NCBI GenBank assembly: GCA_047284725.1
Contig: JBJBEO010000001.1
Location: 320,001 to 384,000 of the forward strand
From: Synechococcus sp.
GTDB lineage: Bacteria > Cyanobacteriota > Cyanobacteriia > PCC-6307 > Cyanobiaceae
Direction: 5' to 3'
Length of the DNA stretch: 64,000 nucleotides
The notes beneath the pieces were generated by a model. That model had not been told where the DNA came from and did not search any database. It saw only the letters and a program-made list of their open reading frames with translations. The translations under genes and the position numbers were made by a program. Positions 1-64,000 of the stretch are shown here, in pieces (positions within the stretch are counted from its first letter, which is position 1; the number at the start of each line of letters is the position of its first letter).

Positions 1-2
1 GG

Positions 3-701
3 ATGCAGCAGCAAGGCCTTGCTGCATCAACGCAGTCAACGATCCTGAGCACGATCCGCAGTGTGCAACCAAGAAACAACGCCCTGCAGGCGGTGAGGGT
101 GAAGGTGCCTGCCAGACGAGTTCAGGAGGAAGTGCCGAGCAGGCATGAGATCCAGGCGGTTCTGGAGGATCTCAAGACGCATGAACGATGGTTCTATCCA
201 GTGTTTGCACTGTGGTTAGGAACTGGTTCGCGGAACGCGGAGGTGATTGGTTTGAGCTGGGATGCAGTGCGGTTGGAGGATGGCGAACTGCTGATCCACA
301 AGACCCTGAAGCGCGATGGAACAGCGACGCATCGACGCACCTGGAGCACCACCAAAACCGGTAGGAGTCGCGTGGTTCCTCTCCGGGAGGATCTGGTGGT
401 TTTGCTCCAGGTGCACCAGCAGCGGATGAAGTGTCTGGGACTGGATGTTCAGAGGGGACTGGTGTTCGTCACCCACAGAACCCACCGTCACCTCTATGAC
501 TCAGGGTTGGAGAAGGTGTGGAAGCGATCTCAGCAGCGGGTTGGACTGATGCCAAGGCGTTTGTATGCCCAACGCCATTCCTTCTTGAGTCACGCCTTAG
601 CAATGGGGAACTCTCCTGCGGATCTTGCTGCTGTTTCCGGCCATCATTCTCTTGTCAATTTGTTTAAAAGATTTGAGTTTATGAATCGAACTTACCGATG
701 A
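3..701 (+). pseudogene. Tyrosine recombinase/phage integrase, 5' end outside window, C-terminus apparently truncated
   Basis: LWLGTGSRNAEVIGLSWD (box I Arg), TTKTGRSRVVPL, YAQRHSFLSHAL...GH (box II); similarity breaks right after 'SGH' where AT-rich DNA begins, so the catalytic Tyr segment appears replaced. Confidence 0.75.
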
Positions 702-717
702 GCATTGGCGGCATAAT

Positions 718-1521
718 TTAAGATTCTCTTCGGTATTGTTCTCTCGCTAGTATTGCAACAAGCAACGTATACAAGCTGATGATTAGCAGCTGATAAAATG
801 ACAGAAAGGGTATTTGTCTTTCGATAATGATGTCTGAACCAAACATCCCCGAACGACTTCCCTTCACAATTAGGACGCCCTTTCGATACTTGTCAATGGT
901 TTTCTCGATTGATGATGGCTGGATTGATATACTTTTGATATTAAGGCTTGAATGATTAATAAGGCTAGAAAAAATATCACTTAGCCTTGGGTCAGGTATT
1001 CTTTTGCCAAAATAAAGGCATCCATAATTAACCTCGCTTTTGCTACTTTCTGTTGGCGAGATAGGTGATGAGCTTATTAGATATGTGCTGCCAAAAATTG
1101 CCGTAAAGCTACTTCCGCATTCTTGGAATGATGAGGAAATTTCTTTAGTGGTTTCGGGATTTATAGATTCAAACGACTGAGTGTCTTCGCTCCAAACTTT
1201 GCCAGAAACCGGCTCTTTGGCCTCGTTGATGACAATCGCTATCTGAATAACTCTCGATGTATCTTCATTAAAGTTGTCGATAAAGTAATTCTCATATCGC
1301 TGTTTAACCAACTCAACTGTGTCGTCCCAGCTAGCCCAGTCATAAACGTTCGCTTCGTTTTGTTCTACCAAAGCGCTAATAGAATCATTTATTCTATTTG
1401 ATATTTGCTCGTCAACGATTCTGTTGGATCTTATTGATTGAATGGAAGCAGATACAAATAAAAGAGTAGCAAGAGTAATCTGTGCGTAGTAGCCTTGCTT
1501 GCGTTTAAATTCGATAGCCAT
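718..1521 (-). CDS. CHASE4-domain membrane sensor protein with no cytoplasmic output domain
   Basis: N-terminal TM, DWASWDDT and YFIDNF motifs typical of CHASE4, GCLYFGK motif, C-terminal TM. Confidence 0.65.
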   Translation of the reverse strand: MAIEFKRKQGYYAQITLATLLFVSASIQSIRSNRIVDEQISNRINDSISALVEQNEANVYDWASWDDTVELVKQRYENYFIDNFNEDTSRVIQIAIVINEAKEPVSGKVWSEDTQSFESINPETTKEISSSFQECGSSFTAIFGSTYLISSSPISPTESSKSEVNYGCLYFGKRIPDPRLSDIFSSLINHSSLNIKSISIQPSSIEKTIDKYRKGVLIVKGSRSGMFGSDIIIERQIPFLSFYQLLIISLYTLLVAILAREQYRRES

Positions 1522-1531
1522 TGGGTTAAGT

Positions 1532-2023
1532 TTATAACCGACTGAAAACTGACTTTTGCATTAGTCCCATTAGAGCTTTACGATCTTCTTCCCCAACGCG
1601 CATGTCATATACAAATAGTTGGTCGCCTGCTCCACGCTTAATATAAACGTCAACTGGTATCAAATCCCCCCCGATGTTTTTGGCTGAAACGCAGAGTACA
1701 AAATTGTCTTTGTTCTCATGAATAAAAATTTCTGGGTGATGCTTAACTATATACAGCGATTCTACTGCCCCCGTATTATTGTTGAGGTAGGCAAATGATT
1801 CGTCGGCGACTAAAGTCTCTAAAAAATTAAGCATCTTTGAATGTAATGAAAGTTTAAGCCCGCCATTCTCTAATTCTTTGTTGGCAATGTTTTGATTTTC
1901 TGCTAATTGCTCTGTGGGATTTGCTGGACTGGCATCCTCGTCTTTACTGGTTGATTCGCTTTGAAATTCACAGCCCGTTAGCAACAGAATCGCAAGTGCC
2001 AACGATGATTTTGTAAAGCTCAT
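1532..2023 (-). CDS. Putative lipoprotein, unknown function
   Basis: Signal peptide with lipobox LLLTG-C; 10 bp upstream of the CHASE4 gene (operon). Confidence 0.7.
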   Translation of the reverse strand: MSFTKSSLALAILLLTGCEFQSESTSKDEDASPANPTEQLAENQNIANKELENGGLKLSLHSKMLNFLETLVADESFAYLNNNTGAVESLYIVKHHPEIFIHENKDNFVLCVSAKNIGGDLIPVDVYIKRGAGDQLFVYDMRVGEEDRKALMGLMQKSVFSRL

Positions 2024-2118
2024 AGATTTTCTTCTAGCATCCTTAGCTATAATAAATGGTTGTTGGCTTAAGGGAGGGCATTGACTTATCTCTTGATCTC
2101 TTCACTTGGCCTTAACCG

Positions 2119-4335
2119 TTGGACTTTAGTCGTTTACACAAATTAAGACGGATCAAATTCTCGGCAGCGCTTCCGTCACTGGTGGGGGTTGTTGTTTTTT
2201 ATACTGTCCTTTTCGCATATTCTGAGTATCAGGCAAAAAATACCTACGACGATTTTTATTCTTCCTCGGCTAGATCGTTGGCATTCGCCAACAAGCTATT
2301 AGGCACCTCTTTAGGTTTTTCTTCGGATAAATTATCCTTGCTTCAGGATAAAAAAGCGAAGGATTTGTTGCGTCTATTGTCTCTAAATGCAAATGCTCAA
2401 TGTCTTTCTATTGAGGGGGAATCATATACGCTTTTTTATCCACCAGGTCAATTTTGCTTTTCTGGAGGTGATCCAATTGTAATTCAGGACAAGCTGCAAA
2501 AATCTTCAGGACTATCTTTGAAATTATACATTGATGGCGAATCTGTTTCTAATGTAGTCGATCAAAATCGTCTTGTTAGCTATATTGGCGGAACTCTTTT
2601 GGTCTTAGGGGCTCTCGCATCTGCTTCAATTTATTCCTATCGCAAAGCATTGAGGCAACGTTATGAGACAGATCGCTTGATTGACAAGATCATTGCATCT
2701 AGTCCGAATCCCTATATTATTGTTGATCAAAACTTTAGGATTGCCTCTATCTCTGATTCCTTGAGCGGTCTTCTCCTCGATACTGCCGATCATCAGAGTA
2801 CTGACAGAGCTCATAATGATTCGTCTGTTGACTTGACATGCTTCTTTTCCTCTGATTCGGCAGAGCGTATTGTGTCTTTTTTGTCTCAATTAAACATAGA
2901 TGAATTTAAGGGTTCGGTGTCTTTGAGGGATTTGAATGTCGCCTTCAAGAAGACCTTGGTTTTTGCTTCATCTATTTCTGTTATACGTAATTCTACGACT
3001 TCTAATTTCTTTTTTAGTCTTTTTGATGAAACACAATCTTCTGTCCAGAAAAGCTATTTAGCTGAGCAGTTGAGTAGAGACTCTCTCACTGGGGCATTCT
3101 CTCGTAGATATTTATTTGAAACCTATGGAGGGGTATCACGCAAAGATCAGTATTGCCTCTTTCTGATAGATCTCGATGACTTTAGGGATATCAACGATTC
3201 TTATGGGCATGATGCTGGTGATCAGCTTTTGTTTGCATTTGCATCGGTCTTGGCTGCGTTTAGTGCTCGTAATCAGGGTGAAGTCTATCGACTTGGTGGT
3301 GATGAGTTTGTTGTTCTGTTGAAGGTTTCCAATGTTAATTTGTTGTCTTCTTTCAGTGAGAGCTTACATGCTTTGTCGGAAATTTCGTTTCTTTATATGG
3401 AGCGTCCAATTAACAACACATTCTCTTTTGGATCAACGGTGTTTGCTTCCTCTGAATGTTTGTCGGATGCGTTGAAGCGTGCGGATGAGGCTCTAATCCA
3501 GGCTAAAAAAAGTGGGAAAAAAGCATATGTCGTGGCTGAAAAAAATAAGTTAATTGATGGCCTTTTCTCCATATCACATCAAGCTAGCCTCAGTCTTACA
3601 GAGACAAAGGAGGCTTTTAACGCTGGCCATCTTGAGTTGTATCTTCAGCCAGTTTTTAATACCGTTTTGAGTTCTTTCGTTGGCTATGAGGCACTTGTCC
3701 GTCTGCATCGTGATAGTCATTTGATTTCTCCTGCTGCTTTTTTGGACTCCTTGTATAAGCTTTCTGCGCGTTCTGATTATGTAATTGATCATTATGATCT
3801 GCTTGCAGATCTATTTGTAAAATTGCCAGATGGTGGTGATTTCTGGATCTCCTATAATGTGAATGAGGTTGACCTTAGTGATAATTGCTTTGAGAGATTG
3901 CTAGATGCTCTCAAATGTCGTACGGGAGACTACAAGGATCGGATTGTACTTGAGATTTCCGAAACTACCTTCCAGGCTACTCAGTATTCATCCTCTCTTT
4001 TGGACCGTATTTCACTCTTGAAGTCTAAGGGCTTTAGGCTCGCACTCGACGATTTTGGTGTTCTCTCGTCGAATATTTTTGCTTTATCAAATTTACCGGT
4101 TGATATTGTCAAGCTTGACAAGTTTTTGGTGACTGGCATTCGCGAGAATCTTAAAAATCAACGGATCATCGAGTCGTTAAGGTCTCTCTCTGAATCTCTT
4201 GATTTTGAATTGATAGCTGAAGGCATTGAGTCCACTGACGAAGCAGCCTGTTTGGAAGGTTTGGGCATCGTGCTGCATCAGGGCTTTCTCTATGGGAGAC
4301 CATCACCCATTACCGATTTCCTCTCGTCCATGTAG
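2119..4335 (+). CDS. Membrane-anchored PAS-like/GGDEF/EAL diguanylate cyclase-phosphodiesterase
   Basis: Two TMs, SPNPYIIVD (PAS-like), DSLTGAFSRR, DLDDFRDINDSYGHDAGD, RLGGDEF, EALVRL, LDDFG, IAEGIE, QGFLYGRP. Confidence 0.92.
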   Translation: MDFSRLHKLRRIKFSAALPSLVGVVVFYTVLFAYSEYQAKNTYDDFYSSSARSLAFANKLLGTSLGFSSDKLSLLQDKKAKDLLRLLSLNANAQCLSIEGESYTLFYPPGQFCFSGGDPIVIQDKLQKSSGLSLKLYIDGESVSNVVDQNRLVSYIGGTLLVLGALASASIYSYRKALRQRYETDRLIDKIIASSPNPYIIVDQNFRIASISDSLSGLLLDTADHQSTDRAHNDSSVDLTCFFSSDSAERIVSFLSQLNIDEFKGSVSLRDLNVAFKKTLVFASSISVIRNSTTSNFFFSLFDETQSSVQKSYLAEQLSRDSLTGAFSRRYLFETYGGVSRKDQYCLFLIDLDDFRDINDSYGHDAGDQLLFAFASVLAAFSARNQGEVYRLGGDEFVVLLKVSNVNLLSSFSESLHALSEISFLYMERPINNTFSFGSTVFASSECLSDALKRADEALIQAKKSGKKAYVVAEKNKLIDGLFSISHQASLSLTETKEAFNAGHLELYLQPVFNTVLSSFVGYEALVRLHRDSHLISPAAFLDSLYKLSARSDYVIDHYDLLADLFVKLPDGGDFWISYNVNEVDLSDNCFERLLDALKCRTGDYKDRIVLEISETTFQATQYSSSLLDRISLLKSKGFRLALDDFGVLSSNIFALSNLPVDIVKLDKFLVTGIRENLKNQRIIESLRSLSESLDFELIAEGIESTDEAACLEGLGIVLHQGFLYGRPSPITDFLSSM

Positions 4336-4461
4336 TGGGCTGTATGTGGAGAATATTTTCTTTTCTAAATTTTCCACTTGCTCGTTGTTGATGGCTGGTC
4401 AGATTCACCGGTAAGTTTGTATCCTGGATATCTTACTCTTGCAAGATTCACCCAGCTCAAA

Positions 4462-4600
4462 TCAGTCTCTCTCCATTCTGCTGGCGCACTGTTCACTGAA
4501 GTGTCCGCTGCATCCGTGCGGCGACTCCGACTTCCTCCCAATGCCAGACCCATTCCATCTCGTGCATGATGAAGGCAGCGAATTGGGTTGATCCGATCAT
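4462..4600 (-). pseudogene. Decayed duplicate of the 3' end of the PLD gene at 6422-6570
   Basis: 26-bp exact match 4496-4521 = 6464-6489 with gap-free partial similarity beyond; translates MIGSTQFAAFIMHEMEWVWHWEEVGVAARMQRTLQ* vs IIESPQLAKHFTREMDRLWRGAELGITARMQRTLQR. Confidence 0.85.
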
Positions 4601-4806
4601 GCGCTTAATGAAGTTTTTTGAGGGATCTGCAGATGCATGACCATCAAAGCATATCTTCGTAATTGTCCAATAAGATAATTTTTAAGTATTTACCCCTACA
4701 GCTTTAGGTGTATTACGCAAAGAAAAAAAATTTATAGCAAACCTTTTTCTTGTTTTTTCGTGCGGGCTTGGGCTATTGTCTTAAATGAGACTAGTGGATT
4801 GATGAC

Positions 4807-6300
4807 GTGAGTACTCTCCCGCGGCTGTCTTCCAAGCTCTGCATATCTGCTGCTATTGCTGTAACTGGAATCGGCTTCAGCCTACTCATCGCTCGCAGAA
4901 CATATGACCTCATTTATCCCTCATTGCGTTCTTTGGGTAATACAACAACAAGCTACCTTTCCACTTGGAATTGCAAAAAAACGCACGAGCTTCTTTCTGA
5001 GTTAACAGTGCATCGCTTAAGGGCTCAAAATCACCAATCACATGCTGGACATGGCGATACCATCCCCGCAGTTGATGTCATTTTGGGAACATACTCGCCC
5101 ATGGATGGTAGAGTTAGTGATTTTCATTCCTTAGTACCAGCCTCTCGGCAGTCTGTGCAGATTATTGAGTCGTTTATTGGCAAAGATAAGTTAGACGCTA
5201 ATGCTGACAAGATTCATGATCATTCCGACACTACTGCAACGTCTTCTCGTCCATCAGTAGAAATTTCACCTATTATATCTGCTCCTAATAAATATCTCTC
5301 TGAGTCGGCTTGTGAGCAGTTAAAGCATGGGCTTTCTCCTCAAAATGTACATATTTATGCACTGGACTTTGCTCAATTTGAAGCTCTTGCGCAAGATCCA
5401 CGCGCCGATGACACCTGGATGCTCTTCCTGTATGGACCTTGGCAAGATTCTCGCGGTAAACCAAGTTACTCTTTCGCAATCTCAAGAATATCACCTCATT
5501 ACGTAGAGATAAACGGAAAACGAACGCCTCTCAGGTCACTCCTCCCAGCGGGAGCAGGCGAGGTGTCTGTACAAGTCAATGTGGTCCCAATTGATAGTGC
5601 TAAGACATCTGCTCGCCTTGTTAAAGCCTTCCCTTTCCTTCTAGATTCAGAAGATACGTTGAGTTCACATAAAATTCTCCCATTTGCAAATAACATATAT
5701 TCAATTTCTTCTGCTGTTTCGTCTGACTCTTTTGAAAAAGCGTCTATTGGTGCATCCCTGCCTTTTGCAATATTAGGTGTTCTGATGTCTTTGGCGATTG
5801 CCGCTTTGGTCTACAGGCTGCAGTCATACTTTGAAAGTCGGCACGACCTTGTTCTTGCCGAAAGTCGAACTGACAACTTAACCAAAATACCAAACAGGCG
5901 GTCTTGGGATGAGCGTTTGAAATCTTCTGAACTTCAGCGTTTGAATTCAAAAAGACAGTTTCATGTTATTGTTGTTGACCTGAATGCTTTTAAGGAGATC
6001 AATGATTCACTGGGCCATGAGTATGGTGATCAGTTGCTGCAAAAAGCATCTGGTTCTTTGGCCTCTGTGTTGAGAGGTGAAGAGGATTTTGTTGCACGTT
6101 TAGGCGGTGACGAATTTGGTTTGATTTTTAGTGGGACTGAGGTTTCGCCTGAGGCATTAACAGCCAGAGTCAAGAAGCAATTGAAGGACGATAAAATCAA
6201 CGCAGCCGTGGGAATCGGTTCTACTTCCATTCAGCGTTCTGTTCATGATGCCTGGTCTGATGCTGATAAGGGAATGTATGTCGACAAGAAAGCGATTTGA
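4807..6300 (+). CDS. Diguanylate cyclase with extracytoplasmic sensor domain
   Basis: TM-periplasmic-TM, TDNLTKIPNRR, DLNAFKEINDSLGHEYGD, RLGGDEF, ADKGMY. Confidence 0.92.
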   Translation: MSTLPRLSSKLCISAAIAVTGIGFSLLIARRTYDLIYPSLRSLGNTTTSYLSTWNCKKTHELLSELTVHRLRAQNHQSHAGHGDTIPAVDVILGTYSPMDGRVSDFHSLVPASRQSVQIIESFIGKDKLDANADKIHDHSDTTATSSRPSVEISPIISAPNKYLSESACEQLKHGLSPQNVHIYALDFAQFEALAQDPRADDTWMLFLYGPWQDSRGKPSYSFAISRISPHYVEINGKRTPLRSLLPAGAGEVSVQVNVVPIDSAKTSARLVKAFPFLLDSEDTLSSHKILPFANNIYSISSAVSSDSFEKASIGASLPFAILGVLMSLAIAALVYRLQSYFESRHDLVLAESRTDNLTKIPNRRSWDERLKSSELQRLNSKRQFHVIVVDLNAFKEINDSLGHEYGDQLLQKASGSLASVLRGEEDFVARLGGDEFGLIFSGTEVSPEALTARVKKQLKDDKINAAVGIGSTSIQRSVHDAWSDADKGMYVDKKAI

Positions 6301-6421
6301 GTAGTTGTGGATCTGTTGTTTAATGGCTGTCGTCGCGTCCTGACAACCAAGTACGCTGCTTTGCCCTTTTCTTTGTGACGAGTTTTGCGGATCATTTCTT
6401 TAGGTCAATGCCCGAGCCAAC

Positions 6422-7840
6422 TCATCCCCTCCGGGTCCCACTGCCGCATTGCTCCCGTCGTCGCTGAAGTGTCCGCTGCATCCGTGCGGTGATGCCAAGT
6501 TCCGCCCCACGCCAGAGGCGGTCCATCTCACGGGTGAAGTGTTTGGCGAGTTGGGGTGACTCGATGATCAGGAGCGTTTCATCGTTGGTGTGGGCTGCGG
6601 ACGGGCTCCAGTTGAACGATCCTGTGATCACGGTTTTGTTATCGATCACGGCGAACTTGTGGTGCAGCTTGTCGCCGTGGGCGAGACGTGGGGTGCCGAC
6701 ACCCTTGAGGGGGCGTTCCAAGGGTTTGTTCCCTGCCTCCAGTTTGCAGAAGCGGTCGGGCATGGAGAGGCCAAGGAGATCAAGCACCTCTGAGAACGGC
6801 CGGCTTGCAAAGCCTGGATCGGCCAAGAGCCGCACGTCGGTGCCTTCATCGATTTTGTCGGCCAAGGTGTCCGTCAGCTCCTGGGCGGAAAAGACAAACA
6901 ACGCCAGATCGATGCTGTGCCTGGCTTGGTTGAGTTCATGCTTGATCAGGTGAAGGCCGTGCTTGGGATTGTGTCTGGCATGGGGAGCAAACAGCACGGT
7001 GATACGGCTGTCTACAACCCTCACGGTTGCTCCGTTGGGATCCCCTTTGCCGCGGCCAAAACGGCTGTTCTCAAGTCCGCCGGGGCCATCGCCCCACATC
7101 CGGTTGAACTCAGTCGTGAAGACGGCGGCCAAGGCAGCACTGTCGATCCGCAGCAGGTGGTTGACGTTGCCGCGGGTGCGAGGTGCTCCGGCATCGCCAT
7201 GCATGCCGGAGCTCGTGAAGTTGGCGCTGCCGCTGATCACCACCCGTTGATCCACCACCACGAACTTGTGGTGCATGAGACCACTTCCCTTGCTGCCGTC
7301 TTCGGTGTCGTCGATTCTGGGCACGGAACCACGGTCGAGCTGAGCCAAGGCATCTCCTTGTTGCTCTTCGTCTGTGGTGATGAGCCCATTGCCATCGCTG
7401 TCGGCGAGTTGACGCAGTCGGTGCAGGCGTCGCCGTTCGTGCTTGTTGAGATCGCTTTCATGGAGGTCGCTCCACGGGGTGCTGTACGTGTTCTCCAGCA
7501 CGACGCGGACATCAACGCCCCGTTGCTGGGCCCGGACGAGGGCCTCGGCGATGGCCGGAAGGCTGAGCTCTTGCACTGCAACGAAGCAGTCTTTCTCGGC
7601 GGCATCGATCGCATCGATCACCATTTGCTCGAGATTGTCGCCGTTGCGCCAGTGGCCATCGAGGGGGCTGCGATAGCGGCTTCCATCACGGTGGTTGAAC
7701 GCCAAGGTGATGTGGTCGGGTAGTGGCGGATCGTCCGCAGCTCTACCGAGCAGCTCCCCGGGTTGGCTGCAACCAACACACAGCAAGGGAAGCAAGGCGA
7801 GAAGAGCCGTCCTCAGTGTGCCTGTCGTGTTGTGGTTCAT
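6422..7840 (-). CDS. Phospholipase D-family nuclease lipoprotein (ComA-like)
   Basis: Two HKD motifs (HHKFVVVD...GSAN; HHKFAVID...GSFN), lipobox LCVG-C; start chosen at ATG 7840. Confidence 0.85.
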   Translation of the reverse strand: MNHNTTGTLRTALLALLPLLCVGCSQPGELLGRAADDPPLPDHITLAFNHRDGSRYRSPLDGHWRNGDNLEQMVIDAIDAAEKDCFVAVQELSLPAIAEALVRAQQRGVDVRVVLENTYSTPWSDLHESDLNKHERRRLHRLRQLADSDGNGLITTDEEQQGDALAQLDRGSVPRIDDTEDGSKGSGLMHHKFVVVDQRVVISGSANFTSSGMHGDAGAPRTRGNVNHLLRIDSAALAAVFTTEFNRMWGDGPGGLENSRFGRGKGDPNGATVRVVDSRITVLFAPHARHNPKHGLHLIKHELNQARHSIDLALFVFSAQELTDTLADKIDEGTDVRLLADPGFASRPFSEVLDLLGLSMPDRFCKLEAGNKPLERPLKGVGTPRLAHGDKLHHKFAVIDNKTVITGSFNWSPSAAHTNDETLLIIESPQLAKHFTREMDRLWRGAELGITARMQRTLQRRREQCGSGTRRG

Positions 7841-7918
7841 CGGATCCCGCACCCCTGAGAGGATCATTCCCCGCAGCATCCTGGAGGGATCAGGGTGACT
7901 CGCTGACCCGTGGGGCCA

Positions 7919-8107
7919 TCAGTGCGGCATCTCTGCTGTGAGAAGCATCGCCACAAACCAGAGGGTGCTTAGGACGAGGGCAACGCCGACGCCGGCACCA
8001 ATGCCAACCCTCGCGATGGTGAGGGGCACCGCAAGAGGAAAGGCCATCGCCCCGACAAGCGGAGTGATGGCCACGATCCAACGCAGAGTTGAACGTTCGC
8101 TGTTCAT
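7919..8107 (-). CDS. Small two-TM conserved hypothetical protein
   Basis: 62 aa, two hydrophobic helices, directly downstream of the DUF4912 gene. Confidence 0.7.
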   Translation of the reverse strand: MNSERSTLRWIVAITPLVGAMAFPLAVPLTIARVGIGAGVGVALVLSTLWFVAMLLTAEMPH

Positions 8108-8111
8108 AAAG

Positions 8112-9203
8112 TTAAAACCATTCTAATTGAGTTTCGCTCGCCGGATTGGTGTTGTCTTCCGGTGTGACGCGCTCGAAGTTGAGCGTGATGTTTCGCGTCT
8201 GTTCGCCATCAGCTGCAGTCGCTTCAATCGGGTACAGCTGTTTGCCATCGCGGAAGGGCACCTGAATCCGGAAGGTGCCATCGCTGGACAGGGGCACATC
8301 CTCTCCTCCGATGGTGAGACGGGCGGAAGGATCGGTGGCGCCGTAAACGATCAGTTCAGCATCGGCAATCAGCCAGAACGAGCGCTGACGAGGAGCGACA
8401 CCGCCAAGGCCTGATTCGTTGCGGCCACTTGCCCACAGGCCAGCGCCGGAATCACTCAGGCCCCGTTGATCACTGCCGAGGCCTTCCTGCTCGTGCAGCA
8501 CCTCTGAGCCGACCCGACGGCTGCGGAAGTGCGTGGTGGCGGTTTGATAGAGACGTTCATGCAATCCACTGTCCGTTGATTCGGTGGGCTTCACCTGGAC
8601 AGGCGCAGGCGCAGCGGCCGCTGGGGTGGAGTCGAGGCTGAAGGGCACGAACTGGTCAAGGATCTGTTCGCTTGGGTGCAGTGCAGGAACGCGAGCGATC
8701 GAAGAGAAGGCCAGGGACATCCAGGTTGAACCAGCCCTGTAACCGAGTTCAACGCGATAGTCGCGATCACAGAGGGGAACCGGGAGGTACCACTCGGTGC
8801 TGTGACTGTCGACGGGAACTTCCTGCAGAGTGTGGGGGTGGGAGCTGCCGTCTTGGATCCCGGTCACGTCGGCCAGGCGCAGGCTGAGATGACCGGCGCC
8901 ATCGGCCTGGGCACGCTTGCGATCGGTGTCGGCGATTTCCCAGAACACGTAGGCCCACTGGGGATCGCGGGGAAGAAAGACAACTCGGGTCGACGCTTCG
9001 ATGTGACTGGGCGCAGAGGACGCCAATTCGATGGGTTCTTCATCGACCACCTTGCGCTCTTGGCGCTCAGCGATGGCGGACACCAAAGCGTCCTTGCTTT
9101 TGCGGCTGTAGAGCGTCACGCCCAGATCGCTGGCCATTTGGCGCAGTTGACGCAGTGTGAGGCGGGCCAACGAAGACAGTGCTTGCGTCACGAAAGGAGT
9201 CAA
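8112..9203 (-). CDS. DUF4912 protein with Rho-N-like N-terminus
   Basis: LTLRQLRQMASDLGVTLYSRKSK; FLPRDPQWAYVFWE; FWLIADAELIVYGATDP. Confidence 0.85.
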   Translation of the reverse strand: MTPFVTQALSSLARLTLRQLRQMASDLGVTLYSRKSKDALVSAIAERQERKVVDEEPIELASSAPSHIEASTRVVFLPRDPQWAYVFWEIADTDRKRAQADGAGHLSLRLADVTGIQDGSSHPHTLQEVPVDSHSTEWYLPVPLCDRDYRVELGYRAGSTWMSLAFSSIARVPALHPSEQILDQFVPFSLDSTPAAAAPAPVQVKPTESTDSGLHERLYQTATTHFRSRRVGSEVLHEQEGLGSDQRGLSDSGAGLWASGRNESGLGGVAPRQRSFWLIADAELIVYGATDPSARLTIGGEDVPLSSDGTFRIQVPFRDGKQLYPIEATAADGEQTRNITLNFERVTPEDNTNPASETQLEWF

Positions 9204-9302
9204 CCAGGTTTCTTTGGGATCAGTCTGCGTGAAACCTCTCCGTTTCGATCACCTTGCTGCCGCAGGGTCAGAGGATCCTGACCACCGCACCTCTGCAGAC
9301 GC

Positions 9303-9331
9303 AAAAAAAACGGGGGCTCAAAGCCCCCGTT
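9303..9331 (-). terminator. Intrinsic terminator of cpcG
   Basis: aacgggggct-caa-agcccccgtt hairpin followed by a T8 tract on the minus strand. Confidence 0.85.
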
Positions 9332-9353
9332 GTGTGGATATTTCCGCCGAGAT

Positions 9354-10121
9354 TCAGCGGCCGACGCTGCGATATGGAACTTTCGCCATGTAGTCCATGT
9401 CGGTATTGCTGTTGGGGGATGCTGCTCGGGCGTTGGCGATGCCGGCCACCCAGCCCATGTAATCCGCCGGTGCTCCACCACGCTTGATCTTGGCGCGGGC
9501 AGGCAGGGCTTTGGCCGTACCCGTGAACACGATTTGGGGGAAGCCGAAGATGCCGCGGTAGTACTCGTCGTAGCGCGGGGTGGCGATGTTGAAAGGCGTC
9601 TCGCCCAGGTCACGGCCAGGAAGGACCCGGTTGCGTTGGTAGGGAACCGTGTCGTAGCCGAAGGCATCGAGGTACTCCTGGCTATCGAGGAGCACATCGA
9701 CCAGGCCCTCGAGGCCCTTGCTGGCGATCACGATGGACCAGGACAGCTCTTCGCCCTTGCCGTTCACCTTGCGGCCGAGGATCCGCTCGCAGAGGTGGCG
9801 GACCACCTTGTAGTTGCTGTTGAAGCCGTAGAAGCTGCGCTTGAAGGTGTCGGACAGCACCAACCCACGGATGAAATCACGCACCGTGATCTGGCCATCA
9901 CGGAGCTGGGACTCGAGATTCACATCCCGATCGGTTTTGAAGGCGTGGAAGAAGATCTGGCGGTAGGCGCTTTCGATCACCGTCTTCAGATTGTCCGCAT
10001 CCATGGCGATCTCCATGGAGTAGGCCCTGGATCCCTCGTCAGAGCCGATGCGGATGTTCGGAACTCCTGTTCTGAGGGAGTTCTGAGTGATCGGCGCGTA
10101 CTTCAGAAGAGGAATGGCCAC
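9354..10121 (-). CDS. cpcG: Phycobilisome rod-core linker polypeptide
   Basis: MAIPLLKYAP start (GTG 10121), AYRQIFFHAF, LESQLRDGQITVRDFIRGL, VPYQRNR. Confidence 0.95.
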   Translation of the reverse strand: MAIPLLKYAPITQNSLRTGVPNIRIGSDEGSRAYSMEIAMDADNLKTVIESAYRQIFFHAFKTDRDVNLESQLRDGQITVRDFIRGLVLSDTFKRSFYGFNSNYKVVRHLCERILGRKVNGKGEELSWSIVIASKGLEGLVDVLLDSQEYLDAFGYDTVPYQRNRVLPGRDLGETPFNIATPRYDEYYRGIFGFPQIVFTGTAKALPARAKIKRGGAPADYMGWVAGIANARAASPNSNTDMDYMAKVPYRSVGR

Positions 10122-10214
10122 GCGAGCTTCAACGCACACTGAGCCGGACTGTAAATCGAGGCTCAGAGTCGTCTCCTGACTTGCCTGAAAAGCGATTACA
10201 GACCGTAATAATTA

Positions 10215-10823
10215 CTACCAGCCCAGTGCTGAGAGCGTTCGCTGCCCGTCTTGCTTGGTGGGCGGCGGTGTTGTGTTCACCTCGGGTTTCTCCTCGCTCG
10301 TCCGGCATTCAACGCAGTAGGATGCGTTGTTGGACAGCCCTTGCACGGTGCTGGAGCGCACCCGAACGTCGTTGTTCACGAAGCTGAAGCGCTCCCAGAC
10401 CGTCATCGTTTCGTAGCTGGTTTCGAGAATCAGACCGTTGGTTGCGTCCATCGTGAACAGGGAGGATGCTGGCGCTTTTTCGGCATACCCCATGGTGCGC
10501 AGGAGCAGGCCGGACCGGCCGTCGTCGCTGGTGGGAATGAGACCAAAGAAGGTTTCCCCGTCGTGACCGTCTTCGCTCTGGTCCCAGGCCATCGATGCGC
10601 TCCAGCGCACGAAGCTGCCACCCACCACCTTGGCGGGGTCTTGACCATGGGTGATGGCCAGCTCCTGGAGGCGGGGATCGGCGCGCTCCAGGTCATCGAC
10701 CACGATCAAAGAGCCTCCGGCCTCGGCCCGACGATGGAGGAGATGATGAACACTGCGCAGCGACCGCCAGCGACCGCAGCTGTGTTGAAAAAAGCTGAGG
10801 GCATCGGGAATGTCGAGGTTCAT
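10215..10823 (-). CDS. cpcS: CpcS/CpeS-family phycobiliprotein lyase
   Basis: FFQHSCGRWRSLRSVHHL, GLLLRTMGYAEK, WERFSF; adjacent to cpcG. Confidence 0.85.
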   Translation of the reverse strand: MNLDIPDALSFFQHSCGRWRSLRSVHHLLHRRAEAGGSLIVVDDLERADPRLQELAITHGQDPAKVVGGSFVRWSASMAWDQSEDGHDGETFFGLIPTSDDGRSGLLLRTMGYAEKAPASSLFTMDATNGLILETSYETMTVWERFSFVNNDVRVRSSTVQGLSNNASYCVECRTSEEKPEVNTTPPPTKQDGQRTLSALGW

Positions 10824-10877
10824 GCGCTGCTCACGGAGAACGCTGGGTTGTGTTGGATGATCGCAGGCCGAAGGGGC

Positions 10878-11261
10878 CTAGGAACTCTGATGCCTGGCCT
10901 TGGCCAGGGCCATCGCTTCATCGATCAGATGGGACAGGGTCAATTCCAGCGGCGTGATGCCGTTGTATTCCGCCAGGGTTTCCAGATGTCTGGCCGCCCC
11001 TTGGAACTGTTGCAGCAAAAGATCCCCGAACTGAGGGTCGTCGCGCAGCTGAGGTTGCTGACTGCACCAGCTGCGTTGCTGGTCAAGGCTTGGAATCGGA
11101 CCGGTGGTTGCAGGCGCTTTCATGGTCTGGAAACTTGCCAGGCAGTGGGCAAGCAGACGCAGGTGGTGGCGCTCCAGGGTGGGCAGCAGTGTGGCATCGA
11201 TTGCCTCAACCATCTCCCTGGTCAGTGGACTTCCGGCGGGAGTGAGATCGGAATCCGTCAT
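10878..11261 (-). CDS. Conserved picocyanobacterial hypothetical protein
   Basis: IDATLLPTLERHHLRLLAHCL; overlaps the sufR stop (ATGA coupling). Confidence 0.75.
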   Translation of the reverse strand: MTDSDLTPAGSPLTREMVEAIDATLLPTLERHHLRLLAHCLASFQTMKAPATTGPIPSLDQQRSWCSQQPQLRDDPQFGDLLLQQFQGAARHLETLAEYNGITPLELTLSHLIDEAMALAKARHQSS

Positions 11262-11896
11262 GACTGAGGAGTGATGCGGAATCCACAGGAGTGGCCTTCC
11301 TTCAGGCGCCAGTGCACCCGCTCCACGCGGCAGTCAGCAAAGGTCTGTCGAATCAGTTCCAGTTCCTGGTCACAGATCACGGGGTATTCCTCAGCAATGC
11401 GTTGTACAGAGCAGTGGAACTCGCTGAGACACCAGCTCTGGCCATCGGCATCCTGCTGCAACTCGGTGATGTAGCCCTCCTGACGTCGGAGTTCCGCCAG
11501 GCGCTCCAAGCGATGCTGCAGTCTGCCTGAGCCAAGCCTTTGTCGGTATCGTCCGGCTTTCTCGGTCGCCTGTTGGCGAAGCAGGGAGCTCATAGCTTCC
11601 GGCGGGAGGGTCGCTGCCATGGAATGCAGCAGGCCGAGGGCGAAATGTTCGCTGCCGTCAGGGAATTGCTGATGGCCCAGATCGGTGAGTCGCCACTGGT
11701 TGCAAGGTCGACCCGGGCCAGCAGTGACTTGTGTGGACTCCACCAGTCCCTCGTCTTCAAGGCTGCGTAAATGACGCCGCATCGCCTGCACGGAAATGCC
11801 CAGCTGTCCTGCAAGCAGCGACGCACTCATCTGACCCTGCCGAAGCAGCAAGGTGAGTGTGCTCTCACGAGTTGGAGCCTGAGCCTGTGCGGCCAT
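11258..11896 (-). CDS. sufR: Fe-S cluster biosynthesis transcriptional repressor
   Basis: N-terminal HTH, GPGRP, EFHC...YPVICDQEL...GHSCGF Cys ligands; divergent from suf operon. Confidence 0.95.
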   Translation of the reverse strand: MAAQAQAPTRESTLTLLLRQGQMSASLLAGQLGISVQAMRRHLRSLEDEGLVESTQVTAGPGRPCNQWRLTDLGHQQFPDGSEHFALGLLHSMAATLPPEAMSSLLRQQATEKAGRYRQRLGSGRLQHRLERLAELRRQEGYITELQQDADGQSWCLSEFHCSVQRIAEEYPVICDQELELIRQTFADCRVERVHWRLKEGHSCGFRITPQS

Positions 11897-12014
11897 GGGT
11901 CGAGGTACGTGTCATCACCTTGCCACGCAATTCGAAGGATTGACGTGATGGGGCAATGGCTCGCGTCGCATGGACCGGCAACCGGCGACGGCAGGGTTCG
12001 TGCCCTAGGCTCGA

Positions 12015-12040
12015 AATACGAAACAGGTTGGTTTCGTATT
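12015..12040. promoter_or_regulatory. Probable SufR operator
   Basis: Perfect 10-6-10 inverted repeat aatacgaaac-aggttg-gtttcgtatt between sufR and ftrC-sufB; core resembles the CAAC-N6-GTTG SufR site. Confidence 0.7.
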
Positions 12041-12104
12041 CCTTTTCCTCGAAGTCTGCGGGCCTGCGGCCAGTCTCCGTAGGCCGCTCCCACCACCTCT
12101 GACC

Positions 12105-12464
12105 ATGTCTGACACGCCCGCCGGCAACGCTGAGCCAACTGCAGAGAGCCTTGAGGTGATCCGCAAATTCGCTCAGACCTACGCACAGCGCACCGGTACC
12201 TACTTCTGCAGTGATCCAGGCGTGACGGCAGTGGTGCTGAAGGGTTTGGCTCGACATAAGGATGAATTGGGCGGTGCTCTCTGCCCTTGTCGCCACTACG
12301 AGGACAAGGAGGCAGAGGTGTCTCAGGCCTTCTGGAACTGCCCCTGTGTGCCGATGCGTGAGCGCAAGGAATGCCACTGCATGCTGTTCCTGACTGAGGA
12401 CAACGCCTTCCGTGGTGATGCGCAGACCATCACCACTGAGGAAATCCACGCCGCCGCGGGCTGA
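12105..12464 (+). CDS. ftrC: Ferredoxin-thioredoxin reductase catalytic subunit
   Basis: [25 protein letters not shown]. Confidence 0.97.
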
Positions 12465-12469
12465 CTTCG

Positions 12470-13912
12470 ATGACCTCCAGTGCCTCAACGCGTGATCTTG
12501 TTGGTCAGCCGTACAAGTACGGATTTGTCACCGACATTGAGACCGAAAAGATCGGCAAGGGTCTCAGTGAAGATGTTGTGCGACTGATCTCCTCGAAAAA
12601 GGAGGAGCCTCAGTTTCTGCTCGATTATCGTTTGCGCGCCTATCGGCACTGGCTCACCCTTGAAGAGCCTGATTGGGCTGCATTGGGTTATACCGCGATT
12701 GATTATCAGGACATCATCTATTACGCGGCCCCTAAGCAGCAGGAGAAAAAGGCGAGTCTCGACGAAGTGGATCCCAAGCTGCTGGAGACCTTTGACAAGC
12801 TCGGGATTCCTCTCAGTGAACAGAAGCGTTTAAGCAACGTCGCGGTTGATGCTGTTTTCGACAGCGTTTCAATTGCCACCACGTATCGAGAGAAGCTTGC
12901 TGAGCATGGTGTGATTTTCTGCTCGATCAGTGAGGCGGTCAAGGAGTATCCGGAACTGATCGAGCGTTATCTCGGCACGGTTGTGCCGAGTAACGATAAT
13001 TATTTCACCGCACTGAATTCAGCTGTCTTCAGTGACGGCTCCTTTGTCTTCATACCAAAAGGCGTGGAATGCCCGATGGAATTGTCGACTTATTTCCGTA
13101 TCAATTCCGGTGACACTGGACAGTTTGAGCGCACCTTGATTGTTGCCGAGGAAGGTGCATCCGTTAGCTACCTCGAGGGATGCACGGCGCCGATGTTTGA
13201 CACGAACCAGCTTCATGCTGCTGTGGTTGAGCTTGTCGCTCTTGATGACGCTTCGATCAAATATTCCACTGTTCAGAATTGGTATGCCGGTGACGAAAAT
13301 GGTGTCGGGGGTATATACAACTTTGTGACTAAGCGCGGCCACTGTCGTGGAGCGCGCAGTCGCATCAGCTGGACGCAGGTGGAAACAGGTTCTGCGATTA
13401 CCTGGAAATACCCCAGTTGTGTTCTGCAAGGCGCTGACTCGGTTGGTGAGTTTTATTCCGTTGCCCTCACGAATAATTGTCAGCAGGCTGACACCGGCAC
13501 GAAAATGATCCACGTCGGCCCCCGCACGCGCTCAACGATTGTGAGTAAGGGCATCAGTGCAGGGCGCTCTAGTAACAGTTATCGAGGGCTCGTTCAGATC
13601 GGATCGGCCGCAAAGGGAGCGCGAAATTACAGCCAGTGTGATTCGATGCTGATTGGTGATGAAGCAACGGCAAACACGTACCCCTACATCCGTTCACAGC
13701 AGCCCCAGGCCGCTGTGGAGCATGAGGCCAGCACCTGTCGGATTTCCGAAGACCAGCTGTTTTATCTCCAGAGTCGTGGCATTGGCTTTGAAGAGGCTGT
13801 TTCGATGATGGTGAGTGGTTTTTGTCGGGACGTGTTCAATCAGCTGCCGATGGAATTTGCTGCTGAGGCCGACAAACTGCTTGCCCTCAAGCTTGAGGGA
13901 TCCGTGGGTTAG
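12470..13912 (+). CDS. sufB: Fe-S cluster assembly protein SufB
   Basis: [37 protein letters not shown]. Confidence 0.98.
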
Positions 13913-13989
13913 TTCATCGTCTCTCAGCGAGCGCTTGTGGTCTCGCTCCACCCGTTGTCGATCCCGTCCCTTTACATCCGCTTCTCCCT

Positions 13990-14784
13990 GTGATCCGCCC
14001 AGACGCTGAGCTGCTGCTTGACATCAACGATTTGCATGCATCCGTGGATGATCAGCCCATTCTCAAGGGGGTCAACCTCCAGGTGCGTGCTGGTGAAATT
14101 CATGCCGTGATGGGTCGTAATGGCAGCGGTAAAAGCACACTGTCCAAGGTGTTGGCGGGCCATCCCGCCTATCGCGTCACCGGCGGCACCGTTCGCTATC
14201 GCGGTGACGATCTTCTGACACTTGAACCGGAGGAACGGTCTCGGCTGGGGGTGTTTCTCGGTTTCCAGTACCCCGTGGAAATTCCAGGCGTAAGCAATCT
14301 GGAGTTCCTTCGTGTCTCCAGTAATGCCCGCCGTGTCAAGCAGGGTCTCGAGGAGCTCGACACCTTTGATTTCGAAGATCACGTGCGTGAGCGCCTCAGC
14401 GTTGTGCAGATGGATCCGGCTTTCCTCGAGCGCAGCGTGAATGAGGGCTTCTCCGGTGGTGAGAAAAAACGCAATGAAATCCTTCAGATGGCCCTGTTGG
14501 AGCCTGTGGTTTCCATCCTGGATGAGACCGACTCGGGCCTGGATATCGATGCCCTGCGCATTGTGGCTGGCGGGGTGAATCAGTTGGCCAAGGCCGACAA
14601 CGCGACCCTGCTTATCACCCACTATCAGCGGCTGCTCGATGAGATCACGCCTGATTACGTGCATGTGATGGCGGCCGGTCGGATCCTGCGCACCGGTGGT
14701 CGTGAACTCGCTCTTGAGCTGGAGAAAACCGGCTACGACTGGGTTGATCAGGAGCTGGCCGCGACGGGTCAGGGAGTGGCCTGA
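13990..14784 (+). CDS. sufC: Fe-S cluster assembly ATPase SufC
   Basis: [33 protein letters not shown]. Confidence 0.98.
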
Positions 14785-14786
14785 CC

Positions 14787-16040
14787 ATGGTTGCCGCTCC
14801 CGACACCGTGGCGACCGATTGGTTGACCAAGCTCCCGGCCCCCTCCGGACTGCTGCAACCTGTGCAACAGCGTGGTCGAGAGGCCCTGAGCAGGGTTGGC
14901 CTGCCCACCCGCCGCCAGGAGGACTGGCGCCTCACCGATCTCGGCCGGCTTCTTGATTTGCTGGCGCTGCCTCTCGGTTGTGGCCATTCCCGACAATCCC
15001 ATCAATCCACTGGAATCGATGTTCCTGACGCTCCAGCGGGTGGTTGGCGTTTACGGCTGGATGGGATGTCGGATCCTCTGGATGGGGTGTCTTTGCCAGA
15101 GGGGGTCAGCGTTCTGGATGGGGCTGAGCTCCAGCAGGCAGTGGGTCACACCCTGGAGCGGTGTGGTTGTGCCACGGCCTGGCCGGTGGAGTTCAACCAT
15201 GCCCTGACCACTCAGGTGCTGGCTCTGCGGGTTCGGGGTGCTGTTCCCCCCTTGGAGTTGCTTGTCGATGCGGCGGCCGATTGCGTGGTGCCGACTCGGC
15301 TGTTGCTGGTGGTGGAAGAAAAGGCTCAGCTGGAGATCCTTGAGGTGCTTCAGGCTCCGGGGAAGGCAGCCCACAGCCATCTGCTGGAAATGCATCTGGG
15401 ACAGGAGGCGCAAGTGCGCCACGGCGTTGTGGCCGCTGGATCGGGGCGTTCGTCGTTGCTGGCTCACCTGGCGGTCGAGCAGGAGCCCCGCAGTACCTAT
15501 GAGCTCACCACCGTGTCGTGGGGCTGGGCGTTTGGTCGGCTTGAGCCCCGTGTGGTGCAGGTTGATGGACGGGCAGCGACCGTGCTGAAGGGATTGGTGG
15601 TCACCAATCAGGACCAGCAGTTCGCGACCCATACGGCCATGCGCTTCGAAGGGGAGGAAGGGCAGCTGGATCAGTTGCAGAAGGCCGTCGCCGGTGGCGG
15701 CTCCCATGCCATCTTCAACGGCGCCGTGCAGGTGCCCAGGGCAGCGCAGCGCACTGATGCGGCTCAGCTGAGTCGCAACCTTCTGCTGTCGGACAAGGCC
15801 AGGATTGACACCAAGCCTGAGCTTGAGATCGTGGCCGACGATGTGCGTTGCGCCCATGGCGCCACCGTGACGCAGCTCCAGGAAGACGAGCTGTTTTACC
15901 TGCGCAGCCGTGGTATTTCGGCTGCCCGCGCAGCCTCCCTGTTGCTCCGGGGATACTGCCAAGAGGTGGTGGATCTGTTGCCGTCCATGGCGCAGCGATG
16001 GCCTGTGATCGCGCAGGTTCTGAAGGGTTTTGAGGTATGA
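14787..16040 (+). CDS. sufD: Fe-S cluster assembly protein SufD
   Basis: LPTRRQEDWRLT, KPELEIVADDVRCAHGAT, LFYLRSRG. Confidence 0.96.
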   Translation: MVAAPDTVATDWLTKLPAPSGLLQPVQQRGREALSRVGLPTRRQEDWRLTDLGRLLDLLALPLGCGHSRQSHQSTGIDVPDAPAGGWRLRLDGMSDPLDGVSLPEGVSVLDGAELQQAVGHTLERCGCATAWPVEFNHALTTQVLALRVRGAVPPLELLVDAAADCVVPTRLLLVVEEKAQLEILEVLQAPGKAAHSHLLEMHLGQEAQVRHGVVAAGSGRSSLLAHLAVEQEPRSTYELTTVSWGWAFGRLEPRVVQVDGRAATVLKGLVVTNQDQQFATHTAMRFEGEEGQLDQLQKAVAGGGSHAIFNGAVQVPRAAQRTDAAQLSRNLLLSDKARIDTKPELEIVADDVRCAHGATVTQLQEDELFYLRSRGISAARAASLLLRGYCQEVVDLLPSMAQRWPVIAQVLKGFEV

Positions 16041-17308
16041 CGATGGCACTGGACCCTGGTGTTGGCCTGACAATGGCCGATCGCACGCGGGCTGATTTCC
16101 CGATCCTGTCGCAGCTCTCATCGTCGGGACAGCCTCTGATCTATCTGGATCATGCGGCGACGAGCCAGAAGCCTGAGGCCGTGGTGCAGGCCCTGCGGAC
16201 TTACTACTGCCAGGACAACGCCAATGTTCACCGCGGCGCGCATCAACTCAGTGCCCGTGCCACGGATGCCTTCGAAGGGGCCAGGGTGATCACGGCCGAA
16301 TTTGTGTCTGCCTCCAGTCCTCGTGAGATTGTTTTCACCCGCAACGCCAGTGAAGCGATCAACCTGGTGGCTCGCACCTGGGGTGATTCCGAGCTGAAGC
16401 AGGGTGATGAGGTGCTGCTCACCGTGATGGAGCACCACAGCAACCTGGTGCCTTGGCAGCAGTTGTCCCAGCGCACCGATTGTGTGTTGCGTCATGTGCG
16501 GGTCACGGAGCAGGGCAGCCTTGATCTGGAGGATCTGCGCAGCAAGCTCAATGCCCGCACTCGCTTGGTGAGCCTGGTGCATATCAGCAACACGCTCGGG
16601 TGTTGCAATCCTGTTGAGGAGGTGGTGTCGCTGGCCTCGACCGTTGGTGCTCGGGTGCTTCTTGATGCCTGTCAGAGCCTGGCTCATCAACCGGTCGACG
16701 TGCGCCGGCTCGGGGTGGATTTTCTTGTCGGCTCATCCCATAAGCTTTGTGGACCTACCGGGATGGGATTCCTCTGGGCCCGCGAGGAGTTGCTGGAGGC
16801 GATGCCCCCCTTCCTGGGTGGTGGCGAAATGATCCAAGACGTGTTCTTGGATCACAGCACCTGGGCCGAGCTTCCCCATAAATTCGAGGCCGGCACCCCC
16901 GCCATCGGCGAGGCGATCGGGATGGGTGCCGCCATTCGCTATCTCCAGGCGTTGGGACTGACGTCGATCCAGGAGTGGGAGGCGCAGCTCACCCGCCATC
17001 TGTTCTCGCGCCTGCAGGCGATCGAGGGCGTGCGCATCCTGGGCCCCACCCCCGACCAGCAGTCAGGTCGCGGCGCTCTGGCCACGTTCCTTGTGGATGG
17101 GCTTCATGCCAATGATCTCGCCGCGATGCTCGACCTCAGTGGCATCTGCATCCGCAGTGGTCACCACTGTTGCCAGCCCTTGCATCGCCACTACGGCGTC
17201 AGTTCTTCAGCGCGGGCAAGCCTCAGCTTCACGACGACGTTCGACGAAATCGATCGTTTTGCCGATGAACTGCAATCGACCATCCGTTTCCTCAAGGCGC
17301 ACGCCTGA
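16037..17308 (+). CDS. sufS: Cysteine desulfurase
   Basis: YLDHAATSQKP, SSHKLCGPTG, IRSGHHCCQP. Confidence 0.97.
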   Translation: MTMALDPGVGLTMADRTRADFPILSQLSSSGQPLIYLDHAATSQKPEAVVQALRTYYCQDNANVHRGAHQLSARATDAFEGARVITAEFVSASSPREIVFTRNASEAINLVARTWGDSELKQGDEVLLTVMEHHSNLVPWQQLSQRTDCVLRHVRVTEQGSLDLEDLRSKLNARTRLVSLVHISNTLGCCNPVEEVVSLASTVGARVLLDACQSLAHQPVDVRRLGVDFLVGSSHKLCGPTGMGFLWAREELLEAMPPFLGGGEMIQDVFLDHSTWAELPHKFEAGTPAIGEAIGMGAAIRYLQALGLTSIQEWEAQLTRHLFSRLQAIEGVRILGPTPDQQSGRGALATFLVDGLHANDLAAMLDLSGICIRSGHHCCQPLHRHYGVSSSARASLSFTTTFDEIDRFADELQSTIRFLKAHA

Positions 17309-17363
17309 AACGGGTGGTCGATTGCAGCGTTGGATCGGGTTCGCTCGCCAGTCCGGAGTCAAC

Positions 17364-18410
17364 TCACTCACGAATCTCGATGTGCCGCGTTGGACGATTG
17401 CGTTGAAGGCGACCGCGCTGACTGTTCAGGACCGCGGGGAGATCGTCCCAGCGCACCGCCTCGTAGGTGTCAACGGCATAGGTGGTTTCGTGCAAAGAGC
17501 CGGTGCTCCAGTTGATATCGAGGCTTGTGTAGGTCTGTTTGCGGGGGATGGTTCCCTGGAGCAGTGAACGCGGGCCACTGCCGAGGGCCCCGAGATGAAT
17601 CAGGTCGAGTTGGCCCTGGCGCGCTGGATACCAGGCGTGCTGATGTCCACTGATGTAGGCCTGCACCCCTCCCTCTTGCAGCAAGGCTTGGATCGCTTCG
17701 GCCTGTTGGAGCCTTTCTCCAGGTCGATCCCGCCCCTGGCTGATGCCGAAGAGTGGCAAATGACCCACCACCATGCGCATTCGAGCCTTCTGAGCGACGC
17801 GGCTGTTCAGTTGCCGGCGGGCCCAGTGGAGTTGTTCGGCCGGGATCCGGCTTGAACTGGCATCCCAGACCAGCCAGAACACATGGTCCTGCAGAACGCT
17901 GTAGTGAAAAGGGAAGTCGGCGTGATCGACAAAGTTGAGCCCGAGGACTTCACGCCGCTGTGACCAGAAACGCCTTGCGGCAGATCGGTCGGCTGCGAAG
18001 CCAGGAGCGCCGTCGTGGTTGCCGATGGCCACCAGCAACGGAACCCTGGCCTGACGGATCGGGTGGAGCACCGTGCGGGCAAAGCTATCCCACATCGCAT
18101 CCAGTCGGCTGCTGCTCAGCCCGTGTTTCTGTCCGGCGACCATGTCACCGGCGCAGACCAGAAGAGCTGGGTCCAGCTTCAGCAGTTGCTGCAAGCCCTG
18201 GTTGACCTGGGGGACGTAGCGGGTGGAGCCGTAACTGCTGTTGAGGTCGCTGATCAGGCCGATCCGCATTGCATGGTTTTGCGGATCGGCCTGATCAGCT
18301 TCAGCTCCCGGACGGTGCGCGGCACGTGTTCTTGCGCGCCACGACGCGGTTGCCATGAGGCTCAGTCCACCGGCAGCCAGGCTGAGAAGCTGTCGGCGAT
18401 CGCAGCGCAT
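17364..18410 (-). CDS. Calcineurin-like metallophosphoesterase with Tat-like signal
   Basis: DRRQLL signal, ISDLN, GDMV, GNHD, GHQH; start chosen at ATG 18410. Confidence 0.85.
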   Translation of the reverse strand: MRCDRRQLLSLAAGGLSLMATASWRARTRAAHRPGAEADQADPQNHAMRIGLISDLNSSYGSTRYVPQVNQGLQQLLKLDPALLVCAGDMVAGQKHGLSSSRLDAMWDSFARTVLHPIRQARVPLLVAIGNHDGAPGFAADRSAARRFWSQRREVLGLNFVDHADFPFHYSVLQDHVFWLVWDASSSRIPAEQLHWARRQLNSRVAQKARMRMVVGHLPLFGISQGRDRPGERLQQAEAIQALLQEGGVQAYISGHQHAWYPARQGQLDLIHLGALGSGPRSLLQGTIPRKQTYTSLDINWSTGSLHETTYAVDTYEAVRWDDLPAVLNSQRGRLQRNRPTRHIEIRE

Positions 18411-18462
18411 TGGGGGTTCCATCGAGGTGCAGCATGGATGATTCCTCGCTGATCTGCAGCTC

Positions 18463-19575
18463 ATGAAGATTGATGGCCAGGCCTGGCGCACGATCTGGCT
18501 CGAGCCTGACGGTCGCTCGGTGGGCGTGATTGACCAGACCTTGCTGCCCCATAGCTTTGCGACGCGAACCCTGCGCAGCTGTGATGAGGCCGCTGAGGCC
18601 ATTCGCTCCATGGTGGTGCGTGGTGCACCGCTGATCGGAGTCACCGGCGCCTATGGCCTGATGCTGGCGTTGCAGCACGACCCATCGGACGCAGCCCTGG
18701 CGCACAGCGTTGAACAGTTGAACGCCACGCGCCCCACAGCGGTGAATCTGCGCTGGGCGCTGGAGCGGGTGCGCGATGTGGTCCAGTCGTTGCCGCCCGA
18801 ACAGCGGGCCGCGGCGGCCCGAGAGGAAGCGGCACGGATCGCTGATGAGGATGTGGCCATGTGCGCGGCCATCGGTGATCACGGCCTCAGGTTGTTTCAG
18901 CAGTTGGCCGCCGCCAGGAAGGTGGAGCGGCAGGGACAGCCGTTCAATGTGCTCACCCATTGCAATGCCGGTTGGCTGGCCACGGTTGACTGGGGCACAG
19001 CCTTGGCACCGATCTACAAGGCATACCGTGCCGGGATGAACCTGCATGTCTGGGTGGACGAAACCCGTCCGCGCAATCAGGGCGCTTCGCTGACCGCCTT
19101 TGAGCTCGGGCGAGAAGGGATTCCCCACACGGTGATCGTCGATAACGCCGGAGGTCATTTGATGCAGCACGGCCAGGTGGATGCGGTGATCGTGGGCACC
19201 GATCGCACCACCCGTTGTGGCGACGTGTGCAACAAGATCGGCACCTATCTCAAAGCTCTCGCCGCCTACGACAACCAGGTGCCGTTTTACGTGGCCTTGC
19301 CAGCTTCCACGATCGATTGGTCGATCGATGACGGCGTGGCCGAGATCCCGATCGAAGCCCGCACCGCGGCTGAGGTGACCCGCATCCAGGGACGGTTGCA
19401 GGACGGCGCATCCGTGGGTGCGTTGGCCAGCGTGCAGCTCACGCCCGATGGCAGTGAGGGCTTCAATCCAGCCTTTGATGTCACCCCCGCGCGCTTGGTC
19501 ACGGCCCTGATCACTGAACGGGGTGTGGCTGAGGCCAGTGAGCTGGGACTGCGGGGGCTTTATGCCGATGTCTGA
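18463..19575 (+). CDS. mtnA: Methylthioribose-1-phosphate isomerase
   Basis: MVVRGAPLIG, RPTAVNL, THCNAGWLAT, DETRPRNQG, NKIGTY, NPAFDVTP. Confidence 0.96.
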   Translation: MKIDGQAWRTIWLEPDGRSVGVIDQTLLPHSFATRTLRSCDEAAEAIRSMVVRGAPLIGVTGAYGLMLALQHDPSDAALAHSVEQLNATRPTAVNLRWALERVRDVVQSLPPEQRAAAAREEAARIADEDVAMCAAIGDHGLRLFQQLAAARKVERQGQPFNVLTHCNAGWLATVDWGTALAPIYKAYRAGMNLHVWVDETRPRNQGASLTAFELGREGIPHTVIVDNAGGHLMQHGQVDAVIVGTDRTTRCGDVCNKIGTYLKALAAYDNQVPFYVALPASTIDWSIDDGVAEIPIEARTAAEVTRIQGRLQDGASVGALASVQLTPDGSEGFNPAFDVTPARLVTALITERGVAEASELGLRGLYADV

Positions 19576-20230
19576 GCAGGGTCTGAGGGAGGAGCTGGTG
19601 ACGGTCGCCCGTCAACTCAATACCAGTGGACTGAACCAGGGGACGTCCGGGAACCTTTCGGTCCGCATTCCTGGGGGAGTGTTGATCACCCCGAGCTCGC
19701 TGTCCTATGAGCAGATGCAGCCTGCGGATCTGGTGGCCCTTGATCTGCAGGGACGGCCCCTGCAGGACAACGGCCGCCGCCCGTCCTCGGAATGGCGTCT
19801 GCACGTGGATGTGCTGGCTGCCCGCGCCGATGTGCAAGTGGTCCTCCACTGCCATCCCATCCATGGCACGGCCCTCGCCTGCCACGACCGCGGCATTCCG
19901 CCCTTTCACTACATGACGGCCGTTGCGGGGGGTGATGACATTCGCTGTGCGCCCTACGCCACCTTCGGAACAAGGGAGCTGTCGGCGTTGGCGGTGGAAG
20001 CCCTGGAGGAGCGTCAGGCCTGTCTGCTGGCACGCCATGGTTTGGTGAGTCTGGGGACGACCCTTGACCAAGCGCTTCGCCTCGCTGTGGAGGTGGAGAC
20101 GCTGGCACGCATGTATCTGCAGGCGCTGCAGCTGGGGGAGCCACCCCTGCTCAGCCCTGAGCAGATGCACGCCGTGCATGCCCAGTTCCATGGACTGCAT
20201 TACGGCCAGCCTGATCAGAGCCCCAGGTGA
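19568..20230 (+). CDS. Class II aldolase (FucA/Ald2-like)
   Basis: GTSGNLS, PSSEWRLH, HCHP, PYATFGT, LLARHG; overlaps mtnA stop. Confidence 0.9.
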   Translation: MSEQGLREELVTVARQLNTSGLNQGTSGNLSVRIPGGVLITPSSLSYEQMQPADLVALDLQGRPLQDNGRRPSSEWRLHVDVLAARADVQVVLHCHPIHGTALACHDRGIPPFHYMTAVAGGDDIRCAPYATFGTRELSALAVEALEERQACLLARHGLVSLGTTLDQALRLAVEVETLARMYLQALQLGEPPLLSPEQMHAVHAQFHGLHYGQPDQSPR

Positions 20231-22146
20231 TGGCGGAAAAAGGCTTCGGTGGCCTCCAGTACGGCCACCTGAACCGCGCTGTCGCGGAAGCCATGGCCTT
20301 CGTCCGGGAAGGTGCACACCTCCACGGGCACCCCATTGCTGCGCAGAGCTGAGGCCATCCGTTCGGTCTGCTCTGGCAGCACCACCTGATCTTTGAGGCC
20401 TTGGAAAAAGATGACCGGACAGCGGATCCGTTCGGCATGCTGCAGGGGGGAGCGACGTTCGTAGCGCTGCTGAGCTTGAGGCCATGGGCCCACCAGGCCA
20501 TCCAGGTAACGGGCTTCAAATCGATGGGTGTCGGAGGCCATGGTCTTCAGATCGCTGACGGCATAGCGGCATGCGCCGGCGCGGAAGATGTCCGTGAAAC
20601 AGAGGCAGGCCAGGGTGGTGAAGCCGCCGGCACTGCCGCCTTCCATGGCGATCTGATCGGGGTTGGCTTTGCCACGGGCGATCAGGGCCTTGGCGGCAGC
20701 GGCGCAGTCCTCGACATCCACCGCGCCCCAGCCTCCCTGCAAGCGATCTCGGTACGCACGTCCGAAGCCGGTGGATCCGCCGTAATTCACATCCACGACG
20801 CCCCAGCCCCGGGAGGTCCAGAACTGGATACCGAGATTGAGGCCTGTGCGTGCCATTGCCGTTGGGCCGCTGTGGCCCTTCACGAGGAGGGGAGCGGGGG
20901 AGGTCTGACCCGTCATCGGCGGGTAATACCAGGCATGGGTGCGTTGGCCACCAGCGCCCTCAAACCAGAGGGCCTCTGCATGGCTGATCTGCGCTGCGGG
21001 AAAAACCGCAGGGCTGGCTTGTGTGTGGCTCCATTCGCCGCTGGCGAGGTCGAGCTCCAGCAGACCCATGCCGGCACCGCCATGGCTGGCGATGGCAACC
21101 GCCCGTCCGTCTCGAGCCCGAAGGCCTGCCAGGTCGTCGAAGGGCTGCTCAACCATGGTCACCGTTCCATCGGTACCAAGACGGTCCAGGTGCCAGCGGC
21201 CCTGCTCGCAGACCGCTGCCAGCACCGCGTTCCCCTCCCATGCGGTGGTGCTCATGCCGTAGATCCATTGCGGCATCGCTGTTTCAGCCTGAAGAGGCCA
21301 GGGGCGTTCCCACGAGACCGACTCTGCCTCTGGTCGGCAGTGGATCAGATTCCACCAACCGCTGCTGTCTTCTGCCACCAGCAGGCGACCGTCGGGCAGC
21401 CACTGGGGCTGAAAGACGGAAATCGGCTTGGTTGCGTCCGGTGTGCTGCCTGCCAGTGGCCTTGGCTGCTCCACTCGGCCGTCATCGCTGAGGGGTGTCC
21501 ACCAGAGGGTGCTGCAATCCCAGGGCATGGCTGGTTGTTCCCACTCCACCCAGGCCAGGTTGTTGCCGTCGGCACTCAAGGCCATATAGCCCGCGAAATC
21601 CTTGGGCTGATGCAGCACTTCCGGTGTCTGGTCGTCGCCATCGATGGCGACGCTTACCAGCCAGTCCTGGCCGTCGGCCTCCATCACGCCCAGCCAGCGC
21701 TGACGTGTGGCGTCAATCAGTCCGTCGGCCAAGGGGGCGCCGGGTTGGGTCAGGCGCCTCGCGGGGGCCAGCGCTTGCAGTGCGTCGTGACCGGACTCGT
21801 GTTGATCCAGTCCGACCCAGCGCTGGCTCCAGAGGCAGCCATCGCTGTCATTGATCCAGGCGAGCAGCAGCTCGTCACCGTCGCGATGACAGGCGAGCAC
21901 GCCACCGCCGTAATCGTGCACACGACTGCGAAGGTTGTAGGGCGCTGGTGTCAGCTCCTGGGGGGATGAGGTCTGGGTGCGCCAGGGTCGGATCAGCGCT
22001 GTGGTGCGTCCCTTTTCCCTGGGGCGTTGCTCCAGCCAGATCACCCAGTCCCCAAGCAGTTGGGGGTCCCGCAGCACCGGACTGCGGCCCAGGGCGATGT
22101 CGGCAGCCAGCGGGGCGGTCTGCTCCGGAACGGGTGGGGTGGGCAC
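20215..22146 (-). CDS. S9-family acylaminoacyl/dipeptidyl peptidase
   Basis: RSRVHDYGGG, GGSAGG nucleophile, QGLKDQVV, EGHGFR. Confidence 0.92.
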   Translation of the reverse strand: MPTPPVPEQTAPLAADIALGRSPVLRDPQLLGDWVIWLEQRPREKGRTTALIRPWRTQTSSPQELTPAPYNLRSRVHDYGGGVLACHRDGDELLLAWINDSDGCLWSQRWVGLDQHESGHDALQALAPARRLTQPGAPLADGLIDATRQRWLGVMEADGQDWLVSVAIDGDDQTPEVLHQPKDFAGYMALSADGNNLAWVEWEQPAMPWDCSTLWWTPLSDDGRVEQPRPLAGSTPDATKPISVFQPQWLPDGRLLVAEDSSGWWNLIHCRPEAESVSWERPWPLQAETAMPQWIYGMSTTAWEGNAVLAAVCEQGRWHLDRLGTDGTVTMVEQPFDDLAGLRARDGRAVAIASHGGAGMGLLELDLASGEWSHTQASPAVFPAAQISHAEALWFEGAGGQRTHAWYYPPMTGQTSPAPLLVKGHSGPTAMARTGLNLGIQFWTSRGWGVVDVNYGGSTGFGRAYRDRLQGGWGAVDVEDCAAAAKALIARGKANPDQIAMEGGSAGGFTTLACLCFTDIFRAGACRYAVSDLKTMASDTHRFEARYLDGLVGPWPQAQQRYERRSPLQHAERIRCPVIFFQGLKDQVVLPEQTERMASALRSNGVPVEVCTFPDEGHGFRDSAVQVAVLEATEAFFRHHLGL

Positions 22147-22239
22147 GGTTCTGGTGTGTTGGGTTGGCGGCGGTGGATGTCGTGGCCTTGACGACGAGCT
22201 GACATCGCGAGGTCTGCCTAAAATGACTCATCATTCCGT

Positions 22240-22857
22240 GTGGAACAGACCTTGGCTCGCAGCTTCGCTCAACTGGCACGGTCGGCTGAGAGGAGCAGCT
22301 CGTCGGTGGTGGTGGCGAAGGAGGCACTCGACGTTTCGCCGTTCGAGATTCATCAGCTGGGTGATGACGTGCTGCGTCAGGAGGCGAAGCGGATCAGCAA
22401 GGTTGATGAATCGGTGCGGGAGCTAGCCCGCGACATGCTGCGCAGCATGTACACCGCTAAAGGCATCGGGCTGGCCGCACCTCAGGTGGGCGTGCACAAG
22501 CAGCTCCTGGTGATCGACCTTGATCTCGAGACCCCCACCTCTCCACCCTTGGTGCTGATCAATCCCGAGATCACCTCAGCCAGCGCCACGGTGGACACCT
22601 ATGAAGAGGGCTGCCTCAGTATTCCTGGTGTGTATCTCGATGTGGTGCGTCCCTCCGCGATTCAGCTGAGCTATCGCGATGAAATGGGGCGACCGCGCAC
22701 CATGAAGGCCGATGGATTGATGGCCCGTTGCATCCAGCATGAGATGGACCATCTCAAAGGCGTGCTGTTCGTTGATCGGGTCACGGATGCTGGTGGTCTC
22801 AACAAAGAACTGAAGGATCACGGCTTTCAAGCCGATGATGTGCGTTCTCTCGTCTGA
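22240..22857 (+). CDS. def: Peptide deformylase
   Basis: GIGLAAPQVG, EGCLS, QHEMDHLKG. Confidence 0.97.
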   Translation: MEQTLARSFAQLARSAERSSSSVVVAKEALDVSPFEIHQLGDDVLRQEAKRISKVDESVRELARDMLRSMYTAKGIGLAAPQVGVHKQLLVIDLDLETPTSPPLVLINPEITSASATVDTYEEGCLSIPGVYLDVVRPSAIQLSYRDEMGRPRTMKADGLMARCIQHEMDHLKGVLFVDRVTDAGGLNKELKDHGFQADDVRSLV

Positions 22858-22875
22858 TCCTCAGCTCCCGATCTC

Positions 22876-23073
22876 ATGCCGATGAAACCCCTGGCTGGAC
22901 TGTTCCTGGCCCTCGCCTGTGTGCTGGGCATTGCTGCGACGGGTTCGGTGTTTGAGCTGGCCTACGGCAATCCTGAACTCGGGGTCGCTCCCACCTCGTG
23001 GATCCTCGGCCTCAGTGCCCCCGGCACGGTTGGGTCACTTCTTGTCGCGATTCGGCTCAACAAACCGGCCTGA
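22876..23073 (+). CDS. Small membrane protein
   Basis: 65 aa, two TMs, GSVFELAYG motif, downstream of def. Confidence 0.7.
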   Translation: MPMKPLAGLFLALACVLGIAATGSVFELAYGNPELGVAPTSWILGLSAPGTVGSLLVAIRLNKPA

Positions 23074-23131
23074 ACCCCCCTGACGGTCGGCGCTGCGACT
23101 TATACGATCCGCCCAAGAAGTCTCCCTCCTG

Positions 23132-23785
23132 ATGGTTCGCCCTTTCCCCGTCACCCTGGCTTTCACAGTGGCCGGGGCCACGTTGGCGTCGGGGCTGCAT
23201 CGCCCAGTAGAGGCCCAGGGCTCACTGTTCACGGCCGTGCCTGTGGAGCAGACCAATTTCATCCTGGTGGCTGCTCCGATCGGGAATGGTGAGTCATCGC
23301 AGCTCAACATCTATGAGCAGCGCACCAGCAAACGCCCCTGTTTTGCGGTGGCCGGCGGCGCACCAGCGGTCGTGGATCCGCTGCTGGCCAGTTTTGATTT
23401 CACGGGCATCTGCAACCGTTACATCGATGGCAATGGGTATTCCCTGCGCATTGGTGGTGATGACTTCGGAACGCGCTACCGCCTGTCGGTGGTGAAAACC
23501 AATCGTGATGTGGAGCTGCTGGCGATTCCGACCCGGGATCCCTCTCGCCCCACCATGGTGGTGGCCCGTGCCGGTGGTTCGGGGGCTGGCTTCCTGCGGT
23601 TGACGCTCGAGCCTGGTTGGAGCCTGATGCGTCGTCACTACGGCACCCGGTCATTGGGCCATCTCTACGTCTTCCGAGACACCTGGCCCGGCAGCGAGCC
23701 CGAGGCTATGCCGGAGCCCGCGCCGGAGTCTGTTCGGCAAGACGGGGAGGTTGATGGGGAGACTGAGATCGACGGGCGCAGTTGA
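23132..23785 (+). CDS. DUF3747 secreted protein
   Basis: VDPLLASFDFTGICNRYIDGNGYSLRIGG, LGHLY. Confidence 0.85.
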   Translation: MVRPFPVTLAFTVAGATLASGLHRPVEAQGSLFTAVPVEQTNFILVAAPIGNGESSQLNIYEQRTSKRPCFAVAGGAPAVVDPLLASFDFTGICNRYIDGNGYSLRIGGDDFGTRYRLSVVKTNRDVELLAIPTRDPSRPTMVVARAGGSGAGFLRLTLEPGWSLMRRHYGTRSLGHLYVFRDTWPGSEPEAMPEPAPESVRQDGEVDGETEIDGRS

Positions 23786-23833
23786 GGGGGGGGTCGGTTG
23801 CTACATTGACGGGCTGGAATCCACGCTTGTTGC

Positions 23834-24004
23834 ATGACTCAGGTCACGGTCGGAGAAAACGAAGGCATCGAATCAGCGCTGCGTCGCTTCAAGCGTCAGG
23901 TGTCGAAAGCTGGGATCTTTGCCGACCTCAAGCGTCTGCGTCATCACGAGACTCCGATCGAGAAGTACAAGCGCAAAGCACAGCAGCGTCGCCGTCGTCG
24001 CTGA
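23834..24004 (+). CDS. rpsU: 30S ribosomal protein S21 (absent from ORF track, 56 aa)
   Basis: Manual translation [56 protein letters not shown]. Confidence 0.97.
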
Positions 24005-24106
24005 TTGGTTCAGAGTCGATTCCTCACTGAGGAATCGGTAGTTCCACTGGTTGGCTCGCTGGTTGTCTCTGATCAGACTGATCAGAGACGCCCGGTGCCT
24101 GCCGTG

Positions 24107-24250
24107 ATGGATCTGAAGCTCAAGGGAATTCGCCAATGGGTCGGTGAGACGTTGTCTCATGCCATTGGCAACCCACGGGAAGAGAAGATGCACCTTCCAC
24201 CACCGATCGGTGAGCAGCCTTTCCGTGATACACCTGAGCGGGCGAAGTAA
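24107..24250 (+). CDS. Small hypothetical protein (47 aa)
   Basis: MDLKLKGIRQWVGETLSHAIGNPREEKMHLPPPIGEQPFRD...; fills intergenic gap. Confidence 0.5.
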   Translation: MDLKLKGIRQWVGETLSHAIGNPREEKMHLPPPIGEQPFRDTPERAK

Positions 24251-24283
24251 GTCGACGCTGCGGTGATGCGTTGCCTTCATCAC

Positions 24284-25828
24284 CTAATCGGTGTTGGAGG
24301 CATCAAAGCTGCGGAAGCAGAGTGCTTCGGCCAGATCCCCTTCGGTGATGCTGGCTCGATCGCGTAGATCGGCCAGGGTTCTCGCCACGCGAAGCACACG
24401 AACCCCGCTGCGGGCGGTCAGTTGCCGCTGCCTTACGGCCCTCTCCCATCGTGCGAGCACAGCGCTGTCACCACCCACGCTCTCTCCCAGGGCACGACCG
24501 CTGAGCTCTGCGTTGAGGCATCCATTGGGATTCCTGGCCCCCATACGCTGCCGGGCCAGAGCAATCTGATCCGGTGTTGGCGCGTCGTCACAGGGCTGCA
24601 TCCTCGGGTTGCTGCTCACACTGGAGCGGATGTCGCTGCTGCTCAGGCGCTCAAGACGCAGTTGCAGGTCGAGGCGATCGAGAAGGGGGCCTGAGAGTCG
24701 TGCCCAGTACCGCTGCCGCTGCAGGGCTGTGCAGCGGCAGGCGCGGTCGGCATCGCCATGCCATCCACACGGGCAGGGATTGGTGGCAGCTACCAAGGTG
24801 ACGCGGCATGGGAAGTGGCACTTCATGCGGGCCCGACTGAGCAGCAGCACCCCTTCCTCAAGGGGTTGACGGAGTTGATCCAAGACACGTCTGGGAAATT
24901 CCGCTAGCTCGTCGAGAAAGAGCACGCCGCCATGGGCGAGGCTGAGCTCTCCAGGGCGGAGCTTGATGCCGCCACCCAGCAGTGCCGTCACCGAGCAGCT
25001 GTGGTGTGGGGCGCGGAACGGTCGCTGCCGCACCAGGCCCTCGTCGGCTGCCAGCACGCCGGCAACCGAGTGCACACGACTCACCTCCAGGGATTCCTGC
25101 CGGCTCAGTGGTGGCAGCAGCCTGGGCAGTTGCCGGGCCAGCAGGGTTTTGCCGCAGCCTGGTGGGCCCACCATCAGCAGATGATGACCACCGGCCGCTG
25201 CCAGGGCCAAGGCGGTTCTGGCCACAGGCTGGCCAACGATGACGTCTTCCGGAGTGTCGTCGGGAGTCCTGCTCGTGACGCTGGGGTGGCTGGGCTGTCG
25301 GTCTGTGGCCGTGTCGGGTCCCTGTTTCAGGAGTGCCACCAGCTGCTGAAGGGAACTGGCGCTCAGTACCGTCAATTTGGGGACCAGGGCCGCTTCCTGG
25401 GCATTGCTGTCTGGAACCACGAGCGCTCGTGCTCCCCTTGCAGCGGCAAGACAGGCCACGGCAAGAATGCCTCGGCACGGCCGCAGGCTCCCATCCAGCC
25501 CCAGCTCACCTGCACACCAGAGGTCCTTCAGCAGGGGAGCATCCAGTTGGCCGCTTGCGGCCAGGAGCGCCAGGGCGATCGGTAGGTCAAAGGCGGGACC
25601 TTCCTTGCGTCGGTCTGCAGGTGCCAGATTGACCACGACTCGCACCAACGGGCCGCGAAAGCCGCTGTTGCGCAGGGCTGCCCGCACCCGTTCCCGGGAC
25701 TCCTGGATGGCGGTATCCGGCAAACCCACCAACTGGAGACCAGGCAGGCCAGGGGCCAGATCGACTTCAACCGTGACCGGACAGGCGTCGAGGCCGAGCA
25801 GGGATGCGCTTTGGCAACGTGCCAGCAT
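24284..25828 (-). CDS. comM: YifB/ComM Mg-chelatase-like AAA+ ATPase
   Basis: VGLPDTAIQESRERVR, GPPGCGKT, RPFRAPHH, LFLDELAEF, NPCPCG. Confidence 0.92.
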   Translation of the reverse strand: MLARCQSASLLGLDACPVTVEVDLAPGLPGLQLVGLPDTAIQESRERVRAALRNSGFRGPLVRVVVNLAPADRRKEGPAFDLPIALALLAASGQLDAPLLKDLWCAGELGLDGSLRPCRGILAVACLAAARGARALVVPDSNAQEAALVPKLTVLSASSLQQLVALLKQGPDTATDRQPSHPSVTSRTPDDTPEDVIVGQPVARTALALAAAGGHHLLMVGPPGCGKTLLARQLPRLLPPLSRQESLEVSRVHSVAGVLAADEGLVRQRPFRAPHHSCSVTALLGGGIKLRPGELSLAHGGVLFLDELAEFPRRVLDQLRQPLEEGVLLLSRARMKCHFPCRVTLVAATNPCPCGWHGDADRACRCTALQRQRYWARLSGPLLDRLDLQLRLERLSSSDIRSSVSSNPRMQPCDDAPTPDQIALARQRMGARNPNGCLNAELSGRALGESVGGDSAVLARWERAVRQRQLTARSGVRVLRVARTLADLRDRASITEGDLAEALCFRSFDASNTD

Positions 25829-25890
25829 TGTTGTGAGGTGATGCATCGATCTGATGCCCCACCTGTCTCAGCAACTGTTCCAATCACTGA

Positions 25891-26250
<360 letters not shown>

Positions 26251-26274
26251 GGGCTGGTTGGACAGAATGGGGGC

Positions 26275-28254
26275 ATGACCACCACCCCCATCGCAGCGGC
26301 CTCCGGATTGGCGATCCAGCTGCGGAAGATCCGCAAACTTGCGCAGCCGTTCTTTCTGCCCCTCGACCAGGCAACCGGCTGGCAGTTCTCCGGACTGCTG
26401 CTGGCGTTGCTGTTCTGTGTCGGCGGCCTTGTGCTCTTTGCCCTGACGGGGCTGACCAACCTCTCGGAAAGCCTGCTCCCCGAGCTCACCGACAAGTATT
26501 TCGGAGGTGTCGCCTCCACGATCGATGGGATCTGGGGTGGCTGGTGGGGCGATGCCTTCTCAGGCCTTTTTCTCGTCGGGGCGGTGTCATTCCTGCTGAT
26601 GCGTCAGCAGCTGCGCAACAGGCGCTGGCTGCACTGGCTGATGCTCGGCGTGATTGTGCTGATGCTGCTCACAGTGAATGGCATCAATGCAGGAATCGGC
26701 TTCATCGCCAGGGATCTGAACAATGCCCTGGTCGCCAGGCAGGAGGATGGCTTCTACAGGATTCTGATCATTTACGCCTGTTGCTTCGTGGTGGCCCTGC
26801 CCATCCGCGTCACCCAGTTGTTCGTGACGGCGAAGCTGGGAATCATCTGGCGTGACTGGTTGTCGCGCAGCCTGATTGGCGACTACATGCGCAACCGTGC
26901 GTATTACGTTCTCAATCCCAATGATGAACAGGCAACCGATGTTGACAACCCTGATCAGCGCATCACAGACGACACGCGTGCGTTCACGGCTCAGAGTCTG
27001 GGATTCACGCTTGGGATCTTTGATGCCTTGCTCACCTTTTCCCTCAATATCCTGATTCTCTGGAGCATTAGTACAAAGCTGACGTTCTCCTTGTTCGGAT
27101 ATGCGGCGTTTGCCACCTCGGTGCTGGTGCTGGCTGGGCGTCGCCTGGTGCGAATCAATTTTGATCAGCTTCGCTATGAGGCTGATTTCCGCTTCGGTCT
27201 GGTGCACATCAGAAACAATGCGGAGTCGATCGCTTTTTACAAAGGTGAAGTTCAGGAGTCGGCAGAGACGACGCGTCGGTTGGGTTCGGTCGTCCAGAAT
27301 TTCAACCTGTTGATCATCTGGCAGGTCATCATTGATGTGATGCGCAGATCGACCAACTATGCAGGCGTTTTTTTCCCTTATGTGATCATGGCTGTCCCGT
27401 ACTTTGCGGGAGATATTGACTTCGGCAGTTTCACGCAGGCAATGTTTGCTTTCAACATGGTTGAAAGCTCCCTCTTCTTTGTTGTCAATCAGATTGAGGA
27501 GCTTGCCAAGTTCACCGCAGGAATCAGCCGTCTGGAGGGCTTCCAGAGCAAGGTGGAGCAGGTGGGCAGGGAGGTGATCCCGGAAGCTCAAACGTCTGCT
27601 GACGCCATTGTCGTGCGCCACACCGATCTGACGCCACCTGGGTCAGACACGCCGATTCTGCGGGATCTGAGCCTCACCATCGGTGAGTCAGAGCGCCTGT
27701 TGGTGGTCGGCCCCTCAGGCTGCGGCAAGACCTCGTTGCTGCGGATGATCAGTGGTCTCTGGCCTCCGACCAGAGGCGAGATTGAGCGTCCGGAGACAGG
27801 CGATCTGTTGTTCATCCCCCAGAAGCCCTACATGCTCCTGGGCTCCCTGCGGGAACAACTCTGCTATCCAGCCGAGGAAAGTCGTTACAGCGACGACCAG
27901 CTCCGCCACGTTCTGGAGGAGGTCAACCTCGGTGCCTTGTTGAGTCGTTATCCCGATCTGGATGTGAAGCAGGACTGGCCGAGAATCCTTTCACTCGGTG
28001 AGCAGCAGCGACTGGCCTTCGGCCGTCTTCTGCTCAACGCTCCGCGTTTCGTCGTGCTTGATGAAGCGACCAGCGCCCTGGATGTGGCCACGGAGGATCG
28101 TCTCTACAAGCTCCTGAAGGCGCGGGATGTCTCGGTGATCAGCATCGGCCACCGGCCAACGCTGAAGGCCTATCACGACAGTGTTCTGGCCCTGGATGGT
28201 CAGGGTGGCTGGCAGCTGTTGCCGGCCGCGAGCTATGACTTTGGGCATTCCTGA
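26275..28254 (+). CDS. ABC transporter fused permease/ATPase (YddA/ABCD-type)
   Basis: DNPDQRI, EADFRFGL, GPSGCGKTS, LSLGEQQR, LDEATSALD. Confidence 0.92.
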   Translation: MTTTPIAAASGLAIQLRKIRKLAQPFFLPLDQATGWQFSGLLLALLFCVGGLVLFALTGLTNLSESLLPELTDKYFGGVASTIDGIWGGWWGDAFSGLFLVGAVSFLLMRQQLRNRRWLHWLMLGVIVLMLLTVNGINAGIGFIARDLNNALVARQEDGFYRILIIYACCFVVALPIRVTQLFVTAKLGIIWRDWLSRSLIGDYMRNRAYYVLNPNDEQATDVDNPDQRITDDTRAFTAQSLGFTLGIFDALLTFSLNILILWSISTKLTFSLFGYAAFATSVLVLAGRRLVRINFDQLRYEADFRFGLVHIRNNAESIAFYKGEVQESAETTRRLGSVVQNFNLLIIWQVIIDVMRRSTNYAGVFFPYVIMAVPYFAGDIDFGSFTQAMFAFNMVESSLFFVVNQIEELAKFTAGISRLEGFQSKVEQVGREVIPEAQTSADAIVVRHTDLTPPGSDTPILRDLSLTIGESERLLVVGPSGCGKTSLLRMISGLWPPTRGEIERPETGDLLFIPQKPYMLLGSLREQLCYPAEESRYSDDQLRHVLEEVNLGALLSRYPDLDVKQDWPRILSLGEQQRLAFGRLLLNAPRFVVLDEATSALDVATEDRLYKLLKARDVSVISIGHRPTLKAYHDSVLALDGQGGWQLLPAASYDFGHS

Positions 28255-28263
28255 CCTCGCCGC

Positions 28264-28479
28264 ATGACCTCCAGCAGTGCTGACGCGACTCCCAAGGAGT
28301 CGTCGACCCGGTCAGTTCCGCCAACGAGTGCCACCACCTCCGATGTCCCTGCGTTTGGCTGGAGTGGCTACGCCGAAAGGGTGAATGGCCGTTTCGCCAT
28401 GGTGGGGTTCATGGCCGTGCTGGTGGTGGAGGCCCTTTGTCATGACACCTTTCTGCATTGGGCGGGCCTGATCCCCTGA
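28264..28479 (+). CDS. hli: High-light inducible protein
   Basis: FGWSGYAERVNGRFAMVGF chlorophyll-binding motif. Confidence 0.93.
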   Translation: MTSSSADATPKESSTRSVPPTSATTSDVPAFGWSGYAERVNGRFAMVGFMAVLVVEALCHDTFLHWAGLIP

Positions 28480-28504
28480 ACGGCACGGCGATCCGCGGTT
28501 GCCC

Positions 28505-28996
28505 TCAGGGCAGTCGAATGATGTCGACCTCCCATCGTCCGCCTCGGCTCACCTGGACCGCCAGCGTGCGTCCGTCTCCATTCAGGCTCACATGCCGGGG
28601 CACCCCTGCTGGATTGATATCGAGTCGTTGAACAGCGGCGATGCTGCGTCGATAAAGCACCAGTTCCGTGCGGCCATCCCTCTGCCGCACCACAGCCAGC
28701 CGTTCGCCGTCGCTGCTGAGGCTGATGCTCACGGGTTGAGCATCAGCACGGTTGAGCCCCGGCGTGGCAACGGGGTTGCCGCTGCGCAGGTCAATCAGTT
28801 CAATGCGTTCCCTGCCGTTCCGGCTGGCGAGGGTCGCCAGCCAGCCCTGGACGAGGCTGGGGTCGCGCCGGGCTTCACTGCTGCGCTCCAGGGCCTTGTT
28901 GAGGGAATGCAGGGGGCGCACCTCATCGCCGGCGCAGCTCGAGAGCAGAGCACAAGCGATCGCGATGCCTGCGTGGGCCCAGCGGGGCTGGATCAT
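28505..28996 (-). CDS. TolB-like beta-propeller lipoprotein
   Basis: Lipobox LSS-C, SLSSDGERLA / SLNGDGRTLA repeats. Confidence 0.75.
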   Translation of the reverse strand: MIQPRWAHAGIAIACALLSSCAGDEVRPLHSLNKALERSSEARRDPSLVQGWLATLASRNGRERIELIDLRSGNPVATPGLNRADAQPVSISLSSDGERLAVVRQRDGRTELVLYRRSIAAVQRLDINPAGVPRHVSLNGDGRTLAVQVSRGGRWEVDIIRLP

Positions 28997-29550
28997 GGCG
29001 TTGGCTCGTCGCTGCTGAGCCGCAGCCCACCAGGCCGATCGGCCTCGAGCACCCCGCTCAGATCCAGGAGCTCCACCCGCCAGCGACCGCGATCGGACAC
29101 CTGCAGCGCCAGCCGTTGGGCGTCGGGGCTGAGGCTGAGGCGCACGGGATCATGGTTGCCCGGTGAGCGAAGCGGATGGGCACTCCCGGTGAGCCGATCT
29201 TCAATCACTGCCATGCGGCGATTGCCTCGCTGGGTGATGACCGCGAGGTAGCGACCGTTCCAGCTCAGGGACGGTGAGCTGTGGGGTTGATGGCGATTGA
29301 GGTGACGGGTGGGCAAGGGCTGACCGGTGCGCAGGTCGCGTAACTGCACCGTGGGACGCCCCCGCTGCTCAACAAGCACCGCCAGAATGTTGCCACTGCC
29401 ACTAATGGCTGGTTCCTGTTGCTGACGGTCGGTGACGCCGCCGGGAGCGCGTCGTGCGTCGGGGCCGCATCCCATCAGCAGCAGGCATGTTGCGGCCACC
29501 CATGCAGACCGACGTATCAGGCGCAACATCCTGGGCAGGAGCGCCTTCAC
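28993..29550 (-). CDS. TolB-like beta-propeller lipoprotein
   Basis: Lipobox LMG-C, PSLSWNGRYLA, LSPDAQRLA repeats. Confidence 0.75.
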   Translation of the reverse strand: MKALLPRMLRLIRRSAWVAATCLLLMGCGPDARRAPGGVTDRQQQEPAISGSGNILAVLVEQRGRPTVQLRDLRTGQPLPTRHLNRHQPHSSPSLSWNGRYLAVITQRGNRRMAVIEDRLTGSAHPLRSPGNHDPVRLSLSPDAQRLALQVSDRGRWRVELLDLSGVLEADRPGGLRLSSDEPTP

Positions 29551-29568
29551 GGTTCAGTCCACCTGCGG

Positions 29569-30573
29569 TCAGTCGTCAAAGCGCGAGCTGTTGTCACGTG
29601 GGCGGGAGCTTCGCGGTGCTGGCCGGTTGGCCTCCCCCCTGCTGGAACTGGGGCGGCTCGATGCCGCGCGCGATGGACTGCTGGGGTCGCTCCCCCCACG
29701 CGGGGCAGACGTGCTCTGGGGCCTGGAGCCGCGGGAGGATGGGCTGAAGGCTGCATCTTCCGGGGCCTTGCGCATAGGTGTCCCCTGGGGAACCCCTGCA
29801 GGAGTGGGGCTGCTGCCGCCGGGAACAGCACGGCCGGAGGATGGAGACGGGCCACGATCCCGAGGGCTTCTCTCCTCAGTAGCTGCTCCTGGGGAACGCG
29901 CCGCACTGGGACGGCTGCCACGGCGTTGATCCTGGCGTTCATTGCGCCGGGAGCCGAAATCGGAGCGGCGATCAGAGGGATCGTCGCTGCGGCCGAAGCG
30001 GGCCATGCGACGTTCCCGTTCGCTGGTGTCGTTCCAGCTGTCGGCGGCATCGCCCTGGCCGCGGCGACGGCTGGCGGCCTGCTCGGGGATCGCAGCCTTG
30101 GAGGTGCGGCGTGGGCGGTAGAAGTCGCGCTCACCACCATCGCCGTAATCGTCATCGGTTCCGCCTTGGAAGCGACGACGCAGGGGCTGCGGTTCGGGTT
30201 CGTCGAATCGGTCGTAGGGGGCCTCCCATCCACCGTTCAGGCCACCCGCAGGGCCTCGGGCAGGAATGGACTCCTCGTCGAAGTAGGCAGAGCGTCTCGC
30301 CTGTTCGGTCGACACGCCCCGCAGTCTCACGCTTTCGTAGGCGAAAAACACCGTGGTGCTGGCGAGAAGAAACTGACCGAACTGCAGGATCGGGTCGAGG
30401 CGCCAGCCCTGAAAGAAAAGAATGCCGCCGCAGAGAAGGCCGATGGCAGCGAAAAACACGTCGTAATCACGTGCCAACGCAGGTTTGAAGCTGCGCATGA
30501 AGTAGAGAAGAGCTCCGCCAACGGCCAGCACGATGCCAACGATGCTGGCCCAATTCAGACTGGCATTAACCAC
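29569..30573 (-). CDS. ycf66: Ycf66 family protein
   Basis: MVNASLNWAS, LARDYDVFF, QGWRLDPILQFGQ; low-complexity C-terminal tail. Confidence 0.92.
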   Translation of the reverse strand: MVNASLNWASIVGIVLAVGGALLYFMRSFKPALARDYDVFFAAIGLLCGGILFFQGWRLDPILQFGQFLLASTTVFFAYESVRLRGVSTEQARRSAYFDEESIPARGPAGGLNGGWEAPYDRFDEPEPQPLRRRFQGGTDDDYGDGGERDFYRPRRTSKAAIPEQAASRRRGQGDAADSWNDTSERERRMARFGRSDDPSDRRSDFGSRRNERQDQRRGSRPSAARSPGAATEERSPRDRGPSPSSGRAVPGGSSPTPAGVPQGTPMRKAPEDAAFSPSSRGSRPQSTSAPRGGSDPSSPSRAASSRPSSSRGEANRPAPRSSRPRDNSSRFDD

Positions 30574-30652
30574 AGATGCGGGCCCCCTGGCTACGGCGTT
30601 GGGCTACGACGATGCAGCCCTTTCACGTCAGTTTACGGAGTGCGCCAGTGGC

Positions 30653-30775
30653 TCAGAGCTTGCGGTCGACCTGGTCGGTCTGGCTCAGCAGGAACAGGCC
30701 GATGCTGGCAGGGATGACCACGATCACGGCACCCCACACGAGGCTGCTCAGAAAGTTGGCGAGGGAGGGGGTCAT
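30653..30775 (-). CDS. psbX: Photosystem II protein X
   Basis: MTPSLANFLSSLVWGAVIVVIPASIGLFLLSQTDQVDRKL (C-terminal part of track ORF 30653..31135). Confidence 0.95.
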   Translation of the reverse strand: MTPSLANFLSSLVWGAVIVVIPASIGLFLLSQTDQVDRKL

Positions 30776-30859
30776 AGCGCGGAAGCGACGGCCTGAATTG
30801 GAGGATCTTAAGGAGTGTCGGTCTCTTTCTACGATGCACCTTCGGATGCTTTGAGCTTT

Positions 30860-31180
30860 GTGACGCCAACTCTGGTTGCGATCCTGCCGCTGGTGCACCT
30901 GGTGCTGGGCCTGCTGCTGGCGCTTTGGACCCTCAGTTTCCTGGTCCGGATCGTGCTCACCTGGTATCCCCAGGTGGACCTGAAGACCGGGTTGTGGCCT
31001 CTGGTGGCGGTCCCAACGGACCCGTTTCTCGCGGCGAGTCGACGCCTGATTGCGCCGATTGGGGGAGTGGATGTCACACCGGTGATCTGGGTCGGCCTGG
31101 TGAGCCTGGTGCGCGAACTGCTTGTGGGGCAACAAGGCCTGGTGTCCCAGATGCTGATGCGCACGTCCGGGCTGGCTTAG
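30860..31180 (+). CDS. YggT family membrane protein
   Basis: RIVLTWYPQVD, TDPFL, PIGGVDVTPVIW. Confidence 0.88.
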   Translation: MTPTLVAILPLVHLVLGLLLALWTLSFLVRIVLTWYPQVDLKTGLWPLVAVPTDPFLAASRRLIAPIGGVDVTPVIWVGLVSLVRELLVGQQGLVSQMLMRTSGLA

Positions 31181-31201
31181 TCAGCCAACTTGATGCATGC
31201 C

Positions 31202-32545
31202 TCAGAGCATGTCCTGCTCAACAAACTTGGTGTGCACATCGCCGTTCTGGAATTCAGGACGGTCGAGCAGGCGCAGGTGGAACTCCACGGTGGTGGGAAT
31301 GCCCGTGACGGCGCACTCGTTCAAGGCGCGGCGCATGCGCTTCAGAGCCAGTTCCCGGTCGGGGGCCCAGATAATCAGCTTGCCGATCAAGGAGTCGTAG
31401 AAGGGCGGGATGTCATAGCCGGTGTACACATGGCTGTCGACGCGTACCCCTGGCCCTCCAGGCGGCAGCCAGCCGGTGATTTTTCCGGGGGCGGGGCGGA
31501 AATTGTGGGCAGCATCTTCGGCGTTGATCCGGCATTCGATGGCATGGCCTCTGAGATGGATCTCGTCTTGGCTGACGCTGATCGGCTCTCCGCCGGCAAT
31601 GCGCAGTTGCTCCGCAATCAGATCGATTCCCGTCACCATTTCGGTGACGGGATGCTCCACCTGGATGCGGGTGTTCATCTCCATGAAATAGAAGCCGCCG
31701 CTGCGATCGAGCAGGAACTCAACGGTGCCCGCTCCTTCGTATTCAATGCTCCGCGCCGCCGCGACCGCGGCTTCGCCCATCCGGCGGCGAAGCTCAGGAT
31801 CAAGGGCGGGGCTGGGTGCTTCTTCGAGAAGTTTCTGGTGACGTCGCTGAATGGAGCAGTCGCGCTCCCCGAGGTGGACGACATTGCCGTGGCGGTCGGC
31901 CAGCACTTGCACTTCGACGTGCCGAGGCCTGTCGATGAATTTCTCCATGTAGAGGCCAGGGTTGCCGAAGGCGGCGTCGGCTTCGCCCTGGGCGGCCTTG
32001 AACAGAGTGGTGAGTTGCTCGGGGCCGGGGACGAGTCGCATGCCTCGACCACCGCCGCCAGCCGTGGCCTTGATCATCACCGGGTAGCCCATCCGGTCGG
32101 CCAGGGTGGCGGCTTCCTCAGGGTTGGAGAGCAATCCCTCACTGCCCGGCACCGTGGGAACGCCCACCCGCTGCATGGTGCTCTTGGCGGTTGCCTTGTC
32201 TCCCATCGAGCGAATGGCGTGGGGAGACGGTCCCACGAAGGTGATGCCGTGGTCGCGGCACATTTCCGCGAACCGCGCGTTTTCGGCAAGGAAGCCGTAG
32301 CCGGGATGGATGGCATCAACCCCGCGAGACGTCGCTGCAGCGAGGATGTTCGGGATATTGAGATAGCTCTTGCTGCTGGCAGATTCGCCCACGCAGACCG
32401 CCTCGTCGGCCAGTTGCACGTGGAGGGCATTGCGATCAACGGTGCTGTACACAGCAACCGTGGCGATGCCTAACTCCCTGCAACTCCGAATGATGCGGAG
32501 AGCAATTTCGCCGCGGTTGGCGATCAGCACCTTGCCGATGGGCAT
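31202..32545 (-). CDS. accC: Acetyl-CoA carboxylase, biotin carboxylase subunit
   Basis: [40 protein letters not shown]. Confidence 0.98.
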
Positions 32546-32702
32546 CCCGCACGTTCCACATCAAGGGCGGATCGTATCAGCGCTCACGTTTCAAGGCCGA
32601 AATCAAGGCCTTGATCAGCGCTGATCCACGTCGCAGGGATGTCATGGACCATCGCCCGGTATGATCCTTCCTCGACGAGACTCGAGGGGTCACGTCAGCC
32701 AC

Positions 32703-32784
32703 GCGGATGTGGTGGAATTGGTAGACACGCACGTTTGAGGGGCGTGTGACTTCGGTCTTGCGAGTTCAAGTCTCGCCATCCGCA
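32703..32784 (+). tRNA. trnL: tRNA-Leu(GAG)
   Basis: gcggatg/catccgc acceptor stem, D-loop ggaattggtagac, cacgt-tt-GAG-gg-gcgtg anticodon arm, long variable arm, gttcaag T-loop. Confidence 0.95.
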
Positions 32785-32794
32785 TTGTTGAAAC

Positions 32795-32827
32795 GGGCTC
32801 AGGCGTTTGGCTGGGCCCTATTTTTTT
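32795..32827 (+). terminator. Intrinsic terminator after tRNA-Leu
   Basis: gggctcag...ctgggccc hairpin plus T7. Confidence 0.7.
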
Positions 32828-32848
32828 GGACGATCGGTCCTTGGTCAG

Positions 32849-34156
32849 ATGCCCCTGGAAACCACCAGTTCTGACGGTGTGGCATCCGCTCCAACCCTCT
32901 CGATCGTGTTTGTCTCGAACGGGCCTGGAGAGCTGAGCACATGGGTCCGCCCTCTGGCCGAACAGTTGCATCGCAGCCTTCAGTTGCGGCCGCGGGCGGC
33001 GCAGTCCTTGGTCAGCCTCCAGCTGGTGTTGGTGCCTTGTCCCAATGCCACAGGCCATGAAGCCGAGGCCGCTGGCCGCTGGGGGGTGTTTGACCGCATC
33101 ACCCCCGCCCGACGGTTCTGGTCTTTGCTGCTGAACCCACGTCGGGCTGGAGTCTGGGCCCCTCAGGGGGTTGTGGTGTTCCTGGGTGGGGATCAATTTT
33201 GGAGCGTGTTGCTGTCGGCCCGCCTGGGCTATCGCCATCTCACCTATGCGGAGTGGGTGGCCCGCTGGCCGCGCTGGAACGATCGCCTGGCGGCGATGGC
33301 GCCAGCGGTGCGCGATCAACTGCCCAGGCGGTTTCGTCATCGCTGTGTCGTTGTCGGGGATCTGATGGCGGATCTGTCCAGCCATGCACGCAAACAGGCC
33401 CCGTTGCCAGAGGGGGAATGGGTGGCGCTGCTGCCCGGTTCGAAGGCCGCCAAATTGTCTGTAGGGATGCCGTTTCTGCTGGAAACAGCCGATCGACTGG
33501 CGCAACAGCGTCCGGACTGTCGTTTCCTGCTGCCCGTCGCTCCCACCACCTCCGTCGCGGATCTGGAGCGTTTTGCGGGGGCATCCAATCCGATTGCGGC
33601 TTCGTATCACTCGGGCATCGCCTCCATCCAGGCACCGAACGCTGCAACGCCCTGGCGTCGCTTGATCACCGCGGCCGGCACCGAAATTCACCTTCAGGAA
33701 GATCCGCCGGCCCATGGCCCTTTAAGCCAGTGCACGCTGGCGCTCACCACGGTGGGGGCCAACACTGCTGAGCTGGGGGCGCTTGGCGTGCCGATGATCG
33801 TGATCGTGCCCACGCAGCACCTCGGGGTGATGCAGGCCTGGGATGGTTGGTTGGGGGTGTTGGCACGGCTGCCGGGGTTGCGTTGGTGCATCGGCACGTT
33901 GCTCAGTGCATGGCGCCTGCGTCATCACGGTTTTCTGGCCTGGCCCAATATTTCCGCTGGGCGTGTTGTCGTGCCGGAACGGGTCGGCGCGATCGAACCC
34001 AAAGCGATCGCGGCTGAGGCTGCCGACTGGCTCGCCTCGCCGGAACGCTTGAAGGGTCAGCAAGAGGATTTGCGGAGCCTCAGGGGGCAACCGGGCGCTG
34101 TGGCAGCCCTGGCTGATGAGGTGCGGTCGCTGCTGCCAAAGGCTCTTGCCGACTAG
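32849..34156 (+). CDS. Lipid-A-disaccharide synthase-related glycosyltransferase
   Basis: [35 protein letters not shown] (cyanobacterial LpxB-like). Confidence 0.8.
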
Positions 34157-34181
34157 CTTGAGCTCCCTTTCAGACGCCCGT

Positions 34182-34610
34182 ATGTCCGCCAGTTCCGGCC
34201 CTCAGTCCGATCCCACGACCCGGGTGGAGCGCAGTGAAGAGGAGTGGAAAGCGCAGCTGACGCCTGAGCAGTTCCAGGTGGCGCGTCAAGGGGGCACCGA
34301 GCGAGCCTTCACCGGCGCTTACTGGGATAACAAAGCGACGGGGATGTATCACTGCGTCTGCTGTGACGCGCCCTTGTTCAGCTCGTCCACCAAGTTCGAT
34401 TCCGGCACCGGTTGGCCAAGTTTCTGGAATGGCGTGACGCCTGAAGCGATCACCACCAAGACCGATGTCAGCCATGGCATGGTGCGCACGGAAATCAACT
34501 GTGCCAGCTGCGATGCCCACCTTGGTCACGTCTTCACGGATGGGCCCGCACCCACGGGACAGCGCTATTGCGTGAACAGTGCCTCCCTGCAGTTCAAGGG
34601 GGACAGCTGA
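34182..34610 (+). CDS. msrB: Peptide-methionine (R)-S-oxide reductase
   Basis: [31 protein letters not shown]. Confidence 0.96.
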
Positions 34611-34640
34611 GCGGCCCCTGAGCCTGTCACCGCGTTGTCG

Positions 34641-35846
34641 TTACCAGGGGTCATCCACGTCGTTGTTGCCTGGATGGCCCTGGGAGGGATGAGCTGCCTG
34701 GTGCGAAGGGAGATCGCGATCCATGGGCTCGACGTCGAGGGGTGCACCCGGTGGGGGAACGGATCGGCGGGCTGCGGGCCTGGGCCTGGCGTCGAGGCGA
34801 TCGGGTGAGTCCTGGTAGAACCGTTCCTGTCTGAGGGGCTGATCCGCGTCGTCCCAGCCCATGGGGTCGGCCGTCTGGCGCTCGCCTCTGTACCGGTCGT
34901 TGGCGTACGGATCGATCGGCTCAGGCTCCCGTTCGGCGTAGGCCGGAGGCCGAGACAAGGGGGCCTGTGGCTCCAGGGGGTCAGGTTGGTTTCGGCTGGA
35001 GGGGCGGTCGTAGCTTTCGCGGTCGCTGTAGCTGTCCTGCTCCGGCAGCTCATCGAGATAGCGACGACGGGTCTGTGATTCGTTCCGTCGTGCGTCGACT
35101 TCGACGTATTCGAATTCGTCTTCGGGAGCAAAGGCCGCAGTCTCCGATGCCTGGAGTTGTGGTTGCTCTGCTTCGACCGGCTGGCCGGAGGTGAGCTGGT
35201 TTTCCACGGGCACCACATTGACCCGATAGCGCTCCCGTTCCTGTTCTTCCCAGCTGGGCCCTCCCACGCCCAGTTTCTCGAGCACACCGCTGTTGAGTTG
35301 CTTGAGTTTGTCTTCGGCGCCCTCGTACACAATGATCCGATCGGGGCCGCTGCTCACGATTTCGTCGACGGGAATCTCCCAGGTGCTCAACACTCCCTCG
35401 CCCAGGAGGGGCACACCCAGCGCGCCCATCACCAGGGTGGTGAGTTCCCCGGTTTCGATATCAAAGGAGAAGCCCAGCACCCGCCCCAGCACGCTCCCGG
35501 ACTCGGTGATGACCTGGCAGTTGATCACCCGGCTGTAGCGCTCGGGGGAAAACGATTCGCTGAGGGAATCGATCGAGTCGACCAGGATCACATCCCCCAC
35601 CTGACGAATCCTGTCGAGGGGCATCCAGCGTGGAAGCCCCGGCAGAAAGCGGGTGAGGGGGTTGTCGCGCAAGCCCAGGGCCACCACTTCGCGGCCATCG
35701 ATATCCACAATCACTTCTCCCACCACGCCGAGCCTGCGGCCGGTGTCGCGGGTGATCACCTGGGTGCCCATCAGCTCCGAACGGAGCCACAGCCTGTCGC
35801 TGGGCACCGTTGCCAGGGGGTCGTTTGGGGTTGGGGTCGAGGTCAA
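34641..35846 (-). CDS. PRC-barrel domain protein
   Basis: GTQVITRDTGRRLG, IRQVGDVILV, tandem PRC barrels then acidic tail. Confidence 0.88.
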   Translation of the reverse strand: MTSTPTPNDPLATVPSDRLWLRSELMGTQVITRDTGRRLGVVGEVIVDIDGREVVALGLRDNPLTRFLPGLPRWMPLDRIRQVGDVILVDSIDSLSESFSPERYSRVINCQVITESGSVLGRVLGFSFDIETGELTTLVMGALGVPLLGEGVLSTWEIPVDEIVSSGPDRIIVYEGAEDKLKQLNSGVLEKLGVGGPSWEEQERERYRVNVVPVENQLTSGQPVEAEQPQLQASETAAFAPEDEFEYVEVDARRNESQTRRRYLDELPEQDSYSDRESYDRPSSRNQPDPLEPQAPLSRPPAYAEREPEPIDPYANDRYRGERQTADPMGWDDADQPLRQERFYQDSPDRLDARPRPAARRSVPPPGAPLDVEPMDRDLPSHQAAHPSQGHPGNNDVDDPW

Positions 35847-35954
35847 ATTGAGGCCTCAGCCGTGGCATTTCGAACCATTTTGGCGTAAGGCGCTCGCGTT
35901 GAGTGTTCAGGCAGGGGCGGCTTCTTCACCATCCATGGTGTAAGGGGGACCGTC

Positions 35955-38900
35955 TTAAGCGGCATCGGGAAGCCCCACCACCTGGGTGTGGGCGCCCCGG
36001 GCCTGGGTGACACCGATAGTGCGTTGCGAGGCTCCGATCATCGGACGCCGGTGGCTGACCACCAGGAACTGCGCATCTTCGGCCTGCCTGGCGATCAAGG
36101 CTGCCAGTCGCTCCACGTTGACGCCATCGAGAAAACTGTCGACCTCATCCAGCGCGTAGAAGGGTGAGGGCCGGAAGCGCTGCAGCGCAAACAGGAAACT
36201 GAGGGCTGTGAGTGACTTCTCCCCTCCAGACATCGCTGCGAGGCGGCGAACGGATTTGCCCTTGGGGTGAGCCACCAGCGTCAGTCCCCCTTCGAGTGGA
36301 TCGCTGGTGTTGTCGAGCTGAAGATGCCCATCGCCATCCGAGAGGCTGGCGAAGATCTCGCGGAAATGGCCATCCACGGCCTCGAAGGCCTCCATGAAGG
36401 CCTCCTGACGCAGGGTCGCCACCGTTTCGATCCGCAGCAGCAGCTCCTCCCTCTCCTGGCTCAGCACATCCAGGCGCTCGCCCAGGTCTCCGAGCCTCTG
36501 CTCGAGCTCTTCCAGTTCCTCGAGCGCCAGCATGTTCACGGGCTCCAGCGCTTCCATCTTGTGCTGGAGCTCCTGCAGGGTCGCTTGCAGGGCCTCAAGG
36601 CCTGCATCGCGCACGGCATCGGGGATCGCGGGGCGAGGGTCTGGCAGGGTCTGCGTCAGTTCCTGCAGACGAATGCTGCCGCTGCGAATCTGCTCCGCGA
36701 CGGCCTCGCGTTCCTCCTGCAGGCGCTCCAACTCCCAACGGGCCTGCTGCAGGCTCTGACGCTGTTCCGCCACGGCGGCTTCTGCTTCATCCCTGGCGCG
36801 GCGCTGCTCACCGAACGCGGTCTGCAGCGTTTGTTGTTCCGCTTCGAGGCTGGTGCGACGGGTGGAGAGCTCCTGCTGCTGCTGCTTCCAGGCGCCATGA
36901 GCCTCGGTCAGGGCGGCGACCGCTTCCTTGAGGCGACCCTCCTCGGCCTCGAGGACCTGCTGCTGATCGCCGAGGCGCTCGAGGGCCAGTTCCCGCTGGC
37001 GCTGCTCCTGCACGAGGGCGTCCTTGCGGCTCCGGGCGGCAAGCAAGGCAGTATCGGCGGCCTCCAGATCGTTCTGGAGCTGTTGCCAGGCTTCCAGGTC
37101 TCCCTCCGCCTGGGCATTGCGCTCCTGATGGGTGAGCTCTTGGAACTCCTGTTCCAGGGGGGCCAGTGTGTTCCGCAGCACGTCCAGACGTTGGCGTGTT
37201 GTGGTTTCGCCGCTGCGCAGGCTGGTCAGCCGCTGTTGGCGCTGCTGGAAGCGTTCCATCAACGGACCATGGGCGCGACGGGCTGCCGTGCGCTCGGCGT
37301 CCAGACCAGCCTGACGCTGTTCGTGTTGGCGCAGTTGCGGCCTGGCTGCTTCCAAGGCGGCCGTCAGTCGCTGTTCCTCCCGGCGGCAGGCCACCAGCGT
37401 CTCCCCCAGCTCCAGCAGGCGGCGGCGCAGGGGTTCCGCTTCATCGCTGTCCTGGGCGGTGCCGAAACTGAGGCCGTTGCTGCGCTGAGACAAGCTGCCG
37501 CCGGTCATGGCGCCGCTCTTCTCGAGCAGTTCACCCTCGAGGGTGACGGCACGGTGACGTCCCAGCTGCTGGCGCGCCGTGCTGAGATCCGAGAACACCT
37601 GGGTGTCTCCGAACACATAGGCGAACACGTCGCCATAAATCGGCTCGTAGCGCACCAGATCAACGGCGCGGCCGATCAGCCCACCGCCGCTGGGTCCATC
37701 CGGCCTGCGGCCGCGGGCCATGGCCGCCCCGCCACCACCACCAGGTGCCCGGATCTTGTTGAGGGGAAGAAAGGTGAGTCGACCGGCACGGCGGCTCTTC
37801 AGCAACGCGATCGCCTTGGCTGCGATGCGGTCATCGTCGACCACCACCTGGCCGAGCCTGGCCCCAGCCGCCACCTCTAAGGCCAGCCGGTGCTGTTCGG
37901 CCACTTCCCCGAGCTGGGCAACGGGGCCGTGGATGCCATCGAGGCCTGCCTCCAGCAACAGGCGCAGGGCACCGGTGCCTCGACTTTCCTGCAGGGCTTC
38001 GCGGCGGCTTTCCAGTTTGGCGATGTCGCGTTCGAGCTTGGTCTGCTCCTGCTCCAGCCGCGCCCGGGTGCGTTGCTGCACCGCCACCGATTCCACCAGC
38101 TGCTGCACCTGCTCCTTGCCTGCCTGGAGCGCCTGCAGCAGGGTTTGCCATTCGGTTTCCAGCTTGGCCAAGGACTCCTGGACGCGCTGGTCTTCGGAGC
38201 CGTCCTGTTGCAGCTCCTGCTCCAGTTCCTGCAGCCGATCTCGGTCTTGCTCAAGGCGGGCCTTGAGCTGCTGCTGTTCCTCCTGCAGGGGGGTGATCTG
38301 GCTCTGCAGCTCCAGCCTGCGGGTGCTGCGCTGGCGCTGTTCCTCCATCCAGGTGCCCGAACGACCGGCCACATCCCCCAGGCGCCGGCGCGACACCTCC
38401 ACTGCCGCTTCGGCCTGCTGGCAGGCCTGTTCGGCGGCGGAGAGGGCGTCGTTCTCCGAGGGTTGCTGCAAGGTCGAGGCGTTGTCCTGCAGCTGCCTGC
38501 GTCGGTTGGTGAGGTCGTGGCGCTGACCCTGCAGCTTTTCGCCCTCCTGCTGGTGCTGGTCAGACTGCCGTTTCAGCTCCCGTTCCTGGCTCTCGAGTCC
38601 CTTCAGTTCCCCCTGAACCGCCAGCAGCTTGTCTTCGCCCAGGTCTTTGACCTTTTCCTGCAGCTCCTGCAAGCGGGCGGCCGCTGCCGTCAGGGTCGTT
38701 TCGCTGGCGCGCAGGGCTTCGCTGTCACGGATCTCCTGTTCCCCCAGACTGCGGTGCCGCTCCTGCAGTTGCTGCAGGGCTCGCTGCGCTCCTTCGTAGG
38801 CCAGCACAAGTTCCTGCTGCCTGCCCTCCTGCATCTGGATGCGCAGCGCCTGATAGGTGCGTGCCTTGGCGCAATCCTTCTCAAGCCGGTGGCGAGCGGT

Positions 38901-39560
38901 GTGCAGCTCCTGCTCCACGATGCGGCAGCGCTCCTGGCGCTCCTGCACGTCATCGAGCTTGCGGCGGGTCTGCTCAATCCGCGTGTCGAACAGGGCCACG
39001 CCGGCCAGTTCGTCGATCAGGCCGCGGCGTTCACGGTTGCTCATCGAAACGATGCGGGTGACATCCCCCTGCATCACCACGTTGCTGCCTTCTGGGTCGA
39101 TGCGCAGGCGGCGCAGTTGGGTCTGCAGCTGCTGGAGGTTGCAGGGCTCGCCGTCGGCGGTGTAGCTGCTGCTGTAGGAGCCACCCGGCATCACCCGCAG
39201 TTTGCGGGTCACCGTCCATTCCTTCTGATCGGCCTTGATCCAAGGCCCTTCTTCGGGTGCTTCGAGACCTTCCTCCGCAGCGTCGGGTTCCCAGTCGCTG
39301 AGGTCAAACCTCACGCTCACCAGGGTTTCGGCGGCCTTGCCAGCCTTGAGAATGCCGCTGTTGACCAGATCGGGCAGACGATCCGCGCGCATGCCGCGAC
39401 TGGTGGCCAGGCCCAGGCAGAAGAGAACCCCATCGAGGATGTTGCTCTTGCCGGACCCGTTGGGCCCGGTCACCACGGTGAAACCGGTTTCCAGGGGGAT
39501 GCTCATCGCCCCCCCGAAGGACTTGAAGTGCTTGAACCCGACCTGATTGATATGAACCAA
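35955..39560 (-). CDS. smc: Chromosome segregation protein SMC
   Basis: FKSF, GPNGSGKSN, coiled coils, hinge, MSGGEKS, LDEVD. Confidence 0.98.
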   Translation of the reverse strand: MVHINQVGFKHFKSFGGAMSIPLETGFTVVTGPNGSGKSNILDGVLFCLGLATSRGMRADRLPDLVNSGILKAGKAAETLVSVRFDLSDWEPDAAEEGLEAPEEGPWIKADQKEWTVTRKLRVMPGGSYSSSYTADGEPCNLQQLQTQLRRLRIDPEGSNVVMQGDVTRIVSMSNRERRGLIDELAGVALFDTRIEQTRRKLDDVQERQERCRIVEQELHTARHRLEKDCAKARTYQALRIQMQEGRQQELVLAYEGAQRALQQLQERHRSLGEQEIRDSEALRASETTLTAAAARLQELQEKVKDLGEDKLLAVQGELKGLESQERELKRQSDQHQQEGEKLQGQRHDLTNRRRQLQDNASTLQQPSENDALSAAEQACQQAEAAVEVSRRRLGDVAGRSGTWMEEQRQRSTRRLELQSQITPLQEEQQQLKARLEQDRDRLQELEQELQQDGSEDQRVQESLAKLETEWQTLLQALQAGKEQVQQLVESVAVQQRTRARLEQEQTKLERDIAKLESRREALQESRGTGALRLLLEAGLDGIHGPVAQLGEVAEQHRLALEVAAGARLGQVVVDDDRIAAKAIALLKSRRAGRLTFLPLNKIRAPGGGGGAAMARGRRPDGPSGGGLIGRAVDLVRYEPIYGDVFAYVFGDTQVFSDLSTARQQLGRHRAVTLEGELLEKSGAMTGGSLSQRSNGLSFGTAQDSDEAEPLRRRLLELGETLVACRREEQRLTAALEAARPQLRQHEQRQAGLDAERTAARRAHGPLMERFQQRQQRLTSLRSGETTTRQRLDVLRNTLAPLEQEFQELTHQERNAQAEGDLEAWQQLQNDLEAADTALLAARSRKDALVQEQRQRELALERLGDQQQVLEAEEGRLKEAVAALTEAHGAWKQQQQELSTRRTSLEAEQQTLQTAFGEQRRARDEAEAAVAEQRQSLQQARWELERLQEEREAVAEQIRSGSIRLQELTQTLPDPRPAIPDAVRDAGLEALQATLQELQHKMEALEPVNMLALEELEELEQRLGDLGERLDVLSQEREELLLRIETVATLRQEAFMEAFEAVDGHFREIFASLSDGDGHLQLDNTSDPLEGGLTLVAHPKGKSVRRLAAMSGGEKSLTALSFLFALQRFRPSPFYALDEVDSFLDGVNVERLAALIARQAEDAQFLVVSHRRPMIGASQRTIGVTQARGAHTQVVGLPDAA

Positions 39561-39612
39561 CAGGATCAGGGGGGCTGTCAGCGAACTGAAACTAGCGGAC
39601 CTTCCGCAAAGC

Positions 39613-40005
39613 TCAAGGGGTAGGGGCTCCGGGAGGGCCGCTCAGCCGGCAGGAGCCAGCGTTGATGGTCAGGGTGACAGGGCTGGGAAGGCCCAGAGGC
39701 TCCATGCCGCTGAGTTGAACGGTCACCGCCTCCGTGGTGGTGGGAGGCAGCTGGCCTGTGTAATGACCACCGATGATGCGTCTGGCCCATCCACGACCAC
39801 CGGAGACAGCGGCGGCTTCACGGTCCAGCCACACCAGTCGGTGCGCAGGCAGTGGTGTGGCGGTGAGCGGTGGTCCATCCAGCAACGGCAGATGGTCAAG
39901 GCGCCAGGTGCGGCAGGCGTCACCGTCTTCCAGCAGAAGATCCAGATGGCATCCCCGGGGATCATCCGGGGCGCCGGTGTGCTCAAGCAGCACGTAGCGC
40001 GGCAT
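39613..40005 (-). CDS. Hypothetical protein resembling a stand-alone LigD 3'-phosphoesterase (LigD_N) domain
   Basis: RYVLLEH...CHLDLLLEDGDACRTW...HRLVWLDRE resembles FVVQEH...HYDFRLE.DG...SW...H...YLDFE. Confidence 0.55.
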   Translation of the reverse strand: MPRYVLLEHTGAPDDPRGCHLDLLLEDGDACRTWRLDHLPLLDGPPLTATPLPAHRLVWLDREAAAVSGGRGWARRIIGGHYTGQLPPTTTEAVTVQLSGMEPLGLPSPVTLTINAGSCRLSGPPGAPTP

Positions 40006-40061
40006 GGGGGTTTCCGGTCATCGTCACCATCCCTAACCTGCAGGTGGAGACACGTGAACGC

Positions 40062-40529
40062 ATGGAGTCGGCTCCATCCCCTGCGGATGACCACAGCAAG
40101 TCCGGGGCGACGACGTCTGCTCCCCCCAGGCCGTCGGTAGCCGAGCAGTTTCGGGAGCATTTCGATGCGTTGCTGCCGGAAATTCAGCGCCGTTGGCCCG
40201 ATGTGGCGGAACAGACGCTGGAGGCCACACGCGGCAGCCTCGATGAGGCGGTGAAAGTGATCGCGTTGCAGTCGGGACGCGCTGCTGATCTGGTGCACCA
40301 CCAGCTGGAGGATCTGCTCCAGTCGATTGGTCGCCACAAAGGCGACATCGGTGGCAGCCTTGAACCGTTGGAACAACAGCTTGAGCGGCTGTTGGATGAC
40401 CTCAACAAAAGCCTGCGTCCAAGGATTGAACGGCCTGTGCGGCAGCGTCCCTTGCTGTCGCTGGCCCTTGCTGCCGGCGTCGGCATGGTGATCGGGTCCC
40501 TGCTGGCTGGTGGGAGGCGGACCCGATGA
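40062..40529 (+). CDS. ElaB/YqjD (DUF883)-like tail-anchored protein
   Basis: C-terminal VRQRPLLSLALAAGVGMVIGSLL. Confidence 0.75.
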   Translation: MESAPSPADDHSKSGATTSAPPRPSVAEQFREHFDALLPEIQRRWPDVAEQTLEATRGSLDEAVKVIALQSGRAADLVHHQLEDLLQSIGRHKGDIGGSLEPLEQQLERLLDDLNKSLRPRIERPVRQRPLLSLALAAGVGMVIGSLLAGGRRTR

Positions 40530-40939
40530 CAGATCCATCGAGTGATCAGGGCTATCGGCCAGAAGGGGCCAGGCCGCGGGGGCTCGGTGCGGCCGCCAGG
40601 GTGTCGGCCCTGGCCGCCTCGGTGATGGATCTGCACGTGCGCATCGCTCTGCAGGAGGTGGATCGGGAGAAGCGTCGTCTGATCAGTGGCGGGCTGTTTC
40701 TCGCCATGGGTGGCACGCTGATGCTGCTGGCCCTGATCGCCGTTGAGGTGGTGCTGGTGATCTGGATGCGCGACGCCTGGGGATGGTCGCTGATGCGGTC
40801 CCTGCTGGCGCTGGCGATCGGTGATGTGGTGCTCGCCGGTCTCAGTCTCCGGATCGGCGGTCAGCTGGCCAAGGGGCCATACCTGCCGCAGACGCTCGAG
40901 GGGATCAGCAAGACCACTAGGGCTGTGATGGGACGCTGA
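40526..40939 (+). CDS. YqjE-like ('phage holin family') membrane protein
   Basis: RIALQEVDREKRR then two TMs; coupled to the YqjD-like gene. Confidence 0.75.
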   Translation: MTDPSSDQGYRPEGARPRGLGAAARVSALAASVMDLHVRIALQEVDREKRRLISGGLFLAMGGTLMLLALIAVEVVLVIWMRDAWGWSLMRSLLALAIGDVVLAGLSLRIGGQLAKGPYLPQTLEGISKTTRAVMGR

Positions 40940-42281
40940 GTGACCTGCACAGCGGTGCGATCGAGATGCCTTGAACCAACAGATTCAGGATCACGGCGAT
41001 AAAAATAATTCCCTGCGAATTCTGTGCCAGTTGTGCGGCAGTTTGCGGTTCGAGGCCGGGGTAATTCGCAATCGCTGCTTGCACCGTGAACGACAGTGCC
41101 AGAGGGACGGCACCGCGTAAGCCGCACCAGGCGATGATGGCTGATTCGCGGCGATTGAAGGGGGAAGAGTGTTGAAAGCACACGACGCTGAGCGGTCGTG
41201 CCACAAGCATCAGTGCCGCTGCCGCTGCGATGCCAGCGGGGATGCACGGCAGAAGGTCGATCGGGTGAATCAGTAGGCCAAATAACAGGAAGATGCTGAT
41301 TTCTGTCATGGTATTGAACGGCAGTAAAACATCTTGGATGCTTTGATGATTGACCTTCGGATCGTGATAGTGAAGGTTGGCCATGAAGGCTCCGGTGACG
41401 TAAACGGAGACGAACCCTGACCCTCCCAGGAAAAAAGAACAGCCGTAGTCGATCAGTGCAATGGACATGGCAACAATCAGGAGTTGCTCTTTGTCTGTGA
41501 CGAAATGATCGATGGTCAGTTTGGAGATATAGCCGAAGATGATGCCAACGAGAAGTCCAGAGCCAAGTTTCTGCAGCAGCTGGCTTGATGCGGCCAGTGC
41601 CAGCGATGGGAAGGAGTCGTTGGCGTTGTTGGAGGCAATGAAAAGGCTCAGGAAAATGCTGAAGATGATCAGCGCTGAGGGGTCGTTGAGCGCTGATTCA
41701 AATTCAAGCAGTTGCAGAACTTTCTGTGGAACATCGTTTCGCGCTTTGCGCAGCACGCTGAGGGTTGCGCCGGCATCGGTGGAGCCAAGGCAGGCAGCGA
41801 TGAGAAAGGCGGCGCCAAGGGGCATGGTTTCCGCGGTGCCCGGCGCCAATGTGGTGCCGGTGGATGAGCTCAGCCAGTAGATCGCGGCACCGAGAACGAC
41901 CGTGCAGATGGCAACGCCGCCAACGGCCAGCAGTAATCCGTACTCCAGAAATCCACGAATGGATTGCAGATCTGTCTTCAGGCCTGCATAAAACAGAAGT
42001 AGTGCCAGGGCAAAGGTATGCAGGTTTTCAACTTCCGCATGGCTGACATCGAGAATGTGGATATTGATGATCAGGCCAAGTCCTAAGACGCCTAAAATGG
42101 CTGGAATGCCGATGCGAATCGAGAACTTGTTAACAATCAGTGTGCCGAGAAAAATGATGCCGATAAACAGCAGCTGCGCTTCGATTGGAACGGCATGCAG
42201 AGACGAACTCCCTCCAGGCTCAGCGGTACCCAGTGGCATCAGAAGCATGGGGGATGGGCATAGGGTTTCTGCGATGTCCAT
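40917..42281 (-). CDS. CPA1-family cation/H+ antiporter (NhaP2/CvrA-like)
   Basis: Many TMs, STDAGA, FESALNDP, ARP, WCGLRGAVP. Confidence 0.88.
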   Translation of the reverse strand: MDIAETLCPSPMLLMPLGTAEPGGSSSLHAVPIEAQLLFIGIIFLGTLIVNKFSIRIGIPAILGVLGLGLIINIHILDVSHAEVENLHTFALALLLFYAGLKTDLQSIRGFLEYGLLLAVGGVAICTVVLGAAIYWLSSSTGTTLAPGTAETMPLGAAFLIAACLGSTDAGATLSVLRKARNDVPQKVLQLLEFESALNDPSALIIFSIFLSLFIASNNANDSFPSLALAASSQLLQKLGSGLLVGIIFGYISKLTIDHFVTDKEQLLIVAMSIALIDYGCSFFLGGSGFVSVYVTGAFMANLHYHDPKVNHQSIQDVLLPFNTMTEISIFLLFGLLIHPIDLLPCIPAGIAAAAALMLVARPLSVVCFQHSSPFNRRESAIIAWCGLRGAVPLALSFTVQAAIANYPGLEPQTAAQLAQNSQGIIFIAVILNLLVQGISIAPLCRSLSVPSQP

Positions 42282-42335
42282 TCTTGATCACCTGGTTCGA
42301 CACCGTGTTCCTGCGGGCTTGAACACGGTCTGTGG

Positions 42336-43463
42336 TCAGTGCACCTGATAGTGGAGCCAGCGGCAATCGATGCCGCCGTTGCTGACGGGGATACGCCTTG
42401 ATGCTTTCATCCGCAAGGCGCCTGTCACTGCCGCATTGCCGCTCAGCACCCAGGCATCCCAGCCAGAGGCCTTGGTTTTGAAACTGTTTCCCAGTGCTCC
42501 GTAGAGATCATCCAGTGCGTCGTCCCGGCCCACGCGCACGCCATAGGGCGGATTGCACACCAACACACCGGGGCCTGAAGGAAGGGTGAGGTCTCGAAAA
42601 TCACCGCACTGAATGGTGATGCAGTCGCTGAGTCCAGCCGCCTCCACATTGCTGCGCGCCTGGTCGGCAATGTGAGGGTCCTGTTCATTGCCGATGATCG
42701 GCGGCAGCAGACGCTGATGCTGTTCGCGTTTGCGCGCCCGCTCCTCCTCCTGTGACCAGAGCTCGGCATCGAAATCGGCCCAGCCTTCGAGGCTGAAGCG
42801 GCGTTCAAGCCCCGGGCACAGGTTCCTTGCCTGGCTGGCTGCCTCGATCAGCAGGGTGGCAGAGCCACAGAGGGGGTCCACCAACGGCGTGGTGCCATCC
42901 CATCCCGTGAGGCGGATCAGGCCTGCAGCAAGGTTTTCCTTCAAGGGAGCGTCTCCCATGGCAGCGCGATAGCCGCGGCGATGGAGGCTGCCGCCGCAGC
43001 CATCGAGGCTGAGCACCGCCCCGCCCCGGCCGAGGTGGAGATGCAGGTGCAGGTCGGGGTCCTCCAGGTCGACCGAGGAGCGCTCACCCCAGAGCTCCCG
43101 TTGGCGATCCACGATCGCGTTCTTCACCTGCAGGGCGTTGTAGTGGCTGTGGTTCAGTCCCTGGGCGCTGCCGGTGGCATCGACACGGAAGCTCATCGAA
43201 GGGTGCAGCCAGCGCTCCCATTCCATGCTCTCCTGCACGCCGTAATAAAGGGAATCCCTGCCATCACAGGGGAAGCTGGCCAGCTCTCGCAGCAATCGGA
43301 AGGGAAGGCGGCATTGCAGATGGAGGCGATACAGACAGGCCATGTCGGCTTCGAAGGCCGCGGCGCGTCGTAATGGCCGCACGGCCTTGGCTCCCAGGGC
43401 GATGAGCTCCTCGACTCCTGCGTCCTCCAGCCCCTGGGGCAGCACGGCCACTCCGTGATGCAT
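42336..43463 (-). CDS. THUMP-domain RNA methyltransferase (RlmL-like)
   Basis: LHRRGYR, APLKENLAAG, DPLCGSAT, NPPYG. Confidence 0.88.
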   Translation of the reverse strand: MHHGVAVLPQGLEDAGVEELIALGAKAVRPLRRAAAFEADMACLYRLHLQCRLPFRLLRELASFPCDGRDSLYYGVQESMEWERWLHPSMSFRVDATGSAQGLNHSHYNALQVKNAIVDRQRELWGERSSVDLEDPDLHLHLHLGRGGAVLSLDGCGGSLHRRGYRAAMGDAPLKENLAAGLIRLTGWDGTTPLVDPLCGSATLLIEAASQARNLCPGLERRFSLEGWADFDAELWSQEEERARKREQHQRLLPPIIGNEQDPHIADQARSNVEAAGLSDCITIQCGDFRDLTLPSGPGVLVCNPPYGVRVGRDDALDDLYGALGNSFKTKASGWDAWVLSGNAAVTGALRMKASRRIPVSNGGIDCRWLHYQVH

Positions 43464-43533
43464 CGCTCTGCGTTGACGGTTTTCCCTCGCCAAGTGCGTG
43501 TGCTCCGGTTCACCACTGCTGTCAGAATGGCAA

Positions 43534-43808
43534 GGTCCGGTTTCGGCCGGACTAGGTGATCCACACCGGTGTTTCGGACAGCGGTTCGATTCCGCTCAGC
43601 TCCATTTCCCCTTTTCTGGGGCTGCAATGGTTTCGACGGGGCATAAGGAGGGTGACTGAAGCCTGCTCGGTAAGAGCAAACCCGTAACAGCGAACAACAT
43701 CGTTCGTTTCTCCCGTCAAGCAGCCCCTGTTGCTGCCTGACCCAATAAGGGAGATGGGGTGAGGTCAGCCTTATCACCCAATTGACTCATGGGGGCTGGA
43801 AGGCCCCT
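43534..43808 (+). ncRNA. ssrA: Circularly permuted (two-piece) tmRNA
   Basis: T-arm/acceptor 3' end (gcggttcgattccgctcagctcca, ends 43604) precedes the usual 5' end ggggctgcaatggtttcgacgggg (43618); tag ORF 43690-43740 ANNIVRFSRQAAPVAA*; outer ends approximate. Confidence 0.95.
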
Positions 43809-43854
43809 TCAATACTGACAACTCGGCACTTACGTCAACACCAAGAAATAGGGG

Positions 43855-43875
43855 TGTTGCCAAAACTGTTGCCAA
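43855..43875 (+). repeat. Tandem 9-bp direct repeat, probable integrase arm-type binding sites
   Basis: tgttgccaa-aac-tgttgccaa between tmRNA and integrase start. Confidence 0.55.
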
Positions 43876-43897
43876 CGTTCCTTTCGTCTTCTCGGGC

Positions 43898-44856
43898 ATG
43901 GATAAGGCGGAGGCCCTGGCCTACGTCAGCCGCTTGTTTGATGCGGCAGCAGCCGGCGCCGTTCTCTGGGGGGACAAGCTCCTCCTGAAGCGATTCCTTG
44001 AGCAGTGCTCGCGCACTGGCTCCCAGGAGACCAAGGACGGCTATCGGCGAGAGCTGCAGCACTTCACCCGCTGGCGTGACCAGAATCACCCACACATGCA
44101 CCTGAGGGAACTCGATCCCGCGCTGGTGGATGACTGGGTGTCCCGACTGCGGGAACAAGTGAAGGCGGGCGAACTCAAGCCCCGCTCGTTCAACCGGCGG
44201 GTCAGCGCGGTGAGCGCCCTCTACCGATGGGCGTCGGAGCCTACGCGAGCAGCTGTGACAGGAGTGCCGCGCAACCCAATCCCCCGAAGAACAGGAATGT
44301 CGGCACCAAAGTTGGCCAAACCGCTGGCTGAGTCGGATCTGACATCAGTTCTCGGAGTTATCAGTGCCGCGAAGGTAAAGGGGTCAGCCATCGCAGCGCG
44401 GGACTACGTCATGGTCCGCGGTTCCTACCTGCTGGGCTGCCGGGTGTCCGAGCTGTGCCGGCTGCGCTGGGAGGACCTCGAACCGCTGGGTGAAGGCGGC
44501 AACGTACGGCTGCTGGGTAAGGGGAGTAAGCCCCGCACCATCCATGTCAGCGCGGCGACGCTGGAGCTGTTCAAGTCGTTGGGCCGCGGCAAACCCGAAG
44601 AGTGGCTGTTCCCTTCCAATAGGAGGAATGGCCCATTGACCCGACAGGCGGTGGCCGCTCGCATGGCGATGTGGGGCCGGGAAGCAAACGTCCGGCTCTA
44701 TCCGCACCGTTGCCGCCATACCCACGCCACTCATGCCATCAGGAGAGGAGTTGATGTCTTCACGCTTCAAGCAACCCTCGGACACAGTTCACTGGCACGA
44801 CAGGCCATTACGTTGCTGCTGAGCCTGGCGACAGTTTTTCTTTGCGGCTGGGCTAA
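43898..44856 (+). pseudogene. XerC/D-like tyrosine integrase with a frameshift just before the catalytic Tyr
   Basis: ETKDGYRREL, LLGCRVSEL, GKGSKPR, PHRCRHTHATH, LGHSS; expected tail TTGHYVAAEPGDSFSLRLG* lies in another frame from ~44797. Confidence 0.85.
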
Positions 44857-44935
44857 TGGAAGGTTTCATTTCTGACACTTCATTGGTTTAGTAGTGAGTT
44901 TCGTAAGCAGAGTTGCGCTAAGTCGTTTTTAATAA

Positions 44936-44994
44936 CGATTGTAATAAAAAAGGGGGACGGTTATTCACCAGCCCCCCTTTTTTTATTACAATCG
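44936..44994. terminator. Long inverted repeat, bidirectional terminator
   Basis: cgattgtaataaaaaaggggg ... ccccccttttttt-attacaatcg between convergent genes. Confidence 0.75.
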
Positions 44995-45200
44995 CAGGGC
45001 ACCCCCACACTGCCAATTTAGCAATATGCTGCTCTGATTATTGGGTCTCCAGGACTTATATGGCCCTGCTTTGATGGTTGTCTTCGTGCCTGTGACTATC
45101 TGCCAGGGTGCGTCCTGGGTCCCGCTGCACGCACGCGGCGGAACATAAGCCTGGGACTACGGGGTGACTAGCCGAGTGACCAATGCCTGGTGTGTCTGAA

Positions 45201-45641
45201 CTATGGCTTTTGAGTGATTTGAGGGGATCCCTGTCCCCGCCAATAGGCAAGAAGCTCCATCGGTGATGGAAAGTTCAGGCACTCCTCCCAGCACTCCATC
45301 ACAGCAATGTCTCCTTCTGTTAGCCAGGATGCAAACTTTTCAGTTGACATCTTTTTTGCAGCTGTTATCCCCTGAAACTTTTTTGGATCAGCTTGCTTGT
45401 AAGGTTTGACAAGTTCACTAAGCCATGTCTTGGTCATCTTCCTTTTCGCTGGAGCGAAAGGAACTGGCATCGCCGATGGCAATGCTTTGAATGATGACGA
45501 ACGAGATTGACTGCTTTGACGGGCATCTTCCAGGATCCGATTCGTGTTGTCGATGTGTTGACCAGCTCGGCGAGCCATTCGCCTGTCGGTCTCAACCATC
45601 CGGTCAATCAGATGATTTAACCCATCAGTGATTGAACTCAT
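45201..45641 (-). CDS. Hypothetical protein (146 aa)
   Basis: ATG overlaps the TGA of the upstream reading frame (ATGA coupling). Confidence 0.7.
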   Translation of the reverse strand: MSSITDGLNHLIDRMVETDRRMARRAGQHIDNTNRILEDARQSSQSRSSSFKALPSAMPVPFAPAKRKMTKTWLSELVKPYKQADPKKFQGITAAKKMSTEKFASWLTEGDIAVMECWEECLNFPSPMELLAYWRGQGSPQITQKP

Positions 45642-46088
45642 ACACCTGCCTCAATCTGCTGTATGTCATGGATGTCTTTGGCTGCTTTCCAAGCACGCAT
45701 GAATGCGTAGCAAGCAGCAAGCAATCGTTTGATAGGGCGTGCTCCTTGGTAGGTGCCTGGTCCTTTTTGATACTCCTCTATACCCTCAACAATCTCATCT
45801 CCAGCCTTTTCAAGGCTGGAGAAAACATCCCTGTATTTGGTGAGGATTCCTAGGAGCTGTGCACGTTCTTGATAATCCAGCTTCGCGTCATTGGCGTAGC
45901 TGCTGATCTCTTCTTGCAGCTGGTCAATTAGTACGTCTCTCTCCTTGACCTGGCGGATGTACTGGCTTCTGCTTCGGTTAACGGTTATTGCAGCTTTCCG
46001 TAGATGGTCGTATTGCTTACGGAGATCAGAGGGCTCTGGCTTGACCGGGAAGACCTTGCCGATGGATGCATAGGGGGGCTTGGGTCAC
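45638..46088 (-). pseudogene. Coiled-coil protein (~149 aa) with +1 frameshift in a C6 run near the start; absent from ORF track
   Basis: Open frame YASIGKVFPVKPEPSDLRKQYDHLRK...LEKAGDEIVEGIEEY...AFMRAWKAAK...EAGV*; removing one base from G6 at 46073-46078 joins it to GTG 46088. Confidence 0.7.
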
Positions 46089-46231
46089 AACGCTCTACTC
46101 GTACCGAGTCCCATGATCCCATGCCTGTGGGAGGGTTTTACTGAGATCCGACTGGGCTATGCGCTTTGCGCATGATTAAGCGCATTGCTCCCGTCTCGGA
46201 TTAGGAATAGAAAAGTCAAGCTGTCGCCTCT

Positions 46232-47977
46232 GTGTCCGCAGTCCTTCTGTTCATCACCGGAGTTCTAGCCGGCGTGATCGTCGGCTTCATCCTCAGCAAG
46301 ATGTTTGGTCGTTCCAAACCAGCTGCAAATACTGGAGACCTGGGGCTTTTAGAAGAACGCCTTGGGCAGGCCAATGAAGGTCTGGGGAAGTTCAGTCTTC
46401 AGCTTGAAGCACAGAACGCAGAGATCAAAGAACAGCAGCTGCAACTACAGGCAGCCAAAGAGGCCGCGGCAATCAGTCGAACACAGCTTGATGCCGTCAT
46501 AAGGGAGCGCGATGGACTCAGGTCGTCAGAAGCAAGTACAAAGTCAGCACTGGAACAGACACGGATCCAAAAAGAGGAGCTGAGCGCACAAGCTGCTGAA
46601 GCTACTGAAAAACTCAAATCTCATTTGGAGCGCATTGAGGTTCTGAGCCAGGAGCGGGACGAACTCAAATCATCCATAACCACCACGAAGGTGGTGCTGG
46701 AGGAAACCCGCCTCCAAAAAGAGGAGCTGAACACCCAAGCGGCGGAAGCTGCCGAGAAACTGAAGTCTCAACAGAACCAGGCACGGACTGAGCTGAATGC
46801 CATAACCGAGGAACGTGATGGGCTTAGAGAGGCTCAAAAGCGGTTGAGCGCAGACCTTGAAGAGATCCGTTCAGCCAAGGAGGACCTCAGCAAGAAAGCA
46901 GCTGAGGTCTCAGAAATGCTCAGGTCGCAGGAAAGCCAAACCCAGTTCTTGGAGCAAGCAAGAGCAGATCTGCTTACCCAATTCCGTTCTCTTAGCGGGC
47001 AGATGCTGGATGGGTCGAGGGAAGCTCTGCTCAAGAGCACCAAAGAGACCGTCAGCGAGCCCTTCTCGAAGCAGATGGAGCAGCTTCGCCAGCAGATGCA
47101 GGTGCTTCAGAAGGAATCGGTCGAAAAGCTTGGGGTGCTTGCTCAGACCACCATCGACCTAAAGCAACGCAGCGAGGACGTCCAAGGAGCAGCCCAACAG
47201 CTCACCTCAGCCTTGAGGTCTCCAAACGTCAAAGGGCGCTGGGGGGAGGTCAACCTCCGAAGGATCTTGGAGTTCGTGGGGCTGATCAGCTACTGCGACT
47301 TTGATGAGCAGGTGCATGTCGGAACAGAGGACGGTGCCTACAGACCTGACTGCGTAATAACCATTCCTGGATCAAGAAGGCTGATCGTCGACTCCAAGGC
47401 ACCGATTGAGAGCTATCTGGATGCTCTGCAAGCAAACGATGAGGCACAACGCGAAGCAGCACTGAAGGAGCATCTGAGGAAGGTGCGCAGCCACGTTGAT
47501 CTGCTGAGTAAGAAGGATTACGCCAGCAAGCTCAGTTCCCTGGGTCAGGTCGTGGATGGAGTGGTGCTGTTTATTCCTGTGGAAGGTGCCTTATCGATGG
47601 CACTGGAACGCGACCCAGATCTCTTGGAGTACGCCTTCAGTAAGAACATCATCCTGACCTTCCCAACAAGCCTGCTGGCGATCCTGAAGGGTCTGGCGAT
47701 GTCCATACAGCAGGCTGAGATCGCCACCAATATTGAGGAGATCCAAAACAACGCTGTTGAGCTACACAAGCGATTCTTGACCTTCGTGGACAAGTTCAAC
47801 ACTGTTGGCAGCAACCTGGCTCGACTCAACAAGAGCTACAACGAAGCAGTTGGATCAGCACAAAGCAGGTTGATACCTCAGGGAAGACGATTCTCTGAAC
47901 TAGCTGGACAAAGCGGAGAGGCAAAACTAAACGATGCTATTGACAGTGTTGTCAGAGAGATTCAGGCTGGCGAGTGA
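46232..47977 (+). CDS. rmuC: RmuC-family protein with N-terminal TM and repeat-expanded coiled coil
   Basis: KGRWGEVNL, RPDCVITIP, VDSKAP, HVDLLSKKDY, VLFIPVEG. Confidence 0.9.
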   Translation: MSAVLLFITGVLAGVIVGFILSKMFGRSKPAANTGDLGLLEERLGQANEGLGKFSLQLEAQNAEIKEQQLQLQAAKEAAAISRTQLDAVIRERDGLRSSEASTKSALEQTRIQKEELSAQAAEATEKLKSHLERIEVLSQERDELKSSITTTKVVLEETRLQKEELNTQAAEAAEKLKSQQNQARTELNAITEERDGLREAQKRLSADLEEIRSAKEDLSKKAAEVSEMLRSQESQTQFLEQARADLLTQFRSLSGQMLDGSREALLKSTKETVSEPFSKQMEQLRQQMQVLQKESVEKLGVLAQTTIDLKQRSEDVQGAAQQLTSALRSPNVKGRWGEVNLRRILEFVGLISYCDFDEQVHVGTEDGAYRPDCVITIPGSRRLIVDSKAPIESYLDALQANDEAQREAALKEHLRKVRSHVDLLSKKDYASKLSSLGQVVDGVVLFIPVEGALSMALERDPDLLEYAFSKNIILTFPTSLLAILKGLAMSIQQAEIATNIEEIQNNAVELHKRFLTFVDKFNTVGSNLARLNKSYNEAVGSAQSRLIPQGRRFSELAGQSGEAKLNDAIDSVVREIQAGE

Positions 47978-48159
47978 AATGAACATTACAATAAGAAAAT
48001 AAGTGCAACACTGCTTCAAGGAATTATGGCAAGAGAATAACATCGACCAACGACGCCTCGCCGAGTAGCGTCAACACCTAAGCCAATGAAAAGATGTTTT
48101 CCAAATAAAATTGCATAGACTTTTTTGAGATTAAACAATACACTTTATGATTGCCCGAA

Positions 48160-50373
48160 TCAACCGAAGACAATCTGGCTAAATTTGGCCTTGTATTCGG
48201 AGCAGAAGGCTTCATACTTTATGCATCGTCTATCGACATTGTCGGCAATCATCTCATAGGCGTTCTTTGTCACAGCAACATGAGTTGGGGGTTGATTCTT
48301 GTCAGGCTGCACAATAAGAAGAAGCCAATAATTGTCACCTTTCTCTTTTGCTGCAAATATTTCATTGTCGGTAACCCGGAATTCTGCACCGATGGACTCA
48401 ATCAGCTTAACTTCAACATATATTTCTCGCTCGCTACCATTTTCAAGGCCAATCAAGTCACATCCACAGTTCCTTTTTGAAACGTCCTTAGCATCAATCC
48501 CCAGCGAAGAAAGTATATCAATAGCAAAAACTTCTGCCTTTCTCCAAGATGCCTGGTCATTCGCCGATAGACCTCGAGAATAACCGCCCTCTTTCGAAAA
48601 AATCTGATTACTTACATAAACAGCTTCAGCAGTTGATCTTGCCAAAAATGAGGAATCTTGACTCGCCTGTATTGGCTTCTCTTGCATAAGTTCAAGCACT
48701 GGATGGTAAATAGGATTGCCATCTCTTTTCATTGACTCTTTCTGTCTTTCTATGAGTTTTGCCGGGAAATGTGAGGGATCAAGTCCTAGCATTAGATGCC
48801 AATCAATACAGCCAAGGCCCCCGCAGAATCGTGTGATTGAATCAAAGGCAAATTCATCTACTTGCAGGATTTTACTACTGTTTATTTCGTTTGCTGATTG
48901 AATCTCTTTATTAGTGCAGACTATAAGTTTTGCATTTTGAAGATATTCATTTTCAAGCGCCTTGACGTATCTGAGCTCTCTTATGTCGTCGTTAATATAT
49001 TTTATAATGTTCATCGTGGTCTGTAGCGAAAGGGGCCTCGCCTCTAGTTGATCAAAAAGCATGATAAGGGAAATCTCTGAAGCTCCTATTAACTTAAAAA
49101 AAACCATAGTAATCTTGGTTGCTTAATTGCTCATACAAAACCGCTTTTCTGGAATTTAATAAGCAATAGTTCTTGTAATCATCTATGGTCATCCAAGACG
49201 GCTTGATGAGAAATGAGGAGTAGTCAATGCCTGCATCCTTTGCCGCATTCTTTATTGAGCTAGCAATAATGGAGGGTGATATGTCTAGAATATCTGCTTT
49301 ATGGCAGGGAATTATTATTTCAAGAAGTTGAGAATCTTCAGGGCTTAGTTGTTCAATACTCTGCTGATATAGAAGTTCACTGATAAGTTCAATAACATCC
49401 GTCATTATTTTTTTCGTGTGCTCATCGGTCGCAATTCTTGTCCTGGATGGATCTGTACTAAAGTCTCCATTGATAATTGCTCCTAGGCCAGTCACGGTAA
49501 GCATTGGTAAAAATGCTTGGGCGTATGCTTTGGTTTTGGGAAGTCTTTTTGGTATCCCATCCTCTAGATCCGAAGAGATTGAAATGGATTTGTATTTCCA
49601 AATCCTAGCTATCTTGTTTTCGTCGTATGATTTCTTGTTTATCTCACTTTTGAAGTCAATATTTATATCCTGAAATGGCACTTTTCCTTTGAATTCTTGG
49701 TCTTGTGCTGCGCTTTTGCTGACCGAAATGCAGCACTCGTTGGCCATGCTAATCGTGATATTTGAAATTGAATTTAGAAATGTAATGGCATTCGATTTGA
49801 TACCTCTCATGTCCTGTAAGAGTTGATCTGTGTTGACATCATGGAGGACAAAGCAAGTCGTACATGAATGCTCTGCAAGTAAGTTTTTTGCATCTTCCTT
49901 GATTTGACTGTTTATGCTTCCCCAGTGAGGAACACGAAGAAGTGGCACATCTGCATCACTGGCAAATAGTTTTTTAGTTTTATTTTTTGAAAAGTAAACC
50001 TCAAGATTGCCGCTATAGATTGAAATCTCTTCCGCGACACCCGCCGTAGACTTAAAGCCTATTCCGCGATATCCAATATTTACGCCCCGCTGCTTCGCTG
50101 AAAAAGCGCTTCTACATATGGATTCTAAATCACTGCAAGTAAATGGTGTTCCATTGTTCAAGAAAAAAGATTGCTGCCAAGCTTTTTTGCGACAAAGCAG
50201 CTCGAGTTGCAATCGTCAGCATTTTGGATTAATTCGTAAAATACTCTTGAGACGTATGTTTCGGATATATATCGCCCAAGACCAGCAATTTCTTCAATGA
50301 TTTTAGTGTTAGCTTGCGCCTCAAGCTGAATCTCCTGGGCTTTTGATTGAAGAGCAGTTTGACTGTTATCCAT
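48160..50373 (-). pseudogene. Sacsin-type GHKL ATPase fused to DUF3883 nuclease (~737 aa), split by two homopolymer frameshifts
   Basis: FYELIQNADD / NNGTPF / IGYRGIGFKS / INGDFSTDPSR, C-terminal AE...DVSKRNCGCDL...YVEVK...TDNE...YWL; breaks at A6 50163-50168 and A8 49096-49103. Confidence 0.85.
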
Positions 50374-50692
50374 TTGCAGGTGCTTGTTATACGGAAAAGA
50401 GCGCAAGTCGAAGGTCTCGTGTTGCTCGTGAGTTGGGATTGAGCTGCTGCGAGGCGTCTAGAATAGTTTTAGCCGAAGATTCATGTGAATCAAGGTTAGA
50501 ATAAATGATTACATGCTCAAATAATTTATGGTGTCGTTCTGTCGGCTTACAATTGGCAATATGTCCAGATTTGGCGGGCCAATCAGATCGCCTTGCTGGT
50601 TAGGTGTATTGCCAAGCGTGGGGCACTGATTGCTAACAGTCAGTGCCTGATGCTTTGCGCCAACGGCTTGCAGGGATTCTGCAGAGGGAAGC

Positions 50693-50884
50693 GTGAACAG
50701 GGATCTGACCTGCATTGACAGCACCATTGCTGACACCGCTGATCAGCAAGGCACCCTCACGGAACTGCTTCTCGATCTGATTGTGCTGTTTGCAGGCGCC
50801 ATGAGAGTCACCCTGCGTGAGCTGACCGTTCAAGTTCAACTAACCGAGTGCGATGCCCCGATCCACCAACAAGCAGATCGCTGA
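50693..50884 (+). CDS. Small hypothetical protein
   Basis: 63 aa ORF overlapping the start of the next gene. Confidence 0.35.
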   Translation: MNRDLTCIDSTIADTADQQGTLTELLLDLIVLFAGAMRVTLRELTVQVQLTECDAPIHQQADR

Positions 50885-51200
50885 TCGGGTCGCAACACTC
50901 AAGGCAATGATCCTTAGCGGCAGCAGCAACAGCACCGCCGTCAGGTTTGCGTCAGACGAATGGGGCCTGAGTCAGCGGCAGTGTCACAGGCTCCTAGCTC
51001 GTGCATGGGAACAGATCCGTGCTGATGTGCAGCCACTTGATCGCAAGGACTTGGTGGCTTGGGCTGTGCATACGTTGCAGGAGACAGCGGGTGATGCGGC
51101 AAGACGTGGGCAGCCTGCTGCGGTTGTCGGTGCCATCAGGGAACTGTCGAATTTGTGTGGCTTGAGCACGGCATCAACGCCACGGGGATGGCGGCGTTGA
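50853..51200 (+). CDS. HTH protein resembling cyanophage/satellite terminase small subunit
   Basis: RSTNKQIADRV...EWGLSQRQCHRLLARA...DRKDLVA...GQPAAVVGAIREL..LCGL pattern. Confidence 0.55.
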   Translation: MPRSTNKQIADRVATLKAMILSGSSNSTAVRFASDEWGLSQRQCHRLLARAWEQIRADVQPLDRKDLVAWAVHTLQETAGDAARRGQPAAVVGAIRELSNLCGLSTASTPRGWRR

Positions 51201-51808
51201 TGATTTCCCGTCAGGGTTTTTCTCTTGCTTGGGCACGCCGGTCTCAGTTTCAGTGGAGTCCGGCCTGAAGGCAATGAGCAAGACAACGGGTAGGCAGTAC
51301 GGCGATCTGGGTGGAGAGTGTGGTCATCGAGATCGGAGGCGCTGATGACAGCCGACACTCCACCGGAGCAAAGCTGAGAAGCAGACTGACTTTTTGGCCC
51401 CTGCTCCAACAGTTTCCACCCACCCGTGAGGCACGGTCTTTTGGCAGGCACTTAGCTGTACGCCACGTCAATCGACACCCCACATCACCGCGCAAAAGGT
51501 GACCCGGGGATCCAACGCCACACACTTGGACGTCATGGCCCCAGGGATGCCATAGCCAAGTCGCTTCGACCTTCTTCTTTCAGTTCACTGTTCTTCGGTA
51601 AGCAACCACGCTTCACGGATACAGCATCACTGATTAGGTCGATTGCTATGCACAAGCGAGCGAGCTAGGCCGTCTCTCCACCTGGGAGGGGCGGCCTCCC
51701 TGTTTGGGCTTGGCAACCCTGGGATCTCGCGGCAAGCCCTGAATTGTTTTCTCAGACTCTCTGAAGGACCTAGGATTTCCGATCTCTCGATAAGGACCCA
51801 CAGCGGCC

Positions 51809-53207
51809 TTGACCAACAAACTCATCGTCGGCAGTGAGGAGTGGTGCTCACTGCCAGGGCTTGGATTGCCGGCGATTAAGGCACGCGTCGATTCCGGCGC
51901 GGCGACGTCGTCGTTGCATGCCTTCAACATCCGTCCCCTTCCAGAGGGATGGTGAGCTGTGGATCAGTTTTGAGGTGCATCCGCTTCAGAACAACCGCAG
52001 TGTGGTGGTGCGCCATGAGGCGCCGGTGCTGCAGCAACGCAGCGTGCGCAACACCAGCGGCATTTCTGAAAACCGCTACGTGATTCGGGAAGAGTTGGTG
52101 CTCGGCGAGCAGCGTTGGCCGATTGAACTCACCCTCACCAACCGGGATGCGATGGGCTACCGGATGCTCCTCGGTCGTGAGGCGATGGTGGGGCGTGTGC
52201 TTGTGGATCCTGAGGGGAGCCATCAACTGGGCGACGTTGAACCGTCACAGCTGGAAGCGATGTATGCGGCCTTGCGCACCGAACGCACGGGGCTCCGCAT
52301 TGCACTGTTGGCTTCTGATCCAGATCTCTACAGCAACCGCCGATTGCTGGAGGCGGGTGAGGAGCGTGGTCACCGCATGGAGTTTCTCAGCGTCAAGCAG
52401 TGCTACATGCGGCTAGATCCGCAAAACCCCGAGATGCATTACCGGGGCGGCAATGTGCTCGAGCGAATCGATGCGGTGATTCCTCGCATCCGTCCGAGCG
52501 TCACTTTCTACGGATGCGCGATCACGCGTCAGTTTGAGTCGATGGGCATTCGTGTTCTTAATGCCGCTGAACCGATCAAACGATCCCGCGACAAACTTCT
52601 GGCATCACAGCTGTTTGTTCGTCATGGGCTGAACATGCCGGTCACCGGTTTTGCCAGTTCTCCGCTCGACACCAAAGATCTGATCAAGATGGTGGGCGGT
52701 GCACCGTTGATCCTCAAGCTTCTGGAGGGAGCCCAGGGGCGCGGCGTCGTTTTGGCAGAAACCCAGAAGGCTGCAGAAAGTGTGATCAATGCCATGAAGA
52801 GCCTGAACGCCAACCTTCTGGTTCAGGAATTCATCAAAGAAGCTGGCGGGAAGGACCTGCGTTGTTTCGTGATTGGCAACAAGGTGGTGTCGGCAATTGA
52901 GCGGACAGCTGCTGTGGGCGATTTTCGCTCCAACATTCACCAGGGTGGTTCCGCTCAGGCGGTGCGCATCCGACCTGAGGAGCGCAAGCTGGCTGTTGCA
53001 GCGACACGGGCTCTCGGCCTTGATGTGGCCGGTGTGGACATCATCCGCTCGGAGCGTGGGCCCTTGCTTCTGGAGGTTAATTCCAGCCCTGGGCTCGAGG
53101 GAATTGAAACGGCGACGGGTAAGGATCTTGCCGGTCAAATGATTCAGGAAGTGGAGCGAAAACTGAGTTGGGTTCGCTCCTGTTATGTGCCTACTTTGGT
53201 CGCTTAG
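51809..53207 (+). CDS. rimK: Putative protease (RimB-like)-RimK ATP-grasp ligase fusion with a +1 frameshift at 51935-51938
   Basis: TTG 51809 frame [43 protein letters not shown] joins FQRDGELW...MLLGREAM...[11 protein letters not shown]...SRDKL...FRSNIHQGG...[13 protein letters not shown] if one C is removed. Confidence 0.85.
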
Positions 53208-53567
53208 TGATATGGCTGTTGAGCGGAAGTTATGGCTCTCCGCTCAATCAAGGTTTTAGTTTCTCCATGTATGTGCTTTGATGCTGGCTCTGCTGGTGTT
53301 TGTTATTTGGCTTGATTCTATATCATTGCGTCTATCGCGAAGGTGTTGATTAAATGTATCTACCTCTTAAGAACTGGTGCCGCAGCTTGTTTGCTATCGC
53401 ATCGCCTCTAGCGCAGAGCTGAGCAGCTAGCCATGGTTATACAGTCCTTGTTGCCGACTGAGTATCTTTGCAGCCTTTGGATTTGAGGGACGAAGGTCTC
53501 ATGAATAGCCTGACTTAATGCGTGAGCCAGTACTTTGAATTGATGACTTGGCTTCAGCAATGGTGGA

Positions 53568-54818
53568 TTAGTAAACAAAAGGTGGAAGGTAGTCATTCCC
53601 ATGGAGTTGATTCTCGCGTCGAAGTGATGCGCCAGCTGCTTGGATCTCTTCAACCGAACTGACTCCTGTGAGCTGCATCGCTCGTACCAAATCAGCCTTG
53701 AGGATTTCAAACACCCGCCTGAGTCCGCTATCACCTCCAGCACCAATACCAGCTACCATCGCACGGCCAATCCCAACTGCACGAATGCCATAGGTGAGGG
53801 CAATAAAAATATCGGTGCCATTGCGAATACCTCCATCCATCAAGAATTCAAGCTTCGAATCCTTCAGCTTCGGCATCTCGTTTTGGAGCATATGTAGTGT
53901 TGGTTGAACCCGGTCCATCTGTCGACCACCATGGTTTGACCAGACCACCCCATTGGCGCCGCAATCTTCGGCACGCTGAGCATCCTCAGCGCAATGCACA
54001 CCTTTGATGATCAGGGGGGCGTCGTTGCCCCAGGCCTGCTTGATCCACTCCAGATCGCTCCAGGTGATTGCTGATTCAGCCAACTGAGTGCCGATATCGG
54101 TAAAGGGCATCGGCTTACCTTCAGCATCAATGATGTTGACAAACTCCATCACGCCGTGATCGGAGAAAAAGTCGATCAACCAGTTGAACCTTGGCAGCAT
54201 TTGTGGAGCAAGCGAGATCATTCGCCGCAGTGATCTCAGTTTTTGCTGCAGAGTCAATCCCTCCCAGGATCGCATTGCCTCCAACGGCTTCATCCGGGCA
54301 TGCACCAGCCTCTGCCCAGAGACGCTGGTGTCAATGGTCAGGACCAGTGCTGTGAAGCCGGCTTTCTTCGCGCGTTCGATGCCGCGAAGTGCTGTCTCCT
54401 TGCCTCCGCAGAGATAGAGCTGGAACCAGCAGGAATTGCTGGAAGCCTGCGCTACCTCCTCCATGAGTGTGCCTGAAAGGGTTGAAAGGCCCATAACGGT
54501 GCCGAACTCCCCCGCCACTTTTGCCGCAACTGCTTCCGCTTTCGGATAGAGCGTGCGCAGGCTGCCTACAGGAGTGATGTACCAAGGGAGCTGAATCCTA
54601 TGATCCAGGACCGTGGTGGAGGTGTCGACTGTCTCAAAGCGCGTAGCTCCCTCAGCATTGACGAAGCTCTGCTGAAAGGCTCGGACATTGGCATGCAGTG
54701 TGATTTCTGCATCAGCACCACCTCGGAAGTATTCGGAGACAACAGGCGGCACTCGCCGTTGCATACGGCACCAGATGTCTTCTACTGTCAGGCAATCTTT
54801 GAAATCATCTGTAGGCAT
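53568..54818 (-). CDS. FMN-dependent alpha-hydroxy acid dehydrogenase/oxidase
   Basis: YFRGGADAEIT, WFQLY, LTID, IIKG, SNHGGRQMD, DGGIRNGTD, IGR. Confidence 0.92.
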   Translation of the reverse strand: MPTDDFKDCLTVEDIWCRMQRRVPPVVSEYFRGGADAEITLHANVRAFQQSFVNAEGATRFETVDTSTTVLDHRIQLPWYITPVGSLRTLYPKAEAVAAKVAGEFGTVMGLSTLSGTLMEEVAQASSNSCWFQLYLCGGKETALRGIERAKKAGFTALVLTIDTSVSGQRLVHARMKPLEAMRSWEGLTLQQKLRSLRRMISLAPQMLPRFNWLIDFFSDHGVMEFVNIIDAEGKPMPFTDIGTQLAESAITWSDLEWIKQAWGNDAPLIIKGVHCAEDAQRAEDCGANGVVWSNHGGRQMDRVQPTLHMLQNEMPKLKDSKLEFLMDGGIRNGTDIFIALTYGIRAVGIGRAMVAGIGAGGDSGLRRVFEILKADLVRAMQLTGVSSVEEIQAAGASLRRENQLHGNDYLPPFVY

Positions 54819-55014
54819 GGTGTAAGTGCATACAATTTGCCTATTTGATAGCTAATCAACTGGCTTTCGGCTGTGATTCCCGCGCTCCACCCAACTGCCT
54901 TTAAGAAAGAATTCACGCAGTTCAGGCCAAGGAGAGCCACACGCGCATGTAATGTGTGAAATAATCGTGAAAAATGATCAAAGTTTTCAGCTGTTGATTA
55001 CAGAAGAAATGTGA

Positions 55015-55260
55015 TTACTGGCGGAAGAAGGCCTCAGCTAGCCCTCTTGTCATCGTCTGCCAGGCCTCCATGGCGTTGTGCCTGAGCATGTGCCTCATGA
55101 CGGGCTGCCGACTACCACTCAACTGCTTTGTCTTGGCTTCAACCCACTTGGAATGGGTTGAGGCCAAGGCATTCTGGAATGAAGACCAGCAGCAGGTGCT
55201 GCTGGTCTTCATTATCCGCCCTTCCTTCTGCTCCTGTGGGTGTTGCTCTTGAGTTCCATC
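55015..55260 (-). pseudogene. DUF1651-like remnant
   Basis: PVMRHMLRHNAMEAWQTM motif; upstream frame looks disrupted. Confidence 0.45.
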
Positions 55261-55621
55261 AGCAGGTCGTCGAATAGATCTGCTGATTGATAAAATCAAG
55301 CTAAGATAATATGCAGGACCTAGCAAATATTTGGCGCATATTGTGTTGCTGTGCTGCACGAACAGTCATAAGTTATTCAGCCGTTGATTGATTGCCTAGT
55401 TGGGTTGTGATCTTGTCATCAGAGTAAGTACCTTGCTTGTCTCCTCGCGCAAGCTTGGTATTGCCGCGATTGACCTATCACCGCAAGAAGTTACCTGAAT
55501 CAAGTCTTGATTTGGTTAAGTCTTTTTCATCCCTTGGGGACACCTAAAACCGCAAAAAACGGTCGGTAGGCAGGGGCGTCTCTAAACGTTTCTAGGATGT
55601 CATCGTGGTTGAAGTGTTGCC

Positions 55622-57151
55622 ATGGCTGTCTCGGGGGAAGTGCTGGCTGAAGCGTTTGATCTGAGCTCTTTGCTCGAGACCGGGTTGGGTGCGGACCCCG
55701 ACGCGGCTGCGTTATGGGACCTGCACAAGTCCATCAGCTGGATCGAGCTGGATCGAGCCAGTGAGGCTCTGGCGCTGTACTACCGGCAAATCGGTCTTCG
55801 ACCGGGTGATCGCATTGCCTCGCTGATGCCAAACTGTTTTGAGTTGTTGATTCACTACCTGGCGGGGTTGCGCTGCGGGCTTGTTCTTACCCCTTTGAAC
55901 TACCGCTATGCCGTTCACGACATCAATTACGCCTTGGAGTTGAGTGGTGCGAAGGCCTTTCTGCATCACTGCGAACGTTCCGCAGACATCGACGCCAGCC
56001 AGGCTTCAAGCCTTTGCGAGTTCGGTTTGATTACCGCAACAGATGGAGGTTTTACCCATCAGCTGGATTCGGTCGCTGGTTCGTTGCCTTGGAGCAAACA
56101 GGCTCCCGATCAACCGTGCTTTTTGTTCTTTACCTCCGGCAGCACTGGGCGTCCTAAAGGTGTCACCCACACCTGGAGCAGCCTGGGGTGGCTCTTGGCG
56201 TCACTGCAGCAATCGTGTGGCTTTGCCCGTGGCGAAGGCTTCCTAGCCGGTAGCTCCTTGTCCCATATCGCCGCCTTGATTCTTGCCATGGGGGCTCTTG
56301 GTCGAGGAACCACAGTGTTGGTGCCGAACACGTTGACGGGTAACAGCCTGGATGTGTTGCTGCGCAACCACCATCCCCAAGTGGTTTGGAGTGTGCCGAC
56401 AATTCTGTTCAGTCTTGTCCGCGACCATGGTCTGCAGCGTGAGGACTTTGCTGCTGTGCGTCTCTGTATTTGTGGAGGTGACAAGGTCTCCCATGAGTTG
56501 CAGCTTGAATTTCAGAATGCATCTGGTTTGCAGATCGATGAGATGTGGGGAATGAGCGAGGTTGGTTGCGCGACCTTGTCGCCGAGAGATAACGAAAATC
56601 GGATCGGATCTGTAGGAAAACTTGCCCCTGGCTATGAAGCCTCAATCCGAGATTCCAATGGGAAAGAGCTGGCGAACGGAGAAGAGGGTTTGCTTTGGAT
56701 TAAGTCTAAGTCAATCACAGTGGGCTATTGGGATAATCCAACTGCTACAGATGAGACGATTCAAGACGGATGGCTGAATACCGGTGACGTCATGCGCATC
56801 GATGATGATGAATATCTATGGTTTTGCGGTCGGCTTAAGCAGATCATTGTTCATGACGGATCGAATATCTGTCCCCAAGAGGTAGAAGAGACCTTGATGG
56901 ATCATCCAGCCGTTGATCAGGCTTGTGTGGTTGGTGTCGACAATCTTTTGCATGGACAAAATGTCCAGGCATTTGTTGTTTTCAAGGAAGGGGTTCCACC
57001 CGTGGCGCCAGCAGACTTGATTGCCTTTGTGAGAGAACGGGTTGGCTATAAGGCGCCAGAAGTGGTGAAGTCGCTCCCCTTCATGCCGCTCAACTCTGTT
57101 GGGAAGGTCGATCGTGTGGCAATGATCGCCATGGCCAATGCTCAGAGGTGA
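55622..57151 (+). CDS. AMP-binding acyl-CoA synthetase family protein
   Basis: FTSGSTGRPKG, WGMSE, GWLNTGD, GRLKQII, NICPQEVE, NSVGKVDR. Confidence 0.92.
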   Translation: MAVSGEVLAEAFDLSSLLETGLGADPDAAALWDLHKSISWIELDRASEALALYYRQIGLRPGDRIASLMPNCFELLIHYLAGLRCGLVLTPLNYRYAVHDINYALELSGAKAFLHHCERSADIDASQASSLCEFGLITATDGGFTHQLDSVAGSLPWSKQAPDQPCFLFFTSGSTGRPKGVTHTWSSLGWLLASLQQSCGFARGEGFLAGSSLSHIAALILAMGALGRGTTVLVPNTLTGNSLDVLLRNHHPQVVWSVPTILFSLVRDHGLQREDFAAVRLCICGGDKVSHELQLEFQNASGLQIDEMWGMSEVGCATLSPRDNENRIGSVGKLAPGYEASIRDSNGKELANGEEGLLWIKSKSITVGYWDNPTATDETIQDGWLNTGDVMRIDDDEYLWFCGRLKQIIVHDGSNICPQEVEETLMDHPAVDQACVVGVDNLLHGQNVQAFVVFKEGVPPVAPADLIAFVRERVGYKAPEVVKSLPFMPLNSVGKVDRVAMIAMANAQR

Positions 57152-57497
57152 CTGGGCGCGATCGATCGCGATAGCATATCCGTTAGAATCACATAACTCT
57201 GACGCATCCTGTGTGATTTCGATGGAATCGCGTTCAACGCGATCATCTTGATGTAGTGAATGCATTGAGCAGAAATCTGATCCCAACTAATGGACCCAAA
57301 AATATGAAAAAAGGTCTGTAGATGAGAGCGAATATACTCAAAGTCAAGAGAACCCAGTTCAATGGACTAAAGATCGCCCGCCTAGGCTCGGCTCTACGAG
57401 CTAAGTGACTGAAGAAATCCACAAAGACTTGAAAGAAGACAATCGCATTAAAAAACGGGAGGAATGTATGGAATGCCGCTGTACAGCTTGTGGACCA

Positions 57498-57927
57498 CTA
57501 GGGCATACATCCATCAGAAGTGGTCAGAACAATCTTGATGAGCAAGCCACCTGCGACGATGAATAGCGTCGCAATCACGAGACGTAGGGAACAAATCAAT
57601 TGCCCTACCTGGCCCATGCGGCCCCATAAAGCATGGAACGTGCGGATGTTGCAAATCCAAGCGGCGACACCACCGATCAGGAACAACAAGGCGACTGCTC
57701 CCACGAAAAGTGAATAGTTGCTAAAAATTGAAAAACTATTGCAAGACCGCGAAGTTCAGAGCCACCCCCAGCGGTACTGGATCACCCTTGGTGAGGTCTT
57801 TGCTGGTAAAGCCTGCAGGGTCCGCATTCCCCGTCACAGGATCCGTTCCAGCGAAGTTCTCTGTGGTGAAGTTGTAAGCACCGATGTGGTCGTTCAAACC
57901 GTTATCTGTATTACGAGGCTCAGACAT
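57498..57927 (-). pseudogene. Probable frameshifted small membrane protein
   Basis: Two overlapping minus-strand frames (MSEPRNTDNG... and ...SLFVGAVALLFLIGG...) that could join near 57750. Confidence 0.3.
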
Positions 57928-58080
57928 GACTCTCAAAGCAGTAAACGCACAATGCCAGCGAGGGAGGGCGCTGCAGAGCAACTCTCACCCGATCCTCATG
58001 AGGACCTAAGCCAAAATCTAGCCCCTACTTGTCTCCTGAAGCTAATTTCCTTCTTTTATTTTTCAGAAGTTTCTCTGTAA

Positions 58081-59092
58081 ATGGCCAATCTTCTTGAAGC
58101 ATTCGAAGAGCTTTCTCCTAAAAGCCGTGCATCACTGAAAGCGCGCTCCTGGGAGCTGGATAGCGGATAACTACTGAACACTGCTGAGGGAGTTGTTGGC
58201 CCTGCGTCGCTAAACAAAAAAGTCACCATCGTCGTCAACGGCGAAGGTGATGACGGGGTTTTTGATCCTGAGTTTGCGGGTATGAGGCTTAGCTCTAGTG
58301 GGCTGGCTGACGAGCTGACTACTGTACTGATTGCTGGGGACAAAAGCGATACTTTTGTTGGCGTCGGAACTGACTTCGGCGTGCAAGTTTACAAAGGCTC
58401 GGCATTAATTACTGGCGGAGGAAATGATACTATCAACGGCGAAGGAATCAGCGAAACAACCAATGGTGTTGGCGCTAGTGTTACTGTGAACTCAAGCATT
58501 CAAACTGATACTGTAAACGACTCTATTAACGGTGTTGTTGGGCGTAAAGGAGTTTCTGTGGGCGGAGAGGAGACCCAAGAAGAAGGTTCCTGGATTGATA
58601 CAGGCAAAGGAAATGATTCAATTACGGGCAGTAGCGAGACTGGCGTGGGTATTCACGTTGGTGTTAATGGTGAGATCAAAACCGGAGCAGGCAATGACAC
58701 GGTTGATGCCCTGATCGGTGGCTTCGCTGGAAGCTTCAGTGGTGGCGGAAAAATCAGCTTGGGTGCAGACAACGACACCTTAATTGGAGGTGGTTTTGGC
58801 TCCGGGATTACTTTCGACGGTGACGGGTTTTTAGGAGAAGGACAAGTTGCAGGCACTGAAGACAAAATTGTGCTCGATGATGGATTCTATGTGTATACTC
58901 TGATCGGCGAATCTGCAACCCTCGACGATGGTTCAAGAATTATGGAAATCAAAAAATTTTGAACTGATTAGCGGCATTAATGGCACCATCGATCAGTTTG
59001 GTAATGAGTATCAAGCCGGCGAGGCTGACCTCGTCAAGAAGGGTGAGTACGAAATCGTCAACGGCTTCCTAAAGGTAGAGGTGATTGTTTAA
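58081..59092 (+). pseudogene. RTX-like Ca-binding Gly/Asp repeat protein, disrupted
   Basis: ATG 58081 in frame with track ORF 58282 across TAA 58168-58170; TGGGNDTI, TGKGNDSI, TGAGNDTV, LGADNDTL repeats; +1 shift at A6 58951-58956 hides the tail NFELISGING...VEVIV*. Confidence 0.75.
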
Positions 59093-59115
59093 GGCGCTGC
59101 CATATCAAGACCCAC

Positions 59116-59144
59116 AAAGCCCTGCCATTCGGCGGGGCTTTTTT
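59116..59144 (+). terminator. Intrinsic terminator
   Basis: aaagccctgcc-attc-ggcggggcttt plus T tract. Confidence 0.85.
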
Positions 59145-59225
59145 AGTGACTGATTGAAGCCATGATCATTGTGCTGCAGAGCTTCCTCTCCCTTCTTATT
59201 CGATTACTCTTTGCCGTCGATACCA

Positions 59226-59515
59226 ATGCTCAGAAAGTTACTGCGTGAACAATGGATTCTTGGATTAGCACTCGCTATTGCTGCGCTTTATTTCGCCCTG
59301 ATCGTGATGCGTCCGTCGGGTGAAGCCCCTTCAGAAAGTTAAACCTGCTCGCACTCTGGGCCTATGGGAGCCCTACGGCATTTGTTCTGGGATTATTCAG
59401 TCTCTGGCGCGCAAACAAGACAACCGAGGGGTTGAAACACCTGGCGGTCGTGATCGGAAGCCTCGGGGTTAGCTTCCCAGTCGTTGCCATGCTGCTGATC
59501 AGAACCAAGTCGTAA
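59226..59515 (+). pseudogene. Three-TM small membrane protein with frameshift at C4 59326-59329
   Basis: MLRKLLREQWILGLALAIAALYFALIVMRPSGEA / FRKLNLLALWAYGSPTAFVLGLFSLW...AMLLIRTKS*. Confidence 0.5.
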
Positions 59516-60017
59516 GCGTCAGGCAAGAATTTGCTTGGCGCGTGACAGCGTCTCGGCAGAGCTTTGGCTTCTGTTAGCGCAACTTTGTATCGACGGCACC
59601 GGATGCACCGGTGGAGATTGCTGCGGGTGACCTGCTGTTGCTGCTGCGATCAGCGCTCAAGGGGATCGGTTGATCGCTGCGCAGGAGAGCACCAGCCCCT
59701 GGTTCAAGAGGCAAGTGCTCTATGGGGCCCCGTGCAGTGAAGCCCCACCAGCGGATTCAACTCCCGACCCATGAGGAATCGACACCCCTAGGTGGGGACA
59801 TTGATCGTGCTGAGGTTTGCATTCCCTTGGCCCTAGATTCTCCAGAGGCGCAAAAAGGCCCCTGTCTTGCGGGGGCGTTGCAGATTAAGTTCGGGCAAGG
59901 GCAGTTAACTGAGCATCCCAGCCGCATAAGCGACAACATCAGAAATCAGCAGAGCAAAAAGCACAGAAATAATCAGACAGCAAATAGCTTATATATCTAT
60001 TAGTTGTTCTAACGGAG

Positions 60018-60257
60018 TCATAGGCGAGTTGAGCTTACTTCTTGCACCCAGTCACAAGAAATTCCGGCCTTTTGATGGTGCTGGTGAACTGCTTTAGCGC
60101 TGGGAGCATTCAGGATGCAGTAAATACGATCATCTTCTTCGCTGTACAGGATATCGTGATGAGTAACCCCAAACTCGTCTGCAGGTGCATTCTGAAGAGA
60201 GTTGAGTTGATCTGCGGTAAAAGGCTTCATCGGATGAACATCAAGAAACATTGGCAT
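60018..60257 (-). CDS. DUF4242 (SCO4226-like His-rich metal-binding) protein
   Basis: MFLDVH, RIYCILNAPSAKAVHQHHQKAGISCDWVQEV. Confidence 0.8.
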   Translation of the reverse strand: MPMFLDVHPMKPFTADQLNSLQNAPADEFGVTHHDILYSEEDDRIYCILNAPSAKAVHQHHQKAGISCDWVQEVSSTRL

Positions 60258-60686
60258 CTCTCTATTTAGCAGCTAACTTTATTGTTGCCGGTGCCTTTGG
60301 CCCATGCATCAGCACAAGTCACTAGGCTTCACTATTCTCATTTAATTTTCAGTAACACTACTGTCGTTCGTTCAGCAGCTGCCCTTCCCCCTGCTTCAAA
60401 GGGTGTTGATCAGGCAGCTCGGTTGTCTATTGCATCATCACGAGATGCAAACCGGTAGATCTACCAGTTGCAATGCACTTAGTGGACATTTAGAATGAAT
60501 ACAGACGCCTACAGAACCGCGTCCTGAAGACGAGGTTTGGCGCCAGGGCGGGTAACTCCCGCCCTTCTTCATGGCAGAGCAACTCACCGGAGTGATTCGC
60601 ACGCTTCTCCGTCTCCATCCTCATCAGGCTTCGTTGGTTGCCCACCAACACTGCCATGTTTGCTGGGGCGATGCAGGATGGACACG

Positions 60687-61166
60687 CTATGGATTGACTG
60701 TCAGTTTTGCCGCAAAAAATCCGTGTACATATTTTTTGTAAATGCCTTGCAAGATTTTATTGTATAAAGTGAAATGAAAGTCTGATTCAGCCACTAAAAT
60801 CTCCTTTAATAGCGATCCTACTTCAGGAATTGGATCCTTCTGGTGAACTTCAAGAGCGGCACAGATCTTCTGTGTGAGGGGTTGAATGCGATAGTCTTGA
60901 TCGTGCTCTGAAATGATGTCGTTAAGCTCGCAGAGCAAATAAATAATGGCACCCTCGTTGATCAGTGCTTCATTCAGGTCTAGGCCTTCGTTTCCTTTCT
61001 CTCGCACTTCGGTGGCCAGGAAATTAAAACCATCAAATTCATTTTGATTGAGGTATATGGTTTGATCATTGGTGATGCCTCCTTCATCGAGAAGGTGGTA
61101 GTAAAGCAACAGCACATTGGCCATTGCTTTGTTGCCAATTTCGTAATTTGTGTGATCTATGATCAT
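60687..61166 (-). CDS. Hypothetical acidic protein, probable integron cassette ORF 2
   Basis: 159 aa AT-rich ORF starting ~24 nt after the attC-like site at 61190-61288. Confidence 0.7.
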   Translation of the reverse strand: MIIDHTNYEIGNKAMANVLLLYYHLLDEGGITNDQTIYLNQNEFDGFNFLATEVREKGNEGLDLNEALINEGAIIYLLCELNDIISEHDQDYRIQPLTQKICAALEVHQKDPIPEVGSLLKEILVAESDFHFTLYNKILQGIYKKYVHGFFAAKLTVNP

Positions 61167-61189
61167 TGTGATTCATTTGTATTCATCAA

Positions 61190-61288
61190 ACTCAATGCAG
61201 CCATCAGGTGGGCCGGTCGGTTCAGTTGGCCCAGCGGACGAAGCCTGACAATGATAGTTTCCCAGCCTTACTGGCAGCTTTGTTAGGC
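61190..61288 (-). other. attC-like recombination site 2 (R' apparently mutated GTT>ATT)
   Basis: Minus strand GCCTAAC-aaagct-GCCAGTAAGG-c-TGGG...CCCA-CCTGATGGC-tgc-ATTGAGT: R'' box, paired arms with unpaired bases. Confidence 0.6.
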
Positions 61289-61311
61289 GGCATGGTTCTC
61301 AAGCAGATTAG

Positions 61312-61929
61312 TTAGTGAATCCTCTTCCATTCTTCAATGGGGGCGATCTTGCTGCTGCACTCCTGGAGCCTGGCCTCCGCAAGAGTAAATTCGTCATTTT
61401 TAAATATGTATTCATAGTAGTATCCGCAGTCTCCGGGGCCTCGAAACTTTTTCAGATTGATCAGTCGTCTTGTCTCGCGATTAAACGCCGGAAAGCTGCC
61501 AGAGATCGTTGCTACAGTCTGCTCTCGAAATTTTCCATTTTCCTCTTGTACAATCTCCGTCAGCTGAAGTCGTTTCGCGGTCAGACGTTTTTCATCACGT
61601 ACTTTCACAAAGAAGAGCTCACTTAGGGTCCAATAGGGGCCTAGCCAGCAGTGGACAAACACGATGTATTCTGAATCTCCTACTGGATGAAGTGTTAAGC
61701 CGCTCCAGTCTCGGCTTGGATAGTCAGCTTGTTTCTGGAAGCCTGTTTCGCACTCGGTGGACCAATGCAAAACATTTCGCCATGCTTCTCTGTCTCCAAA
61801 CTTAGGAGTGAGGTTGTCGAACCTGATACCTGACGGAGATGGTGCATCGTTCACGCTCGCCTTTGAAACAGGCACTGAGACGATTGCGCACAGGGTCATG
61901 ACGACTAATGAGAAATAGATTCTGTTCAT
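61312..61929 (-). CDS. DUF1176-like secreted protein, probable integron cassette ORF 1
   Basis: Signal peptide, VHCWLGPY, KFRGPGDCGYYYEY...FTLAEAR..EC; ATG 12 nt after GTTAGCC. Confidence 0.7.
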   Translation of the reverse strand: MNRIYFSLVVMTLCAIVSVPVSKASVNDAPSPSGIRFDNLTPKFGDREAWRNVLHWSTECETGFQKQADYPSRDWSGLTLHPVGDSEYIVFVHCWLGPYWTLSELFFVKVRDEKRLTAKRLQLTEIVQEENGKFREQTVATISGSFPAFNRETRRLINLKKFRGPGDCGYYYEYIFKNDEFTLAEARLQECSSKIAPIEEWKRIH

Positions 61930-61941
61930 CGGTGCTTTGCC

Positions 61942-62086
61942 GGCTAACAGTATTTAGGCGGTCTACAGAAGCTGCTGCAAGATGATTTTTGCTGCATAAG
62001 CTGCCAATAGCTTGTCTCTCCTCGACGATCTCTATAGGTTTAGCAACGACTTCGGTAGATCTCCACTTCATTGTGGATTGTTATGC
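61942..62086 (-). other. attC-like recombination site 1
   Basis: Minus strand GCATAAC-aatcc...ATGAAGTGG-aga-TCTACcGAAGtcGTTGC...GCAGCagCTTCtGTAGA-CCGCCTAAAT-act-GTTAGCC: long imperfect palindrome bounded by ...TAAC and GTTAG.. Confidence 0.7.
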
Positions 62087-62108
62087 AATCCGAAGAACAT
62101 TTTTGACC

Positions 62109-62885
62109 TCAATGGAGGTCTGCGGGGCTCAGCACCCCTGATGGCCCTCGATTCATGACATGGGTGTAGATGGCCGTGGTCTTCACATCACTGTGACCAA
62201 GCAATTCCTGAATAGTGCCGATGTCTGAGCCCTGCTCCAGCAAGTGCGTGGCGAATGAATGGCAACACGCACGGCACGCTGCACAAGGCTCGCATCCAGG
62301 TGATGCCTGCCTTCAAGATGGTGTTGTGGATCGCGGCAGCGTCGGCTCTGTGGGAACAGCCATTGCCAGCTCCATTTCCTTGGTGCATGTGGATCTTTCC
62401 TGTCCAGCGCTTGTGGTAACTCCACGGCTCCCCAGCCAGCCGCGAGATCAGACTGGTGAAAACGTTTCACGCTGTGCAGGTGCTGTTTCGAAGGCTCCAC
62501 CAGGCTGGACGGCAGCACATGAGCCGATCCTTGTTGGCCCAGCACAGCACCCACTTCCGCCACCGTAAGTACAACAGAAGGTTCTTCCTCTTGCGGGCCC
62601 GGATCACCACCTCCAGGTTTCCTACATCCTTCCCAAGAACCGTGCGATAGAGAATCAGCAAGGCCGCCAGGTCTTGGTTCTGCGTGGAGGTGCTCATCCG
62701 CTCCTGCGTAGCCAGGTGACTCAAGAAAGCGTTGAGCTCTGCGTCCCCCAACGCATGGGTGGAAACGCAGGAACCGTCGCGCCCACTGCCCATCGGTTGG
62801 AGATCTTTGGTCTGGCGTGGTGGCGCACCTGCAGTTTCTCCCAGTAGCGCTGAATCAGGGCTGGTGGATGGTTCGGGCTGGTCAT
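62109..62885 (-). pseudogene. intI: Integron integrase, decayed (frameshifts and internal deletions)
   Basis: Fragments across frames: PPALIQRYWEKLQVRHHAR / QWARRFLRFH / LGDAELNAFLSHLA..STSTQNQDLAALLILYR / [43 protein letters not shown] (IntI-specific insertion) / [48 protein letters not shown]. Confidence 0.92.
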
Positions 62886-63022
62886 CCCCAGCAGCCAGTC
62901 ACCTCACTATGCACAGGACATGTGCCATTACGAACCGGGGGTGATCGGCGGCAATCGTGACCCTGTTCGCGTCTCTTTCAGAAACAGCTACAACACCTTC
63001 GTGTAGTCCTCATTCAAGGGCA

Positions 63023-63256
63023 ATGACCGTTCGTCTCTTGACCGCTGCTTGCTTATCCTTCACCGTTGCCGCCCCGCCGGCCCAGGCTCAGATCCTCCGC
63101 AGCCCACTGCCTCCTTGCCATTCGCTCACGCTTTCGGTTTCTCCTGAAACGGCATGTTTCAACGATATGGATCGCGATGGGGAGTTTCAATACGCCCGTG
63201 GTGATCGTGCCTACACAGCGAAAACGTGGGTGCAATACAAGTGGAGGCTTTACTGA
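63023..63256 (+). CDS. Small secreted hypothetical protein
   Basis: MTVRLLTAACLSFTVAAPPAQA signal-peptide-like start within track ORF 62957..63256. Confidence 0.5.
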   Translation: MTVRLLTAACLSFTVAAPPAQAQILRSPLPPCHSLTLSVSPETACFNDMDRDGEFQYARGDRAYTAKTWVQYKWRLY

Positions 63257-63317
63257 TCTTAGTTACCCCTCCAGGGGAGGTTCGACATCCGGCTGATCCA
63301 ATCGTTCTGGCATCCAA

Positions 63318-63620
63318 ATGACGGCAGACAAAGAACTCGAACGGCTCGAACGGGAAATCAATGCCAAAGCCGCCGGTCTCAACACTCCTGGCTCAGCTCG
63401 AGAAGGATCGCTGTCGTCTGGTGACACCAGTAAGCCAAGCCCTCAACGAGGCAGTGATGGCGTACTCCTGTGCATTGGATTGTTGGTGTTTTTCAGTCTT
63501 ATGCTGCCGTTAGCCGAACGCCTGAAGCCAGAGCAAGTCAAGGCCTTAAGCGCTGGAGCGATGGGTGGCGCTGCTGGCGTGGCTGTGGGGTTTGTTCTGG
63601 GTAGAGGTAAGCGGCGATGA
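63318..63620 (+). CDS. Small two-TM hypothetical protein
   Basis: 100 aa, charged N-terminus, two hydrophobic segments. Confidence 0.55.
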   Translation: MTADKELERLEREINAKAAGLNTPGSAREGSLSSGDTSKPSPQRGSDGVLLCIGLLVFFSLMLPLAERLKPEQVKALSAGAMGGAAGVAVGFVLGRGKRR

Positions 63621-64000
63621 TCAGCATGGGCTGAGCAACGTGTCCCTGATGCAGTCCCCTAGCTGCTGACTCCTGTAGGCCAATCGATCAGAATCGATCT
63701 GGGGTGTTGGGCCTTTCAGCGCTCTGGTCGTTGCCAAGCAGGGCCTCAAGTATGGCTTCATCCGGCCAGGGCTCATCGGGGTGATCTGGTGGATCCTGCG
63801 CATTGGAGGGCTAACACCCAAGCATGTGGAGTTGGCTCACCAGACGGAGTCGCGCTTCGCGACGGCGTAGCTGCGCGTCAGACAGATCGGGCCGTTCGCG
63901 GCGCAGCTCGTCAAGGGATGGTGCTGGTTGCATCAGAACCCCTCTGGCCCTTTTGATTGTGCCCGCGCGCAGCCAGGCTTCCCCATTGCAGACGCAGGTC

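Follow-up and report, generated by a model that had tools for sequence, protein, structure and literature searches.

Integrons are best known as carriers of antibiotic resistance, and most of them are chromosomal and environmental. The window analysed here, a stretch of 64,000 nt from a Synechococcus sp. genome, raises the question of whether it holds the remains of such an element and, if so, how its gene cassettes were arranged relative to the integrase gene intI. The reading that we favor, with a probability of about 0.75, is that the locus was once a sedentary chromosomal integron of the 'inverted' type, whose intI points towards attI and the cassettes, and that only a remnant is left. Read in this way, the locus is a decayed member of an already known kind of integron.

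Three minus-strand frames between 62109 and 62885 carry pieces of intI, with Pfam matches to Phage_integrase (E 1e-07) and Phage_int_SAM_4 (E 5.7e-11). Against TIGR02249 the pieces match positions 39-98, 157-270 and 244-313 at 47-86.8 bits each, which is under the cut-off of 265 bits because the gene is broken; a second intI of the same genome scores 457.7 bits. The two genes are 77% identical over 773 aligned nt of DNA, which, judged from the alignment, is more than chance, and compared with the second intI the relic is frameshifted and lacks segments of about 13, about 134 and 49 nt. Its translation contains the stretch ...LPQALDRK...WSWQWLFP..., which we take to be the extra segment specific to integron integrases. 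An earlier, sequence-only reading had reassembled an integron integrase from these scattered frames, and the profile matches and the DNA identity agree with it: the gene is an integron integrase, present as a pseudogene. The same reading had called the array frozen. Consistent with this, the genome holds three intI remnants and none of the three is uninterrupted, the best one having an in-frame TAA; because the other two copies are also broken, the array can no longer change.

The sequence directly downstream of intI had been taken for a first attC, in the form of a 145-bp palindrome. Its spacings are as had been described: the stop codon TGA (62111-62109) is followed, in minus-strand reading order, by 22 bases and then by GCATAAC (62086-62080), GTTAGCC at 61948-61942 closes the 145-base element, and an ATG lies 12 nt further on. 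Its identity as an attC, however, did not hold up. Position, alignment and an 18-base core favor reading the element as attI, the docking site of the integron itself (61942-62108, minus strand), which would adjoin intI and end in the GTT crossover, probably at G|TT between 61948 and 61947. Its parts are a 5' box (ttcggattGCATAAC), a central CTTATGCAGC and a 3' core CCGCCTAAATACTGTTAG (61961-61944). When the post-stop regions of nine relatives' loci and three other copies in this genome were aligned (alignment A2), the window region aligned with those of the relatives over its length, sharing the 5' box, CTTATGC and the 3' core. Between stop codon and GTTAG lie 165-175 nt in most of 16 post-stop regions from relatives, as also at the two intI-linked sites of the present genome. 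The 3' end of the window attI differs from the relatives' 18-base core at one position, and this 18-mer occurs, at up to one mismatch, at only three places in the 2.58-Mb genome, the window attI included; at up to three mismatches a fourth place appears, adjoining the second intI. It takes the alignment and the 18-mer to see this homology: against 16 intI loci of relatives, blastn with the 145-bp element returned no match. A genome-wide nhmmer search with a profile of relatives' attI regions likewise returned the L008 copy (E 0.057) and, at E<10, not the window copy.

Could the 145-bp element nevertheless be an attC, either an ORF-less first cassette or a first boundary, so that intI is followed by attC-ORF-attC-ORF with no separate attI? 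Its GCATAAC start and GTTAGCC end resemble R'' and R' boxes, there are inverted repeats inside, and its fold z on the plus strand is -2.24. In relatives, however, the 5' box reads GCCTAAG, GCCGAAG or GCATAAA, without an AAC core, and because the window GCATAAC is part of this box it is not an R'' box. Moreover, the two boxes are direct, not inverted, repeats of a GGAYCCGCC-KAA motif, both attC models miss the element (5.3 and 5.1 bits, a trivial 18-nt match), and on the cassette strand its fold z against shuffled sequence is -0.52, not more than chance. The genome carries two further near-full copies of the element, with no intI remnant beside either. The first lies within the array of the second integron, in a position that would suit a cassette site, and this speaks for an attC; but there the R'' flank and the cassette start match at 2 of 5 positions (by eye), as against at least 4 of 5 in 37 of 42 cassettes of relatives (5 of 5 in 30, 4 of 5 in 7). 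We regard an attC in this place as highly improbable.

If the element is attI, its second extra copy is an attI standing alone in a type I restriction-modification/Mrr island, and the cassette that comes after it encodes a KAP NTPase and has a good attC. The copies are homologous from 11-14 nt ahead of the 5' box and, in each pairwise comparison, as far as GTTAG. It is conceivable, if rather doubtful, that this ~160-nt attI element of picocyanobacterial integrons is mobile or can be reused as a cassette-type site. Were attI indeed carried elsewhere, an integron could, without its integrase, establish new platforms for insertion.

The attI crossover and the R' box of a second site would delimit cassette 1 at 61192-61947 on the minus strand, from TTAGCC to the G of a degenerate R' box. 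Cassette 1 carries ORF1 (205 aa; 61312-61929, minus strand), whose ATG is the one 12 bases past GTTAGCC. This ORF had been described as DUF1176-like, and its partial match to PF06674 (E 1.1e-09; 38.7 bits, cut-off 34.8; profile positions 193-315 of 322) confirms the description; read by eye, its N-terminus resembles a signal peptide. ORF1 is strain-specific, with no match in 150 other family genomes and only itself found among 93 candidates from a set of 5.8 billion proteins. A promoter scan of the minus strand gave no promoter-like site, which is weak evidence either way; expression may have come by read-through from upstream.

The second site (61186-61288, minus strand) opens 24 nt past the ORF1 stop with the R'' box GCCTAAC (61288-61282), a perfect consensus. 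It continues with a spacer AAA, stems of 7, 5 and 4 bp, a loop of ~50 nt, L', a spacer ATTGA and the R' box GTTTGAT, which departs once from GTTRRRY. The resulting 7-1-5-1-4 stem has two extrahelical bases (G and C), both on the 5' arm. As had been claimed, the flank ccGCCTAAC is one mismatch from complementary to the cassette start GTTAGCCgg (8 of 9 positions), and the cassette start is complementary to its own R'' flank at 4 of the 5 variable positions. A stem-architecture test, which was widened after the site had been seen (5-bp middle stem, spacers of 0-5 nt, up to 2 mismatches), is passed by 4 of 3710 TAAC sites genome-wide, the second site included. Among relatives, 31 of 57 model-supported attC sites pass it, and in control loci 0 of 76 TAAC sites do.

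Covariance models gave a different outcome. Model R1 was trained on 27 attC sites of relatives, and model R2 on 21 attC matches in six loci of ORF2 homologues (five Gammaproteobacteria, one labelled only Pseudomonadota). Run over the whole window, neither model gave a match at E<10 in 60.6-62.1 kb, and thus neither of the two proposed attC sites; the best matches fall outside both, at E 0.18-1, and no attC in the window is detectable by either model. Both models do detect attC elsewhere in the genome (L008, E 1.3e-6; L007, E 3e-3 and 5.6e-3). At the second site R1 gives 2.9 bits and R2 no full-length match, while an alternative short pairing, GCCTAAC...GTCAGGC (61288-61243), gives 2.3-4.5 bits. 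The fold energy of the site lies in the shuffled range (z -0.76), and its stem with extrahelical bases comes from a test tuned in part after the site had been seen; by energy, neither proposed site exceeds chance on the cassette strand. An Rfam scan of the window returned a tmRNA and one tRNA only, with no match to an attC-type family. A genome-wide energy ranking of 243 TAAC...GTTA pairs was dropped, as attC sites were inseparable from the GC-rich background. Of the case for a second attC, the R'' consensus, the stem and the flank match remain; because both covariance models fail there, the second site is at best a putative decayed attC.

The absence of model matches and the fold energies in the shuffled range would also suit a locus without cassettes, in which a dead integrase gene has island genes of the ordinary sort for neighbors and the hairpin at the second site, behind a gene, arose by chance. 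No cassette relatives of ORF1 are known, and the DNA at 57-64 kb is strain-specific and flexible, with duplicated segments: nine of ten same-genus genomes have no DNA match to it, the tenth has one 58-nt match, and intI parts alone match in a synteny comparison with relatives' integron loci. However, the attI GTTAG stands exactly 12 nt before the ORF1 ATG with no promoter-like site found, and the R'' consensus, the stem pattern and the boundary complementarity all coincide at one place. The second intI of the genome also shows the same layout of intI followed by cassettes, there with model-supported attC sites. What lies beyond the second site argues further against a locus without cassettes.

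ORF2 (159 aa; 60687-61166, minus strand) is the AT-rich second ORF that had been noted, its DNA having 42-46% GC as against 58-60% in the intI relic. Although Pfam, NCBIfam and protein atlas searches for its function return nothing, and 150 other family genomes contain no match, ORF2 has 73 homologues at E<=0.001, with identity up to 69%. These come mostly from marine gammaproteobacteria, and Pseudomonadota carry members of the family in integron cassettes. Of 16 fetched loci, six have an R1-detected attC that starts at, or within 25 nt of, the end of the homologue (five at E<1e-4, one at E 0.052), and each of the six belongs to Pseudomonadota. The other 10 loci have no model-supported attC beside the gene. 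The expectation that homologues of the cassette ORFs would be flanked by attC thus holds for ORF2 in those six loci and finds nothing for ORF1.

The end of ORF2 resembles that of its relatives in cassettes. At locus L040 the homologue ends ...CCA TAA within the R'' box CCATAAC, and the cassette starts with GTTATGG; at the equivalent place the window reads ...CCA TAG C. ORF2's own attC appears to be reduced to this R'' remnant, CCATAGC (60686-60692, minus strand), which overlaps the ORF2 stop codon. The start of cassette 2 matches the R'' flank at no more than 1 of 5 positions (read by eye). Shortly beyond, a duplicated segment (59680-60625), found by blastn within the genome and 90% identical to genome positions 781827-782781, appears to cut the array short at about 60625. 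A hairpin after ORF2 (arms 60610-60621 and 60675-60686) was rejected as a third attC: one of its arms lies inside the duplicated segment, and because the duplication homology starts within the supposed 3' arm the hairpin is probably fortuitous. A 50-nt mini-site at 60692-60643 (CCATAGC...GTTGGTG) was set aside as well, being reported by neither R1 nor R2. With relatives of ORF2 that are cassette genes and a CCATAGC positionally equivalent to their R'', we consider a locus without cassettes unlikely. Gene acquisition by integron cassette capture, as the sequence-only reading had proposed, is likely. The low GC, the lack of both ORFs in 150 family genomes and the strain-specific 57-64 kb point to a foreign origin of the cassette DNA.

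In the window, intI is co-oriented with the cassette genes downstream of it and with their attC remains, the arrangement that defines the inverted group. This arrangement had been expected to be rare, and in this cyanobacterial family it is not. TIGR02249 is exceeded at its curated cut-off in 37 of 151 genomes. With R1 at E<=0.01, the 10 downstream loci contain 30 matches and the 10 upstream loci none (about 140 kb); each of the 30 lies downstream of intI on the intI strand, and 15 of them are outside the training set. The longest ORF is on the intI strand in 34 of 41 inter-attC segments. The co-oriented layout is therefore the usual one in this family.

These observations are consistent with the following history of an inverted integron. 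When active, IntI (62885-62109) would have bound the attI directly downstream of its own stop codon and inserted circular cassettes at G|TT of GTTAG via the folded attC of each cassette. Two such insertions would be left. Cassette 1, encoding a secreted-looking DUF1176-like protein, would have a mutated attC at its end; in cassette 2, encoding the 159-aa protein, the attC would have lost its AAC core, and a duplication or rearrangement at about 60625 would have removed the rest. Decay of the integrase gene would have followed, through frameshifts and three deletions, the ~134-nt segment among them probably having held the first catalytic arginine.

The locus by itself adds little, being a decayed case of a layout known from Treponema and a marine Synechococcus. 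Of more use is the broader picture: roughly one in four of the sampled family genomes carries an integron integrase, and the integrons of the family have a conserved attI past the stop codon and well-structured attC arrays. Marine gammaproteobacteria share ORF2 at up to 69% identity, some of them as a cassette gene, and this suggests that integron cassettes pass between distant phyla, mainly in marine settings. A full-text literature search, with subscription journals outside its coverage, found no paper devoted to picocyanobacterial integrons.

Among known systems, the Treponema chromosomal integron is described as having the inverted layout in a passage of PMC3607928, which also clusters the IntI of Synechococcus sp. 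with those of Treponema, Kuenenia, Chlorobium and Blastopirellula. The likeness of the window to the inverted group of Treponema denticola lies in the layout, with intI co-oriented with the cassettes; unlike Treponema-type inverted integrons, the window has an intI pseudogene, one to two cassettes and decayed attC. Placing it with the Treponema group draws on that 'Synechococcus sp.' passage (PMC3607928) and not on the present sequence. In the relevant passages of Cury et al. (2016, PMC4889954), an 'inverted integron-integrase group' is named, Cyanobacteria are among the phyla encoding integrons, and intI pseudogenes occur near 15 of 279 CALIN elements. Like such elements, the window has a cassette remnant adjoining a recognisable intI pseudogene; a CALIN needs at least two model-detected attC, whereas the window has none, and that pipeline would therefore probably miss it. 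The two additional copies of attI resemble the Delta-attI-type cassettes of mobile integrons, for which PMC12901181 describes attI-like copies at cassette positions away from the integrase; those cassettes belong to class 1 resistance integrons. Finally, the picocyanobacterial loci L021-L036 differ from the window in having an uninterrupted intI and up to 10 model-supported attC within about 12 kb, each of 60-104 nt with a 7-1-6-1-4 stem and two extrahelical bases, whereas the window sites stay below model score. What the window shares with these relatives is an attI after the intI stop, a GTTAG crossover and co-orientation of intI and cassettes.

The locus read on the minus strand of the window from 62885 to 60687 is probably a decayed inverted integron, with intI read towards attI and the cassettes. 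It comprises an intI pseudogene, an attI and two cassettes, the first ending in a probable mutated attC and the second truncated. The sequence-only reading had recognised an integron relic here, and the intI pseudogene with co-oriented, probably captured ORFs downstream bears this out. Within 62885-62109, pieces of a tyrosine recombinase lie in three frames; Pfam recovers an N-terminal SAM-like domain (E 5.7e-11) and a catalytic domain (E 1e-07), and the integron-integrase model TIGR02249 matches at model positions 39-98, 157-270 and 244-313. The host genome, a single contig of 2.58 Mb in which the window covers positions 320001-384000, contains a second intI (1157595-1158530; TIGR02249 457.7 bits, cut-off 265) whose sole interruption is one in-frame TAA. 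The relic is 77% identical to it over 773 aligned bases, from which it differs by the loss of ~13, ~134 and 49 bases and by several single-base indels. No uninterrupted intI was found in the host genome.

The 145-bp element at 61942-62086, taken in the sequence-only reading for a first attC, is on alignment evidence a predicted attI rather than an attC. We compared the sequence that follows the intI stop in 16 related-genome loci and at both intI-linked sites of the host genome. Most of these regions hold a 165-175-base stretch that ends in ...CCGCC(G/T)AAATACTGTTAG or a variant, beyond which similarity between genomes disappears. Window 62108-61942 aligns over its length with the relatives' stretches (alignment A2), sharing a 5' box (GGTTCTCGGAYCCGCC-KAAG in relatives, ttcttcggattGCATAAC in the window), a central CTTATGC-GC and the 3' core. 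The 5' box is a direct, not inverted, repeat of the 3' core, and the GCATAAC previously read as R'' belongs to this box, which in relatives is without the AAC core. At ≤1 mismatch, the relatives' 18-mer occurs on either strand of the whole genome in only three places (window 61944-61961, genome 1156659 and genome 1754605); allowing ≤3 mismatches adds a fourth, adjoining the second intI. Other results are neutral to the attI reading or tell against it. A weak profile of the relatives' attI regions missed the window copy and found only that at 1754 kb (E 0.057), and blastn of the element against relatives gave no match. Two attC covariance models, R1 (from relatives' sites) and R2 (from loci of ORF2 homologues), returned only trivial 18-base matches in the element (5.3 and 5.1 bits), and its fold z-scores were -0.52 (cassette strand) and -2.24 (opposite strand). 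The attI in the window is well preserved.

Among the 151 family genomes sampled, 37, the host's among them, have a TIGR02249 score above the cut-off. A strand-blind search for TAAC...GTTA hairpins over 16 relatives' intI loci yielded clear attC sites; these sites have R'' CTAAC, one base, then three stems (7, 6 and 4-5 bp) between which two single extrahelical bases interrupt the 5' arm, followed by a variable loop and GC-GTTAG. R1 was trained on 27 of them, excluding one opposite-orientation site (L035), and run on 285 kb flanking ten intI genes, as 10 loci downstream and 10 upstream of them. All 30 hits at E≤0.01 (15 outside the training set) were downstream and on the intI strand, with none in the upstream loci. 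The longest ATG-ORF lay on the intI strand in 34 of 41 inter-attC segments and on the opposite strand in 7, four of these from a same-genus genome. Thus co-oriented cassettes after intI are the normal layout of this cyanobacterial family; the layout proposed for the window is present, but its supposed rarity does not hold within the family. In 42 consecutive site pairs, the relatives' cassette start matched its own R'' flank at 5/5 variable bases in 30, 4/5 in 7, 3/5 in 3 and 2/5 in 2. One array of the same-genus genome G109 (L021 3528-7650) has six attC sites, near-identical and each 100-102 nt long; there, unlike in most other arrays, the longest ORF opposes the intI strand in 4/5 inter-site segments. 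The attC-like L035 site (2659-2750; R1, minus strand, E 6.4e-9) directly follows attI, reversed relative to the rest.

In the window, ORF1 (61312-61929) starts 12 bases past the attI GTTAGCC and has a partial DUF1176 match; no match occurred in 150 other family genomes, and a large protein set returned only ORF1 itself. GCCTAAC stands 24 bases beyond its stop, and the cassette start matches this R'' flank at 4/5 variable bases. The second site (61186-61288) continues with stems of 7, 5 and 4 bp, whose 5' arm carries two extra bases, and then with ATTGA and GTTTGAT. An architecture test passed this site and three others among 3710 TAAC sites of the host genome, 31/57 model-supported relatives' attC and 0/76 TAAC sites of control loci; it carries limited weight because its tolerances were loosened once the second site had been seen. 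R1 gives the site only 2.9 bits, R2 favours a short alternative at 61288-61243 (2.3-4.1 bits), and the fold z-score is -0.76. For the second attC-like site proposed earlier, the R'' and flank match hold, but neither covariance models nor folding back it. Cassette 1 probably ends in a mutated attC.

ORF2 (60687-61166) had no match in 150 family genomes searched. Its relatives number 73, with identities reaching 69%, and the named ones belong mainly to marine gammaproteobacteria (Oleispira, Ketobacter, Vibrio nigripulchritudo, Ectopseudomonas alcaliphila, Thiodiazotropha). R1 placed an attC starting at or ≤25 bases from the ORF end in 6/16 homologue loci (E<1e-4 in L039, L042, L044, L051 and L054, E 0.052 in L040) and none beside the gene in the other 10. 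In L040, the stop TAA sits within R'' CCATAAC and the cassette starts with GTTATGG; the window has CCATAGC in place of this R'', and cassette 2 fails the start-to-flank test. From 60625 downwards the window is a 90% copy of genome 781827-782781, and the array is therefore cut at 60625. Segments of 59211-60625 recur around 422, 539-552 and 777-790 kb (73-92% identity), including an SCO4226-like nickel-binding ORF (60018-60257, minus) and the 5' portion of a gene on the plus strand, which is cut at ~60625.

The 21 attC matches behind R2 came from six ORF2-homologue loci, five from Gammaproteobacteria by record title and one, giving 9/21 matches, labelled only Pseudomonadota. Outside the window R2 found three host sites, at L008 8924-8995 (E 1.3e-6), L007 9719-9799 (E 3e-3) and L007 10911-11012 (E 5.6e-3). 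The models are therefore able to detect attC in this genome, and their misses within the window point to attC decay, or absence.

Elsewhere, a second integron (L007 7700-12620; genome C1:1153700-1158620) comprises, in this order, the intI with a single in-frame TAA, a short attI form and co-oriented low-GC ORFs, which we take to be lipoprotein-like, HNH-like and others. Its array has two model-supported attC and, in mid-array at about 10650-10810, a full attI copy, and a third intI fragment (genome 1158731-1159021) lies directly upstream. In a type I restriction-modification/Mrr island, an attI copy without an adjoining integrase remnant (L008 6470-6625) precedes a cassette at 6644-8995 (together genome C1:1754470-1756995) with a 758-aa ORF, presumably a KAP-family NTPase, and then the R2-detected attC; the cassette start, GTTAGATTC, agrees at 9/9 positions with the flank of that cassette's R''. 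Window 43519-45003 possibly marks one end of an island that inserted at the cyanobacterial tmRNA gene (43519-43807). Downstream of this gene, 44693-44797 (plus) weakly matches a tyrosine recombinase, and 44939-44991 forms a strong AT-rich hairpin to which both attC models responded weakly (E 0.67-1). Together with genome size and base composition, the tmRNA leads us to class the host as a picocyanobacterium.

Full-text literature searching turned up no paper dealing specifically with integrons of picocyanobacteria, although supplements may list such genomes; supplementary legends of PMC3108266 list a Synechococcus sp. IntI. In PMC4889954, Cyanobacteria figure among the phyla that carry integrons, and intI pseudogenes are reported near 15/279 CALIN elements. 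PMC3607928 describes the layout with intI read towards attI in Treponema and assigns the IntI of a marine Synechococcus sp. to the same cluster; the inverted group is named, and found paraphyletic, in PMC4889954. The inverted integron is thus an already known kind, to which the window locus adds another example.
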